Positions 1 to 64,000 of a DNA stretch of 64,000 nt are shown in pieces. The notes below the pieces were generated by a model. It was not told the DNA's origin and ran no database searches. It saw only the letters and a program-made list of their open reading frames with translations. The position numbers were made by a program, and so were the translations under genes. Origin of the DNA: Candidatus Latescibacterota bacterium (GTDB lineage: Bacteria > Latescibacterota > UBA2968); NCBI GenBank assembly GCA_965204745.1, contig OZ242010.1, positions 4,992,001-5,056,000 of the forward strand, given 5' to 3'. How positions within the stretch are numbered: the first letter of the stretch is position 1; each line of letters begins with the position of its first letter.

Positions 1-29
1 AGTAAATCACATTGACCTCCTCGTCAATT

Positions 30-488
30 TTATATCAACTCCTCGTATCGCGGCAACGCGTTGAGGAAACGATAGGAGTTTTTCGCCCTATCAATCGCGC
101 AACAATAATGCTGCAACCCATTCGTAACGACGAGATACGCGGCCTGCACCACCGAGTTGTATCGCCCAATTTGATCGAATACCCGTTGCGTGATTTTGAC
201 TTCGGGTGCCTTGCACTCTCCCATCAGCAGGGCCTTTCCCGTTGCATCGCACACGAGCACGTCGGCGCGGCACTGCATCCCCTGAAACACGAACCCCGTC
301 TCGATAGCCGTGCGCCCCTGCGGAAAGCCCAAGCCCTCAATTAAATACCGCACAAAATTCTGCCGCACCCATTCCTCGGGCGTCAAGACCACGTACTTCT
401 GCCGCAGGGTATCCAAAATCATCTCGCCCCCATCGCGGTTCACGATGTCAAATCCGGATGAAATGGGAAAATTCAATGTTTTCATCAA
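30..488 (-). CDS. Stand-alone type I restriction enzyme HsdR N-terminal domain protein (HSDR_N_2-like)
   Basis: 152-aa ORF with LTPEEWVRQ, RAD..ECKAP (PD-(D/E)xK-like), Q..RYN and VTNG motifs typical of this family. Confidence 0.85.
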   Translation of the reverse strand: MMKTLNFPISSGFDIVNRDGGEMILDTLRQKYVVLTPEEWVRQNFVRYLIEGLGFPQGRTAIETGFVFQGMQCRADVLVCDATGKALLMGECKAPEVKITQRVFDQIGRYNSVVQAAYLVVTNGLQHYCCAIDRAKNSYRFLNALPRYEELI

Positions 489-493
489 AATAG

Positions 494-553
494 CCCGTGA
501 AACCCCATCGCTTCAGCGCGGGGATATAAGGGCTTGATGAGGCTTTAGCCCTC
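494..553. mobile_element. IS200/IS605-like end remnant (GC hairpin)
   Basis: gcccgtgaaaccccatcgcttcagcgcgggg followed by an agggct...agccct hairpin; a similar sequence lies on the minus strand at about 17785-17814; no transposase nearby. Confidence 0.4.
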
Positions 554-678
554 TAAACTTTTTTGGGGTTACAGCAGTTTTTGTGCAACTAAAAGCCGAT
601 TGTTTTTCGCCTTTTATCTTTTCGTTTTTTGGGCGAGCACGTCGGCATCGCTCCTACACACTGCTCGCCTTTCTTTTG

Positions 679-1932
679 TTATGCTCGCAACGCCGCAACC
701 GGTGCGACCACAGCGGCTCTGCGGGCGGGGATGAGTGCGAATGCGAAGCACAGGCCCACGGAAGCCGCAGAGATCAATGCAAAATCGACCGCCAGCATTT
801 TGACGGGCAATGCCTGAAGAATGTAAATCTGACTGGGCAATTTGATCCATTCAAACGTCTGTTGCGACCAGCACAGGACATAGCCTATCGCATTGCCAAA
901 AACGACCCCGGTCAGGCCAATGCCCAAGCCTTCGAGGGTGAACACCTTGCCAATCGCGGCCGGGGTCGCGCCCAGGGCTTTCAAAATCCCGATATCGCGC
1001 TGTCGGTCTGCGACGGTCATGGTCGAGATACTCGCGATATTGAACCCGGCCACCATCACGATCAGGCACAACACCAAAAAGCCAAATCGTTTTTCCAATC
1101 GGATAGACGCATACAAATTGCGATGCGTGTCCATCCACGTCACGATGTCGTAATCCACCCCAACGCCGAGGGCAGGTGCGACGAGACGCGCTTCAAAGGG
1201 CGCGACGAGCCGAATCTGAATGCCCGAAATCTGATCGCGCCAGCCCAAATCGCGTTGTGCGGCTTCGAGCGATACAAAGGCCAGCGCAGCGTCCAACTCG
1301 TCCAACCCCGTGTGAAAAATACCCGTCACCAGATAGGGCCACACCTGCGGTTGTTGTCCCATCAAAACCTCTTTGGGCACGAGGCCGAGCATGATCTCTG
1401 TGCCGACCACTGCGCCGAGTCTGTCTGCGAGGCTTTGCCCAATCGCCATGCCGTACACTTTGGCGCGTTTTGCCGAGGGCGCGGTGACGGGTTGAACGCC
1501 CAGGTCGAGTTCGCCGCCCCACAAGTACGCGTCTATGTCGGTTATGTTTGCCAACTGCGATGCCTCTATTCCCCGCACGGCGATGCCGACTTGAATCAAA
1601 TCCCCGCCGGGGGGCCGCCGAAGCGCGAAGCCCTCGGCCGCGACAAAAGGCGCGGCAGCGCGCACGGCGGGCAATGCCTCTAATTGTTCGATTTGCACGC
1701 GATTGGGCGACATCGGCTGGGCATGGGGTTTTTGCACCACCACATGCGGGCTGACGCTCAACAGGCTGTCCCACAACAAGCCCGAAAAGCCATTGAAAAC
1801 CGAGAGGACGATCACCAGAGCAGCGACCCCAATGGTCACGCCTGCGATAGCAATGCCCGCGGTCAACGACACCTGACGCTGTGCGCGCATAGCGCGTAGA
1901 TGCCTACGTGCGATGAAAAATTCGTATGTCAT
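679..1932 (-). CDS. Lipoprotein-releasing ABC transporter permease, LolC/LolE family
   Basis: FIARRHL N-terminus, GV.ALVIVLSVFNGF, FNI...V.D..RDIGILKALGA, and C-terminal PARRAA...P..ALR (FtsX/MacB-type permease). Confidence 0.88.
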   Translation of the reverse strand: MTYEFFIARRHLRAMRAQRQVSLTAGIAIAGVTIGVAALVIVLSVFNGFSGLLWDSLLSVSPHVVVQKPHAQPMSPNRVQIEQLEALPAVRAAAPFVAAEGFALRRPPGGDLIQVGIAVRGIEASQLANITDIDAYLWGGELDLGVQPVTAPSAKRAKVYGMAIGQSLADRLGAVVGTEIMLGLVPKEVLMGQQPQVWPYLVTGIFHTGLDELDAALAFVSLEAAQRDLGWRDQISGIQIRLVAPFEARLVAPALGVGVDYDIVTWMDTHRNLYASIRLEKRFGFLVLCLIVMVAGFNIASISTMTVADRQRDIGILKALGATPAAIGKVFTLEGLGIGLTGVVFGNAIGYVLCWSQQTFEWIKLPSQIYILQALPVKMLAVDFALISAASVGLCFAFALIPARRAAVVAPVAALRA

Positions 1933-1943
1933 GTCAGTTGTCA

Positions 1944-2927
1944 ATGCGAATTAAGAGTAGAAAGCGAGTAAGAAGCAAGCCGCGGTCAATCGCCCAAAGA
2001 CATGAACGAGTAAGCCCTCATAGGATCGTACCCGAGACGCCATCGAGATGTTCGTCTTTCGTTCAATCCAACTGAACAAGGCCTCTATAGGCTGTCGCAT
2101 GCTCGAAACCGCCCGAGAAAAGTCTTTTTCGGCCTCGGTCAGGCTTTCTTGTCCCTTCTTTCGCTTCACCGGCGTCTCGAAGATCAGGTTCTGCTGCTTG
2201 CTAAGCGTATCTTTTAAGGGCTGATCGGCGTAGAGTTTATCGCCGTAGAGGTGTCCATCCCGCAAAACGGGTAAGCCTTGTCGCAAAGCGGTCAGGTCAT
2301 GCTCTGCTGCGCCTGTCAAGCCGAAGGACTCTGCTTTGGGCAGGCCATTCGCTCGGTCTTGTGCGACCATGTGCAGTTTAGTGCCGTAATACCACATCTT
2401 TTTGGAAGCGCAGCGGCCTTTGTTGGCCCGTTGTTCTTCAGCCACACATGCCTTTCCGCTACGTGCCGATTGTGCCATGACAATCGGCATGGAATCCACC
2501 AAGTAGGTGTGTTCACAGACATCGGTTGCGGGACTGTCCTTTTGGATCTGTTCAATCAATGGCGCGAAGACCACACACAAGCGGTTCAACCGCTGGATAT
2601 AGCCTGCATAAGTGGGCAGATTGGGAAACCAGTCGAACAGATGATCCTTGGTATAGGTATAAATCGCCTTGATCTGCGTGTGCTGTTGCATGATCCCAAA
2701 CAAATAGATCGTCAGCACTTCTTCATCTGTGAAGGTCGGCGTGTCGTTGTTACTCATGCGTTCCGTATAAAACCACAGATGCTTTTGGTCATACTGCTGA
2801 CAAATATAGACATACAAGTGAATGAGTTTATCTTGCCAATCCATCGCGTGCTCCTTCCTTTAAGGGTGAAATGACTGAGCCCTCAAGAAAAGACAAGTAC
2901 GCGATGGATTCAACTCTTAATTCGCAT
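1944..2927 (-). mobile_element. IS982-family insertion sequence
   Basis: 19-bp terminal inverted repeats with 1 mismatch: atgcgaattaagagtagaa (1944-1962) and ttcaactcttaattcgcat (2909-2927), enclosing a transposase; no flanking direct repeat. Confidence 0.88.
1951..2844 (-). CDS. IS982-family DDE transposase
   Basis: FTDEEVLT, VDSMP, YYGTKLH, LYGDKLY and RQPIE motifs; 297 aa. Confidence 0.9.
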   Translation of the reverse strand: MDWQDKLIHLYVYICQQYDQKHLWFYTERMSNNDTPTFTDEEVLTIYLFGIMQQHTQIKAIYTYTKDHLFDWFPNLPTYAGYIQRLNRLCVVFAPLIEQIQKDSPATDVCEHTYLVDSMPIVMAQSARSGKACVAEEQRANKGRCASKKMWYYGTKLHMVAQDRANGLPKAESFGLTGAAEHDLTALRQGLPVLRDGHLYGDKLYADQPLKDTLSKQQNLIFETPVKRKKGQESLTEAEKDFSRAVSSMRQPIEALFSWIERKTNISMASRVRSYEGLLVHVFGRLTAACFLLAFYS

Positions 2928-5900
2928 CAACAAGTGACGGTGGACTATGCGGACGCGACTAGCGGGACCGCGACTTCGGGAGATGACTACACCGCAATCA
3001 CTGCCGGCACGCTGACGTTCGCGGCCGGTGTGACGCGCGATACCCTTGCCGTGACTGTCCTCGGCGATGCCCTCGATGAGGAGGATGAGACCGTGATCGT
3101 CGAGTTGAGCAGTGCGAGCAATGCGACCTTCACCGGCGGTGGTTCGACCCTCACCGGCACCGGTACGATCACCGATGATGACGACCCGCCGGCGTTGAGT
3201 ATTGCTTCTGCGAGTGTGACCGAGGGCGCCACTGGCGCCATGCCGTCGCTTGAGTTCATCGTCTCGTTGAGCGCGGCGAGTGGTCGGCAAGTGACGGTGG
3301 GCTATGCAGATGCGGGCACCGGGACCGCGACTTCGGGCACGGACTACACCGCAATCACTTCCGGCACGTTGACGTTTGCGGCGGGTGTGACGAGCGATAC
3401 CATTGCCGTATCCGTCACCGGTGACGATGCCAACGAGCCGAATGAGACCGTGATCGTCGAGTTGAGCAGTGCGAGCAATGCGACCTTCACCGGCGGTGGT
3501 TCGACCCTCACCGGCACCGGTACGATCACCGATGATGACGCGACGCCGACGTTGAGTATTGCTTCTGCACGTGTGGATGAGGGCGCCACTGGGGAGACGG
3601 CGTCGCTTGAGTTCATCGTCACATTGAACGCGGCGAGTGGTCGGCAAGTGACGGTGGCCTATGCGGACGCGGGCACCGGGACCGCGACTTCGGGCACGGA
3701 CTACACGGCAATCACTGCCGGCACGCTGACGTTCGCGGCTGGCGTGACGAGCGATACCCTTGCCGTGACTGTCACCGGCGACGACACCAACGAGCCAAAT
3801 GAGACCGTGATCGTCGAGTTGAGCAGTGCGAGCAATGCGACCTTCAGCGGCGGGGGCACGACCCTCACCGGCACCGGGACGATCACCGATGATGACGGCG
3901 TGCCGAGGCTGAGTATTAGGTCGTGTTGACATTTTATTTTTTTCTATCTTATGCTTGCTGATTTAAGGCGTTTGGTCCTTTGATGGCTTAGGTTGCTCTG
4001 ATGACGTTGCGCGAGGGGACCTATCCCCCGGCCCCTTTCCTACGAGGAAAGGGGAGTAAAGCTCCTTTGATGGCTTATCGCTCTGGTTGCTCGGATGGCG
4101 TTGACCGAGGGCATAAAGCGATTAAAAACCCCTCATCAATACCCTCGCAAAACCGCTCACAGTTCCCCCCTTCCTCAAAGGAAGGGGGGTTAGGGGGGTA
4201 GGTCCCGATAAGGAGCGACTGTTCTAGGTTTTCAGACCGAGAGCATATTCTGAGATAGGGCTTGATTTTCTCGATAAACCGAGCCAGTTGCATGGCTCGT
4301 AAATGTCAACACAACCTAGTTCTCCGACTGTGGCCGAGGGGAGCGGTTCCTCATCCCTTGAGTTCATCGTGACGTTGAGCGCGGCGAGTGGTCAGCAAGT
4401 CACGGTGGGCTATGAGGACGCGGGCACCGGGACCGCGACTTCGGGCACGGACTACACAACAATCACTGCCGGCACGCTGACGTTTGCGGCGGGTGTGACG
4501 CGCGATACCCTTGCCGTGACTGTCCTCGGCGATGCCCTCGATGAGGAGGATGAGACCGTGATCGTCGAGTTGAGCAGTGCGAGCAATGCGACCTTCACCG
4601 GCGGTAATTCGACCCTCACCGGCACCGGGACGATCACCGATGATGACGACCCGCCGGCGTTGAGTATTGCTTCTGCGAGTGTGACCGAGGGCGCCACTGG
4701 CGCCATGCCGTCGCTTGAGTTCATCGTCACGTTGAACGCGGCGAGTGGTCGGCAAGTGACGGTGGGCTATGCAGATGCGGGTAGCGGGACCGCGACTTCG
4801 GGAGATGACTACACCTCAATCACTACTGGCACGCTGACGTTTGCGGCGGGTGTGACGAGCGATACCATTGCCGTATCCGTCACCGGTGACGATGCCAACG
4901 AGCCGAATGAGACCGTGATCGTCGAGTTGAGCAATCCGAGCAATGCGACGATAAGCACGGCGACCGGCACCGGAACGATCACCAATGATGATGACCCCCC
5001 GCCGACGCTGTCCGGCTTGGCACTGGTTGCGGTCAAGATAGTCGATCCGCCGGCTAACCCCTCGTTTAAGGATGGACATGCAGACTATACCTCCTTCTCG
5101 TTTGGCTTCAGCACCCTCTTGCCGCAAACGACTTCGCAACCGGTAACAATTACTGGCCCCGCTTCTACAGTTGATAATGTTTATTTTCACTATGTTTGTG
5201 CGGATAAGGATACGCGACAGGTTGACCCTGATGGCAGGGAGGGATGTCGTCAAATCGCAAGCCGTACTCATCCCACATCGATCACGCTCACCCAAGCCGA
5301 GGTTGACCATGGCGGGGTCATGTGGCACGTTTATGATGGGGAGCCTCAAGTCACTGTCATAACAGAGTGGATACCCATTCCCATTCCCGACGCGTCGGTC
5401 ACGCTGATGCCTACCTTCAGCGCGGGGACTACCGCATACACAGGGACGATTGCCTGGAATCGCAACGGTCTGCGGGTTACACCTACTGCCAGTTCGGCCG
5501 CGAGCACGATCAGCGTCAGCCTCAATGGAGGGGGCCTGACCACGGTCGACAGCGATAGCACACACGTCCTCAGTTCCCTGAGTAGCGGTGCCAACACCGT
5601 CTCGGTCACGGTCACTGAAAGATCGAGCTCCATGCCCTACACTGTGACCTTGGCGCGTGGGAACACGGTTCCGTCCTTTGGCTCTGCCTCAGTGGCTACA
5701 CAGACCTTCACCTCTGGGGTGGGCATTTTGGCGTTTCAAGTGCCTGCGGCGACTAGCGGCGATGGTGCTCTTACTTATGAAGCGACCGGCTTGCCTGCGG
5801 GTTTGACCTTTGATGCCGATGGCAGTGGGAGTTGTACCGGCTCGATGGCGCGTACCATCTGCGGCACGCCTACTGCGGGGGGTACTTTCTCCGTCACCAT

Positions 5901-8900
5901 CTATGCGGTGGATGCGGATAACAACAGGACCCCTGCTGATCGCGGCAGTCTGTCGTTCACCATCAATGTGAGAGGGGTCTCGATCTCTTCGACTACCCCC
6001 ACTTCGTTGACCGAGTCCGGTCTGGACGGCGCGACGGTCACGCTGACGTTGCAACATGCCCTATTCAGCAGTGGTGTAAGTGCCTCTCACTTCGCGTTGG
6101 TGACGGCCATCCCGAATGTGTCTATCGCTTCGTTGGGATCGGGTGCGGGTGGTACGAATAGTGCGGTTCTGACGCTGTCCTTCAGCGGCAACTTCACCAC
6201 TGCCCAGACCTTGGCGGTGAGGGTGTTGGCAGCGGGGAATGATGCGAATAGTGCTCTGACCTCGCCTGTAGTGATGGTTTCGCCATCTGCGGGTGTGACC
6301 GTCAGCAGGAGCAGTCTGACGTTAGAGGAGGATCCCGGGGAGTCCAACGCCAACCGCGGCACCTATACGGTCGTGCTGGCTACCCAACCCGCCAGCGACG
6401 TCGTGATTGGCGTCAGTAGTAACAACACCGATGTCACCTTGTCCGCTTCGTCGCTGACCTTCACAAATGGGAATTGGAACACGGCACAGACGGTGACCGT
6501 GACCGCAGGGTCTGATGCCGATGATGCGGACGACACCGCGACTGTGAGTCACAGCGTTACCACCGCTTCGGGAGACTATACGACTGGTCTGTCTATCGCC
6601 AGCGTGACGGTGACGGTGAACGATGACGACATGCTGGTCAAGCCGACGAATGTGCAGGTGACGGCCTTGGTGGATAGCCTATCGGTGAGTTGGGACGCTG
6701 TGACCGGTGCGACGGGTTACAAGGTGCAGTGGAAGTCTGGGAGTGAAAATTATCCCGATGCTGATGGGCATGCGGCGACGCATGGACAGGCGACAGTGAC
6801 TGGTACGAGTCACAAGATTCATGGGCTGACCGCTGGAACGACTTACACGGTTCGGGTGATCGCCACCCGTGCGAATTTCGATGACAGTGAAGCCTCCGAC
6901 AGTGTGACCGGCGTTCCCAAGGCCCCCCAGCCTGTTGCGCCGACGAATGTGCAGGTGACGGCTTTGGTGGATAGCCTCGAGGTGAGTTGGGACGCTGTGA
7001 CCGGTGCGACGGGTTACAAGGTGCAATGGAAGTCTGGGAGTCAGGCATACAACACGACTGACCGTCAGGCCAGTGTGACCGGCGTGAGTCATAAGATTCC
7101 CGGTCTGACTGGCGGCACGGCTTACACGGTTCGGGTGATTGCCACGCGCACGCATGCAGACGACAGTGAAGCCTCCAGCGAGGCGACTGGCACGCCCAAA
7201 CCGACGCTGTCCGGCCTGGCACTGGATGTGATCACGAGAAAAAATCCGCCGGCTGACGCCTCGTATAAAGATAAAGATACAGCCTATACCTCCTTCTCGT
7301 TTGGCTTCAGCACCCTCTTGCCGCAAACGACTGCACAACCGGTAACGATTACTGGCCCCGCTTCTAATAATGATCATTCTTATTATCACTATGTTTGTGC
7401 GGATAAGGATACGCGACGGGTCAACCCTTCTGGCAGGGCGGGATGTCGTCAAATCTCAATCCTTACTCATCCCACATCGATCACGCTCACCCAAGCCGAG
7501 GTTGACTCTGGCGGGGTCATGTGGCACGTTTGGGATGGGGAGCCTGACATCACTGTCATGACAGCGTGGATATCCATTCCCATTTCCGAGTCGGTCACGC
7601 TGATGCCATCCTTCGCCTCGTCCATAGTCAACTACACTGGGAGCATCCCCTCCATCACCGATTCCCTTCGGGTCACGCCCACGGCTAGTTTGGGCACGGC
7701 TACCATCGAGCGAGGTCGGCATCACTGGGGGGGACACGACCACGGTCGTCAGCGGTGACACACATGTCCTCAGTTCCCTGAGTAGCGGTGCCAACACCGT
7801 CTCGGTCACGGTCACTGAAAGCTCGCAATCCACGACCTACACGGTGACCGTGTCTCGTGGTAACGCGGTTCCGTCCTTCGCTAGCTCAGTGTCTGACAAG
7901 ACCTTTAATGCGGACGTGAGCATTTTGGCGTTTCGAGTGCCTGCGGCGACTGGCGGCGATGGTGCCCTTACCTCTATACAGCGACCGGCTTGCCTACGGG
8001 TTTGACCTTTGATGCCGATGGTAGTGGGGCTTGTCCTGGCCTGATGACCGAGGCGCGTACTATCTGCGGCACGCCTACTGTGGGGGGTACTTTCCCCGTC
8101 ACCATCTATGCGAGGGATGCGGATGCCGACAGGACCCCTGCTGATCGCGCCAGTCTGTCGTTCACCATCAAGGTGCCAAGGGTCTCGATCAGCGAGAGTA
8201 GCCTGGCGTTAAATGAGGATCCCGGGGGTTCCAACGCCAACCGCGGCACCTATACGGTCGTGTTGGAGCTCCAACCCGCCAACGACGTCGTGATTGGCGT
8301 CAATAGTAACAACACCGATGTCACCTTGTCCGCTTCGTCGCTGACCTTCACAAACGGGAATTGGAACAGCCCACAGACGGTGACCGTGACCGCAGGGTCT
8401 GATACCGATGGCTTGAACGACACCGCGATAGTGAGCCACCGCGTTACCACCAATTCGGGAGCCTATAGGACTGGTCTGCCTATTCCCAGCGTGGCGGTGA
8501 CGATCACCGATGATGACGAGCCGGTGGTGAGTATTGCTTCTGCACGTGTGGATGAGGGCACCACTGGCGCCACGGCGTCCCTTGAGTTCATCGTCACGTT
8601 GAGCATAGCAAGTAGTCAACAAGTCACGGTGGACTATGCAGATGCGAATACCGGGACCGCGACTTCGGGCACGGACTACACCGCAATCACTGGCGGCACG
8701 CTGACGTTCGCGTCAGGTGTGACGAGAGATACCATTACCGTGTCCGTCACCGGTGACGACACCGCTGAGTCGGATGAGACCGTGGTCGTGACGCTGAGCA
8801 ATGCGAGCAATGCGGCGATAAGCACGGCGACCGGCACCGGAACGATTACCGATGATGATGGCGAGCCGACGGTAACACTGTCGCTATCGGCGTCGACGAT

Positions 8901-9585
8901 TTCGGAGAACGGCGGGGTTTCGACAGTGAGCGCGACGCTGTCGCATCCATCGAGCGCGATCACGACGATCACGGTCTCTGCGGCACCTGTGTCCCCTGCG
9001 ACTGCGAGCGACTTCACGCTATCGAGTGCAGACACCCTGATCATCGCGGCGAGTGAGACGACGAGCACGGGCACCGTGACGATCACCGCAGTGGACAACG
9101 ACGACCGGGCAGGCGATAAGACGGTCACGGTGTCTGCAACCGCAAACAACGCCCAAGGCATCACCGCACCCGAACCCGTGACCCTGACCATTACCGATGA
9201 CGAACCGAGTGCCAACTTGGATGTAGATGGCGATGGCCGGGTGAGACTGTTCTCGGATATAATCCTGGTCATTCGATATGTCCTCTTCTTCCGGGAAGAG
9301 GCCCTCCTCAGAGGGAACGTCATCGAGCCAACTGCCACGCGCACGACTGCTCAACAAATTGAACCCTACCTCGACATATTGGTCAATCAGAACATTCTCG
9401 ATGTGGATGGCGATGGCGATGTGAGGCTGTTCTCGGATATAATCCTGATCATTCGATATGTCCTCTTCTTCCGGGAAGAGGCCCTCCTCAGAGGGAACGT
9501 CATCGAGCAAAATGCTACGCGCACGACCGCTCAACAAATTGAACCCTTCATCCGAAGCCTCTATCCCGACTCTCACTTCGAATGA
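2928..9585 (+). pseudogene. Giant repetitive surface protein (Calx-beta, cadherin-like beta-sandwich, putative Ig, 2x FN3, C-terminal duplicated dockerin-like motif), fragmented
   Basis: ORFs 2871-3929, 4303-7758 and 7990-9585 join into one reading frame once the MITE (3919-4316) and two small insertions (about 7710 and 7973) are removed. The 5' end is cut by IS982. Repeats seen: GTATSGTDY/TLTFAAG/GTITDDD (Calx-beta), VSWDAVTGATGYKVQWK (FN3), and 2x LDVDGDG..LFSDIIL.IRY. Confidence 0.85.
3919..4316. mobile_element. Non-autonomous MITE (IS5-like ends, TA target duplication) carrying REP-like hairpins
   Basis: TIRs ggtcgtgttgacattt / aaatgtcaacacaacc; TA on both sides (3917-3918, 4317-4318); excision restores the in-frame sequence L-S-I-S-S-P-T. 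Confidence 0.88.
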
Positions 9586-9803
9586 AAGCCTGTTCCCTGA
9601 CCGCCACAGATGAAGATGGCGAGATTGGATGCGAGGACAGGCACAGGGACCTGTCCCTACGGGTGATGGAGGGTAGGTGGAACTGAACTGATCGCTGGCC
9701 CCTTGGGGCGCGGCCGGGGTCACGCACACGGCGGGGTAGGGGCGGGAAGGGAACGCACGGGCGGATAGGCGGAGCAGATGGGCACGCACACGGCGCAAAA
9801 AAC

Positions 9804-9837
9804 AAAAGCCCGGGGTCGCTAATGACTCCGGGCTTTT
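9804..9837. terminator. Bidirectional intrinsic terminator
   Basis: aaaagcccggggtc-gctaat-gactccgggctttt hairpin with A/T tails. Confidence 0.75.
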
Positions 9838-9846
9838 CTGCAAGTC

Positions 9847-9865
9847 ATGCGAATTAAGCGTTGAA
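9847..9865. mobile_element. Orphan IS982-like terminal repeat
   Basis: atgcgaattaagcgttgaa matches the reverse complement of 2909-2927 at 18 of 19 positions. Confidence 0.6.
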
Positions 9866-10009
9866 CCATATCAATCCGTGGTTGCTTTTTCCGCTCGTGC
9901 GTTTTAGATTCGCTCTCCCATTTCCCCCGCACGCCTTTCTCCCTTTATCCGTGTTCATTCGTGGTTGAGATGTCCTTCCCCCAACATCTCCATTTACAGG
10001 AGTTTGTTG

Positions 10010-13000
10010 ATGAAATCCTCTGACTTTGTCCATTTGCACAGCCACACCATGTACAGCTTGCTCGACGGCGCGTCCAGAATTGAAGACATGGCCCAACTCG
10101 CCGCGGAGTGGGGCATGCCCGCGGTTGCCATGACCGATCACGGCAACCTCTTTGGCGCGATTGATTTTTACCGCGCCATGCGCGAGGTGGATGTCAACCC
10201 GATCATCGGGTGCGAAGTGTATTGCGCCCTGGGCAGTCGGTTCGACAGAAAATCCGCGCCGGGTCTCCAGAGCAATTCAAACCATCTGGTCTTGCTCGTC
10301 AAAAACACCACCGGGTACAAAAACCTGATCAAACTCGTGTCCGCGGGGTATCTCGAGGGCTTTTACTACAACCCGCGCATCGACAAGGAATTGTTGCGCG
10401 AGCACGCGGACGGGCTGATCTGTCTCTCGGCGTGCGTCGGCGGGGAAATCCCCTACTTGATCGAGCGCGAGGGGTACAAGGCCGCGCAAAAAGCCGTGGA
10501 AACGTACCGCGATATTTTTGGCGAGGATTATTATTTGGAAATCCAGCGGCACGGCATCGACAAAGAAGACAAAATCAATCCCGGCCTCATCAAATTGCAC
10601 CGAGAAATGGGCGTGCCCTTGGTGGCGACCAATGATTCGCATTTTACCCGCGCAGAAGACCACGAGGCACACGCGGCCCTCGTCGCCATCCAAACGGGCA
10701 AAACCCTCAATGACCCCAAGCGCATGTGCTATCCCGAAGGCGTGTACTTCAAATCCGCGCAAGAGATGTACGAGTTGTTTCGGGACATGCCCCACGTCTT
10801 GGACCGCACGCTCGAAATCGCGGAAAAGTGCGATCTAAAAATCTCATTTGACGAGTACCGCGCGCCGGATTTCCCCTTGCCGCACGGGTACGATTCGGCC
10901 AGCGAGTACTTGGGCCATCTCGCCCGCGAGTGCATGGAGAAGCGGTGCAACGCCATAACAACCGAGCACGAGGCGCGGCTGCAGTTCGAGTTGGAGGTGA
11001 TCGACCAGACCGGGTATCCGGGCTATTTTTTGATCTTGCACGATCTAGTGGCATTTTCCAACGCGCACAACATTCGCGCAGGCGCGCGCGGGTCCGCGGT
11101 GAGCAGCTTGGTCGCGTACTCGCTGGGCATTACTGCGGTGGATCCCATCGAATACGGCTTGGTGTTCGAGCGGTTTTTGAACCCCGAGCGGATCTCCCCG
11201 CCGGATATCGACCTCGACATTGCGGATCGAGACCGCGAGCGCGTGATCGACTACGTGGTGCAAAAATACGGGCGCGACAATGTCTGCCAGATCATCACCT
11301 TTGGCACGATGGGCGCCAAGGGCGTGATCCGCGACGTGGGCCGGGTGTTGGACTTGCCGTTTTCAGAAGTCGATAAAATCTCCAAACTCGTGCCCGCGGA
11401 ATTGAAAATGACCCTGGACAAGGCCCTTGACCAAGTGCCCGAGTTGCACGCGACCTCAGAAGACGGGGGCACGGGCGAAAAAATGATCGGCATTGGCAAA
11501 CAGCTCGAAGGCCTGGCCCGGCACGCCTCCATTCACGCGGCCGCCGTGGTGATCACCCCCGAACCCGTGACCGAATTTATGCCCGTGTACAAAGCCCCCA
11601 AGGGCGGCGAGGTCATGACGCAGTACAACATGCACCACGTCGAAGACTTGGGCTTTTTGAAGATCGATTTTTTGGGGCTTCGCAACCTGACGGTGATCGA
11701 CGACGCGGTCAAAATGGTCAAAGCCAACTGCGGCGTCGACGTGGCTGTGGATAACCTGCCCTTGGACGACGAGGCGACCTATCGGTTGTTCGGCCGGGGC
11801 GATACAACTGGGATATTCCAATTTGAAAGCCCGGGGATGAAGGGGTATTTGCAACAACTCAAGCCGGATGCCATCGGGGATATCATCGCGATGAACGCGC
11901 TCTATCGCCCGGGGCCGATGCAGTACATTCCCAACTACATCGACCGCAAACACGGCCGGGAAGACGTGAGCTATGACGACGAGAAAATGCGCCCGGCCCT
12001 AGAGGAGACGTACGGCATCATCACGTACCAAGAGCAAGTGCAGCGCCTCTGCCGGGACTTGGCCGGGTTCACGCTCGCCAAAGCAGACGGCATCCGCAAG
12101 GCCATGGGCAAGAAACTGGCCGATGTGATGGAACGGTACCGCACGGACTTTTTGGCCGGGGCCACGGGCAATGGCATTGCAAAAGCCACGGCGGAAAAGA
12201 TCTGGCGCGACATCGAGGTGTTCTCCGGCTACGGGTTCAACAAAGCGCACAGCGCGGGCTATTCGATGGTGGCCTATCAGTGCGCGTACCTCAAAGCGCA
12301 TTACCCGGCCGAATTTATGGCGGCCAACCTCAACAGCGAAATCGGCGACATCGACCGGCTGGTCGTCTTGATCGAAGAGTGCAGGCGCATGGGCCTCGAG
12401 GTCTTGCCCCCGGATGTGAATGAGGGCCAAGTCGATTTTGTCGCGGTCAAAAAGCAAATCCGAATGGGCATGGCCGCCATCCGCAATGTGGGGCGCGGCG
12501 CGGTGCAAGCCATTGTCGCTACCCGCGAAGCCGATGGCCCGTTCGAGTCCCTGTTCGATTTTTGCGACCGCGTGGATTCGCAGGCGGTCAACCGGCGCTG
12601 CATCGAAAGCCTGATCAAAGCGGGAGCGTATGACTGCGTGCTCGGGCACCGCGCGCAGTTGTTTGAAGCCGTGGACCGCGCCCTAGAAATGGGGCAGTCC
12701 GCACAATCGGATCGCGCCCGCGGGCAGATTTCCCTGTTTGAATCCGCGGGGATGCAACCGCAAGTGGTCGACGACCGCTCCTTGCCCGACGCGGCGGAAT
12801 GGACCGAGCGCGAACGCCTCGCGCACGAAAAAGACATGCTCGGGTTTTATCTTTCCGGGCACCCCTTGGCGCGGTACCGCACGGATTTGGAGGAAATGGG
12901 CATGCGCTCTGCCGGGGAGTTGGAGGGCTTGCCCGACGGCGCGGAAGTGCAGATGGGCGGCGTGCTGATCGAGGTCAAACCCCATACCGCCCGCGATGGC

Positions 13001-13528
13001 CGGCCCATGGCCTTTGGCCTGTTAGAAGACCTGAGCGGCGCGGTCGATTTGGTGGTGTTTCCAGACAATTTTGAAAAATTGCGCGACCGCCTCTCCGTCG
13101 ATGAAATGGTGGTTTTGCAAGGCCGATTCTCCGCGCACAATGGGCGGCAATCCGTGCAGGTCGAAAACGTGATCCCCATCGAACAAGCGCGCGAGCAACT
13201 CGCCGATACGGTCAATGTCCGCCTGCCGGGGGATTTGATTCGGATGGAACGCCTGCAATCCCTGCACACGCTTTGCCTGAAACATCCGGGCGCGTGCCAG
13301 TTGCGCCTGCATTTGGACTTGGAGCGCGACCATTCCACCGTGATCCTGTCCCGCCGCGTTCAGGTGTTGCCCTCTGACGCGCTGTTGCGAGAAATTGACG
13401 AACTCACAGACGGCAAAGCCAATGCCTGGGTCTCAACCGAAGCCACCCGCGCCCGCCGCGCCGCGAGACGACAACCCGAGGTGGGCGCGGAATATCAGGG
13501 TGTTGAAAACGAACTCGTGCCGGCATAA
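10010..13528 (+). CDS. dnaE: DNA polymerase III alpha subunit
   Basis: FVHLH.H..YSLLDG PHP domain, RGSA, FERFLNPER..PPDIDLD, KIDFLGL, FNKAH and a C-terminal OB fold; RBS aggag upstream. Confidence 0.98.
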   Translation: MKSSDFVHLHSHTMYSLLDGASRIEDMAQLAAEWGMPAVAMTDHGNLFGAIDFYRAMREVDVNPIIGCEVYCALGSRFDRKSAPGLQSNSNHLVLLVKNTTGYKNLIKLVSAGYLEGFYYNPRIDKELLREHADGLICLSACVGGEIPYLIEREGYKAAQKAVETYRDIFGEDYYLEIQRHGIDKEDKINPGLIKLHREMGVPLVATNDSHFTRAEDHEAHAALVAIQTGKTLNDPKRMCYPEGVYFKSAQEMYELFRDMPHVLDRTLEIAEKCDLKISFDEYRAPDFPLPHGYDSASEYLGHLARECMEKRCNAITTEHEARLQFELEVIDQTGYPGYFLILHDLVAFSNAHNIRAGARGSAVSSLVAYSLGITAVDPIEYGLVFERFLNPERISPPDIDLDIADRDRERVIDYVVQKYGRDNVCQIITFGTMGAKGVIRDVGRVLDLPFSEVDKISKLVPAELKMTLDKALDQVPELHATSEDGGTGEKMIGIGKQLEGLARHASIHAAAVVITPEPVTEFMPVYKAPKGGEVMTQYNMHHVEDLGFLKIDFLGLRNLTVIDDAVKMVKANCGVDVAVDNLPLDDEATYRLFGRGDTTGIFQFESPGMKGYLQQLKPDAIGDIIAMNALYRPGPMQYIPNYIDRKHGREDVSYDDEKMRPALEETYGIITYQEQVQRLCRDLAGFTLAKADGIRKAMGKKLADVMERYRTDFLAGATGNGIAKATAEKIWRDIEVFSGYGFNKAHSAGYSMVAYQCAYLKAHYPAEFMAANLNSEIGDIDRLVVLIEECRRMGLEVLPPDVNEGQVDFVAVKKQIRMGMAAIRNVGRGAVQAIVATREADGPFESLFDFCDRVDSQAVNRRCIESLIKAGAYDCVLGHRAQLFEAVDRALEMGQSAQSDRARGQISLFESAGMQPQVVDDRSLPDAAEWTERERLAHEKDMLGFYLSGHPLARYRTDLEEMGMRSAGELEGLPDGAEVQMGGVLIEVKPHTARDGRPMAFGLLEDLSGAVDLVVFPDNFEKLRDRLSVDEMVVLQGRFSAHNGRQSVQVENVIPIEQAREQLADTVNVRLPGDLIRMERLQSLHTLCLKHPGACQLRLHLDLERDHSTVILSRRVQVLPSDALLREIDELTDGKANAWVSTEATRARRAARRQPEVGAEYQGVENELVPA

Positions 13529-13539
13529 GGAGGGGAGAA

Positions 13540-13770
13540 CATCCCTTGTATCTTTGGGCGAGCACGGGGCATCGCCCAAAAAGGTGAGAGGTGAGAGGCA
13601 AGACGGGAGAAGACCTACACTCACTGATCGCTTTTGAACGGGGTATCGTCAGTTGTACCCCTTTTGTGCCTTTTGTGTTTTTGAACTGGCTGTCGCCAGT
13701 TGTACCCCGCTCGTGGCTAATCGCCTTTGAACGGGCTATCGCCAGTTGTACCCCACTCGTGGCTAAACTT
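13540..13770. repeat. Composite intergenic repeat (GTAG-type REP, heptamers, 3 copies of a ~30-bp unit, 9-mers)
   Basis: gggcgagcacggggcatcgccc REP, then gagaggt/gagaggc/aagacgg heptamers, then 3x (t)ttgaacgggctatcgccagttgtacccc variants. Confidence 0.7.
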
Positions 13771-13777
13771 CCATCTC

Positions 13778-14479
13778 ATGTCTGACCGCCCTCGCATTTC
13801 CGTGATCATCCCCGTATTCAACGAACAAGACGCCATTGAAAAAGTCATCGGCGACATTCCCGGGGACTTGCCGACTGAAATCATCGTTGTCGATAATGCC
13901 TCTACGGATCAAACCGCAAAATTGGCCGCGGCAATGGGCGCGCGCATTATTCGGGAAAATCGCAGGGGATACGGCTCGGCCTGCCTCGCGGGCATTGCAG
14001 GCGTCAACCGGCCCGACATCGTCGTCTTTCTCGACGGCGACTACAGCGACCACCCCAATGAAATGCCAGACCTCATCGCGCCTATCGCGGAAAACCACGC
14101 GGACCTCGTCATCGGCTCGCGCGTTTTGGGCAACAGCGAACCCGGCGCGCTGATGATTCAGGCGCGTTTTGGCAACCGCTTGGCAACCCGTCTCATCAAA
14201 CACCTCTTCGGCGTGGCCTACACGGACTTGGGGCCGTTCCGGGCGATTCGCTATTCAGCACTCATGGAATTGGATATGCGGGATACGACGTTTGGATGGA
14301 CCGTGGAAATGCAGGTCAAAGCAGCGCGGCAGGGGTTGAACATACGAGAAGTGCCAGTAAGTTATCGGAAACGCATCGGGGTTTCCAAAATTACTGGCAC
14401 GCTAAAAGGCACGCTCATGGCGGGATGGAAAATTTTATTCACCATTTTCAAATATCGGTTTGGGCGGACTCTTGTTTGA
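13778..14479 (+). CDS. Glycosyltransferase family 2 (DPM-synthase-like)
   Basis: ISVIIPVFNE, VVDNASTD, FLDGDYSD (DxD) and EVPVSYRKRIGVSKI. Confidence 0.92.
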   Translation: MSDRPRISVIIPVFNEQDAIEKVIGDIPGDLPTEIIVVDNASTDQTAKLAAAMGARIIRENRRGYGSACLAGIAGVNRPDIVVFLDGDYSDHPNEMPDLIAPIAENHADLVIGSRVLGNSEPGALMIQARFGNRLATRLIKHLFGVAYTDLGPFRAIRYSALMELDMRDTTFGWTVEMQVKAARQGLNIREVPVSYRKRIGVSKITGTLKGTLMAGWKILFTIFKYRFGRTLV

Positions 14480-14489
14480 ACGGGTTGTT

Positions 14490-14792
14490 TTACGGCTTCT
14501 CGCTCTCGTCTTCTATATGCAACTCCAATCGCTTGATCGCCGCGGCTGTGTAAATGTGGTCTTTCCGGTGTTGCGAGCGTTGGCGCACGATTTGATCGGC
14601 GATTTCAAAAGCCGCGATCAGCGCGATCCCCGTGGTATCAAACCGCTCGGTGTCCTCGGCGATCCGATTCATTTTCTCATCGACAAAGCGCGACACCTCA
14701 GCGGTATATTGCGCTGACTTCGCGCTGCGGAGCACGTATTCCGCGCCGAAAATCATCACAGTGGTCTTGTGAACATCATCGGAATGGGTCAT
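14490..14792 (-). CDS. zapA: Cell division protein ZapA
   Basis: 100 aa; V.IFG.EY.L....Y..EV..FVD.KM..I....AL..A..IAD pattern followed by a coiled coil. Confidence 0.8.
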   Translation of the reverse strand: MTHSDDVHKTTVMIFGAEYVLRSAKSAQYTAEVSRFVDEKMNRIAEDTERFDTTGIALIAAFEIADQIVRQRSQHRKDHIYTAAAIKRLELHIEDESEKP

Positions 14793-14818
14793 ATCCGTTC
14801 TTCCAACTTTGCGCGCCA

Positions 14819-15073
14819 TCACGGCTTTGCCACGAGTTCCATGCGAACCACGCCATCGGTCGCGGGCACTTCCAATTCCACCACCCACCCCTTGACGACC
14901 TCGCCCTTCACGACGATTTCCTTGGCTTTTTTGGACAGGATTTGGGCATCTTTGGATACCCGCGCCAGTGCGCGACACTTGTCATCATCCACGCAGAAAT
15001 AACGCTGGATTCGGGTTTCGGGCATGCCGCCCAGTGTGGGACGCTCCGCGTCGTGTTTTTTGAGCACCATCAT
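14819..15073 (-). CDS. Small hypothetical protein
   Basis: 84-aa ORF packed co-directionally between nadD and zapA, with an RBS-like agagg upstream. Confidence 0.6.
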   Translation of the reverse strand: MMVLKKHDAERPTLGGMPETRIQRYFCVDDDKCRALARVSKDAQILSKKAKEIVVKGEVVKGWVVELEVPATDGVVRMELVAKP

Positions 15074-15084
15074 GTCCAACCTCT

Positions 15085-15672
15085 CTAAACATATAACCCT
15101 TGGGTCTGAATGTAGTCTGCAACGGCCTCGGGCACCCAAAAGGCAATGGGTTTTTTCTCTTGCACGCGCGCCCTGATCGCCGTTGACGAAATGTCTATCA
15201 GGGGCGTTTGTACAAACCGCATCTTGGCTTTGAACGCCGGATCGATGCGCGAGCGATCAAAGCCCGGTCGGGCCGCCACGAGCACTTGGGCCAAAGCCAA
15301 CACGCCTTGGGGATTGCACCATGTGCCCATGTCAACCGCATTGTCCGCGCCAATCATCAAAAAGAGTTTCGCATCCTCGCCCATACCTCGGCGCAAGTGA
15401 CGCAGGGTATTTATCGTATAGGACTTGCCCGGGCGCGACAACTCAAACCGACTCAGCGCGAACCCCGGATAATCGCGCACCGCCAATTCCACCATCGCCG
15501 CACGGTCTTTCGCCGAAGCCATGGCCGGATTGCGCTTGTGCGGCGGTTCGCCCGAAGGCATGAACACGACCCGATTGAGCGCGCAGTGCAACATCATTTC
15601 CTGCGCGATAATCAAATGCCCGAGGTGAATGGGATCAAATGTCCCGCCAAAAATACCAATGCGCCGTGCCAT
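15085..15672 (-). CDS. nadD: Nicotinate-nucleotide adenylyltransferase
   Basis: IGIFGGTFDPIHLGH, PPHK, SYT..TL, IGAD and ISST.IR motifs. Confidence 0.96.
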   Translation of the reverse strand: MARRIGIFGGTFDPIHLGHLIIAQEMMLHCALNRVVFMPSGEPPHKRNPAMASAKDRAAMVELAVRDYPGFALSRFELSRPGKSYTINTLRHLRRGMGEDAKLFLMIGADNAVDMGTWCNPQGVLALAQVLVAARPGFDRSRIDPAFKAKMRFVQTPLIDISSTAIRARVQEKKPIAFWVPEAVADYIQTQGLYV

Positions 15673-15879
15673 TTTTCCGAGGGAATGGGGTACAACCACA
15701 TAGCAATTCATCTCCGCATCATCACAGTACGTCGGGTTTTGGGGTTGTCGGGCGGGGACTGACCACTGACCACTGACCACTGACAACTGACGGGGTTGCC
15801 TCACCTCTCCCGTCTCACCTCTCCTGTCTTGCGTCTCACCGAAGGGAGTTGGGCAGGGTGGGAACTGACCACTGACTTT

Positions 15880-16644
15880 TCATCTTTTTACGTTTTTATC
15901 GTTTATTTTGAATTTTTCTATCGCTTCAACCACTTTTGCCTTCAACTTTTCGGGCAGGTCTTGGCCCGCCAACAAGGTGAGATCATCGAAGGCATCGTCG
16001 CGTTTTCCGGTCTTCAATTTGACCTGTGCGAGCACAAAGCGCGCCTCTAACGCGGCTTCGGTGTCGGGATATTCCTTCAAGACCCCCTCGGCATAGACTT
16101 TCGCCGCGGTATAGTATTTCCAGGTGATGTAATTGTACGCGATCATGACGTCCTTAAGCGCGAGTTGATTGCGTAAGACGCGGATTTTCTCCGCTGCCTG
16201 AGACGCGAAATCGCTTTGCGGATAATCTTCGATAAACCGCTCAAATTCCCGAATCGCCTTGTGCGTTTCATCTTGGTCGTGGTGAATATCTCGCGCATCT
16301 TGAAAATAGCACTCGCCAATTTGGAAGCGCGCCTCCGCCGCATAAGGGCTGACGGGATATTCATTGATCAGCCGCTCGTATTCAAAAATGGCCGTCACGT
16401 AATCCTTTTGGCACTGGTAAGCTTTGCCCAACCCAAATTGCGCCTCGTCCGACAGATGGGACCCGGGAAAATCCGACAGCATGTTTCTAAACAACAACTC
16501 GGCTTCGTAGCACTTGCGGTTTTTGAGTGCCTCTTGCGCGGCCTTGTGATAGACCTCTGAACTCGACCGCCGGTATTTTTTTTGCGCGCACCCCGCGCTC
16601 ACCGCGAGCAATAACGCACAACCGATATGTAAAAATCGTCTCAT
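15880..16644 (-). CDS. bamD: Outer membrane protein assembly lipoprotein BamD
   Basis: Lipobox SAGC, TPR-like repeats, DQDET.KAI..F..FI.DYP.S and LA.K...IA..Y; lies upstream of nadD. Confidence 0.85.
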   Translation of the reverse strand: MRRFLHIGCALLLAVSAGCAQKKYRRSSSEVYHKAAQEALKNRKCYEAELLFRNMLSDFPGSHLSDEAQFGLGKAYQCQKDYVTAIFEYERLINEYPVSPYAAEARFQIGECYFQDARDIHHDQDETHKAIREFERFIEDYPQSDFASQAAEKIRVLRNQLALKDVMIAYNYITWKYYTAAKVYAEGVLKEYPDTEAALEARFVLAQVKLKTGKRDDAFDDLTLLAGQDLPEKLKAKVVEAIEKFKINDKNVKR

Positions 16645-16842
16645 AATCCGCCAATCTGCATCATCCTGAAAACCACTCGTTTGGAACGCCCTCCCGCCGT
16701 TCTGATAAACGATACAGATTCGGGAATGTTCCGCAGTTTCTCAAACAAAAAACAGCGCGTTTTCTCCGCGCTCAATTCCAACCCCCCCGCTTGCAAGGCT
16801 TTCAGAACATAAGCAAACCCCTCTGTCAAGTCAAGATAGACG

Positions 16843-16892
16843 AACGAAAAATGCCTCTTGATTTACCCCTCTTTGAGGGCTATCTTCAAAGC
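16843..16892 (+). promoter_or_regulatory. Sigma70-like promoter, copy 1 of a 50-bp direct repeat
   Basis: TTGATT-17 bp-TATCTT with an internal ccctc-ttt-gaggg palindrome; 49/50 identical to 21506-21555. Confidence 0.75.
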
Positions 16893-16927
16893 AATGATCC
16901 GTTACTACAAATCGCCAAACAGCCGCT

Positions 16928-17179
16928 ATGTCAAAAAAAATACTGCAAAAATTGCTATCTGGATCAAAAAATATCCGATTTGCGGAGATAACAGCATGCG
17001 CGACAGCATTTGGTTTCAGATTGGTGCGGATCAACGGCAGTCACCACATTTTTATTCACCCGAATATCCCCGAGCAATTGAATCTTCAAAGTGTCAAAGG
17101 CCAAGCCAAACCTTATCAGGTTCGACAACTGCTCAAACTCATTGAGCGATATCATCTCCAAATGGAGGCCGGCGAATGA
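16928..17179 (+). CDS. hicA: HicA-family mRNA interferase toxin
   Basis: GF...RINGSHHIF.H and AKPYQVRQ; overlaps hicB via ATGA. Confidence 0.9.
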   Translation: MSKKILQKLLSGSKNIRFAEITACATAFGFRLVRINGSHHIFIHPNIPEQLNLQSVKGQAKPYQVRQLLKLIERYHLQMEAGE

Positions 17180-17391
17180 AAAATTATCACGTCAATGTAT
17201 TTTACAGCGCAGAAGATAAGGGATATATAGCCGACATTCCCGATTTGAAATATTGTTCGGCATTCGGCGAGACACCCGAAGAGGCTTTGCGCGAGGTGCT
17301 CAAAGCAAAAGATGCATGGGTGGAATCGGCGCGCAACTCGGGCAAATTGATCCCCGAGCCTCAATACTGCCCCCCGATCTACCAAAAATGA
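17176..17391 (+). CDS. hicB: HicB-family antitoxin (short form, no DNA-binding domain evident)
   Basis: YIADIPDL..CSAFGETPEEAL..V..A...W......IPEP. Confidence 0.9.
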   Translation: MKNYHVNVFYSAEDKGYIADIPDLKYCSAFGETPEEALREVLKAKDAWVESARNSGKLIPEPQYCPPIYQK

Positions 17392-17418
17392 TCCGCGGGC
17401 GCGGAGCGAGAAGTGAGT

Positions 17419-17545
17419 GTAGGGGCGATGCCCCCGTGCTCGCCTAAAAAGGCAAGAGGGGAGAGGGTGGCCTTCTCACGTCTTGCCTCTCACCTCTCAC
17501 CTTTTTGGGTGATGCCCCCGTGCTCGCCCGAAGATACAAGGGGTC
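17419..17545. repeat. Pair of GTAG-type REP palindromes with heptamers
   Basis: gtaggggcgatgcccccgtgctcgcc and gggtgatgcccccgtgctcgcccgaagatacaag; relatives at about 630, 13555, 24690, 31705, 51945 and 55212. Confidence 0.75.
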
Positions 17546-17707
17546 GGGGAATATGGGCCGGGATAACGCACACGGCGGGGCGGCGGTGGGATGGGGCACG
17601 CACGGATCGAAACATCGTTGAAACAGTGTCATAACTCCCGAGACGCCATTGCTTACGACTGGCATTCGGAACGTAAGAACAGATGCACAAACACATAGCG
17701 GAACGAG

Positions 17708-17741
17708 AAAAGGGTCACGGTATTTACACCGTGACCCTTTT
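17708..17741. terminator. Bidirectional intrinsic terminator between convergent TA loci
   Basis: aaaagggtcacggt-atttac-accgtgaccctttt perfect stem. Confidence 0.8.
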
Positions 17742-17759
17742 GCTTGTTAGCCCAATTTG

Positions 17760-17858
17760 TCAATGTGGCTCAAGCCATGTTCCCCCGCCCTGAAGCATCG
17801 GGGTTTTACGGGCGAGGGTAATGATCGGCGAGGCATTGAGTACCCACCCCTTACTCAC
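17760..17858 (-). pseudogene. Truncated PIN-domain (DUF3368-like) toxin
   Basis: GTG overlaps the UPF0175 stop; MSKGWVLNASPIITLA resembles the N-terminus of PIN/DUF3368 toxins, then runs into an IS605-like hairpin and a stop. Confidence 0.65.
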
Positions 17859-18102
17859 GGTTCACTTCCTCCGCGATTTCATCCACGCTGTACTGATAGG
17901 GGGAGACCTCGAACCTGCCGAGTGCCGCGATAAATTCGCTACGGGACAGATCCGAAATTTCCGCTGCTCGGCTTTGGGAAATAAGCCCCATCTCATACCA
18001 TTTCACCGCACCAGCCAAACGCAATTCTTTGGTGAAATGATCCGGGTCTTTCCGCACCGCCGAAAACACCTCTTCTGACAATTCAAATGTCACCGTTACC
18101 AT
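17851..18102 (-). CDS. UPF0175-family putative antitoxin
   Basis: ELRLA.AVKWYE.G.ISQ.RAAEI..LSR.EFI..L; RBS aggag. Confidence 0.85.
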   Translation of the reverse strand: MVTVTFELSEEVFSAVRKDPDHFTKELRLAGAVKWYEMGLISQSRAAEISDLSRSEFIAALGRFEVSPYQYSVDEIAEEVNRE

Positions 18103-18252
18103 AAGATACTCTCCTGCTATTTATTTTTTTTGCCGCATAAAAACGCGAATGCGAATCCCCTATACATCCGCGCATGAAACCCACAAATCACAGGGCATCG
18201 CTGTGGGTAAAGCCGTTTAAGGTCGCTCTGATCGTTCAACGCACTAAAACGT

Positions 18253-18444
18253 TCACTTCGTTTGCTCAATGCGAATTTCATTTGTCGTTAGGGGATGTTC
18301 CAAACTGGGAGGCAGATATTGTATCGGCCCCTCCTCTTGCTGAATCGGCAAGGTATAAAGGCCACTGATTTCCACGTATTGCTGGTATTGCTTTTTGACC
18401 TCCTCCAAAGTCTTCAGATAATCGAGACTTCTTTTTTCGTACAT
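18253..18444 (-). CDS. Small hypothetical protein divergent from the retron
   Basis: 63 aa with a perfect aaggagg RBS 8 nt before ATG; AT-rich like the retron. Confidence 0.6.
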   Translation of the reverse strand: MYEKRSLDYLKTLEEVKKQYQQYVEISGLYTLPIQQEEGPIQYLPPSLEHPLTTNEIRIEQTK

Positions 18445-18491
18445 GATGTCTGCCTCCTTATTGGCAAAATCGGTAAAAAACAGATAGTTCC

Positions 18492-18520
18492 TTGCCTGCT
18501 TAGCGTTTTTCGGTTATCTT
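18492..18520 (+). promoter_or_regulatory. Predicted retron promoter
   Basis: TTGCCT-17 bp-TATCTT ending 5 nt before the first arm of the ncRNA inverted repeat. Confidence 0.65.
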
Positions 18521-18525
18521 GTTTT

Positions 18526-18669
18526 TGGCTTACAGGCAGAAATGTATCGCGCATCGCGATAAAAGATAAAACGTCAGGATGCGCCTTTGTGCTATCCGGT
18601 CGTTGTGCTATCCGGTCCTTGAACGCGACTACAATGTCGCCAGTATCGCATAGGAGTGCCTGTAAGCCA
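18526..18669 (+). ncRNA. Retron msr-msd RNA
   Basis: Perfect 13-bp a1/a2 inverted repeat tggcttacaggca / tgcctgtaagcca; unpaired G at 18539 opposite G18656 (candidate branching G); internal hairpins tatcgcg-cat-cgcgata, ggatgcgc-cttt-gtgctatcc and gcgac-tacaat-gtcgc; ends 17 nt before the RT ATG. Confidence 0.85.
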
Positions 18670-18686
18670 TTTTTTTGGACTGATCA

Positions 18687-20423
18687 ATGACCTATTTGAA
18701 AAAAATTCGAGAGGCTCAAACACTTGTGGATGTCGCGCATATCCTCGGTGTACAGCCTAAAACAGTTTCATACCTGCTGTATATTCTAGCAGAAGCAACA
18801 AGGTACCGATCCTTTGAAATCCCAAAACGTAATGGCGGTAAGCGACTAATTAACGCGCCCGAACCTCGGTTGAAAATGGTACAGAGACGATTAGCGAACG
18901 TACTCTACGGATGCGTCGCTGAAGCTGAGAAAGACGCTCCATCACGCCGCCCACTCGCGCACGGCTTTGCACCCCGCCGCTCAATCTTCACCAATGCTTC
19001 CGTACATAAAAATCGCCGCTATGTGCTGAACTTGGACCTTGAAGACTTTTTTCCTTCACTCAATTTCGGACGTGTTCGCGGCTTCTTTATCAAGGATAAG
19101 CGTTTTAAGTTGAATGAGAAAGTAGCGACAGTCATTGCACAAATTGCGTGTCATAATAACGAGTTACCGCAGGGCAGTCCGTGTTCCCCGATCATCTCAA
19201 ATTTGCTCGGGCATCTGCTTGATGTGCGCCTCGTTCGATTGGCAGGAAAATATAAATGCACCTATTCGCGCTATGCCGACGACATCACTTTTTCTACGAA
19301 CCTCAAGGATTTCCCCCCTGCATTAGCAAAACAAAATCCTGAAAAACCTCAGCATTGGGAACTCGGCTGGCCTTTAGTGAAAGAGATACAAGATGCTGGT
19401 TTCAAAGTAAATAACGACAAAACACGAATGCAACTACGTGGATCAAGGCAAGAGACGACCGGTCTGATTGTCAACCAAAAAGTCAACATCAGATCTGAAT
19501 ATTATCGAAAAGCACGCGCAATATGCCATCAACTGTTTTCAACAGGGAGCTATTACATATCCGATCCTGAAAATCCCTTGGAGAACTTAAACAAAATTGA
19601 AGGCATTCTGAGTCATATACATTACATAAAAGATCTCGCTGATATGAGACCAGAAACAGAAAAAAAGAAATACGCGATTCGGAAATTGTATAAAAATTTT
19701 CTGTTCTATAAGCATTTTGTGGCGTTGGAAAAACCATTGATCGTAACTGAAGGAAAAACCGATCCTATGTATTTACGCCCTGCAATCAGGAAATTGACAA
19801 AATATCATCCACGGCTAGGTGCGTTTGTCGATGGCAAATTTTCAAGTGCTGTCCGCTTCCTGGGACATTCAGGCACAATTGACAGAGTACTTGAACTTGG
19901 CGGTGGTGCTAGCCATTTCAAACAATTTATCCTAACCTACGAAAAGACTATCAATTCGTTCAAATTCAGACCACTTGCACATCCTGTGATTATCCTGATC
20001 GATAACGATGACGAAGGAGAAAAGGTCTTTAAAAACAAAAAAATCAACATCATATTCAAGCGTGGAATTTCACTCAAAACCTCTGAACCGTTCTATTATC
20101 TTCACGAGAACCTATATCTTGTAAAGACGCCTGAGAACATTGTAAATTCTCAACCCTCCAAGTCCTGTATCGAACATCTGTTTGAGCCCAAGTTACTTAA
20201 AACCTGTATAGATGGAAAAACATTTGGTCTTTCAAAGAAGCACAATACAGACAAGAAGCACAATAAGGACAGCAATACGTACTCAAAAACCGTTTTTGCT
20301 AAAAAGGTAGTTATACCAAATGCCGATAAAATTGATTTTTCAGGATTCGAGAAATTGTTGGATCGTATTGTGGCAGTCATAGATGATTACGAGCAACAAA
20401 AACCTCAGTCCGCAAATTCGTAA
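18687..20423 (+). CDS. Retron reverse transcriptase fused to a TOPRIM nuclease (Ec67-like)
   Basis: Region X NASVH, DLEDFFP, LPQGSP, YADD, region Y TTGLIVN; C-terminal TEGKTD...IDND TOPRIM motifs. Confidence 0.93.
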   Translation: MTYLKKIREAQTLVDVAHILGVQPKTVSYLLYILAEATRYRSFEIPKRNGGKRLINAPEPRLKMVQRRLANVLYGCVAEAEKDAPSRRPLAHGFAPRRSIFTNASVHKNRRYVLNLDLEDFFPSLNFGRVRGFFIKDKRFKLNEKVATVIAQIACHNNELPQGSPCSPIISNLLGHLLDVRLVRLAGKYKCTYSRYADDITFSTNLKDFPPALAKQNPEKPQHWELGWPLVKEIQDAGFKVNNDKTRMQLRGSRQETTGLIVNQKVNIRSEYYRKARAICHQLFSTGSYYISDPENPLENLNKIEGILSHIHYIKDLADMRPETEKKKYAIRKLYKNFLFYKHFVALEKPLIVTEGKTDPMYLRPAIRKLTKYHPRLGAFVDGKFSSAVRFLGHSGTIDRVLELGGGASHFKQFILTYEKTINSFKFRPLAHPVIILIDNDDEGEKVFKNKKINIIFKRGISLKTSEPFYYLHENLYLVKTPENIVNSQPSKSCIEHLFEPKLLKTCIDGKTFGLSKKHNTDKKHNKDSNTYSKTVFAKKVVIPNADKIDFSGFEKLLDRIVAVIDDYEQQKPQSANS

Positions 20424-20446
20424 CCATACATCTTCCTGTCTATACC

Positions 20447-21430
20447 TCATCCCCGCCGCTGATTTTTCGCCTTTTCTCTAGTCTTGAGAAAGAACTGCTC
20501 ATCTCGGCGATATTGCTCAATAAGCCAATCCACAAATGTCTGACTATATTGACTGGGAGAGCCTGGGACTTTCCCTTTATAGAAATACTCAGGCTTGGAC
20601 TTTATCTTATATATTTTGTTGACGCACTGGATGTCGTAGGAATTTACCGATGATAGCCCCTCCATTTTCAAATGCTCAATTACTTCTTTCTGGCGTAAGG
20701 GATGTGATACGCTGGGATCTTTGGGAACCGTTACGATTTGAGTAGGTTCGCTATCGCCCGATCCCGACGAAAGTACTATATCCGCATCATCGGGTTTTTT
20801 CGTAAGTACCAGTTTGTACTCAATTCCAATTGAAAATTGAGTAGAGTGTTGAAGTTGGTCAAATTCCCGTTTGAGGTCTGCACAATATTTGGCAAGAAAT
20901 GTGGCTGCCTCCTGTCCGAGTTGTTTCCGCAGACGCTTGTCGGTCATGTCCAACTGCTCGGGGCCCATGTCATACACGATACTCATCATTCCTACAGGAA
21001 CCCGATCTGACAACGATATGCCAAACCACTCTTTCAGGCAACTATGGTAGTTGATCACGCCCGCTTGAAAAAGACCTATCACCTCGCGGGGAATCTGACT
21101 GATTACAAGATGGACCGATTCATCGCGCAGTTCAGCGACGCACTCTATGTTTCGCCGAATTGGGGCTTTCTCATTTGGCATAACTCGCTTCAAACACTCC
21201 CTTAATGAAAGCGTCTGCCCTTCTTTTCCCCTCTTATCAATCTTGCCTTTGTCATCCAAAATTTTTGCCTTCAACAGCAATTCCCAAGCGTTGCAAATCA
21301 GATAACAGAACGTTTCGAGACGATATTGTATTGTAAGCCTATTGATCGTTTCCAATGCGAGGATGTACGCCTCGAAGCTCTTATCAACCAAACTCTTTTT
21401 CAGATCAAATTTTTCACTCTGATTTTTCAT
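20447..21430 (-). CDS. DUF3644-like (HEPN-type) protein
   Basis: KS.EA..LA.E..N....YR.E.F......AWELLLKA, and LRDESVH (RxxxxH). Confidence 0.75.
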   Translation of the reverse strand: MKNQSEKFDLKKSLVDKSFEAYILALETINRLTIQYRLETFCYLICNAWELLLKAKILDDKGKIDKRGKEGQTLSLRECLKRVMPNEKAPIRRNIECVAELRDESVHLVISQIPREVIGLFQAGVINYHSCLKEWFGISLSDRVPVGMMSIVYDMGPEQLDMTDKRLRKQLGQEAATFLAKYCADLKREFDQLQHSTQFSIGIEYKLVLTKKPDDADIVLSSGSGDSEPTQIVTVPKDPSVSHPLRQKEVIEHLKMEGLSSVNSYDIQCVNKIYKIKSKPEYFYKGKVPGSPSQYSQTFVDWLIEQYRRDEQFFLKTREKAKNQRRG

Positions 21431-21505
21431 AATCTATCGCCTCCTGACTCGCCCCATAGATTCCTTTTGATTGCCACAATTTACCCATACAAGCACAAAA
21501 GGGAA

Positions 21506-21555
21506 AACGAAAAAAGCCTCTTGATTTACCCCTCTTTGAGGGCTATCTTCAAAGC
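21506..21555 (+). promoter_or_regulatory. Sigma70-like promoter, copy 2 of the 50-bp direct repeat
   Basis: 49/50 identical to 16843-16892; upstream of the R-M gene. Confidence 0.75.
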
Positions 21556-21621
21556 GTGCAAAACAAAAGGTCGTGAACGCTGAACATTCACGGCCTTCTT
21601 ACTTTTTATCCGGAGGTAGTT

Positions 21622-24600
21622 GTGCCGACTTTTGCTTTGGAACAGATAGAAGGCCAGCGATCAGCGCGGCGGGGGCGGGCGTCGGAGCGGTTGTTCAATG
21701 AGGCGTTGGCGCGTGCGTTGCAACAGACATCAGCGCGATGGAAGGGTTCGTCCGATGATTGGTTTTTGGTGGAACAGACGAATACGCTCGAGGAGTCCGC
21801 GAGTCTGTGTCCCGATATTTTGTTGCGCGATGAGGAATTGCCACCGCTGGTGATTGAAACGTCGTATCAGGGCGCGGATGCCGATGGGGATGCGGAAGCG
21901 CGTTTGGGAAAAAAAACGATTTCCGATGGCTTGGAGATCAACACGGCGTTGGCCGTGTGGATTCCGGCTCGGTTTCGCAACCTTTCCGTGAAAGAAAGCA
22001 CAGAAGCCTTGTATGCACATGCCCTAAAATACACCTTGTTTCAGCGTCTGCCATCGGCCGGAGATACGCGGCGGTTTCCCGCGGGCGGTTATTTGGAGGG
22101 CACGGTTTTCGATTTGAGTGCCTTGTTGACCGCGGCTGTGTTGCCAAAAGAATGGGTGGATGTCGAAACGGATGAAGTGGCGAAAATGGTGGAGCAGGCG
22201 GCGTCTCGGTTGGAACGCGGGTTGTCGCAAGCGCGGCAATTAGAACTGGCCTCGGTCGTCTATCAGCGCACGCCATTGAAGGGCCTGCGAACCACGATGG
22301 TGCTGTGGTTAAACGCCCTGTTGACGCAACAACGCCTGTACAGGCAAGAAGTCGCGGGCATCCCCGCACTTCCCTTTGCGGATTTGCAGACAGACCCTGT
22401 GGCACAGGCGAAGGTGTGGCGGGCGATTTTGGCATTGAATTGGCGGTCTATTTCCGAGCCTGCGGTCGATGTTTTGGATCGATCATTGGGCATGGACTTG
22501 CGAGCCACAGCGGATTCATTGGGCTTGCTCATGCAGGCGGTTCGGCGCATGGAATTGGCGCGTTTGGGGCCGCATGTGCATGTCGGCGCAGAGTTGTTTC
22601 CCAAATTGAGCGAGGATCGAAAGCGAGCCGCCGCGTTTTACACGCAACCGCCAACCGCTGAATTGCTGGCGGGCTTGACGATTCGCCCATCGGATTTGTC
22701 CGCAAGCGAATGGCAATGCGAGGACTTGTTTCGACGCCATTTCTTGGGCGATTTGGCCTGTGGCACGGGCACGCTTCTGCGCGCGGGTTATCAGCGCGTT
22801 CAAGCCCTTCACGAGCGGGCAGGCGGCGATCTCGCTTCGGTTCGGGGCTTGCACCGGGGCGCGATGGAAACCGGGTTGGTGGGCACGGATGTATCGCCCA
22901 TTGCCACGCATTTGTCCTCTTCCTCATTGGCGGCGATTGGCTTAGGCGAGCCGTATGGCGATACAAAAATCGGTTGGGTCGATGTGGGCGGTAGCGATGG
23001 GACTATCGCCGGCGTAAAGACCGGGGCATTGGAGTTTTTCGGTGCGAATGCGATAGGCGATTTGTTCACGCAACAGTTCGGTCAATCCACAGGCGCGGCG
23101 CAAGGCGGGGATGTGACCAAGCATTCCGTGGTGGTAGAGGCGTATAGCTTGGACTGGGTGCTGATGAATCCGCCTTATTCGCGGACGCGCGGAGGACAAT
23201 CGCATTTGACATCGGGGGATTGAGTTCCGCAGAGCGCAGGGCATGCCAAACGCGGTGGGGGCAGTTGGTTCAGGGAGAACCGGTGAACCGAAAAGCGGGT
23301 ATGGCCGCTTCCTTTCTCGCCCTTGCCAGCAAAAAGGTGAAATACGGCGGGCGCATCGGATTCGTCTTGCCCTTGACCGCGGCATTTGCGGATTCGTGGG
23401 CCATCACAAGAAAAATGATCGAGCGAGATTTTGAGGATATTACAGCGGTTGTGGTATCCGCGGGGCAGGCATTGGGAAAAAAGGCGTTGTCGGCAGATAC
23501 GAACATGGAAGAGATGTTGTTGGTGGCAAAACGGCGGCGGTTGGAAGATACACAGCGCGAAGGTGGGGATGCCCCGGCCCCGATTCACTGCGCGACATTG
23601 CGAAGACCACCTGCGCGTTTGGGCGAGGCAGGCGAAATTGCGCGGGCCATTCTAGTCGCATTAGATGGGATTGGCGGCGCGGGTTCTACCCGGCCGATTT
23701 TTTTAGGCGATGAGGAAATCGGCCATGTTGCGGTCTTTGCCGCGGGCGGGGAAGGCGCGCCTTGGGGGCCGTTGGGCGTGGTGCATTCAGAACTCGCGTT
23801 CCTCGACGACGCGCTTTGTCGTGGAACCCTGCATCCCATTGGCAAAGCTCCAATTGCCCTGGGCGTGGAGATGGCAACCATTGACGAAGTGTTCGCCGTG
23901 GGGCCAACGCATCATATCATCGGGCATTTGCGAGGAAACGCGCCTATAGGCGCGTTTGAGTTTTACCCCGTGCGCTCTTCCTCTGACGCCATCGGCACGG
24001 ACCGCGCGCTGTGGGCGGCAGACAGCAAAACGCAATATCAACTCCTCGTCGATCCGACCCACAAGGGAAGCACCATCCGCGATGGCGGATCTGACCAGTT
24101 CCGGGAAGATATGCGTCGCCGGAGCGGCACCCTGTTCTATGCCCGCGGCTTGCGCTGGACCTCTCAAGCCCTGTTGGCGACCATGACGCGGTTTCCCGCG
24201 ATGGGGGGCAGGTCTTGGACGAGTCTGGGGCATGTTGATGAGCGCGTATGTCGGGCAGGGGCATTGTGGTTCAACGCCACCTTTGGCTTGCTCATCCAAT
24301 GGACGCGAGGACAGCGAACCCAAACGGGCCGCTCAACAGTGCAGATCGGAGCCATCAAGAAAATCCCCTGCCCGCGGCTGGACACACTCGACGATGCCGC
24401 CCTCAACCGCGCTTCGGAGGCGTTCAATCGCTTATCCGCAAAACCGTTGCGCCCCACTTGTCAATCCCACGCCGATGCCGCCCGCCATGAAATCGACGCG
24501 GCGGTGGCTGATATGCTTGGATTGCATCCGTCAATCCTCAACGATTTGGAGGTCTTGCGCCGATTGTGGTGCGAGGAGCCATCCGTGCATGGCAACAATC

Positions 24601-24635
24601 AAACCGCCCTTCGCTTGCTAGAGGAAACCGCGTGA
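21622..24635 (+). pseudogene. Fused restriction-modification enzyme (type IIG-like N6-adenine MTase), split by a 1-bp frameshift
   Basis: N-terminal PD..E nuclease-like motif, FYT, DLACGTG (motif I) and NPPY (motif IV). Adding one base near 23202 reads NPPYSRTRGGQSAFDIGGLSSAERR into ORF 23220-24635. RBS ggagg. Confidence 0.8.
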
Positions 24636-24857
24636 CCCCTCCCCGTATCCGCTCTGATTCGGGGAGAAGTTATTCCCCCTTGTATCTTTGGGCGACGCCC
24701 CTACACTTGCCGCTCGCCTTTGAACGGGTTGTCGCCAGTTGTACCTCGCAATGGGCGGAGCGAATAATGGAGGCCAAGGGGGAGGCCAATTTGGGTTGAA
24801 AGTATCCGTCATTCGCCCTATTTTGCCTCGTCATTCAAAAGCATGGGATGCGCCCCA

Positions 24858-26837
24858 ATGGCTCTAAAATCCGACATATCTTCCGAACCTCGGCCCGATG
24901 TGCGAGACCGGGGCATCACGTTGCGCGCGGTGGTGCTCGGGATCTTGACCATCGCGCTCATGACCATCTACATCACGCATTTTGCGTGGAACATGATCAA
25001 AAACTACATGCCCGTATCCGCGTTGCTCCCCTTTGTCGCGTGGGTCGGCATCAACGCAGTCTTGAAACTCGTCGCGCCCAACCGCGCCTTGTCCCGCACG
25101 GAAATGTTGACCATCTTCTTCATGGTCTGGCTCGTGGGCAATTTGCCGACGACCGGCTGGGCAGGCTATCTCTTGGGCAACATCTCGGCCCCGGCGCACC
25201 TCGCGTCGCCGGAAAACCGCGTGGGCGACGTCATCGCGCCCCTGTTGCCGGACTGGCTCTTTTTGAAAAACTCGCCTGTGGTCATCGGGCAACTCTACGC
25301 GGGCTTGGACGCGCATACGCCGATTCCGTGGCAACCGTGGGCGCGGCCGCTCTTTTGGTGGACCGCCGGGTGCTTGTCCGTGGTCATGGCCGGGTTCTTT
25401 TGCAGCGTCTTGTTCTTCAAGCAGTGGCATGAAAACGAACGCCTCACCTTTCCCATGGCCACCTTCCCCACGGACCTGTTGCGCGAAGCGCCGGGCTACC
25501 GCCTGCCCGTCGTGTTCCACGCGCCCCTGTTCTGGGTGGGGTTTGGGATCTCGGCCTTTGTGATCTGCTGGAATGTCGCGGGGTATTTCGTCCACACCTT
25601 GCCCCACATTCCCCTGTACGACCACTTTCGGCAAATGGCCGTGTCCATCGGCTACCACTATCCGGACTACTACTTGCGCGTGCAACCCCTCATCATGGGC
25701 TTGGCCTACTTGTGCCCGCTCGACCTGCTCTTCAGCTTCTGGTTTTACAACGCGCTCAACATCCTCAAAGAAGGCATGATGAACCAAATCGGCCTGACCG
25801 TGGGCTTGCAGGGACAACGAGCCACCCCGGTCGAAATACTCGGACTGGAATCCCACGGCGCCCTCGTCTTCCTCGTGGGATGGTCCTTGTGGGTCTCGCG
25901 CAACCACCTCAAAGCCACCCTGCAACGCGCCATGACAAACGACCGCACAGCAGACGACGGCGCGCCCGTCACCTATCGCACGGCTTGGCTCGGGCTCATC
26001 GCTTCGGTCGTCTTTCTCGGCGGCTGGTGCATGGCCGCGGGCATGGAATTGTGGGCCACCTGCGTGCAACTCGTGCTGATGTTCGTCGCCCTGTTCGGCG
26101 TCGCCAAATACGCCGCGGCCACCGGCTTCACGTTCTTATCCCCCGGCGGCACCGGCGGCCTGGGCGCGGACAAGGGCGGAACGATGTGGATGCAGATGGG
26201 CGGCACGGCCAACATGTCCCCCGGCACCTTGACCACTATTTGGATGATCAACCGCAATGGCTTTGCCGGCATGCCCATTCGCCTCACCGCGACCATGTCC
26301 GTCCCCCACTACTTCCGCATGCTCGGCCATCGCCTCACGCGACACCCCTGGATCTGGGCGATCATCCCCATCGCCTATCTCGCGGGTTGCGCCGCGACCG
26401 CCAGCGATTCCCTGTATCGCAGCTACGCGGACGGCGGCATGAACGGCCCCTTGTACTTGGGCGATTGGGGGCATCTCGTGCGCTTAGTGCCCTACATCGA
26501 GGGCAGCACCATCCGCTATTTCGACATCGAAAAATTGGGCGTATGGTCGTGGGGATTCGCCCTTGCCGGCCTGCTGACCGCCATCCGCACACGCTTTTCA
26601 TGGTGGCCCTTTCACCCGGTCGCCATAGCCTTTCCCACGCGCCGCTACGGCTTTAGCCTGCTCATCGTCTGGGCGAGCAAAACCCTGGTCATGCGCTATG
26701 GCGGCGTCGCCCGCTACCGCCAATCCCTCCCCTTCTGGTACGGCCTCATGGTCGGCTACCTATTCGGCGTCGGCGTCTCCACCTGTGTCGACGCAATCTG
26801 GTTCCCCAGCGAAGGCCATTTTGTGCATGGATGGTGA
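24858..26837 (+). CDS. DUF6785/DUF6784-like polytopic membrane protein
   Basis: Many TM segments, QW...ERL.FP, WWPFHP, and PF..GL..G...D....P..GH..H.W C-terminus; paralog at 35136. Confidence 0.75.
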   Translation: MALKSDISSEPRPDVRDRGITLRAVVLGILTIALMTIYITHFAWNMIKNYMPVSALLPFVAWVGINAVLKLVAPNRALSRTEMLTIFFMVWLVGNLPTTGWAGYLLGNISAPAHLASPENRVGDVIAPLLPDWLFLKNSPVVIGQLYAGLDAHTPIPWQPWARPLFWWTAGCLSVVMAGFFCSVLFFKQWHENERLTFPMATFPTDLLREAPGYRLPVVFHAPLFWVGFGISAFVICWNVAGYFVHTLPHIPLYDHFRQMAVSIGYHYPDYYLRVQPLIMGLAYLCPLDLLFSFWFYNALNILKEGMMNQIGLTVGLQGQRATPVEILGLESHGALVFLVGWSLWVSRNHLKATLQRAMTNDRTADDGAPVTYRTAWLGLIASVVFLGGWCMAAGMELWATCVQLVLMFVALFGVAKYAAATGFTFLSPGGTGGLGADKGGTMWMQMGGTANMSPGTLTTIWMINRNGFAGMPIRLTATMSVPHYFRMLGHRLTRHPWIWAIIPIAYLAGCAATASDSLYRSYADGGMNGPLYLGDWGHLVRLVPYIEGSTIRYFDIEKLGVWSWGFALAGLLTAIRTRFSWWPFHPVAIAFPTRRYGFSLLIVWASKTLVMRYGGVARYRQSLPFWYGLMVGYLFGVGVSTCVDAIWFPSEGHFVHGW

Positions 26838-27106
26838 AAAGCGGATCGCGGATTACGCGGATTACGCGGATGAAGGCCGAGAAAAGCGAGCGCCAGCACG
26901 CGCAAGCACGGAGTTGGGCGGACGTCTCCCGTCTCACCTCTTACCGAAGGGGGTTGGGCGGGGCGGACTGACAACTGATCTCTTAATCGGGATAGCGCAG
27001 TTGCCTTCTCCCGTCTTGCGTCTTGCGTCTCCCGTCTCACCTCTTACCGAAGGGCGGTTGGGGATGGGCGGACTGACTACTGACAACTGACCACCGGAGC
27101 CCTCCC

Positions 27107-27838
27107 ATCGACTTTCCCATACGCGAAATAGGCTATGCGAGCGGCATCTTTTGGATCGCGGGTAGTTTGCAGGGGTTGACCGGATTTGGGTTCAACCTGT
27201 TGTCCGTGCCCGCGCTGGTCTTGTGGTTTCCCGCGCAGGTGGTCGTGCCCGGGGTATTGATGTCGTATTTGCCCTTGGGCATCGGGCAGTTTGTGCAACT
27301 GCGGCGCGATGTGGATTGGCGCGTGCTCGGCACCATTGTGGGCAGCGCGATTGTGGGCATGCCCTTGGGGGCGTTCTCGTTGCGCGATACAGATGCCGAA
27401 GTGATGAAACGCGCGATTGGGTTGGCAATGGTGGGATTGGCGATTGTATTGCAAGTGCGCCCGGGCCGCCCGTTTCAGCGCGGCGAGGCAACTTGTCTGG
27501 GCGTGGGCGCGTTCAGTGGGTTTTTGTCGTCGAGCATTGGCGTGTCCGGCCCGCCGCTGGTCTTGTTCGGCCTGAAACAACGCTGGCCCCACGCGATGAT
27601 GCGCGCCACGCTTTTGACCTGCTTTTTGTGTACGTCCGCGCTGAGTTTGGGCGCATTGTGGCTGGTGGGCGTTGCGACATTTGAGAGCGTGCAATTCGTC
27701 CTTTGGGGCGCGCCGGGCTTGGTGTTGGGATTTGTAACCGCGACGTACCTCCGCAGGCGCGTTCACCGCGTCGCCGCGTTTCGCTGGATTTCAATCGGCA
27801 TGGTCATGGCCGGCGGATTGGCCGCGGCGATTTTTTAG
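27107..27838 (+). CDS. Sulfite exporter TauE/SafE family membrane protein
   Basis: [10 protein letters not shown] and G..SG....G..GPP; the frame is open upstream of the called TTG to an RBS-preceded ATC at 27107. Confidence 0.8.
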
Positions 27839-27852
27839 GCAGAAGGAAAATA

Positions 27853-30800
27853 ATGCGCGATACAGAAACAAAACTCCGCAAGCTGATGGCCGAGCGCGTC
27901 GTGTTGCTCGACGGGGCAATGGGCACGATGATTCAGGCGTATGACCTGGACGAGCAGACGTTTCGCGGCGAGGGGTTTGTCGATCATCCCGTGGATTTGA
28001 AGGGGTGCAACGAGTTGTTGTCCCTGACGCAACCGGATATGATCGCGGATATCCACCGGCGATTTTTGGACGCGGGGGCGGACATTATCGAAACCAATAC
28101 GTTCAATGCCACGGCGATTTCAATGGCGGAATACCAGCTTCAGGACAGGGTTCACGACCTCAATATGGCCGCCGCCAAAATCGCGCGCGACATTGCAGAC
28201 GAGGCCACAAAGCAAAATCCGCACGAGCCGCGGTTTGTCGCAGGTGCTCTGGGGCCAACGAGTTGCACGCTTTCCCTGTCGCCCGATGTGAATGACCCGG
28301 CATTTCGCACGCACGGGTTTGACGACGTGGTGCAGGCGTATTACGCGCAGGTTGCCGGGCTGATGGCAGGCGGTGTCGATCTGATTTTGGTCGAGACGAT
28401 TTTCGACACCCTCACCGGCAAGGCCGCGCTCTTTGCGGTGGATCGCTATTTTGAAGACCACGGAGTACGGGTGCCGGTGATGATTTCCGGGACGGTGACG
28501 GATCAAAGCGGGCGAACCTTGTCCGGGCAAACCATCGAGGCGTTTTGGCTGTCCGTGGCGCATGCGCGTCCCCTAAGCGTGGGGATCAACTGCGCGCTAG
28601 GGGCGCGGGAGATGCGCCCCTATGTGGAGGCGTTGTCGCATTTCGCGCCGGTATTCACGAGTTGTTATCCCAATGCGGGCCTGCCCAACGAGTTCGGGGA
28701 GTACGACGATTCCCCGAGCCACATGGCCGGGATCTTGGGCGATTTTGCCGCGCGGGGTTGGTTGAACATCGCGGGCGGCTGCTGTGGCACGACCCCGGAA
28801 TACATCGCCGAGATAGCCCAGGCGGTTGCCGATAAGGCGCCGCGCAAAATCCCGGAGCGGTCATCCGTGTCGCGCTTCAGCGGCTTGGAGCCGATGATCA
28901 TTTACCCGGATTCCAATTTTATGATGATCGGCGAGCGCACCAATGTGACCGGGTCAAGGCGATTTGCGCGGTTGATAAAAACCGGGGATTACGCGGAGGC
29001 CCTGTCCGTTGCGCGCGAGCAAGTCGCCGGCGGCGCGAATATGATCGACGTCAACCTGGACGAGGGCCTGCTCGATTCGCACGCTGCAATGACCACATTT
29101 TTGCGCTTGATCGCCGCCGAGCCAGACATCGCCCGCGTGCCCATCGTGATCGACAGTTCGGATTTTTCCGTGATCGAGGCCGGCCTAAAATGCGTGCAGG
29201 GCAAGGCCATCGTCAATTCGATCAGCTTGAAAGAGGGCGAGGCGGCCTTTGTGGCGCAGGCCAAGACCGTACTGCGCTATGGCGCGGCTGTGGTGGTGAT
29301 GGCGTTTGACGAAAAGGGGCAGGCCACGGCTGTCGAAGACAAGGTGCAAATTTGCCAGCGGGCGTATCGGATTTTGACCGAAGACGTGGGCATGGACGCG
29401 GCGGATATCATTTTTGATCCGAATATCCTGACCGTGGCGACGGGCATCGCCGCACACGACGATTACGCGGTCAATTTCATCGAAGCGGTGCGGCGAATCA
29501 AAGCCCTGTGCCCGGGCGCGAAAACGAGCGGGGGCGTGAGCAACATCTCATTTTCCTTTCGCGGCAATGACTACGTGCGCGAGGCGATTCACGCGGCTTT
29601 TTTGTACCACGCCATCCGCGCGGGCCTCGACATGGGCATTGTCAATGCCGGGCAACTGATGGTGTACGAGGAGATCCCCGAACGACTGCGCGCGCTCATT
29701 GAAGACGTGTTGTTCAACCGGCGACGAGACGCGACCGAACGCTTGGTGGAATACGCCGAGTCCGTGCGCGCCACCGGCAAAACCCGGGCGCGCGACGACG
29801 CGTGGCGACAAGGCACGGTTGAAGACCGCTTAAAACACGCCTTGTTGCACGGGCAAGCCGAGTATTTGGAAGATGATTTGGCCGAGGTGTTGCGCGATTA
29901 CGCGCCGCTCGGGGTGATCGAGGGGCCGTTGATGGACGGGATGAATGTGGTGGGCGATCTGTTCGGAGCCGGCAAGATGTTTTTGCCCCAAGTCGTCAAA
30001 ACCGCGCGCGTGATGAAACGCGCCGTGGCCTATCTCGAACCCCTGATGGACCGGGACGATGCGGGCAGCGGCACGCGCGGCAAGGTGCTGTTGGCGACCG
30101 TGAAGGGCGATGTCCACGATATCGGCAAAAATATCGTGGGCGTGGTCTTGGGGTGCAACAATTACGAGGTGATCGACTTGGGCGTGATGGTGCCTGCGGA
30201 TCGCATTTTGAAAACCGCGCGAGAACGAGGCGTGGACATCGTCGGGTTGAGCGGCCTGATCACGCCATCTCTCAACGAGATGGTCCACGTCGCACAAGAG
30301 ATGCAGCGCGAGGAGTTCGACCTGCCCCTGCTGATCGGCGGGGCGACCACGAGCCGCAAGCACACGGCCGTCAAAATCGCGCCGGTTTACGACCACGCGA
30401 CCGTGTACGTCAAAGACGCGTCGCGCGCCGCAGGAGTGGTGGGCGCGTTGTTGAACGCGGATCGACGCGACGCGTACATGCGGGAAAATCGCAAAGCGCA
30501 ACAGCGGGCCTTGGCCGAGTTCAACCGGCCCCGGCGCCCCCTCGTTTCCTATCCCGACGCGTGCGCCCAGCGCCAGGAATTTGATTGGACCCAGGTCGAT
30601 CTGCCCAAGCCCAAGTTCATCGGCGTGCGGGAGGTGCGCGATTTTCCGATAGCCGAATTGGTGGATTTTATCGACTGGGGGCCGTTTTTCCACGCCTGGG
30701 AGTTTCGAGGCGGTTATCCCAAGTTGTTGAACGATCCGCAACGAGGCGTTGCCGCGCGCAAATTGTTCGACGACGCGCAGGCGATGATCCGCGAGATCAT

Positions 30801-31509
30801 CGACCAATGTTGGCTCGAGGCGCAGGCCGTGTACGGATTTTTCCCGGCCAATGCCGATGGCGGGGATATCGCGGTGTTTGAAGACGAGCGCAGAGACGCC
30901 GAGCGCGCGCGGTTGCCCATGTTGCGCCAGCAACAAAAAAAGCGGTTGGACGGCCCCTATTTCTCCCTGGCCGATTTTGTGGCCCCGCGTGGGTACGCGG
31001 ATTACATCGGCGCGTTTGCCCTGACCGCTGGCCTAGGCGCGGACGAGAAGACCGCTGCGTTTAAGGACGCGCTGGACGATTACAATGCGATTTTGCTCCA
31101 ATCCGTGGCCGACCGCTTGGCCGAGGCATTCGCCGAATACTTGCACGCAAAAGCGCGCCGCGATTGGGGATACGGCTTGGGCGAAACCCTGAGCCATGCG
31201 GATGTGATTCGGGAAAAATACCGCGGCATTCGGCCCGCGCCCGGGTACCCAGCCTGCCCGGATCACACGGAAAAACGCACCTTGTTCGAGCTGCTCCGCG
31301 TGGAGCAAGAGACGGATATCCGCCTGACCGAGACATTCGCCATGTGGCCTGCCGCGTCGATTAGCGGTTGGTATTTCGCCCATCCCCAAGCCCGCTACTT
31401 TTCCGTGGGCAAAATAGACGCAGACCAAGTGGCCGACTACGCCCGGCGCAAGCGCGTGTCTATCGCCGAGATAGAACGCTGGCTCGCCCCGAATTTGGAC
31501 TATAAATGA
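27853..31509 (+). CDS. metH: Cobalamin-dependent methionine synthase
   Basis: [33 protein letters not shown] (B12 binding) and [15 protein letters not shown]. Confidence 0.98.
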
Positions 31510-31523
31510 GCGCGAGAGGGGAG

Positions 31524-31592
31524 AATGTCAACACGACCTAATTTCTCGATGAGAGGCAGGATTACGGACAACCAAAAATCAAATTGGTATAA
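31524..31592. mobile_element. Two nested mobile-element end remnants
   Basis: aatgtcaacacgacc-ta is a perfect match to the MITE TIR at 3919. The adjacent ggcaggattacggacaaccaaaaatcaaattggta-taa matches the linkers at 57871-57918 and 59749-59796. Confidence 0.7.
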
Positions 31593-31600
31593 GAAAAAAA

Positions 31601-31635
31601 AGAAGCCCCAACGATACAAAATCGTCGGGGCTTCT
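31601..31635. terminator. Intrinsic terminator between convergent metH and nrdR
   Basis: agaagccccaacgat-acaaa-atcgtcggggcttct preceded by an A run. Confidence 0.7.
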
Positions 31636-31899
31636 CACTTGGGGATGGGCGGACTGACCACTGACTCCTTGGGCGGTGGCGGGGTTGCCTCACCTCTTGT
31701 ATTTTCGGGCGAGCACGGGGCATCGCCTCTACACACTGATCGTCTTTTGTGTTTTTGTGCCTTTTGTGGCTAAACGTCCATCTCCCGTCTTGCCTCTCCC
31801 GTCTTGCGGCTCACCGAAGGGGGTTGGGCGGGGTTGCCTTACCTCTCCCCTCTTACGTCTCACCGAAGGGGTTGGGCGGGGTGGAAACTGCCCACTGCC

Positions 31900-32352
31900 T
31901 CACCTTTCCAATTGCCGCAGTTCTTTCTTAAAATCGCTGAGGTCTTTGAATTGGCGGTACACAGAGGCAAAGCGCACATAAGCCACGTCGTCGAGGCGTT
32001 TGAGTTCGTTCATGACGAGTTTGCCGATCTGTTGTTTGGCTTCGATTTCGCGTTCGCCTTTGCTGACGAGTTGGTCTTCGATGCGGTCCGCGATTTCCTC
32101 GATCTGCGCGGTTGAGATCGGGCGTTTGGTGCAGGAGAGTCGAATTTTGTCGATGAGTTTGTTTTTGTCAAAGGCTTCGCGGCGCCCGTCCGATTTGATG
32201 ACGGTGAGGGAGGTGTCTTCGATAGATTCGTAGGTCGTAAATCGCCGGCCACACCCCAGGCATTCGCGTCTTCGCCGAATGGTGGTGCCTTCTTTGCTAG
32301 CTCTGGAATCGACCACTTTGTCTTCGGTCACGCTGCAATAAGGGCATTTCAT
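31900..32352 (-). CDS. nrdR: Transcriptional repressor NrdR
   Basis: MKCPYC...VVDSR...[19 protein letters not shown] cone and [10 protein letters not shown]. Confidence 0.97.
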
Positions 32353-32419
32353 GGGACCGGCTTCCTTTCTTGAGGGGATGGGTATTCAATATGAGGTCGC
32401 TGGCCGGATAAGGCTCTGC

Positions 32420-32959
32420 TCAAAATCGAAACGACAGGCGAAACGCGAGATGCCCGTTGTCTTTTGCGACGACGGATGGCGAGAAGTCAATGGTCTCCCA
32501 GACATGATAACTGAACAACCCACCGACAAAGGCGCCGACCAAACCGCCTCCCAAAGCGAACATAGGGGGGAAAATGAAATAGGCAACCCCAGCTAAGCCA
32601 ATGGGATCGTCGGGTTCTACTTTGTTGACGAGAATGAGTCCCCCAGTGACCCCTGCGAGTGCGCCGAGGATGCCACCTTTTTTGACGTGGGACTCGTGGT
32701 ATAGATGCACCTCGAGTTTGGAAATATCTGCGAGTGCGATAGACAGGCGTTGCTTCCTTCCCAAAATGCCCCTCGCTCTCGTCATGATCAGAGAATCCTT
32801 TATCGCTTGCTGAAACCGGCCAGTGAGCCTCGTTTTCGCGTCTTGGGTATAAATGCGAATGGACTTGCCTGCTGGAATTTGGAGACTCGGCGGTTCGGCA
32901 AAAACATCTGCCGCCTGTCCTGTGAACAGGAGAAAAATGAAAATCGCGATGGGGCGCAT
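32420..32959 (-). CDS. Hypothetical exported protein with glycine-zipper-like C-terminus
   Basis: Signal peptide, Gly-rich hydrophobic helices and terminal ...LSFRF; RBS aggag. Confidence 0.65.
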   Translation of the reverse strand: MRPIAIFIFLLFTGQAADVFAEPPSLQIPAGKSIRIYTQDAKTRLTGRFQQAIKDSLIMTRARGILGRKQRLSIALADISKLEVHLYHESHVKKGGILGALAGVTGGLILVNKVEPDDPIGLAGVAYFIFPPMFALGGGLVGAFVGGLFSYHVWETIDFSPSVVAKDNGHLAFRLSFRF

Positions 32960-32991
32960 GATGTCTCCTTTGGGAATTTTAAGACCACTTC

Positions 32992-33903
32992 TCAAAATGC
33001 TTTCCCGAACCCGATGGCAGCGGAAAGGCCGCTGAAATCGCCGGGGGAACCCAGCGCGTCGAAGAAGCGGGCGAGGGTGTAGCGGCCTTCAAGGGTGAGT
33101 GCGAAATCCTTTTTCGCGCCAAAGCGAATGGTTAGGCCAGACGCGACATGGCCGCCCAGCGTCAATGAGGTGCTCGGAAAATTCAAATCATCGAACGCGA
33201 GGGGTATCATCAATCCCAAGGCGTTGCGCCCATTGCGAAATGCGCCGCCAAATCCCATGCCGTAATTCGGATAATAACCCGCTTGGCGGGCGCGCTGATC
33301 CAAGCGGAGGATGGGGCCTGCGCCAAATCCAACGTAGGGATTGACGCGAGACGCGGGCGCGAAGTGGCGTTGTAGCCCGATGGGTAAGGCGATTAGGGTG
33401 ATCCGCGTCGTGCTTGCGGGCATCTGCTCGCGCAAAATTGACTGCGCTTTGAGAAGGCCGTACGTGAGAAATTCCGGGCTGGTCGTGAACCGGACCTGCG
33501 GAGACAACTTGTGGTCGTAATTGATGCGAAACCCAAATCCGCCGCTGGCCGTGGAAAAGAAAATTCCGAGGTGATTGAGCAAGTCCATCGCGGTTGACCG
33601 CGGCCCGTGGGTGGGATACAACCCGTCTTCGTTGCCAAAAACCGGTCGACCGGGGCCATTGAGAAGGCGCGGGTCAATGTAGATATCAGACGGACTGTGG
33701 GGCAATGAGAGCGAATCCACCGGGACAGCACCTTTGGGAATGTGGATTTTGATGCCGCCATCCGAGTCGATTTCGACCGCGCTGTTGCCAATGGTGATTG
33801 AACCGGACAAGGGCGCGGTGTTGCGTGCGGGTTCGGGTGAAGATGATGCCGCGCTGGGCAGGCAGACGAGGACCGCGAAAAAAAACAGGTGCATCCGTGA
33901 CAT
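32992..33903 (-). CDS. Putative outer-membrane beta-barrel protein
   Basis: Signal peptide, PYVGFGAG, alternating beta strands and C-terminal Phe. Confidence 0.65.
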   Translation of the reverse strand: MSRMHLFFFAVLVCLPSAASSSPEPARNTAPLSGSITIGNSAVEIDSDGGIKIHIPKGAVPVDSLSLPHSPSDIYIDPRLLNGPGRPVFGNEDGLYPTHGPRSTAMDLLNHLGIFFSTASGGFGFRINYDHKLSPQVRFTTSPEFLTYGLLKAQSILREQMPASTTRITLIALPIGLQRHFAPASRVNPYVGFGAGPILRLDQRARQAGYYPNYGMGFGGAFRNGRNALGLMIPLAFDDLNFPSTSLTLGGHVASGLTIRFGAKKDFALTLEGRYTLARFFDALGSPGDFSGLSAAIGFGKAF

Positions 33904-34178
33904 AACGACCTCCTGAAAAAGTGTGACCCCGGCGTTTTGTAAAATATGCAAAATGCGTGCCGCAAAGTGCCCAAAAATAAAAATGGTCTAACATCTTGTT
34001 TTTACAATGCGTTGTCTTGCACCACGCCAGTTGCATGCGGAAACGATAAGTGTATTATTTTCGCACAGGTGTTGTAAAATTGATACAGTCCCTTTAGTCC
34101 CTTCCTCTCCCATCTCGCCTCTCCCATCTCCCCTCTAACCTCTTACCGAAGGGGGCCGGGCAGGGCGGGTCGCGGGCT

Positions 34179-35126
34179 TCATCGCCGCAACGCCATCAGC
34201 GCGAACCCGACAATCACCCAGAAAATTTTCCGAATGCGCCGGATCAACGCCACGCCCAAGCCCAACTCAGGCGTCAAGCCCAACAACTGAAACAGGAACA
34301 CATGCCCGCTTTCAAAAACCCCGACCCCGGATGGGATGAAGAAAAACGCCGTGTTGATCACCAGCGACAACGACATCAGCAAAAACGCGGTCAAAAAACA
34401 TTGCGACTCCCCGAGCAAGTGGAGAATCGCATAAATTTCAAACGTGCCCAATATCCAACTCACCCCGTGCAAGACCAGACACCACCAGAAGCCCGCGCGA
34501 TTTTGGCGGTAAAACGCCGCGATAGTGCGGTCGACCTCTTCAAACTTTTCGCGCTTGGACTCCAAAAAAGACAGGCGCACCTTTTTCAACGCATTCAGCA
34601 TCCACACAGACGCCTGTTGACGCTGAGACACATACGCCGCTACAATCCCGGCCGTGCCCACCACCAGCGCCGCGCCCAATCCGATCTGCACCTCCACCGG
34701 TAGCGGGAACATGTACACGGCCACGCCCGCGCCGATGAGCGCGAACCCCAGGCCGCTGACCAACTCCACTGTCTTGTTGACGATCAATGATGGCACGCCC
34801 CGGGTCACAGCGACCTGATCGCGCAACATATACGCCTTCGCCACCTCGCCGCCCACATGAGATGCGGGCGTGACATTGCCAACGGCTTCCCCGGAAATTT
34901 TGGTATAGAGAAGGGTCCAAAAACCCGGCCGCTCCCCGTCAAAACACATCGCCCACGCCCACGCATTGCTCGTATGCCAACTCAAGGCGATGAGCATCAC
35001 CGGCACATAGCCCCATCCCATTTCCCGCACCTGCATCCACACATCGGCGATTCCGACCTCGTAGATCAACACCGCCAACAACGATATCCCAATCACCCAA
35101 AACACGGCCCTGCGCGCAACTTTCAT
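34179..35126 (-). CDS. Lysylphosphatidylglycerol-synthase-TM / flippase-like (UPF0104) membrane protein
   Basis: N.TP...GGE..K, P.G.GV.E and R..K..W motifs. Confidence 0.8.
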   Translation of the reverse strand: MKVARRAVFWVIGISLLAVLIYEVGIADVWMQVREMGWGYVPVMLIALSWHTSNAWAWAMCFDGERPGFWTLLYTKISGEAVGNVTPASHVGGEVAKAYMLRDQVAVTRGVPSLIVNKTVELVSGLGFALIGAGVAVYMFPLPVEVQIGLGAALVVGTAGIVAAYVSQRQQASVWMLNALKKVRLSFLESKREKFEEVDRTIAAFYRQNRAGFWWCLVLHGVSWILGTFEIYAILHLLGESQCFLTAFLLMSLSLVINTAFFFIPSGVGVFESGHVFLFQLLGLTPELGLGVALIRRIRKIFWVIVGFALMALRR

Positions 35127-35135
35127 TCTCCCTCC

Positions 35136-37061
35136 CTACCACGAATGCGTGTGATGGCCTTGTCGGGGAAACCAGATTTGATCCACGAAAAACGACAGGA
35201 GCACGCCCAGGGCGTGGCCGACGAGCAAGCCCAAGAAGAAGGGGCGCAACCGCCGGTAGAGCGCCACGCCGCCGATGCGTAAAATGACCGATTTGATGCC
35301 CCATGCCACGAACACGGAGAAAATGGAATGCACCGCGTGGGTCGGGGGCACGACCATGCCGATGGGCGCGAGGGGCCACCACGCAAAGCGATAGCGCATC
35401 AGGCTTGCCACTGCGAAAATGCCGATGCCCAACAGCAAGAACAGGGGCCGCTCCGGCTCCCATTTTTCCTCGCCCTTGAGGGCTTTAACCAAGGCGTCAT
35501 ACGTGCGCGGCGGATAGCGCGTAAAGGGAAAATCATTGAAATTGTACGCGCCGTGCAAATAGCCCAAATACAGCGAATAGGCAATGGCCGCGCCAATGCC
35601 GATGCCCAGGGTCAGGCCGATGCCCAAGACGAGTCGCTTTTTGTTTTTTCCCGCCATATCTGCGATGCGCGCTGCGTGTACGAGCGGCGGCATGAACATC
35701 GCTTTGTTTTGCGACCGCACGGAATCGACCAAGCGCAGGGCCGTCAGCGTCGAACCGTCGAACGATTTGGGGCCGAAGATAAAATTCAAGATGCCATTGG
35801 GCGACATGGGCATGCTGAAATAGACCACGCCGGTTTCCGCGATCACGCGCGCCGTGCCCAAGTACGTGATGAAAATGCCGAGCACCAGGGCGATGGCAAC
35901 GGCCCAGCTAATGCCCACGGCTTGGAACCAGAACACGAGAAAAACCACGCTGAACAGCAGGCCAAACGCGCAGGCGCGGTACGAGAGCATTTCGCCCGAA
36001 TCGTCGATGGTGCGGTCATGGCGAAACGCTTTGGCGAACACGTCTCGAATGTGAAACCGCGCCATCCACAAGCCCAACAAGACCATCGCCACAAACGCGC
36101 CTCCGGCTTGCAGGGACGTAGTCGCATCGCCAGAACTGCCCTTGTTGCTCAGGTTGATGCCCACGCGCCTGTAAAACATGACCTGTGTGCAGTAGAACAA
36201 GTAAAAGACCCAGATGGAAAACAGCACGTCGAGGTTGGCAAAATAGGCAAAGCCCACGGTGTAAAAATTGAAGCGCACATGGATGCGCGGAAAATACAAG
36301 CCCATGGGCATCCAGCCCGGCCCCAGGCTGATGCGGGGAAAGCCGGGGGAGAAATAACTGATGATGTTCCACGCCAAGATGCAAAACGGAATGGCCGCGC
36401 CGACGAGGAAAAACTTGTTCTTCAACAGGGACACGCCGCGCTCGGCTTCGGCCAAGTCGCCGGCCGGATGCAAAATGGGATAGGCCAACCGCTCGTGCTC
36501 GGCCCATTGCTTTCGCAACATCACCGCCAGGCAGATACACCCCACCACAATCGCGGCGATAAATGTCATCCAACCGAACAGGGGCACAAACCACACGCCC
36601 CAAGGAATGGGCATGTCCGGGCTGGGCATGCCTTCGAACAACCACTGCATGGCCCCGCCCTCGTTGGAGGGGATCAACCAGTTGGGCAAGTACTGATGAA
36701 AATAACTGCCCCACTGATTCTCGGGCGTGGCGAGATAGTACGGGATCGCGATCATGCCCAAGAAATAACCCGTCAACCCATACGCGGGCACTGCCGCGCC
36801 CACCAGGCCCATCGCCAGCATGGTCCACACTTCGGTGTTGGTCAATGCCCATCGGGCCTGCCTGCGCCGCGCGAGTGCATTGCCCAATGTCAATACCGCG
36901 TAGGGCGCGAACAAGGCAATGGGAAAATGCGTGATGTTCATGCGCGCGGTGTGGGCGATGTATTCGACATAAGTGTTCCACGCGATCACCAGCAGCGCGA
37001 GTGCCAACCCCAAGACCAAGGCCCGCGCTGTCACGCCCTCCTGTCGCGTCTGTACGTCCAT
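35136..37061 (-). CDS. DUF6785/DUF6784-like polytopic membrane protein
   Basis: RKQW.EHERL.YP, WWPL.P.G, and PFFLGL..G...D..WFP..GH..H.W; paralog of 24858-26837. Confidence 0.75.
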   Translation of the reverse strand: MDVQTRQEGVTARALVLGLALALLVIAWNTYVEYIAHTARMNITHFPIALFAPYAVLTLGNALARRRQARWALTNTEVWTMLAMGLVGAAVPAYGLTGYFLGMIAIPYYLATPENQWGSYFHQYLPNWLIPSNEGGAMQWLFEGMPSPDMPIPWGVWFVPLFGWMTFIAAIVVGCICLAVMLRKQWAEHERLAYPILHPAGDLAEAERGVSLLKNKFFLVGAAIPFCILAWNIISYFSPGFPRISLGPGWMPMGLYFPRIHVRFNFYTVGFAYFANLDVLFSIWVFYLFYCTQVMFYRRVGINLSNKGSSGDATTSLQAGGAFVAMVLLGLWMARFHIRDVFAKAFRHDRTIDDSGEMLSYRACAFGLLFSVVFLVFWFQAVGISWAVAIALVLGIFITYLGTARVIAETGVVYFSMPMSPNGILNFIFGPKSFDGSTLTALRLVDSVRSQNKAMFMPPLVHAARIADMAGKNKKRLVLGIGLTLGIGIGAAIAYSLYLGYLHGAYNFNDFPFTRYPPRTYDALVKALKGEEKWEPERPLFLLLGIGIFAVASLMRYRFAWWPLAPIGMVVPPTHAVHSIFSVFVAWGIKSVILRIGGVALYRRLRPFFLGLLVGHALGVLLSFFVDQIWFPRQGHHTHSW

Positions 37062-37373
37062 GCGTTTCTCCTCCTCTTCACCGCCTCGCCGCCGGGTGCG
37101 TCCCCTTCCCACCACTGCCCCGCCGGGTGCGTTCCCGCTACCCCGCCGGGTGCGTGCCGTGTCCGCCTTTGAGCAGTCAGCGGACGGAGCCAAGTGCAGT
37201 GTATCGGGATTGGTATAACTCTGTTCTCGTGCGTCCTCTCGTAGCAGATCGCTGAAAATCGGCTTTCAATATATACAAATGCACAGCGCGGAACAACCGC
37301 CTTGACAAAACAAAAAAGGCCGTAAGTGGGCAAACCCTCACGACCTTTCTTTGTTGATATCGGACTTCCAATT

Positions 37374-38006
37374 TTACCTGAAGAACACGGACATGCCCAC
37401 GGTTACAAAATGCCGCGGGGTGCGGGTGTTGTTGGCGAACAGGACCGAATAGCCGTACGTGGCATTCATGGCCGTGCGTTTTGAGACCATTTTGCGAATG
37501 CCTGCGCCGCCGCCCAATTCACTGACATTGCCCCAGCCCCAAAAATCGCGGGCCGCAAAGAGTTCCAAAAATGGAAAGGTGCGGCGCTGAATTTTGATGG
37601 GGATATTCATCCGGTAGAAGCCCGACACCGAAGACCCGAATCCCTCACTCGTGGACAAATAACGGCCGCGTGCATCCACAGTCGTATTGTCGAGCACCTG
37701 AAGGTCATCTTGCGATCCGGGCAAGCCACTGCGCTCAAACCGGTCGCGATTCCCCGCGACAAATGCCCCGCCGATTTGGTGCCATTGGTTGATCGAATAG
37801 GCAACTTGAATGCCCGCGCGATAGAAAAAATTGCCGCTGGAAAATCGCCACGAGATGATCGGCGTCACTTCCAACTGCCCAGCGCGGATAGGCCCAGTGT
37901 TGATGCCGCCCGTGCCCTCGGTTTCCTCCTCCCCGACGATATCGGCCCGAGCAGGTGTGCCCAAGGCCAACAAACCAACGACCAAATACATCAGCCAGTG
38001 TTTCAT
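37374..38006 (-). CDS. Putative outer-membrane beta-barrel protein
   Basis: Signal peptide (ARA|D), amphipathic strands and C-terminal VGMSVFFR; RBS aggagag. Confidence 0.6.
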   Translation of the reverse strand: MKHWLMYLVVGLLALGTPARADIVGEEETEGTGGINTGPIRAGQLEVTPIISWRFSSGNFFYRAGIQVAYSINQWHQIGGAFVAGNRDRFERSGLPGSQDDLQVLDNTTVDARGRYLSTSEGFGSSVSGFYRMNIPIKIQRRTFPFLELFAARDFWGWGNVSELGGGAGIRKMVSKRTAMNATYGYSVLFANNTRTPRHFVTVGMSVFFR

Positions 38007-38342
38007 GGCGTCTCCTCCTGAAAGGGGTGATCCCGGCGTTTGAAGTAAAATATCCAAAAACAGCGCGGCTGTCAATAATCCGTTGACGGGCGCGGAAAAG
38101 ACAAAAGTCACTGGATTACTGACGTTGTGCTTTCGCATGCGCTGGAATGACGGTAGGGCCGGGACTGACTACTGACAACTTGGGCGGTGGCGGGGCGGCC
38201 TCACCTCTCCCTTCTTACGTCTCACCGAAGGGGGTTGGGCAGGGCACACCAAACGGATGAATTGGCTTGACTTGGGTTCATGTTCCCCATTTATTGTCGC
38301 ACGGTCAGGGAAATTATTCGGTTAGAAAGGACGACCTCTCTC

Positions 38343-39326
<984 letters not shown>

Positions 39327-39329
39327 CCA

Positions 39330-39549
39330 CAAGAGGCGTAAGAGGCAAGACGCAAGAGGCGTAAGAGGCAAGACGCAAGAGGCGTAAGAGGCAAGACGCA
39401 AGAGGCGTAAGAGGCAAGACGCAAGAGGCGTAAGAGGCAAGACGCAAGAGGCGAGAGGCGTAAGAGGCAAAAGGCAAGAGGCAAGAGGCAAAAAGCGTAA
39501 GAGGCAAGACGCAAGAGGCAAAAAGCGTAAGAGGCAAGAGGCAAGATAC
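39330..39549. repeat. Heptamer tandem-repeat array left of IS110
   Basis: caagagg/caagacg heptamers with cgtaagagg units in a ~23-bp higher-order period. Confidence 0.9.
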
Positions 39550-39561
39550 TCTCTTAAAAGG

Positions 39562-40569
39562 TCAAGGGGTTTTCGGGGTGATTCGATAGAATTTTTCGCC
39601 CTCAAAATCTTGGTCATGGCGCAACATGCCCCAGATCGAATGGAGCAACTTTCGCATCACCGCAACGATAGCCTGCAAAGGTTTCTTGCCGCGGGCGATG
39701 AGTTGGTCATAGAAGGCTTTGACATGGCCTTCGTGTCTGATGGCCACCCAGGCAGGCATATAGAGGGCATGGCGGAGGTACTTATTCCCGGTTTTCGAGA
39801 TGCGTCTTTGTGGATTGGCGGTTCCGGATTGTTTGGGTTTGGGATCCAGGCCTGCATGTGCGACCCACTGGGGCGGTTGCATCTCCTCTGGCAAAAGGGT
39901 CAACTCGGCCAAGAGCCGCAAGGCACTCGTTTGCGCGATGCCAGGCGTCGAGCAGAGGCGTTGGTAGGCACGCTTGAGGGGCTCATCGTGCAAAACGAGA
40001 TCGAGGGCTTGGCTTTCCAAGTATGCAATCCGGCGTTTGAAGTGTCGAATATTCACCTGAATATCGCGTGCGATGAGACGTGTGCTGCGGATGTGGTAGC
40101 TCTGCGCGTGGTTGCGGCTCTGTTCGCGGATGATCTCCTGCTTGAGTTGGTCAATGCGTCTGGTGAGGGCTTGCAGTTGAAGCCGTTGCTCGCTCGGCGC
40201 TTGCCAAGGCACAAAAGGCATGCGCTCGGCATAGTCGAGGATCAACAACGCATCCTTCGCATCCGTCTTCGCCCGTTGCATGCAGGCTTGGGCGTACTTG
40301 CTCATCGCTTTGGGATTGACGACCATGACCTTTGTGTGGCGATGCCGATGCAAGGCCAAGGCCACCCCCAAACTGTAAAGCCCGGTCGCTTCGAGGCACA
40401 CAGAGACCATGTGCCCGCCCTTCGTGAGCCACTTCAGCAACCGCTTATGCGCTTGGGGATCATTGGCAAAGGTCGCTTGCATGACAGCTTGTCCGGGTCT
40501 GGACAGGGCAACGGACAACGTGCGGGCACTGACATCAATGCCGGCAAAAGCGGGGTGAGATTTCGACAT
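39562..40569 (-). CDS. IS110-family DEDD recombinase/transposase
   Basis: GIDVS, CLEATG and KTD..DA (DEDD), PGI, QSG (catalytic Ser), GNKYLR and AVMRKL; RBS aggagg. Confidence 0.95.
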   Translation of the reverse strand: MSKSHPAFAGIDVSARTLSVALSRPGQAVMQATFANDPQAHKRLLKWLTKGGHMVSVCLEATGLYSLGVALALHRHRHTKVMVVNPKAMSKYAQACMQRAKTDAKDALLILDYAERMPFVPWQAPSEQRLQLQALTRRIDQLKQEIIREQSRNHAQSYHIRSTRLIARDIQVNIRHFKRRIAYLESQALDLVLHDEPLKRAYQRLCSTPGIAQTSALRLLAELTLLPEEMQPPQWVAHAGLDPKPKQSGTANPQRRISKTGNKYLRHALYMPAWVAIRHEGHVKAFYDQLIARGKKPLQAIVAVMRKLLHSIWGMLRHDQDFEGEKFYRITPKTP

Positions 40570-40599
40570 GGGGGCCTCCTGTGATGAGGGGGTTGTAAG

Positions 40600-40827
40600 G
40601 GATCTGGTGCGCGCTCGGGGTCGCGTCCCGACCATTGACGCCAAGTCTACCGGTCTTGTATATGCAGCCTCAAGGGGCTTAGATACTCTTCGGCATAGAC
40701 CCGGCGGTCGGGGGGCCTATCTTACCTACAAGGTCATCGCCTTCAAGAGGGGCCGGCCTTCCCCGAGCCGGGCATCAAGATGGCTTATCTCGATACGAGG
40801 GCGCAACTCCTAATTAACCCTTACTTC
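40600..40827 (-). ncRNA. Predicted IS110 bridge RNA (ends approximate)
   Basis: Segments matching the target and donor junctions occur in LTG-RTG-LDG-RDG order on the recombinase strand (see findings). Confidence 0.65.
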
Positions 40828-41105
40828 CAAGATACAAGAGGGGAGAGGCAAAAAGCGTAAGAGGCAAGACGCAAGAGGTGAGAGGCAAGACGCAAGACGC
40901 AAGACGCAAGAGACAAGACGCAAGAGACAAGAGGGGAGAGGGGTGGTCTTCTCCCGTCTTGCCTCTCACCTCTCACCTTTTTCGGTGGTCTTCTCCCGTC
41001 TTGCGTCTCACCTCTCACCTTCTTTAGGTGGTCTTCTCCCGTCTCGCCTCTCACCTCTCACCTTTTTCGGTGGCCTTCTCCCGTCTTGCCTCTCCCTTCT
41101 CACCT
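40828..41105. repeat. Heptamer repeat array right of IS110 (direct, then inverted blocks)
   Basis: caagacg/caagagg/gagaggc, then four ~47-bp units of ggtggtcttc-tcccgtc-ttgcctc-tcacctc-tcacc. Confidence 0.85.
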
Positions 41106-41123
41106 TTTTTAAGGAGATTGAAT

Positions 41124-42179
41124 ATGGCACGCATTGGACGCGCCGCGGTAATGAGCGGCGAAAAATTTGAAATCCGCGAATATCCCGTTCCCGACCCGGA
41201 ACCGGGATCCATTTTGCTCAAACAAGAACTCGCGGGCATCTGCGGCACGGACCTGCACAACTGGGAATACCAGCGGTTGCAGGGCGAAATCATCCTCGGG
41301 CACGAAAACGTGGGCATCATCGACAGCATGGGCGCGGGTGTGGAAACCGATTATCTGGGCAATCCCATCGCGCCCGGCGACCGCGTGCTCTTCGCGCCCG
41401 GCACCAATCGCGGCGCGTACGGTTTTTTGCAAGCCGAAGAAGACCCGTACTTGCGCGGCGGGTTTGGCGAATACATTTATTTGTGGAACCCGGACACGGT
41501 GGTGCTCAAGACCGACATGCCCGCCGAAGTCGCGGTTATCACCGAGCCGTTCACCATTGGCGTTCACGGCGCGATGCGGTCGGGCCTACAATTTGGGGAT
41601 ACGGTCGTCGTTCAGGGTTCGGGCGCGATTGGCCTGCTCACACTCGTCGCGGCCAAAGTCAGCGGCGCTGGCAGGCTCATCATGGTCGGCGGCCCCAAAG
41701 GCAGGTTGGAATTAGCCAAACGCCTGGGCGCAGATCTCACTATCGACATTGCCGATGTACCCGATCCGGAAGAACGCACCAAAATTGTGCGCGAGAACAC
41801 GCCCCGCAACGAGGGGGCAGATGTCGTGTTTGAATGCGCGGGATTTTTGCCGGCCATCCCCGAAGGCGTGACGTTCTTGCGGCACAGCGGCACGTACGTC
41901 GCCATGGGGCATTTCGTCGATGTGGGGTCTTTTGACTGCAATCCCAATCAGATGTTCATGCGCCGCAACCTGCGCCTCGAAGCCGTGTGGGCGAGCGCCC
42001 CCGAACACTTTGTGCGCGCGCTTCCCATTCTCGAGCGCAATGAATACGCCTTTGCGGACCTCGTCAGCCACACCATCCCACTCGACCGCGTGGCCGAAGG
42101 CTTCAACGCGCTACACAGCGGGTATCGCCTCGACGACAAAGACGCGATCAAAATTGCGGTCAAAGGCGGGTTGGCGTAA
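41124..42179 (+). CDS. Zinc-binding (MDR family) dehydrogenase
   Basis: GICGTD, LGHE, G.GAIG and ADVVFECAG; lacks the structural-Zn Cys cluster. Confidence 0.9.
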   Translation: MARIGRAAVMSGEKFEIREYPVPDPEPGSILLKQELAGICGTDLHNWEYQRLQGEIILGHENVGIIDSMGAGVETDYLGNPIAPGDRVLFAPGTNRGAYGFLQAEEDPYLRGGFGEYIYLWNPDTVVLKTDMPAEVAVITEPFTIGVHGAMRSGLQFGDTVVVQGSGAIGLLTLVAAKVSGAGRLIMVGGPKGRLELAKRLGADLTIDIADVPDPEERTKIVRENTPRNEGADVVFECAGFLPAIPEGVTFLRHSGTYVAMGHFVDVGSFDCNPNQMFMRRNLRLEAVWASAPEHFVRALPILERNEYAFADLVSHTIPLDRVAEGFNALHSGYRLDDKDAIKIAVKGGLA

Positions 42180-42219
42180 CGCAATTCTTTTGTCCCTACT
42201 TTCTCAAGGAGAAGATGTA

Positions 42220-42924
42220 ATGATTGGATTTGATACGCTCAAGGCGGCGATGCGGTTGCAGGATGAAGCCGGCTTTGATGAACGACAAGCGCGGGCCTTG
42301 GTGACCACCTTTGCCGAAGGGATCGGCGAGGATATGGCGACTCGGGAAGGGTTGGAGAAAACCGAGGCAACTCTGCGGGCTGATATCGTGTCTTTGCAAA
42401 GCGACACGCAGAAGATGGAAATGACCCTGCACGGCGAGATCGTGTCTTTGCGGAGCGACATGGAGAAGACGGAAACGACGCTGCGTGGGGAGATTGAAGC
42501 CCTGCGGAGTGACATGGAGAAGATGGAAACGACACTGCGTGGGGAGATTGAGGCCCTGCGGAGTGACATGGAGAAGATGGAAACGACACTGCGCGGCGAC
42601 ATGGAGAAGATGGAAACGGCGTTGCGTACCGAGATCATGTCTTTGCGGAGCGACATGGAGAAGATGGAAATGACCCTGCGTGGAGAAATTGAAGCCCTGC
42701 GGAGCGACATGGAGAAAATGGAGACGAGGCTGCGCGGTGAGATTCAAGAGGTTCGCGGCGAGGCTGAGTCTTTGCGGCGTGACATGGATGAAATGGAGAC
42801 GAGACTGCGTGCCGAGTTGCGGGCATTTGAACTGCGGATGACGATCAAGTTGGGCGGCCTGCTCGTGCTAGCTGTCGGTTTGATGACGATGATCGACCGC
42901 CTGCTCGGTCCGGCGGCTCCTTAA
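42220..42924 (+). CDS. CCDC90/DUF1640-like coiled-coil membrane-anchored protein
   Basis: FDTL....L..AGF...QA.A head, MAT neck, 18-aa repeats (LRGEIEALRSDMEKMETT), and ELRMTIKLG followed by a C-terminal TM helix. Confidence 0.8.
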   Translation: MIGFDTLKAAMRLQDEAGFDERQARALVTTFAEGIGEDMATREGLEKTEATLRADIVSLQSDTQKMEMTLHGEIVSLRSDMEKTETTLRGEIEALRSDMEKMETTLRGEIEALRSDMEKMETTLRGDMEKMETALRTEIMSLRSDMEKMEMTLRGEIEALRSDMEKMETRLRGEIQEVRGEAESLRRDMDEMETRLRAELRAFELRMTIKLGGLLVLAVGLMTMIDRLLGPAAP

Positions 42925-42932
42925 ATGCGGGA

Positions 42933-43298
42933 TCTGATGGCGTTGCGCGAGGGGACCTATCCCCCCGGCCCCCGTTATTCGCTTCGCTCATTGTAGGCTA
43001 CGCCTGTGCCTGCGAGGAAAGGGGGAGCACATGGCTTTTTGAAGGTTGTATCCTTGGCTGTTCTGATGGCTTTGGGCGAATGGATCGCGCCATGAAAAAG
43101 CGACCTATCCCCCCGGCCCCCTTTCCTGCGAGGAAAGGGGGAGCACATGGCTTTTTGAAGGTTTGTTTCCTTGGCTGTTCTGATGGCTTTGAGCGAATGG
43201 ATCGCGCCATGAACCCCAAAAACCTCTCGCGTAAATCTCTCGCAAGACCCATCGCCATTCCCCCTTCCTCGTAGGAAGGGGGCCAGGGGGTAGGTCCC
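42933..43298. repeat. REP/REPIN-like hairpin array (gacctatcccccggcccctttcc..ggaaagggg family)
   Basis: Two direct units and one terminal inverted unit (ccccttcctcgtaggaagggggccagggggtaggtcc). Confidence 0.8.
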
Positions 43299-43305
43299 AA
43301 AAAGT

Positions 43306-43337
43306 AAAGCCCGAGTTCACTGCGAACCCGGGCTTTT
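43306..43337. terminator. Bidirectional intrinsic terminator
   Basis: aaagcccgagttc-actgc-gaacccgggctttt between convergent genes. Confidence 0.75.
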
Positions 43338-43365
43338 GTTTTGTGCGCGTAATCGTTCTGCGGCA

Positions 43366-46300
43366 TCAAATCTCCGTGTCGTAATACTGACTGAAGATCA
43401 AAAAATCGTCATAGCCAACCGCACCATCGCTATTGAGATCGTAGCGCGAGTTATATCTTTCTTCGCCGGGCCGCGTTCCATACCTGACGACAAAAAGCGC
43501 GAAATCCGCGAAATTGACCCGACCATTGCCATCGAAGTCGGGCGTGAGCCCTTCAAGGGTGAAGACCAGCGAAGCCACATCGCCATCCGCGTCCAACGCG
43601 CTCAGCGTGTATTCGGTCTCGAGTATCGCCTGAAGCAACGTGCCGGATATCACCCGCGTCTCGTGGTCAAATTCCAACTCATCGGGCAGGAATGGCAAGA
43701 GGATATAGGCCAGCACCCCATCGCCACCCGTCGCTTCGGGGAAAGTTATCTCGACCTCCGTTTTCACCAGATAGCGGTGGGCGACGACCGTATCGGCAAA
43801 TGAGGGCATGAGATCTTCCGCCACGGCGAGGGCGAATCGCAGAGTAGCCTCGTCGCCATCGCCATCTCTTGCGGTCAGCGTATAGGTCGTTTCGCCTAGC
43901 GCCTCGGTCGGCAGACCCGCCAGCACCCGCGTCTCGGTGTTGAAGGTCAAGCCCTCGGGCAGATCGGGGGACAGCGCGTAGGTCAGCGCGCCATCGCCAC
44001 CGGTCGCTCGCGGCAGGGTTATCGCTTCGATCTCTCGGTTTTGTACATAGCTTTGCGCGGCGACCGTCGCATCGCCGAAAGACGGCATCCTATCTGCCAC
44101 GACGCCCGACGATGTATCTACCATGACGACGATGTAGAATAACGCACGCGCCACATCTTCGTCTTCGTCTGTTGCGGTCAGGGCGTACGTGGCTTTGGCC
44201 TGTGTCTCGGTCGGCGTGCCGGACAAGACGCCGCCATGCGCGTCCTCTTCGCCCGGCGGGGTATAGGTCAGGCCCGGAGGAAGTGAAGACAAAGTGTAGG
44301 TCAATGCTCCGTCGCCACCCTGGGCCACGGGGAATATCAGCGGCGCAATAGGTGTGCCTTGTTGATAGCGTTGAAAATCCACCACATCTGTAAATTCGGG
44401 CACTCGATTTGCAACCGGATTTTCATCGTCTCGGATGGTCAGGGTCACATCTGAGGGGGAGGTGACGCCGGCGCTGTTCTGCGCGTTGCCCGACACAGTG
44501 ACCGTCTTATCGCCTGCACTGACCGAGTTGTCCACCGCTGTAATCGTTACGGTGCCCGTGCTCGTCGTTGCGCCAGCCGCGATAGTCAGCACGGGGTTGT
44601 TGCTCAACGTGAAATCGCCCGCCACAGTGTTTGCGCCCGGAGCAACCGAGACGGTGATCGTCGTTGCCGCGGTCGATGCCCGGGTCAAGGTCGCTGTCAC
44701 AGTCGTCTGATTGGTTGCACCGCTTTCGTCTATCTCGGATGGCGACAGCACTAGCGCTACGCCGGGGAAGGATTCATCGTCTCGGATGGTCAGGGTCACA
44801 TCCGAGGGGGAGGCGACGCTGGCACTGTTCTGCGCGTTGCCCGACACAGTGACCGCCTTATCGGCCGAACGGACCGAGTTGTCCACCGCTGTAATCGTTA
44901 CGGTGCCCGTGCTCGTCGTTGCACCGGCCGCGATAGTCAGCACGGTGTTGCTGCTCAACGTGAAATCGCCCGCCACAGCGTTTGCGCCCGGAGCGGCAGA
45001 GACGGTGATCGTCGTTGCCGTGCTCGATGCCCGGTTCTGGGTCGCTGTCACAGTTGATTGATTGGTTGCACCGCTTTCGTCTATCTCGGATGGCGACAGC
45101 ACTAGCGCTACGCCGAGTTCATCCTCTCGGATCATCATGGACACAGCTAAAGGGGGCGTTACGAAGGAGCGGGTACGCCCGCCGCCGGACCAGGTCGCTA
45201 TGGAGTCCGCCGAAATAGTGACCGTCTTATCGCCCGAAAAGACCGAGTTGTCCACCGCTCTAATCGTTACGGTGCCCGTGCTCGTCGTTGCAGTGGCCGC
45301 GATAATCAGCCTGGGGTTGTTGCTCAACGTGAAATCGGCCGCCACAGCGTTTGCGCCCGGAGCAGCCGCGACGGTGATCGTCGTTGGCAAAGTGCCCTGT
45401 GCTCGGTCCAACGTTGCCGTGATGGTCGCGGTTGCACCGTTTTCGTCAATCGCGGAGGACGACAGCACCAGCGTTGCTTCGGGCCAGATTCTTACCTCTC
45501 CCCCTCTGGCCCGAAGGGCGGGAACGTGCGTGTTCCGCGACGTGGCACTCAGCGGATTTGCGTGTGTGCGAATAACGTCTCCCGTCCCACCCACTCCCGG
45601 ATTTGAAACCAAGGGCGAGAGATCCGAGATGAAGTTCGTGCTAATGTACACAAATTGTAGATCGGTTAAGTTCGAGAGAGCCGAGATATCCCTGATGAAG
45701 TTGAGTCGAATATCAATACTTATCAAGTCGGTAAAGTTCGATACAGGCGAGAGATCCGAAAGATTGCAATAGAACGCTGTCAGATGTGTCAAGTTGGTTA
45801 AGGTCGATATAGGCGAGAGATCCGAGAGATTCGCGTTTCCTGTAAGCTCCAGTCTTCTTAGATTGGTTAAGGTCGATAGGGAGTCGAGATTTGTGATGCC
45901 GATGTTATTGCTAAGCGTGAGATAATTGTTCAGGCTGGTTAAGCTCTGTAGAGGCGCGATCCTCGCGTTCGTGAGCCCGTTGTTGCCAAGCCCCAGATAT
46001 TCCAGACGGGTTAAGCTCCGTAGAGGCGAGAGATCCGAGACCCTGTTGTTGTCAAGAAGCAGACCTCTCAGCTCGGTTAAGTTCGATAGGGAGTCAATAT
46101 TTGCGATGCGGTTCCTGCCTGCTTCCAGGGTTCTCAGGTTAGTTAGGGTATATAGGGAGTCGATATTTGTGATGTTGGTGTTGTAGTATAAGTTCAGGGA
46201 TCTCAGGCTGGTTAATTTCGACAGGACGCCGATATTTGTGATGTTGTTTTGGCTTAAGTCCAGGATTTGCAGGTTAGTTGAGGCGTATAGGGAGTCGATA

Positions 46301-46584
46301 TTTGTGATGCTGTTGTCGCGTAAATGCAGTCTTAGCAGTCCGGTTGCATGTTGCAAGCCGGTTAGATTACTGATATTCGAGCTATTCCCATTAATGTCGA
46401 CTATATTCGCCATCGAACTAACGGTAATCGTCGCAGTGCTAGTCCTTGCCCTGCCCAGTCCCTCCTGAACTGCCGCTCGCAGGTTGGTGTCGGGAATATT
46501 CGCGTTCTGCGCGTTGACCGGCCCCGGCCATGCACCGAACAAAAGCACCAACGCGATAAATATCGTACAAATTCGGATCACCAT
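43366..46584 (-). CDS. Internalin-like LRR surface protein with beta-sandwich/Ig repeats and a C-terminal dockerin/EF-hand-like domain
   Basis: Signal peptide, IPD.NLR cap, 22-aa LRRs (L..L.L..N.I.D.S.L..LT), 3 beta-sandwich repeats, GGDGALTY..LP.GL putative Ig domains, and DFDGNGRVNFADF / DLNSDGAVGYDDF. Confidence 0.88.
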   Translation of the reverse strand: MVIRICTIFIALVLLFGAWPGPVNAQNANIPDTNLRAAVQEGLGRARTSTATITVSSMANIVDINGNSSNISNLTGLQHATGLLRLHLRDNSITNIDSLYASTNLQILDLSQNNITNIGVLSKLTSLRSLNLYYNTNITNIDSLYTLTNLRTLEAGRNRIANIDSLSNLTELRGLLLDNNRVSDLSPLRSLTRLEYLGLGNNGLTNARIAPLQSLTSLNNYLTLSNNIGITNLDSLSTLTNLRRLELTGNANLSDLSPISTLTNLTHLTAFYCNLSDLSPVSNFTDLISIDIRLNFIRDISALSNLTDLQFVYISTNFISDLSPLVSNPGVGGTGDVIRTHANPLSATSRNTHVPALRARGGEVRIWPEATLVLSSSAIDENGATATITATLDRAQGTLPTTITVAAAPGANAVAADFTLSNNPRLIIAATATTSTGTVTIRAVDNSVFSGDKTVTISADSIATWSGGGRTRSFVTPPLAVSMMIREDELGVALVLSPSEIDESGATNQSTVTATQNRASSTATTITVSAAPGANAVAGDFTLSSNTVLTIAAGATTSTGTVTITAVDNSVRSADKAVTVSGNAQNSASVASPSDVTLTIRDDESFPGVALVLSPSEIDESGATNQTTVTATLTRASTAATTITVSVAPGANTVAGDFTLSNNPVLTIAAGATTSTGTVTITAVDNSVSAGDKTVTVSGNAQNSAGVTSPSDVTLTIRDDENPVANRVPEFTDVVDFQRYQQGTPIAPLIFPVAQGGDGALTYTLSSLPPGLTYTPPGEEDAHGGVLSGTPTETQAKATYALTATDEDEDVARALFYIVVMVDTSSGVVADRMPSFGDATVAAQSYVQNREIEAITLPRATGGDGALTYALSPDLPEGLTFNTETRVLAGLPTEALGETTYTLTARDGDGDEATLRFALAVAEDLMPSFADTVVAHRYLVKTEVEITFPEATGGDGVLAYILLPFLPDELEFDHETRVISGTLLQAILETEYTLSALDADGDVASLVFTLEGLTPDFDGNGRVNFADFALFVVRYGTRPGEERYNSRYDLNSDGAVGYDDFLIFSQYYDTEI

Positions 46585-46680
46585 CGTACTTTACCTCCCT
46601 CAAGAATGACATGACCAATTCAGTTTCAACTTTCCCTTTGTGAAACTTAGATGATTATAGGTATTTAGGCAAGGACAAAA

Positions 46681-47310
46681 AGGGACTTATCCCCCCGGCC
46701 CCCGTTATTCGCTTCGCTCATTGTAGGCTACGCCTGTGCCTGCGAGGAAAGGGGAGAAAAGCGACCTATCCCCCCGGCCCCCGTTATTCGCTTCGCTCAT
46801 TGTAGGCTACGCCTGTGCCTACGAGGAAAGGGGAGAAAAGTTCCTTTGATGGCTTAGGTTGCTCTGATGGCGTTGCACGCGGGGACCTATCCCCCCGGCC
46901 CCCTTTCCTACAAGGAAAGGGGGAGCATGGGTTTCTTGATAGATGAATGCAAGGGCTATTTTGATGGCTTTTGGGACCTATCCCCCGGCCCCGTTATTCG
47001 CTTCGCTCATTGTAGGCTACGCCTGTGCCTACGAGGAAAGGGGAGAAAAGTTCCTTTGATGGCTTATATCAAGGGTTGCTCTGATGGCGTTGCACGCGGG
47101 GACCTATCCCCCCGGCCCCCTTTCCTACAAGGAAAGGGGGAGCATGGATTTCTTGATAGATGAATGCAAGGGCTATTTTGATGGCTTTTGGGACCTATCC
47201 CCCGGCCCCTTTCCTACGAGGAAAGGGGAGAAAAGTTCCTTTGATGGCTTATATCAAGGGTTGCTCTGATGGCATTGACCGAGGGCATAAAGCGATTAAA
47301 AAACCCTCAC
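46681..47310. repeat. Six-unit tandem array of the gacctatcccccggcccc hairpin family
   Basis: Units with and without a gttattcgcttcgctcattgtaggctacgcctgtg insert; linkers also repeated (~217-bp higher-order duplication). Confidence 0.88.
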
Positions 47311-47383
47311 CTCATCCCCTCTCCCCTTTTGCCTTTTGCCTCTTGCCTCTTACCTCTTGCCTCTTGCCTCTTGCCTCTTCCCG

Positions 47384-48925
47384 CTATTCCAACACAACTT
47401 TAATCCCCGCTTCGCGCAATTTGTGTTCCTGCCCGACGGGCGTGTGGAGCAAGGTGTAAAAGCGGTCGAGGCGTTGGGGGTCTTGCGGTTTGGTGAGTAT
47501 GCTCGCGATGATGAGCGCGGCAAAACCACCGGTGATGTAGAGCACATAGCGAGCGGGCAATTCCCAGCCGAGGCCGGCAATGGCGATGCCCAGGCTTTCC
47601 CAATGGAGAATTTCTTTCCCGGAAATGGCAAATAACAAAGCCGAGACGAGCAACCCGGCCCAGGCACCCGGCGCATTGCACCTTCGCCAGAGGATGCCCC
47701 CCCAAAACGCAATGCCGAAAAACGCCACCAGAGACCACGACAGGCGGATGATCGCGACGACAGACGTGAAATAGAGCGCGATCACGATGCCAAAGACCAC
47801 CAGCACCAGAGCCACGACGCGGCCCGTGGCGAGGTAGTGTTTGTCGTCGGCTTTGGGTTTGAAGAGGGGTTTGTAAAAATTTTCGACAAAAAGGGCCGCG
47901 CCATCCACCATAAACGAATCGCAGGTGGACATGACCGCCGCGATCATGGAGGCGAGCATCACGCCGATGAGCCCGATGGGCAAGAGGTCGCGCGACGCCA
48001 TGCCAAAGGCGTGTTCCGGGTCGTCGATATCCGGATAGAGGGCGATGCAGGCCACGCCGGTAAATGCCCAGGCCACGGTGCAGAGGCGTTTGATCATGTT
48101 GCCGTACGTGAACCCCACGCGGGCTTCGCGCTCGGTTTTGCCCGCGCCGCCAATTTCCATGTGATGCGGCTGGGCGATGATGCCCACGAGGGCGTTGATC
48201 ACGACCATCACGATGAAGAACGGCGTGATGCGGTCGTACCCAGGCGGGGGATCCCCAGGTGCTTCAAGGCTGAATTTTTCAATGGGCACTCGTTGGTGCA
48301 AGCCCGTGAACCCGCCGACGCCGTCGATGACATACGGGACGAGCAGAAAAGAGAGCACGATGATGAAGATGCCCTGAATAAAATCGGTGATGATGGCCGC
48401 GGGCAGGCCGCCCAAAAGGCCGTAGGAGAGAAAGAGGACGGTCATGACGCCGATAGCGAGTTCGGGCGAAATCGCGCCGCCGGTCATCGCGCTCGCGGTT
48501 TTGCCCGTGCCCAAGAGCATGATGCCGATTTGGATGGCAAAATAGAGCAAGCCGTACAGCGCGTAGAAATAGCCGAGGGATTTGCTGAACCGGTCCTCAA
48601 AAAAGTCGGCAATGGTGAGGTAGCGCAACCGGCGCCAGATCGGCGCGATGAGCCAGTAAAACGGCGTGGCGAACAAATAGAGCCACTGGTACCATATCCC
48701 GGCCATGCCCAGTTTGTAGGACGCGCCCGCAACCGTGACCGCCTGATCCGTGTGCGTGCCCGTGCCAAAGGCGTGCATGATCATAAATGCCTTGCCAAAG
48801 CTGCGCCCGCCCATAAAGTAGTCGCCCGTGTTCTTGATCTTGCGCGCGACCCAAAACCCAGCGACCATAATGCCGAGCAAATAAATCGCGAGTGATGCCA
48901 AATCCAGCGCGTGTAACCCAACCAT
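47384..48925 (-). CDS. Sodium:solute symporter (SSS family)
   Basis: DYFMGGRS, GG..A.I.TD.IQ, AAVMST.DS and multiple TM helices. Confidence 0.92.
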   Translation of the reverse strand: MVGLHALDLASLAIYLLGIMVAGFWVARKIKNTGDYFMGGRSFGKAFMIMHAFGTGTHTDQAVTVAGASYKLGMAGIWYQWLYLFATPFYWLIAPIWRRLRYLTIADFFEDRFSKSLGYFYALYGLLYFAIQIGIMLLGTGKTASAMTGGAISPELAIGVMTVLFLSYGLLGGLPAAIITDFIQGIFIIVLSFLLVPYVIDGVGGFTGLHQRVPIEKFSLEAPGDPPPGYDRITPFFIVMVVINALVGIIAQPHHMEIGGAGKTEREARVGFTYGNMIKRLCTVAWAFTGVACIALYPDIDDPEHAFGMASRDLLPIGLIGVMLASMIAAVMSTCDSFMVDGAALFVENFYKPLFKPKADDKHYLATGRVVALVLVVFGIVIALYFTSVVAIIRLSWSLVAFFGIAFWGGILWRRCNAPGAWAGLLVSALLFAISGKEILHWESLGIAIAGLGWELPARYVLYITGGFAALIIASILTKPQDPQRLDRFYTLLHTPVGQEHKLREAGIKVVLE

Positions 48926-48998
48926 AAAAACCCGCTTTGCAAAAAATAACCCGTTTCGTCTCCGTGTGAAACGCTCGGATTATGGAAGTAATCTTCTC

Positions 48999-49235
48999 TT
49001 AGAATCCATTAAAACTATCCGTCGTCCCAGTACCCGAGGCACCAAAAAGTTCAGCTATATCTCGGCGCAACCCCTGCCCAATATAGAACTTGAGCAATGC
49101 TTGTGCCGACATGTCTCGGTTTGCCGCGACATGCTTGAGATCGTCAAGCGCGTCCTTTGGAATTTTTATGGACACCTTTTCCGTCTCGCGCGGATGGAAT
49201 TTGAGGGCGCATTTTTCTTTTTTATTCTTTTTCAT
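48999..49235 (-). CDS. BrnA/CopG-like antitoxin
   Basis: RHH-like VSIKIP....L..VA..RDMS.QALLKFYIGQGLR; overlaps brnT. Confidence 0.75.
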   Translation of the reverse strand: MKKNKKEKCALKFHPRETEKVSIKIPKDALDDLKHVAANRDMSAQALLKFYIGQGLRRDIAELFGASGTGTTDSFNGF

Positions 49236-49515
49236 ACAACTTCCTTTCACGGCGCGTCGCACGACGCGCAGATATAATGCGTGTCCATTCGTCTCGTTCT
49301 ACATAAACGACCATCAAAATGCGTTGTGAAAGCGAATAACCAAGAATGAAATCCCTTTGTTCATCATCAGTGGAAGCATTGCCTGTTTGATGGAAAGGAT
49401 CGAAGAAGACTTCGGCTGCTTCTTCAAAAGCGATGCCATGCTTCTGCCGGTTGCTTTGGGCTTTGTCCGAATCCCATTGAAATGAGATGCCTTGTAGTTT
49501 GTATAAGATGTCCAT
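49222..49515 (-). CDS. BrnT-family ribonuclease toxin
   Basis: FQWD..K...N..KHGI.FEEA..VF.DP ... RIISARRAT..ER..Y. Confidence 0.92.
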   Translation of the reverse strand: MDILYKLQGISFQWDSDKAQSNRQKHGIAFEEAAEVFFDPFHQTGNASTDDEQRDFILGYSLSQRILMVVYVERDEWTRIISARRATRRERKLYEKE

Positions 49516-49634
49516 TAGTTTCGGTCAGAGAGGTTGATCAGATACTCAACGAGAAGGTCAACAGCGTTTTTTGGGGTTCTCTAAAGCTCCTTTCTCGATA
49601 TATACTCGTATCTGTCCCTTGGTATGACTTCCCC

Positions 49635-50855
49635 TCACGGCGCGGCCACGTCGCGTTTCCACGCCTTGAGGGCGCGGCACATGGCCCGCGTGCGGTCCGG
49701 GTGTTGCGATGCGATGTCCTCGCTTTCCGAGAGGTCTTGCGAGAGATCGAACAGGCGCGGCGCGTCCTTGTCGATCACCAGTTTGTACGCGTCGTCTCGC
49801 ATGGCCAGGCCATTCCAGAACAAGTGCCGGGAACGCGGCTCATCCCCGCCCATGAGCAGCGCGTTGAGGTCGATGCCGTCAAAGTGACCCTCGGGCGCGG
49901 AAACGCCGGCCAGGTCGCACATGGTGGGGAAGAGGTCCAAACTGATGGCGAGTTGGTCCGTCACGCGATTGGCCGCGATAGTGCCGGGCCACCAAGCAAG
50001 GGCCGGCACGCGATGCCCGCCTTCCCAAACCGTGCCCTTGTGCCCGCGCAAAGGCGCGTTGGACATGGGGTTTTGGCGCGTGCCCCCATTGTCAGAAAAA
50101 AAGAAGACCAACGTGTTTTCCGCAATGCCCGCGTCTCGAACCGCGCCCATGATTTCGCCCAAGCTGTCGTCCATCGCCTTCATCATTTCGCAATACGTGC
50201 CCGCGGGATCGTCCGGATGGAAGTCTTCCTTTTTCGGCCCGCGAATCGCGGGGTCATCCGGCCCTTGCAACGGGGTGTGTACGGCTTCGTGGGCCACGTA
50301 CAGGCAAAAGGGCACATCCTTGTGGTCCTCGATGAATTGCACCGAATGTTGCGTGATGAGATGCGTGGTATAGCCCTCTTCCTCGACGTGTTCGAGGCCC
50401 TCCCACCAGTCATAGACTTCCATGCGGTCGTAGTGCGAGATGTAGTCGATATTGCCGCTGACGTACCCGCGAAACCGATCAAACCCGTGGTGCATGGGAT
50501 TGAATTTTTTGTCGTAACCCAAGTGCCACTTGCCAAAGATCGCGGACGTATAACCGGCTTCCCCGAGCAGTTTGGGAAAGGTGAGTTCGGTGGGATGCAA
50601 CCCCAAGTAATGATCCGCGTGCTTCGGATCGGCGTTGATCACATTGGGCACGCCTGCGCGCTGTTGATAGCGGCCAGTGAGCAACCCGGCGCGCGTGGGA
50701 CTACACACCACACCGCTGGCGTGAAAATCCGTAAATTTGAGGCCCTCGCGCGCCATGCGTTCCATTGCGGGCGTGTGGATCCAGCCGCCGTACGCGCTGG
50801 AATCGCCATAGCCCATGTCGTCTGCCAAGACGATGATGATGTTGGGTTTGTCCAT
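49635..50855 (-). CDS. Sulfatase (Cys-type)
   Basis: PNII..LADDMG, CSPTRAGLLTG, GKWHLG, SDNG and WEGG.RVP. Confidence 0.95.
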   Translation of the reverse strand: MDKPNIIIVLADDMGYGDSSAYGGWIHTPAMERMAREGLKFTDFHASGVVCSPTRAGLLTGRYQQRAGVPNVINADPKHADHYLGLHPTELTFPKLLGEAGYTSAIFGKWHLGYDKKFNPMHHGFDRFRGYVSGNIDYISHYDRMEVYDWWEGLEHVEEEGYTTHLITQHSVQFIEDHKDVPFCLYVAHEAVHTPLQGPDDPAIRGPKKEDFHPDDPAGTYCEMMKAMDDSLGEIMGAVRDAGIAENTLVFFFSDNGGTRQNPMSNAPLRGHKGTVWEGGHRVPALAWWPGTIAANRVTDQLAISLDLFPTMCDLAGVSAPEGHFDGIDLNALLMGGDEPRSRHLFWNGLAMRDDAYKLVIDKDAPRLFDLSQDLSESEDIASQHPDRTRAMCRALKAWKRDVAAP

Positions 50856-50866
50856 TGCCCCATCCT

Positions 50867-51667
50867 TTAATTGGCGTCACTCGTTCTAAAGCCCGACACG
50901 ATGGTGCTGTTGTTGCGCTCCAAAATATTGGCGGGATCGATGCGATAGGGGTCGTCTGTTGCGCGGCCTACGGGTCGCATCTTTGTGCTGTGGTAGCCAA
51001 AGCGCACGGATTTTCGCCACTGGTCGGTGCGGTTGCAATCGGACCAGTGAATGGCCTGATAGCTAAAGAAGATGACGTCTCCTGCTTTTGCCGGCACCAA
51101 GACGGAATCGATGTGATCCGGATGGTAGTCCGCAGGCGGCAGATGCGGAGACGTGTCCGGGCCTAAGACGTGGACGAGCGGGCCGGTTTTGTGGCTGCCG
51201 GGCACCACGCGCAAGCACCCGCTCTCGACTGGCGTGTCGTCGAGATGGAGCAGGCAATCGACGAAATCCGGGCCGTCGTGCGGGTAAAACGGATAGTCCT
51301 GATGCATGGGAAACGGCGTGCCGAGTTCGGGCGGTTTGGCGTGGAGCACAGTGTGATGCCACTGCACCGTGTCGCGGATGAGGTCTTCAACGCACCCCAC
51401 CAACCGGTCGTGAAAGATGACGCGCCCCCAGGTCGCGGAATAAAACTGCGGATTGTGCATGAAAACCGCTTTGGTGTTGAGGCGTTCGTCTTCGGGCAAG
51501 TACCGATCCCGCCAGGGGCCTCGCCAGCCAATGGTCTCATTGCCCCAGTTTTCGATGATGCGAACCATTTCCGAGCCGAGCTCGGCGGTTTCATCCGGGG
51601 TAAAGAGGGCCTCGCATTTGAGGTACCCGTTTTCATGGTAAAAGTCGATTTGTTCTCGCGTCAGCAT
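50867..51667 (-). CDS. Phytanoyl-CoA dioxygenase (PhyH) family protein
   Basis: HQD, GCL.VVPGSH, AGD..F....IH.S..N and R motifs. Confidence 0.9.
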   Translation of the reverse strand: MLTREQIDFYHENGYLKCEALFTPDETAELGSEMVRIIENWGNETIGWRGPWRDRYLPEDERLNTKAVFMHNPQFYSATWGRVIFHDRLVGCVEDLIRDTVQWHHTVLHAKPPELGTPFPMHQDYPFYPHDGPDFVDCLLHLDDTPVESGCLRVVPGSHKTGPLVHVLGPDTSPHLPPADYHPDHIDSVLVPAKAGDVIFFSYQAIHWSDCNRTDQWRKSVRFGYHSTKMRPVGRATDDPYRIDPANILERNNSTIVSGFRTSDAN

Positions 51668-52098
51668 GATGATATCCTCCGAGAGTGCTATCCCGTCCCT
51701 GCCCTTCAACCGCCCAAGTGCGATCCCCGCCGCGCCCCACCGCTCCGTGTGCGTGCCCGTCCCTGCCCTTCAACCGCCCGTGCGTTCCCCGCCACTGCCC
51801 CACCGCCCCAAGTGCGATCCCATCTCTACCCTTCCCAACCGCGTGCGTTCCCCCATTCCTCCGCTCCGCCGTGTGCGTTTCCATTTCTGTCCTTATCCAA
51901 GCGCGCTATACGCTACATACTTCCCTCTCCTCTCTTGTATCTTCGGGCGAGCACGGGGGCATCGCCCCTACACACTGCTCACCTTTTGTGTTTTGAACTG
52001 GCTGTCGCCAGTTGTACCCCGCTCGTGCTTTTTGTGGCTGAACTTGCCTCTCACCTCTTGCCTCTCACCTCTCGCCTCTCACCTCCTTCCTAATGCCC

Positions 52099-53343
52099 TC
52101 ATCGCGCAGGCACTTGAATGGACGCATTTGGAAAGACAGCGACTCGGGCATTGGCGGGCAATTTTTCGATCAGTTGATCGAGAAGCGCGTTCCAGTCGCG
52201 GAAGAGAACGCCATCGGGATTGCGTTTGTAAAAATCGTCAACCGGAAAGTGTTCGGACCACATCAGGGTTTGGTGTGGCCCCTCGATCTTTGGCTCGGGG
52301 AGTTCGCGTTGTGGCTGTGTGGCTCTCAGTTTGCAAAATTGCGCGTAGTCCATGTGGTCGAACAATCCGTGGTGGCAAATTCCATCCGTGGCCGGATTGA
52401 TGGCGACTTTGTACGCGTTTTTGAACCGCCGCATTGGCCAGAGTGCCTTGCCGGTTTGAATGGGATCGTAGTCGAGCGGATAGCAGTTGGCGATGACGAG
52501 ATCGGGCTCTGTTTCCGGCGCGTGCGTGCTGTACGTTTCCAATGCGAATCGGGCGCCTGCGCGTTGCGCTTGGATGAAATCCCCGACAAAAACGCCGCTG
52601 ATCTCGCGTTTGCGATTGAGCGTCACATTGACCACCGCATCGAGACCGAGCACGGTTGCAACCGCTTCGGCGGCGTCCCGATTGTCGGGTTCATCGCCTC
52701 GTCGCTCGATGATGGCGTGCCCGCGGCCTTTGTAAAAGGTGTGAAAATAGAACATGGTGGCAAAGCCGGAAACCCCCGGCAAGATGAGCTTGGCACCGCC
52801 GCCAAAGCCCACGGCGCCGTGGGGATACAGGCCGCCAACGCAGAGTTTGACCTCCGCGTCTGCGACGACTCGGTCAATGTAAATGGGCAGGCCGCTGTCC
52901 AAACTGCCCAAGGCGCGCAAGTCCCCGCTCATGAAGTTGTGACACGTCACGTCATACGCACGGGCGACATCGGCCCCCACCTTTTTGTCGATTTCGGCTC
53001 GCGTCAGTGGTCGGTGCGACCCGCCGCCAATGACAAAGCGAATCCGACCTTTGGGAATGCCCGCATCGTGGAGTTCTTTGAGGAGGTATGGGATGAGGTC
53101 CGCCGCCGGTGTGGGACGGCTGAGGTCATCGACCACAATCGCCGCGCTGTTTTTCCCATGCGCGAGTTCTGCAATGCGCGGCGAACCAATCGGGTTGTCA
53201 AACGCATCTCGAATCTGCGCCTCGGTCACGCGAGGGCATGCCACAGGGCCACACATCTCGACGCGCCACCCCTCGGGAAACGCGAGGGTCAGCGCGTCAT
53301 CCCCGGCCCATGCGCGCGTGTGTATCGTGGCGGTATTGCTCAT
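52099..53343 (-). CDS. Lactate racemase (LarA) domain protein
   Basis: PIGS, DD.SRPTP, GSHR and PH...GFGGGAK..LPG. Confidence 0.85.
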   Translation of the reverse strand: MSNTATIHTRAWAGDDALTLAFPEGWRVEMCGPVACPRVTEAQIRDAFDNPIGSPRIAELAHGKNSAAIVVDDLSRPTPAADLIPYLLKELHDAGIPKGRIRFVIGGGSHRPLTRAEIDKKVGADVARAYDVTCHNFMSGDLRALGSLDSGLPIYIDRVVADAEVKLCVGGLYPHGAVGFGGGAKLILPGVSGFATMFYFHTFYKGRGHAIIERRGDEPDNRDAAEAVATVLGLDAVVNVTLNRKREISGVFVGDFIQAQRAGARFALETYSTHAPETEPDLVIANCYPLDYDPIQTGKALWPMRRFKNAYKVAINPATDGICHHGLFDHMDYAQFCKLRATQPQRELPEPKIEGPHQTLMWSEHFPVDDFYKRNPDGVLFRDWNALLDQLIEKLPANARVAVFPNASIQVPAR

Positions 53344-53747
53344 AGCGATCTCCTTTTGGAGGGTGGTCAGTGGTCAACCTAAAAATTTTCAGCTTAGCCC
53401 GTTGGTATTTTACTAACGTCGTGTCTCGCGTGCAAGGAGAACATTTACTCGCGCTTGAACCTGACCGCGGCGAGCGGGGGAGGGTGAGTTGGAGGGCGTG
53501 CGGGTGGTTGGAGGGAGCGGCGGTAGGGCTGTGGGGGTAATCCGCGCAATCCCCTAATCCGCGACAATCCGCGATTCAGACACGGCAGGGTGGGGACGGG
53601 CACGCACGGGTGGCAGGGTGGCGAGGCGAGGCACGCACAGGCGGTGAGGCGGGCCGAGCACTAACGCAATTTCCCCTTTTGATACTCCCCGATGTATTGT
53701 ATCTTAACCCGTGAAATGTCGATGCCACCTTCTCATAGGAGAACGCA

Positions 53748-55067
53748 ATGTCCATGACTCGTCTCGTTTTTCTGCTTCTGTTCGCGGCCCCGGCCTGCGC
53801 GCATGAATATCAATATCACCGGGCCGTGGTCGATTCCATGCCCACGCAAATTCCCGACCGCATCGTCCTCAACTGGTCGGGCGATCCGGCCACCACCGCA
53901 TCGGTCACATGGCGCACGGGCACGCGCATCACACGGGCCGAAGGCGAAATCGCAGAAGCCGATGCGTCCGCCAATTTCGTCACATGGGCCAGGCGCGAAA
54001 AAGCGCGCACGGAAAAGTGGATGTACGAGGGCTATGCCGCGCATTTTCACTCGGTCACGTTCAAGAGCCTCAAGCCCAATACCCGCTATGCCTATCGCGT
54101 GGGCAGCGACAAAATTTGGAGTTCGTGGTATCAATTTCGCACGGCCTCGGCACAACCGGACTCGTTCACCTTCATCTACTTTGGCGACGCGCAAAACAAC
54201 TTGCTCGCGCTTTGGGCACGCACCATTCGCACCGCCGTGCTCGACGCGCCCGATGCGGATTTTATCCTCCACGCGGGCGACTTGGTCAACATTCCCAACA
54301 GGGACAGCGAATGGGCAGAATGGTTTGAATCCGGCGATTGGATCCACGCAAAAATCCCCAGCGTCCTCACGCCGGGGAATCACGAATACTACCGCACGGG
54401 AACCAAACGCCGACTTTCCGTGCTGTGGCGTCCGCATTTCACCCTGCCGGAAAACGGGCCAATAGACCTCTTGGAAACGACGTATTACACGGACTATCAG
54501 GGCGCGCGCATCATCTCGCTCAACTCCAACGAACGCATCGAAGAACAGGCCCAGTGGCTGGAACAGGCGCTGAAAGACAATCCCAACCCGTGGACCTTTG
54601 TCACCTTTCACCACCCGGTCTATTCCGCGTCTGCTGGCCGGGACAACAAAGACCTGCGCGAGGCGTGGAAACCCCTCTTCGACAAATACGCCGTGGACCT
54701 AGTGCTACAAGGTCACGACCACACGTATGCCCGCGGACACAACATCGGCAATGGCGTGACCGTGCGCGACTCCACCAAAGGCACGGTCTATGTGGTCTCG
54801 GTCAGCGGCCCCAAACAGTACAAACTCCGAAAAGACCGTTGGATGACCCGCGGCGCGGAAAACACGCAACTCTATCAGGTCATTTCCGTTTCGGGCAACA
54901 CCTTGCACTACCGCGCCATGACCGCAGTTGGCGACCTCTACGATGCGTTCGATTTGATCAAACAACCGGGCAAACCCAACAAACTCATCGAGCGGGGTCC
55001 CGGATCTCCAGAACGCCGATGGGAGAACACGCTCGAAAAGCGAGATGGGGATGATAAGGTTTATTGA
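53748..55067 (+). CDS. Purple-acid-phosphatase-like metallophosphoesterase with N-terminal FN3-like domain
   Basis: Signal peptide, GDAQ, GDLV, GNHE, FHHP and GHDH motifs. Confidence 0.9.
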   Translation: MSMTRLVFLLLFAAPACAHEYQYHRAVVDSMPTQIPDRIVLNWSGDPATTASVTWRTGTRITRAEGEIAEADASANFVTWARREKARTEKWMYEGYAAHFHSVTFKSLKPNTRYAYRVGSDKIWSSWYQFRTASAQPDSFTFIYFGDAQNNLLALWARTIRTAVLDAPDADFILHAGDLVNIPNRDSEWAEWFESGDWIHAKIPSVLTPGNHEYYRTGTKRRLSVLWRPHFTLPENGPIDLLETTYYTDYQGARIISLNSNERIEEQAQWLEQALKDNPNPWTFVTFHHPVYSASAGRDNKDLREAWKPLFDKYAVDLVLQGHDHTYARGHNIGNGVTVRDSTKGTVYVVSVSGPKQYKLRKDRWMTRGAENTQLYQVISVSGNTLHYRAMTAVGDLYDAFDLIKQPGKPNKLIERGPGSPERRWENTLEKRDGDDKVY

Positions 55068-55273
55068 AGGCAGTAGTTAGTCCACCCTGTCCCACCACCC
55101 TTCGGTAAGACGTGAGAGGCAAGACGGGATTTTAGCCACAAAAGGCACAAAAGGCACAAAAGGCACAAAAGGGGTACAACTGGCGATAGCCCGTTCAAAG
55201 GCGGACAGTGACGATGCCCCTCGCCCGAAGAGACAAGACGGGAGAAGGCAACTGCGCCATCTCGCTCAAGTGG

Positions 55274-56059
55274 TCAGGGGTCATCTGCGCCCGTCTGTGG
55301 ATTCAGATCGACAACCACCGGCGCGTGGTCGGATATGGTCATGCCACCTGCGCGGTCGATGTGTGCGGATCGCACGCGGGTTGTAGCGGCGGCATTGCCC
55401 AGCAGGTAGTCGATGCGCCAGCCCCGGTCCAATGCGCGGGCTTGTCCCCGGTTGGACCACCACGAATACGGCCCTTGCACGTCGCCGCAGTGTTCGCGGA
55501 TAAAATCGCGCCAGCCAGAGGCGATGAGGTCGCCCATCCACGCACGTTCATGGGGCAAAAAGCCCGAGTGCTTCTCATTGCTCTTGGCGTAAAAAATGTC
55601 GCGTTCCGTATGCGCGATGTTGAAATCGCCGCCCATGATGGTGGGGACATGTGCGACCAAGCCATCTGCCCAGGCGCGAAAGCGATCCATCCAGCGTTCT
55701 TTGATGCCTTGGCGGTGATCGCCCGATGATCCCGAGGGCAAGTACGCGCTGATGAATTGCATGCCCTGCGTGCTGACGCGCAAGACCCGGCCTTCGGGAT
55801 CCGAGCCACCCGCGCCGCGTTCTTCTTCTGCGATGGGCATACGCGACCACACCGCCGTGCCCGCATAGCCCTTGCGCTCGGCCGGATGCCAGATCACATG
55901 CCACCCTTCGGGGTTGCGATAGCACTTGGGCAGTTGCTCGGGCAAAACGCGAATCTCTTGCAAGAGCAACACATCCGGGTTTAACCCGGCGATATGCTCG
56001 AGAAACCCCTTGCGAAGCGCGGCCCGCAGGCCATTGACATTCCATGTGACAATTCGCAT
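55274..56059 (-). CDS. xth: Exodeoxyribonuclease III
   Basis: WNVNG.RA, LQE, KGY.G, GDFN.AH, YSWW, GWRIDY and SDHAP. Confidence 0.95.
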   Translation of the reverse strand: MRIVTWNVNGLRAALRKGFLEHIAGLNPDVLLLQEIRVLPEQLPKCYRNPEGWHVIWHPAERKGYAGTAVWSRMPIAEEERGAGGSDPEGRVLRVSTQGMQFISAYLPSGSSGDHRQGIKERWMDRFRAWADGLVAHVPTIMGGDFNIAHTERDIFYAKSNEKHSGFLPHERAWMGDLIASGWRDFIREHCGDVQGPYSWWSNRGQARALDRGWRIDYLLGNAAATTRVRSAHIDRAGGMTISDHAPVVVDLNPQTGADDP

Positions 56060-56061
56060 CG

Positions 56062-57816
56062 CTACGCCCCACTGTCGCCCACCGCCTCGCACGCCACCAT
56101 TTCCCAGCCGTGAAACACTATCGCCAAGCCGATGAACTGCACCGACGGGTACTGGCGCGCCAAGCGGTCATCCAAGAGATATTGCCGCAACTGTGTGGTC
56201 GCATCCCGAATCGCCGCCGAGACCTGAGTTGGGGATTCGCTCCGCTTGAGGTACTTGAGTTCGATCACGTATCCATAAGGTATATCGGGATACTGGGCGA
56301 TGAGCGGCTCGAGGCAGAGGTCCGCATAGCCCTTGTTGAGTTCGCGCTCGGTGTGAAACACAAAATGCGGGGCCACGGCCAGATAGGCCGCGAGGAATCC
56401 CTGAATCATTTTTTCGCCTTCGAGACAATCGCGCACGCTCGTCTGCGCGGCGATAGTGTCGCGCAAGAACGCGAGTACGGGCTTCCACGCGCCCTCGTAG
56501 GCCATTTCGACCGTGAGGTTGACGAAGGTCACTAGGTTGAGGGAAAACGTTCCCACATCCCGGTACGCGTCTCGCAAGTACCCGTACATCAGCCGCTTGA
56601 CCGTCTGGTTGGGGATGCCCAACCGAGGCACGCCGCGCGACACCTCCCGAATGCTGAGCAAGCCGAAGTAGTACAACAAGGAGAGAAAATTCTCGGGCTG
56701 ATCCAAGTGCTCTAAGGGAAAACTCATTGCGATATTGCTGGACGCGACGCCCTCGCCGATGATGTTTCGCAGCAAATCGAAGTTCCCATTGAGTTGCCGG
56801 TTGACCACCAATAAGTGGCGCAACTTGCCGTAGTCAATCCGGACATTGGTATCGATCAATTCGTCTGGCATGGGCTTGTTCGGCAGGGCGTGATCCAAAA
56901 AATAGAGCACCATATCCGTATTGTAGAGATCGCCCTCGGCACCCTTGGCGAACCGATAGCCATTGTACCACTCTCGCATGACCGCCAGCGCGGCGTCGAT
57001 GTCTTGATTGAACGCGCCGCATGCACGGTACATCTCCAGCAGATCTCGCACCTCCGGCTCGGTAAAGCCGAGCATCTCGTTAAACGCGAGGTCCAAACTG
57101 ATATTCTTGCCGATGTTGAACCCGCTGGTGACATCGTCCATCGTGATCGGCGACACGCCCGTGATGAACAGTCTCTCCAACCCGCCCCCGCTACGTCCTG
57201 TGCCGGCCTTGAGCGTGGCGAAGAAATTGCGGTAAAAGCCCCCGCCGTGCGTGAAGGATTGATACGCCTCGGCACCGCGATAGGCCAGCACGGTATTGGC
57301 GAAATTGTCGTATTCGTCAATGAGCGCGTACAACGGGATGCCGTGATCGCCGACATACGCGAACAGCGCAGAGAGCTTCCCGTTGATGGAGGCCGGCGCG
57401 AGGATGCGTTGGATCACCGCTTGGGGAAACAGATCGCGATTCCGTTCCAGCGCGTGGTAGAGTTCCAAGGTGCAATACTCTTCAAAGTTTTGTTCCAAGG
57501 TCTCCAACGCGTCGTTGAACGTCGAAAAGTCAAAGCGCAGAATGACGTAGCGGTGGCGGTTCTCCGTCGGATGTCGTCCAATATCTGTGCCGTCGAAGAT
57601 GGCCTCAAATTCATCGGCCCTAGTGCGGTCGTAATAGTTCTCCAACACGGACACCCAGCACGACTTGCCAAAGCGACGCGGCCGAATCAGAAAGGCATAG
57701 CGTTCCGCTTCCAACGCATGGAGAAAGCGCGTCTTGTCAACATAGAGTCGCTTTTCCAAGCGGATGGCTCTAAAATCCGCCCATCCGTAGGGAATGCGAG
57801 GATAGGATAGGGACAT
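56062..57816 (-). CDS. AAA-ATPase-like + PD-(D/E)XK nuclease protein, copy 1
   Basis: YVDKT, RPRRFGKS (Walker A), LIDEYD (Walker B), IPN and GYADL..ELKY. Confidence 0.9.
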   Translation of the reverse strand: MSLSYPRIPYGWADFRAIRLEKRLYVDKTRFLHALEAERYAFLIRPRRFGKSCWVSVLENYYDRTRADEFEAIFDGTDIGRHPTENRHRYVILRFDFSTFNDALETLEQNFEEYCTLELYHALERNRDLFPQAVIQRILAPASINGKLSALFAYVGDHGIPLYALIDEYDNFANTVLAYRGAEAYQSFTHGGGFYRNFFATLKAGTGRSGGGLERLFITGVSPITMDDVTSGFNIGKNISLDLAFNEMLGFTEPEVRDLLEMYRACGAFNQDIDAALAVMREWYNGYRFAKGAEGDLYNTDMVLYFLDHALPNKPMPDELIDTNVRIDYGKLRHLLVVNRQLNGNFDLLRNIIGEGVASSNIAMSFPLEHLDQPENFLSLLYYFGLLSIREVSRGVPRLGIPNQTVKRLMYGYLRDAYRDVGTFSLNLVTFVNLTVEMAYEGAWKPVLAFLRDTIAAQTSVRDCLEGEKMIQGFLAAYLAVAPHFVFHTERELNKGYADLCLEPLIAQYPDIPYGYVIELKYLKRSESPTQVSAAIRDATTQLRQYLLDDRLARQYPSVQFIGLAIVFHGWEMVACEAVGDSGA

Positions 57817-57933
57817 GGCGTCCTCCAAAATTTGCACAATATCCACAACGACCTTTGCTATGGGAATTCTGTGGACGAGGAGAAGGCAGGATACGGACAA
57901 CCTAAAATCAAATTGATATGACAATTCGCATCG

Positions 57934-59694
57934 CTACGCCCCACGGTCGTCCACCGCCTCGTACGCCACCATTTCCCAGCCGTGAAACACTATCGCCAAG
58001 CCGACGTGCCGCACTGAAGGGTAGCGACGTTGCAAGGACTGATCCGCCAAGTACCCGCGCAACTGATGCACGGCCTCCCGCATCTTTGCCGCAACTGTGG
58101 ATTCGCTCAGGGACTCGGATCGCTTCAGATACTTCAGTTCAAGAACATAGCCCCAACGCATATCGGGGTGGTGCGCGACGAACGGCTCCAAGTAGATATC
58201 CGCGTAACCTCGGTTCAGTTCGTGCTCCGAGTGGAGCAGAAAATACTGGTACAAACTGAAGTAAGCCGCGACAAACCCGTGAACCACCTTCTCGCCATCC
58301 ATGTAGTCGCGGATGCCGGTCTGCTCGGCCAAGGCGTCACTTAGGAAATCCAAGGCCGGTTGCCAAGCCCCTCGGAAGGCCATCTCGTGGATCAGGCGGG
58401 AAAACGCGTACGCGCTGACGGAAAACACCCCCACATCGTAGTACGCGTCTCGCAGGTAGCTATACATCAACCGCTTGACCGTCTGGTTGGGAATGCCCAG
58501 CCGGGGCGTCCCTTCCAACACATCCCGAATGCTGAGCAAGCCGAAGTAGTACAACAAGGAGAGAAAGTTCTCGGGCTGATCCAAGTGCTCTAAGGGAAAA
58601 CTCATTGCGATATTGCTGGACGCCACGCCCTCGCCGATGATGTTTCGCAACAAATCGAAGTTCCCATTGAGTTGCCGGTTGACCACCAATAAGTGGCGCA
58701 ACTTGCCGTAGTCAATCCGGACATTGGTATCGATCAATTCATCTGGCATGGGCTTGTTCGGCAGGGCGTGATCCAAAAAATAGAGCACCATATCCGTGTT
58801 GTAGAGATCGCCCTCGGCACCCTTGGCGAACCGATAGCCATTGTACCACTCCCGCATAACGGCCAGCGCGGCATCTATGTCTTGATTGAACGCGCCGCAC
58901 GCACGGTACATCTCCAGCAGATCTCGCACCTCCGGCTCGGTAAAGCCGAGCATCTCGTTAAACGCGAGGTCCAAACTGATATTCTTGCCGATGTTGAACC
59001 CGCTGGTGACATCGTCCATCGTGATCGGCGACACGCCCGTGATGAACAATCTCTCCAACCCGCCTCCGCTACGTCCTGTGCCGGCCTTGAGCGTGGCGAA
59101 GAAATTGCGGTAAAAGCCCCCGCCGTGCGTGAAGGATTGATACGCCTCGGCACCGCGATAGGCCAGCACAGTGTTGGCGAAATTGTCGTATTCGTCAATG
59201 AGCGCGTACAACGGAATGCCGTGATCGCCGACATACGTGAACAGCGCGGCGAGCTTGGTGTGAATGGAGGGTTGCGAGAGGATGCGCTGTCTAACTTTTT
59301 CCGGGAACAAATCCCGGTTGCGCTCCAAGGCAGCTCGAAGTTCCAAGTGACAATAGGCTTCAAATTCCCGCTCCAAGGTCTCCAACGCGTCGTTAAACGT
59401 CGAAAAGTCAAAGCGCAGAATGACATAGCGGTGGCGGTTCTCCGTCGGCTGTCGTCCAATGTCTGTGCCGTCGAAGATGGCCTCAAATTCATCGGCCCTT
59501 GTGCGGTCATAATAGTTCTCCAACACGGACACCCAGCACGACTTGCCGAAGCGACGCGGCCGAATCAGAAAGGCATAGCGTTCCGCTTCCAACGCATGGA
59601 GAAACCGGGTCTTGTCAACATAGAGTCGCTTTTCCAAGCGGATGGCTCTAAAATCCGCCCATCCGTAGGGAATGCGGGGATAGGATAGGGACAT
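57934..59694 (-). CDS. AAA-ATPase-like + PD-(D/E)XK nuclease protein, copy 2
   Basis: Same motifs; start codon 1878 bp from that of copy 1. Confidence 0.9.
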   Translation of the reverse strand: MSLSYPRIPYGWADFRAIRLEKRLYVDKTRFLHALEAERYAFLIRPRRFGKSCWVSVLENYYDRTRADEFEAIFDGTDIGRQPTENRHRYVILRFDFSTFNDALETLEREFEAYCHLELRAALERNRDLFPEKVRQRILSQPSIHTKLAALFTYVGDHGIPLYALIDEYDNFANTVLAYRGAEAYQSFTHGGGFYRNFFATLKAGTGRSGGGLERLFITGVSPITMDDVTSGFNIGKNISLDLAFNEMLGFTEPEVRDLLEMYRACGAFNQDIDAALAVMREWYNGYRFAKGAEGDLYNTDMVLYFLDHALPNKPMPDELIDTNVRIDYGKLRHLLVVNRQLNGNFDLLRNIIGEGVASSNIAMSFPLEHLDQPENFLSLLYYFGLLSIRDVLEGTPRLGIPNQTVKRLMYSYLRDAYYDVGVFSVSAYAFSRLIHEMAFRGAWQPALDFLSDALAEQTGIRDYMDGEKVVHGFVAAYFSLYQYFLLHSEHELNRGYADIYLEPFVAHHPDMRWGYVLELKYLKRSESLSESTVAAKMREAVHQLRGYLADQSLQRRYPSVRHVGLAIVFHGWEMVAYEAVDDRGA

Positions 59695-59811
59695 GGCGTC
59701 CTCCAAAATTTGCACAATATCCACAACGACCTTTGCTATGGGGATTCTGCGGACGAGGAGAAGGCAGGATACGGACAACCTAAAATCTAATTGGTATGAC
59801 AATTCGCATCG

Positions 59812-61572
59812 CTACGCCCCACGGTCGTCCACCGCCTCGTACGCCACCATTTCCCAGCCGTGAAACACTATCGCCAAGCCGACGTGCCGCACCGAAGGGT
59901 AGCGACGTTGCAAGGACTGATCCGCCAAGTACCCGCGCAACTGATGCACGGCCTCCCGCATCTTTGCCGCAACTGTGGATTCGCTCAGGGACTCGGATCG
60001 CTTCAGATACTTCAGTTCAAGAACATAGCCCCAACGCATGTCGGGGTAGTGCGCGACGAACGGCTCCAAGTAGATATCCGCGTAACCTCGGTTCAGTTCG
60101 TGCTCCGAGTGGAGCAGAAAATACTGGTACAAACTGAAGTAAGCCGCGACAAACCCGTGAACCACCTTCTCGCCATCCATGTAGTCGCGGATGCCGGTCT
60201 GCTCGGCCAAGGCGTCACTCAGGAAATCCAAGGCCGGTTGCCAAGCCCCTCGGAAGGCCATCTCGTGGATCAGGCGGGAAAACGCGTACGCGCTGACGGA
60301 AAACACCCCCACATCGTAGTACGCGTCTCGCAAGTAGCTATACATCAGCCGCTTGACCGTCTGGTTGGGAATGCCCAGCCGGGGCGTCCCTTCCAGCACA
60401 TCCCGAATGCTGAGCAAGCCGAAGTAGTACAATAGGGAGAGAAAATTCTCGGGCTGATCCAAGTGCTCTAAGGGAAAACTCATTGCGATATTGCTGGACG
60501 CCACGCCCTCGCCGATAATGTTTCGCAACAAATCGAAGTTCCCATTGAGTTGCCGGTTGACCACCAATAAGTGGCGCAACTTGCCGTAGTCAATCCGGAC
60601 ATTGGTATCGATCAATTCGTCTGGCATGGGCTTGTTCGGCAGGGCGTGATCCAAAAAATAGAGCACCATATCCGTGTTGTAGAGATCGCCCTCGGCACCC
60701 TTGGCGAACCGATAGCCATTGTACCATTCCCGCATGACGGCCAGCGCGGCGTCTATGTCCTGATTGAACGCGCCACACGCACGGTACATCTCCAACAGAT
60801 CTCGCACCTCAGACTCGGTAAAGCCGAGCATCTCGTTGAACGCGAGGTCCAAACTGATATTCTTGCCGATGTTGAACCCGCTGGTGACATCGTCCATCGT
60901 GATCGGCGATACCCCCGTGATGAACAATCTCTCCAAACCGCCTCCGCTACGTCCTGTCCCGGCCTTGAGCGTGGCGAAGAAATTGCGGTAAAAGCCCCCG
61001 CCGTGCGTGAAGGATTGATACGCCTCGGCACCGCGATAGGCCAGCACGGTATTGGCGAAATTGTCGTATTCGTCAATGAGCGCGTACAACGGGATGCCGT
61101 GATCGCCGACATACGCGAACAGCGCAGAGAGCTTCCCGTTGATGGAGGCCGGCGCGAGGATGCGTTGGATCACCGCTTGGGGAAACAGATCGCGATTCCG
61201 TTCCAGCGCGTGGTAGAGTTCCAAGGTGCAATACTCTTCAAAGTTTTGTTCCAAGGTCTCCAACGCGTCGTTGAACGTCGAAAAGTCAAAGCGCAAGATG
61301 ACGTAGCGGTGGCGGTTCTCCGTCGGATGCCGACCGATATCTGTGCCGTCGAAGATGGCCTCAAATTCATCGGCCCTTGTGCGGTCATAATAGTTCTCCA
61401 ACACGGACACCCAGCACGACTTGCCGAAGCGACGCGGGCGAATCAGAAAGGCATAGCGTTCCGCTTCCAACGCATGGAGAAAGCGCGTCTTGTCAACATA
61501 GAGTCGCTTTTCCAAGCGGATGGCTCTAAAATCCGCCCATCCGTAGGGAATGCGGGGATAGGATAGGGACAT
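59812..61572 (-). CDS. AAA-ATPase-like + PD-(D/E)XK nuclease protein, copy 3
   Basis: Same motifs; start codon 1878 bp from that of copy 2. Confidence 0.9.
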   Translation of the reverse strand: MSLSYPRIPYGWADFRAIRLEKRLYVDKTRFLHALEAERYAFLIRPRRFGKSCWVSVLENYYDRTRADEFEAIFDGTDIGRHPTENRHRYVILRFDFSTFNDALETLEQNFEEYCTLELYHALERNRDLFPQAVIQRILAPASINGKLSALFAYVGDHGIPLYALIDEYDNFANTVLAYRGAEAYQSFTHGGGFYRNFFATLKAGTGRSGGGLERLFITGVSPITMDDVTSGFNIGKNISLDLAFNEMLGFTESEVRDLLEMYRACGAFNQDIDAALAVMREWYNGYRFAKGAEGDLYNTDMVLYFLDHALPNKPMPDELIDTNVRIDYGKLRHLLVVNRQLNGNFDLLRNIIGEGVASSNIAMSFPLEHLDQPENFLSLLYYFGLLSIRDVLEGTPRLGIPNQTVKRLMYSYLRDAYYDVGVFSVSAYAFSRLIHEMAFRGAWQPALDFLSDALAEQTGIRDYMDGEKVVHGFVAAYFSLYQYFLLHSEHELNRGYADIYLEPFVAHYPDMRWGYVLELKYLKRSESLSESTVAAKMREAVHQLRGYLADQSLQRRYPSVRHVGLAIVFHGWEMVAYEAVDDRGA

Positions 61573-61617
61573 GGCGACCTCCAAAATTTGCACAATATCC
61601 ACAACGACCTTCCTTTG

Positions 61618-62508
61618 CTATGGGGATTCTCTTGCTGGCAGGGGGAGTGCGCGGATGATGGGCCGCATGTGGGTGGATTTGTTGAGCACGTAAAAGTGGA
61701 TGCCCGGCGCGCCTTGCTCGAGCAATTCGGTTGCTTGGGCAATGCACTGATCGATGCCGATTTGCACGGCGTCTTCTTCGGTGGCGCGGTTGAGTTGATC
61801 CTGCAAGGGCGTGGGAATCTCTGCGCCGCACAGGGACGCGATGCGCTGAATCTGCCCTGCGGCGAGAATGGGCATCAACCCCGGCACGATGGGCGCGTCG
61901 ATCCCGGCAGCGCGCACGCGATCCACAAACCGAAAAAAGTGATCGTTGTTGTAAAACAGTTGCGTAATGACAATGTCGCCACCGGATTCGACTTTGCGCT
62001 TGAGGTTTGCGATATCCGTCTCAAAATCCGGGGCTTCGAGGTGTTTTTCCGGATACCCCGCAACAGCGAGGCCAAACGCATCGTCTTTGGGTTCAATGTT
62101 GCGAATGTGCGCCACGAGTTCATTGCCGTGTGCAAACCCGTCTTGGGGAGGCACAAACACATCCTCGCCACGCGGCGGGTCTCCGCGAAGCGCGACGATA
62201 TTGCGGATGCCCGTTGCGCGAATGGCTTTCAAAATCCCGTCAATATCCCTCCGCGACGACCCCACGCAGGTGAGATGACACGCCGCGGTCAGCCCAAATT
62301 CGTTCTGAATCAGCGAGGCAATTTCCAGGGTCTTGGCGCGGGTCGATCCGCCCGCACCGTACGTCACGGTCATGTAACTCGGCTTGAGTTTGTGCAAATT
62401 GGGCACGACCCGCGTCTTGAGGGCGCGCATCCCGCTCTGGGTCTGGGGCGGATAGAGTTCAAAGGAGAGAACGGGTTTGTCGCTGTTGAAGTAGTCTAAA
62501 AATCGCAT
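61618..62508 (-). CDS. metF: 5,10-methylenetetrahydrofolate reductase
   Basis: SFE.YPP, VTYGAGG, HLTC, LRGDPP, YPEKH, ITQLF and HFY.LN. Confidence 0.96.
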   Translation of the reverse strand: MRFLDYFNSDKPVLSFELYPPQTQSGMRALKTRVVPNLHKLKPSYMTVTYGAGGSTRAKTLEIASLIQNEFGLTAACHLTCVGSSRRDIDGILKAIRATGIRNIVALRGDPPRGEDVFVPPQDGFAHGNELVAHIRNIEPKDDAFGLAVAGYPEKHLEAPDFETDIANLKRKVESGGDIVITQLFYNNDHFFRFVDRVRAAGIDAPIVPGLMPILAAGQIQRIASLCGAEIPTPLQDQLNRATEEDAVQIGIDQCIAQATELLEQGAPGIHFYVLNKSTHMRPIIRALPLPARESP

Positions 62509-62585
62509 GGAAAAAGGGAATGGAGATTGGAGACTGGGGCGGGCAGGGACTGACCACTGACCACTGACCACTGACCGCTTCATCC

Positions 62586-64000
62586 TCAATACCGATACAA
62601 CGCTGGCTTATACGGCCCTTCGACGGACACGCCGATGTACTCGGCCTGTTCTTTGGTGAGCGCGGTCAACTTGACGCCGAGTTTTGCGAGGTGGAGGCGT
62701 GCGACTTCTTCGTCGAGGTGTTTGGGCAGGGTGTACACGCCGACAGAGGGTTCTGTTGCCCACAAGTGCATTTGGGCCAAAACCTGATTGGTAAAGGAAT
62801 TGGACATCACAAAGGACGGGTGCCCGGTTGCACAGCCGAGGTTGACCAGTCGGCCTTCGGCGAGCAAAAAGATGGCGTGCCCGTCTGGGAACGTGTACTT
62901 ATCCACCTGCGGCTTGATGTTCTCGCGCACAATGCCGGGGTATGCGTTGAGCGCGTGAACCTGAATCTCATTGTCAAAATGCCCGATGTTGCAAACGATG
63001 GCTTGGTCGCGCATGTTCGCCAGGTGTTCGATGCGGATAATGTCCGTATTGCCGGTCGTGGTGACAAAGATATTGGCTTCGGGCAGGGCGTCTTCCACAG
63101 TCGTCACCTCAAACCCTTCCATCGCGGCTTGCAACGCGCAGATCGGATCGATTTCCGTGATGAGCACGCGCGCGCCAAACCCGCGCATGGACTGGGCACA
63201 CCCCTTGCCCACATCGCCGTACCCGCAGATGCACACCACCTTGCCGGCCACCATCACATCCGTGGCGCGCTTGATCCCATCCGCGAGCGATTCGCGGCAG
63301 CCGTAGAGGTTGTCGAATTTCGCTTTGGTGATCGAATCGTTGACATTGATCGCCGGAAAGAGAAGCGCGCCCTCGCCGTGCATCTGATAGAGGCGGTGAA
63401 CGCCGGTTGTGGTCTCTTCCGAGACGCCTTGAATATCGGCGACCATGTCGTGCCAAAAGCGCGGATGGCGTTCGAGTTGCCGCCTGAGCACGGCATTGAC
63501 GATCTCGAGTTCTCTGTTCTCCGTGGGTTCGTCTAAAATGGCTGGATCGCCTTCGGCCCGATACCCCCTGTGAACCAACAAAGTCGCATCGCCCCCGTCA
63601 TCCACGATCAGGCTTGGGCCGCCCGCTGGAAAATTCAGGGCTTGCAACGTGCATTCCCAATACTCCTCCAGCGATTCGCCCTTCCAAGCATAGACGGCCG
63701 TGCCGGCCTCGGCTATGGCGGCGGCGGCGTGGTCTTGCGTGGAAAAAATATTGCACGATGCCCAGCGCACATCCGCGCCGAGTGCTTGGAGCGACTCGAT
63801 CAGCACCGCGGTTTGAATCGTCATGTGAAGCGATCCGGTGATGCGCGCGCCGCGCAAGGGTTGCTGGTCCGCGTACTTTTCGCGCACCGCCATCAGGCCG
63901 GGCATTTCGCGCTCGGCTATGGCGATTTCCTTGCGCCCAAAATCCGCCAGCGTCTCATCGGCCACTTTGTGGGGCAAGTGCGAATAATCGGGAAGTTGAA
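62586..64000 (-). CDS. ahcY: S-adenosylhomocysteine hydrolase (5' end probably beyond the window)
   Basis: [38 protein letters not shown] and GHPSFVMS; the frame stays open to the window edge. Confidence 0.97.

Follow-up and report, generated by a model that had tools for sequence, protein, structure and literature searches.

The 64,000-nucleotide stretch of DNA analysed here (the window), from an uncultured Latescibacterota-like genome, holds an IS621-like IS110-group insertion sequence on its minus strand, lodged between arrays of a heptamer repeat. What brings such an element to one place in a tandem repeat? A first-pass annotation of the window had suggested that the element's bridge RNA is programmed against the repeat family. 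We conclude, at a probability of about 0.9, that it is an autonomous, IS621-like member of the IS110 group whose bridge RNA is aimed at a single junction of the heptamer arrays. The kind of system is known, being that of IS621; what this case adds is the heptamer-array target and the natural series of retargeted relatives. The analysis shows the anatomy of the element, the complementarity of guides and sites, their covariation, the occupancy of sites, and a consensus fold.

Results

The recombinase gene on the minus strand (Table 1) bears out the annotation of an IS110 element. Its product matches DEDD_Tnp_IS110 (PF01548, 1.2e-24) and Transposase_20 (PF02371, 4.8e-20), with the DEDD (RuvC-like) domain at the N terminus and the Tnp domain at the C terminus, and is homologous to the transposases of ISCro4 (7.6e-40) and IS621 (5.8e-36). 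The five active-site residues named in the structure paper PMC11208158, Asp, Glu, Asp, Asp and Ser, all align with IS621 chain 8wt6_A on an inferred offset of the chain numbering. Upstream of the gene lies a long non-coding left end of 267 nt (40570-40836) and downstream a right end of 16 nt; there are no terminal inverted repeats and a short core alone is duplicated. In the sense of the recombinase the element starts TGTATCTTGG and ends GAGAGTAT, and heptamer arrays flank it on both sides, as first described.

The 5.48-Mb genome contains 52 full-length copies, no two of which have the same pair of flanks; every one of them lies at a heptamer-type 12-bp site with CT at both junctions, and 34 of the 52 share an identical left end. 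The target consensus over the copies is CCCCT on the left and T[AG]CCT on the right; the window copy has TGCCT as its right half (39539-39543), a site of the G-U type. Contigs of four public runs over 39000-41400 break inside repeats and none spans the element; a few contigs do join across it, but each side of these joints covers just 21-32 nt within repeats, and they are not assignable to the window locus. Neither a circle junction nor an empty allele appears in these repeat-broken contigs, which carries no weight either way.

Table 1. Features of the element and its surroundings, in window coordinates.
Feature	Position	Strand	Basis or remark
IS110-family element without flanking core copies	39546-40836	-	1291 bp; boundaries from 52 full-length copies
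IS110-family recombinase gene, 335 aa	39562-40569	-	AGGAGG upstream of ATG
Core CT, left junction (recombinase sense)	40837-40838	-	after left target half CCCCT, 40839-40843
Core CT, right junction	39544-39545	-	sequence and copy comparison
Heptamer array (caagagg, caagacg and similar units on + strand), left side	39330-39545	.	TRF (array called 39330-39546)
Heptamer array on + strand, right side	40837-40934	.	TRF: period 7, 14 copies (array called 40835-40934)
Predicted bridge RNA	40626-40810	-	MFE fold z = -3.47; RNAalifold consensus and pair counts; both ends approximate
Left target guide (LTG) CCCCU-CU-U	40745-40752	-	same sense as target top strand
Right target guide (RTG) AGGUA-AG, then AUA	40718-40727	-	reverse complement CT-TACCT
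Left donor guide (LDG) AGAGUAU-CU	40681-40689	-	identical to last 7 nt of right end plus core
Right donor guide (RDG) AUACA-AG	40655-40661	-	reverse complement CT-TGTAT, core plus first five bases of left end
Basal stem of target-binding loop, 5' strand GGCC	40755-40758	-	pairs with 40714-40717; RNAalifold
Distal hairpin of target-binding loop, AAGG-CGAUGA-CCUU	40730-40743	-	four pairs kept in 20/20 sequences
Basal stem of donor-binding loop, 5' strand	40691-40705	-	pairs with 40640-40652; also predicted independently by RNAalifold
Distal hairpin of donor-binding loop, AGCC-CCUUGA-GGCU	40666-40679	-	four pairs, 100% of cells paired
Rejected LTG	40792-40799	-	overlaps predicted hairpin 5' arm; no covariation with any flank; not conserved in G018
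TTGACC, would-be -35 box in right end	39560-39565	-	read from sequence
TATCTT, -10-like, in left end	40829-40834	-	read from sequence

The 5' non-coding end holds four guide segments in the order LTG-RTG-LDG-RDG, the IS621-type order that the annotation had recognised. The LTG comprises five nucleotides of left target, then the core and one further base, and equals the left flank at all five pre-core positions in 43/52 copies; where subfamilies carry CGCCU, UGCCU or UCCCU..C instead, the flanks change along with it. The U of the RTG pairs with G in TGCCT sites, and the RTG variants AAGUA, AGGUG, AGAAA, AGGG and ACGUU track the right flanks. These matches across copies and classes follow the target-guide pairing rule as given in PMC11208160. 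Judged by sequence, the AUA after the RTG can pair with TAT, the final three bases of the right end, in the manner of the handshake guides that PMC11208158 describes for IS621. On the donor side, the LDG matches the right end at 9/9 positions and, single changes apart, is conserved in 19/20 aligned sequences, and the RDG matches CT-TGTAT at 7/7. The earlier reading had already picked out the RTG with its three handshake bases (as segment 40727-40718) and, at 40689-40681, the LDG; its segment 40658-40654 overlapped the true RDG and misplaced its extent.

Unconstrained RNAalifold predicts all four guides inside internal loops of two successive stem-loops, with each loop flanking a distal hairpin, which is the fold that the annotation had asked to see. 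In the structure proposed here 91.3% of cells are paired, a share that drops to 31-45% once the partners are slid, and four of its pairs show compensatory changes. Three of the 13 pairs in the donor-loop basal stem show compensatory changes (90.9% of cells paired), as does one pair of the donor-loop distal hairpin; the target-binding loop keeps its basal pairs in 19-20/20 sequences, and its distal hairpin yields no covariation because its four pairs never vary. Structural covariation is thin since most stems hardly vary. In front of the target-binding loop, a further 5' hairpin can be drawn for G000 and G016; in G018 it is disrupted, with 77.9% of its cells paired, and it is absent from the RNAalifold prediction. 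No Rfam model matched the left end when 39000-41500 was scanned at E up to 1; nothing came up but weak, microRNA-like matches on inverted arrays at 40872-41013.

Perfect sites are occupied in 20 cases and empty in 5 (20/25), G-U sites occupied in 17 and empty in 65 (17/82), and TACCT-CT-TACCT sites occupied in 4 and empty in 83: weaker pairing goes with lower occupancy. Among copies of the main guide class, 37/45 are on target (perfect or G-U), compared with 70/4475 empty heptamer-type junctions, an odds ratio of 291. The other 8/45 occupy imperfect sites, two of them CCCCT-CT-CCCGT with three right-half mismatches. One copy, at genome position 602796, fits its site poorly, and that site exactly fits the guides of another subfamily.

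Covariation was followed through the window genome and three other genomes. In the main class (n=45), Watson-Crick matches stand at 4.82/5 and 4.42/5, and 38/45 copies are perfect with wobble; the CGCCU/AAGUA class has 3/4 copies perfect, and the single UCCCU..C/AGGUG copy matches at 10/10 positions. Relatives in G016 carry guides UCCUC or UCCCC with AGAAA and lie at the non-heptamer site TCC(T/C)C-CT-TTTCT; those in G018 carry CGCCU with AGGG and lie at heptamer sites YRCCT-CT-CCC, where the right-half match averages only 2.89/4 positions; those in G036 pair guides UGCGC-AU and ACGUU with flanks TGCGC-AT and CT-AACGT. The RTG CCGUU adjoins AACGG both in a Gemmatimonadota copy and in a Salinibacter plasmid copy. 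Guide-flank agreement is 0.87 within a class and 0.54 across classes, and over nine guide classes from four genomes, agreement at least as high as that observed came up in only 3 of 362,880 permutations, a figure that overstates independence because copies and genomes are related.

A candidate promoter would arise only when the ends of the element are joined. TTGACC and TATCTT would then stand about 18 nt apart on the circle, and TTGAC or TTGAA lies at the equivalent place in G016, G018, G036, L086 and the Salinibacter element. When the integrated copy was scanned for both kinds of signal, the left end showed no consensus promoter, and no terminator was found. Junction promoters of IS110 elements are described in PMC11208160.

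Discussion

We propose a model where the 5' non-coding end encodes a bridge RNA that contains two internal loops. One of them, the target-binding loop, would present CCCCU-CU-U in the same sense and AGGUA-AG in antisense, together specifying the 12-bp site CCCCT-CT-TACCT, with a TGCCT right half tolerated through a G-U pair; in the CCTCTYN heptamer arrays, such a site would be one specific place where two units meet. The second, donor-binding loop, through AGAGUAU-CU and AUACA-AG, would read the joined ends, in which ...AGAGTAT, the core CT and TGTAT... follow one another. Strand exchange by the DEDD/serine recombinase at the CT core would leave a CT at either side, with nothing else duplicated. 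Copies with altered guides would then enter correspondingly altered sites, and relatives in sister genomes would go wherever their own guides spell. Production of the RNA, formation of the promoter on the circle and the chemistry are the steps that we infer.

Where the crossover falls has to be settled by comparing copies, because in any single copy two CTs lie 7 bp apart inside the duplicated GTATCTT. The annotation had used the inner CT, within caagatac, so that the empty target would hold caagatac between repeat units and the LTG would be segment 40799-40792. An 8-bp direct repeat is indeed present at both junctions (39542-39549 and 40828-40835). In all six copies of the 89% subfamily, however, the left end is TGTATGTTG and the left side reads GTATGTTG, that is, without the inner CT, and GTAT-CT is retained at the right junction; TGTATCTT likewise stays at the left end of relatives in G016, G036, Salinibacter and Acidisarcina despite their unrelated, non-heptamer targets. 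The RDG pairs at 7/7 with CT-TGTAT, and the segment once taken for the LTG, in the arm of the predicted 5' hairpin, is replaced in G018 with the element end unchanged. The empty target that an inner crossover calls for, CTTGTATCTT[AG]CCT, occurs twice in the genome, as against 70 empty copies of CCCCT-CT-T[AG]CCT. We consider the inner crossover highly improbable. At the right junction, caagatac is part of the element, so the empty target is the plain repeat junction, CCCCT-CT-T(A/G)CCT in recombinase sense. The earlier crossover was set one 7-bp repeat too far in, and its empty target, circle junction and LTG were therefore all wrong; copy comparison likewise moves the element from 39542-40835 to 39546-40836.

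Two further explanations would dispense with guidance by RNA into the repeat. Were the site recognised by the recombinase protein alone, the complementarity of the non-coding end would be incidental, and as subfamilies that differ in their guides differ elsewhere too (89-96% identity), the protein could in principle co-vary with the target. Yet in nine guide classes of four genomes the changes fall at just those positions of the loop, and on just those strands, where the pairing rule puts them, G-U tolerance is as an RNA-DNA pairing model predicts, and homologues are experimentally RNA-guided according to PMC11208160; protein-only recognition is very unlikely. The association with repeats could also have arisen after insertion, by arrays expanding around copies or by copies spreading through homologous recombination, and the arrays are abundant and variable enough (750 matches to three consecutive units) to invite the thought. 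Against this, junctions are base-precise in 52/52 copies, in a single orientation relative to the repeat; flanks diverge beyond about 12 bp; many copies sit at an array edge, only 16/52 having at least two units within 28 nt on both sides; and the same element family is site-specific in G016 and G036, where there are no heptamer arrays at all. An origin after insertion seems to us scarcely credible. Bridge-RNA targeting of the heptamer family, as first suggested, accords with a target loop complementary to the repeat and with the placing of all copies at heptamer-type sites.

The closest known system is IS621 of Escherichia coli, whose strand, core and handshake rules, as published in PMC11208160 and PMC11208158, are followed here. 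Beyond the homologous recombinase and aligned active site, the two share a bridge RNA (here predicted) 5' of the gene, guide order and strand rule, the CT core, a 7-nt LD, handshake bases after the RTG, a repeated non-coding sequence as target and, as a candidate here, a -35 box within the right end. In the same accounts IS621 targets a REP palindrome, whereas the target here is a junction of tandem heptamers, and the target is split 5+2+5 here rather than 7+2+2 (nine-base LTG, four-base RTG). The hosts differ too, in one case E. coli and in the other an uncultured genome with 52 copies. ISCro4 (PDB 9t56), the best match among solved structures, was compared by its protein alone. In Pseudomonas putida, two IS110 elements, ISPpu10 and ISPpu9, are described as inserting into intergenic repeats present in many copies; the former builds a hybrid promoter on the circle, and the latter is accompanied by a hitch-hiking module that exploits its transposase. 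REP or stem-loop sequences serve as their targets, whereas no requirement for a stem-loop in the target is evident here; candidate modules in our genome would be the hairpin repeats discussed below, whose mobility is conjectural.

More distant relatives on Salinibacter ruber pSR118 and Acidisarcina polymorpha pACPOL3 (52.5% and 42.2% protein identity) keep the same ends, TGTATCT or TGTATGTTG on the left and AGAGTAT on the right, at different, non-repeat targets. The single Salinibacter copy matches its adjoining flanks at 4/5 (LTG) and 5/5 (RTG) positions and has AT as its core, unlike the CT here; for the single Acidisarcina copy the LTG alone was compared, at 9/10 to the flank. IS1111-group elements, which use seekRNA, combine the same recombinase family with RNA-guided targeting, and their guide RNA lies 3' of the gene. 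In the element studied here, by contrast, the long non-coding end is on the 5' side of the gene, and so are the four guides.

Beyond the locus itself, these elements offer a clean natural series for bridge-RNA targeting, in which near-identical recombinases carry at least five guide pairs, each at the sites that it spells. Through them, the range of natural targets known for IS110 elements reaches beyond REP palindromes and takes in microsatellite-like heptamer arrays of an uncultured lineage, and their guide/target pairs could be ready test cases for the 5+2+5 split, G-U tolerance and trans action between subfamilies. We found no literature linking IS110 with heptanucleotide repeats, although the natural-target tables of PMC11208160 may already hold such targets, and a keyword search found none on Latescibacteria tandem repeats together with insertion sequences.

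The left end of the element also recurs outside it, in hairpin repeats that may bear on half-site recombination. The annotation had listed further aagatacaag sites as candidate targets, and AAGATACAAG does occur five times in the window (13545, 17531, 24679, 40829 and 51934; shuffles expect 0.01). The four places other than 40829 are not candidate targets, because they match the left end of the element (core plus right donor half) and not the target-binding loop; each is the left boundary of a member of the hairpin repeat family. About 100-200 such repeats per genome open with the exact core and left-end sequence CT-TGTATCTT, and the three same-genus genomes with the element are alone in having them in abundance. 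We found no support for reading them, in this form, as two-ended miniature elements: AGTATCT is confined to the right ends of the element (55) and its own guide (55), apart from scattered chance matches, right boundaries vary, and in G016 the bases before CT misfit the LTG. Nor does the 7-bp TGTATCT beside repeats look like an excision scar, since the scar expected within arrays is almost absent (2 sites).

A broader picture can be drawn, in which the recombinase shapes intergenic repeats beyond its own copies, the hairpins are perhaps hitch-hikers and the guides are re-aimed to abundant repeats; taken jointly, we regard this as speculative and rather unlikely. The bridge RNA would then be naturally re-aimed to the abundant short repeat of each host, perfect sites in the window genome would be close to saturated, and hairpin modules would be cut out and reinserted by recognition of nothing but the right-donor half-site. 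Half-site hitch-hiking of this kind would account for the observation that the left boundary of the hairpin repeats is sharp and the right boundary ragged.

An IS110 element targeted to heptamer arrays

The element is an IS621-like, bridge-RNA-guided insertion sequence of the IS110 group that naturally targets one junction of the genome's heptamer array (tandem CCTCTYN). The system is of a known kind, and this element adds another member. Its recombinase is homologous to two bridge recombinases of solved structure, ISCro4 (E = 7.6e-40) and IS621 (E = 5.8e-36), and all five residues of the published composite active site (Asp, Glu, Asp, Asp, Ser) are matched in the alignment. The non-coding ends measure 267 nt on the left, before the gene, and only 16 nt on the right, after it. 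Genes for a GDP-mannose 4,6-dehydratase and a zinc-type dehydrogenase flank the element, one on each side, and heptamer arrays surround it. Nearby, a 42-bp unit is repeated four times at 40942-41111 with heptamers in reverse orientation (GGTGGTCTTCTCCCGTCTTGCCTCTCACC...); paired with the array at 40835-40934 these units form long inverted repeats, and they give spurious microRNA-like Rfam matches.

Features of the element (guides in order along the left end, minus-strand reading; LTG/RTG, left/right target guide; LDG/RDG, left/right donor guide)
Feature	Position	Strand	Remark
Insertion sequence	39546-40836	minus	ends from copies
Recombinase gene, 335 aa	40569 down to 39562	minus	two Pfam domains of IS110 transposases
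LTG CCCCU-CU-U	40752-40745	minus	pairs with left target + core + one base
RTG AGGUA-AG	40727-40721	minus	antisense of CT-TACCT
Handshake AUA	40720-40718	minus	can pair with right end's last three bases
LDG AGAGUAU-CU	40689-40681	minus	right end + core, 9/9
RDG AUACA-AG	40661-40655	minus	antisense of CT-TGTAT, 7/7
TTGACC box in right end	39565-39560	minus	overlaps stop codon

The source genome is a single 5.48 Mb contig, in which blastn found 65 matching pieces, 52 of them full-length copies. About 37 of these are at least 99% identical and the others are near 96%, 95% and 89%; the left end is identical in 34. As the flanks differ on both sides in all 52, the copies are separate insertions. No IS110-type recombinase match in the genome falls outside this family. 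At 1121595-1124171 of the genome, a 96% and a 100% copy, members of different subfamilies, stand in tandem 20 nt apart; the two occupy separate CTs in adjoining repeat units. A miniature remnant at genome position 2459528 has lost the element body: CT, two TGTATCT units and the left end's first bases run directly into the right end's last bases.

Position of the crossover

A single copy cannot identify the CT at which crossover occurs, since GTATCTT stands at both junctions. In recombinase sense, the copies all read ...CCTCT-TGTATCTTGG...GAGAGTAT-CT-T(A/G)CCT.... The first-pass annotation had chosen the inner CT; four observations from sequence comparison place the crossover at the outer one. 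In the 89% subfamily, all six copies begin with TGTATGTTG, without the inner CT, and retain GTAT-CT at the right junction. Relatives with targets unrelated to heptamers still start with TGTATCT (a same-genus genome, G016; a genome of a different family, G036; a Salinibacter plasmid) or with TGTATGTTG (an Acidisarcina plasmid); the contig of a Gemmatimonadota copy starts within the left end, which puts that terminus outside the comparison. The empty target implied by an inner crossover occurs twice in the genome, against 70 empty copies of the plain junction CCCCT-CT-T[AG]CCT. Finally, the guides fit the outer CT only.

Guides, fold and covariation

PMC11208160 describes LDG and RDG pairing with the donor as LTG and RTG pair with the target, the core being part of each pairing. 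Two of the four guide segments proposed from the first-pass annotation, the second and third, are retained here; the fourth overlaps the true RDG, and the first, at 40799-40792, is not a guide. The earlier interpretation of a bridge RNA directed at the heptamer family stands in substance; its crossover position, LTG and extra sites are wrong.

The single-sequence fold of the left end is more stable than shuffles (z = -3.47). From an alignment of 20 left ends from four genomes, unconstrained RNAalifold predicts two successive stem-loops. In both, a short distal hairpin is flanked by an internal loop, and these loops contain the four guides. In our structure 91.3% of cells pair, against 31-45% with partners slid by 1-3 columns. 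Compensatory changes occur in four pairs, of which the basal stem of the donor loop contains three; most other pairs are invariant and hence uninformative on covariation. A 5' hairpin is not retained in G018, another same-genus relative.

Four guide classes are present in the source genome. The main class, with 45 copies, encodes CCCCT-CT-TACCT and agrees with its sites at 4.82/5 and 4.42/5 positions, perfectly in 38 of 45 when G-U is allowed. The class with CGCCU and AAGUA lies at CGCCT-CT-TACTT (perfect in 3 of 4), and one copy with UCCCU-CU-C and AGGUG lies at TCCCT-CT-CACCT (10/10), the base right after the core being changed in both guides. In G016, a genome without heptamer arrays, the left end (86% identical) carries UCCUC or UCCCC with AGAAA and the sites are TCC(T/C)C-CT-TTTCT. 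G018 (78% identical) has CGCCU with AGGG at heptamer junctions of another kind, and in G036 UGCGC-AU with ACGUU adjoins TGCGC-AT and CT-AACGT. Counting Watson-Crick pairs only, guide classes score 0.87 against their own sites and 0.54 against those of other classes; permuting the nine classes reached the observed value in 3 of 362,880 arrangements, a figure that overstates independence, as the classes are related.

Not every copy fits. Eight of the main class occupy imperfect sites. At genome position 602796 the guides of the resident copy match the site poorly, while another subfamily's guides fit it 10/10. Because donor ends are common to all subfamilies and bridge RNAs act in trans (PMC11208160), it is reasonable to suppose that this copy may have been mobilised by another copy's RNA.

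Site occupancy and arrays

Occupancy stands at 20 of 25 for the perfect site CCCCT-CT-TACCT, 17 of 82 for the G-U site CCCCT-CT-TGCCT and 4 of 87 for TACCT-CT-TACCT; the commonest junction, TGCCT-CT-TGCCT, has no insertions among its 241 copies genome-wide. On-target sites account for 37 of the 45 main-class copies; among empty heptamer-type junctions the figure is 70 of 4475 (odds ratio 291). Insertions are often at an array edge: two or more units lie within 28 nt on at least one side in 47 of 52 and on both sides in only 16 of 52. Runs of three consecutive CCTCTYN units number 750 in the source genome, 329 in G018 and 0-5 in each of 39 other relatives searched (one in G016), and the family targets heptamers only in the two genomes having them. 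Sources of the element-bearing contigs include runs labelled sponge metagenome. The source genome's arrays are strand-asymmetric (256 three-unit matches forward, 494 reverse).

Candidate junction promoter

The left end starts TG-TATCTT, which would lie about 18 nt from the TTGACC box if the ends were joined on a circle, and five other lineages have TTGAC or TTGAA at the corresponding position. No consensus promoter was found in the integrated copy's left end. This arrangement, as read from the sequence, agrees with the published IS110 junction promoter.

Hairpin repeats

Other places with AAGATACAAG, earlier put forward as candidate targets, are not empty targets, and the RTG does not match the right half of these places. 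Their sequence instead looks like the element's left junction: TGTATCTT occurs 285 times genome-wide, and in 103 copies apart from the element it is followed by the hairpin YGGGCGAGCACGGGGGCATCGCCC and nearly always preceded by CT, hence the likeness. This hairpin family starts with CT-TGTATCTT, exactly the element's core and left end (in the window at 13545, 17531, 24679 and 51934). The hairpin motif CTTGTATCTTNGGNC numbers 93 in the source genome, 105 in G016, 202 in G018 and 0-2 in each of 37 genomes elsewhere; high counts are confined to the three same-genus genomes that carry the element, an association that shared descent could explain. No right-end-like sequence closing the hairpin units was found. 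A preprint reports that one half-site can suffice for IS621 recombination, and ISPpu9 is described as bearing a hitch-hiking module; we mention half-site recombination and hitch-hiking only as leads to how such repeats might arise.

Genome-wide, mosaic intergenic blocks combine CTGACCA/CTGACTA heptamers, CCTTTTGTG units, a second hairpin (GAACTGGCTGTCGCCAGTTGTACC) and other short tandem repeat families. An ORF at 42220-42921 (plus strand) encodes numerous almost identical repeats, each about 11 residues long (MEKMETTLRGEIEALRSD...), and matches the coiled-coil family CCDC90-like (2.3e-17).
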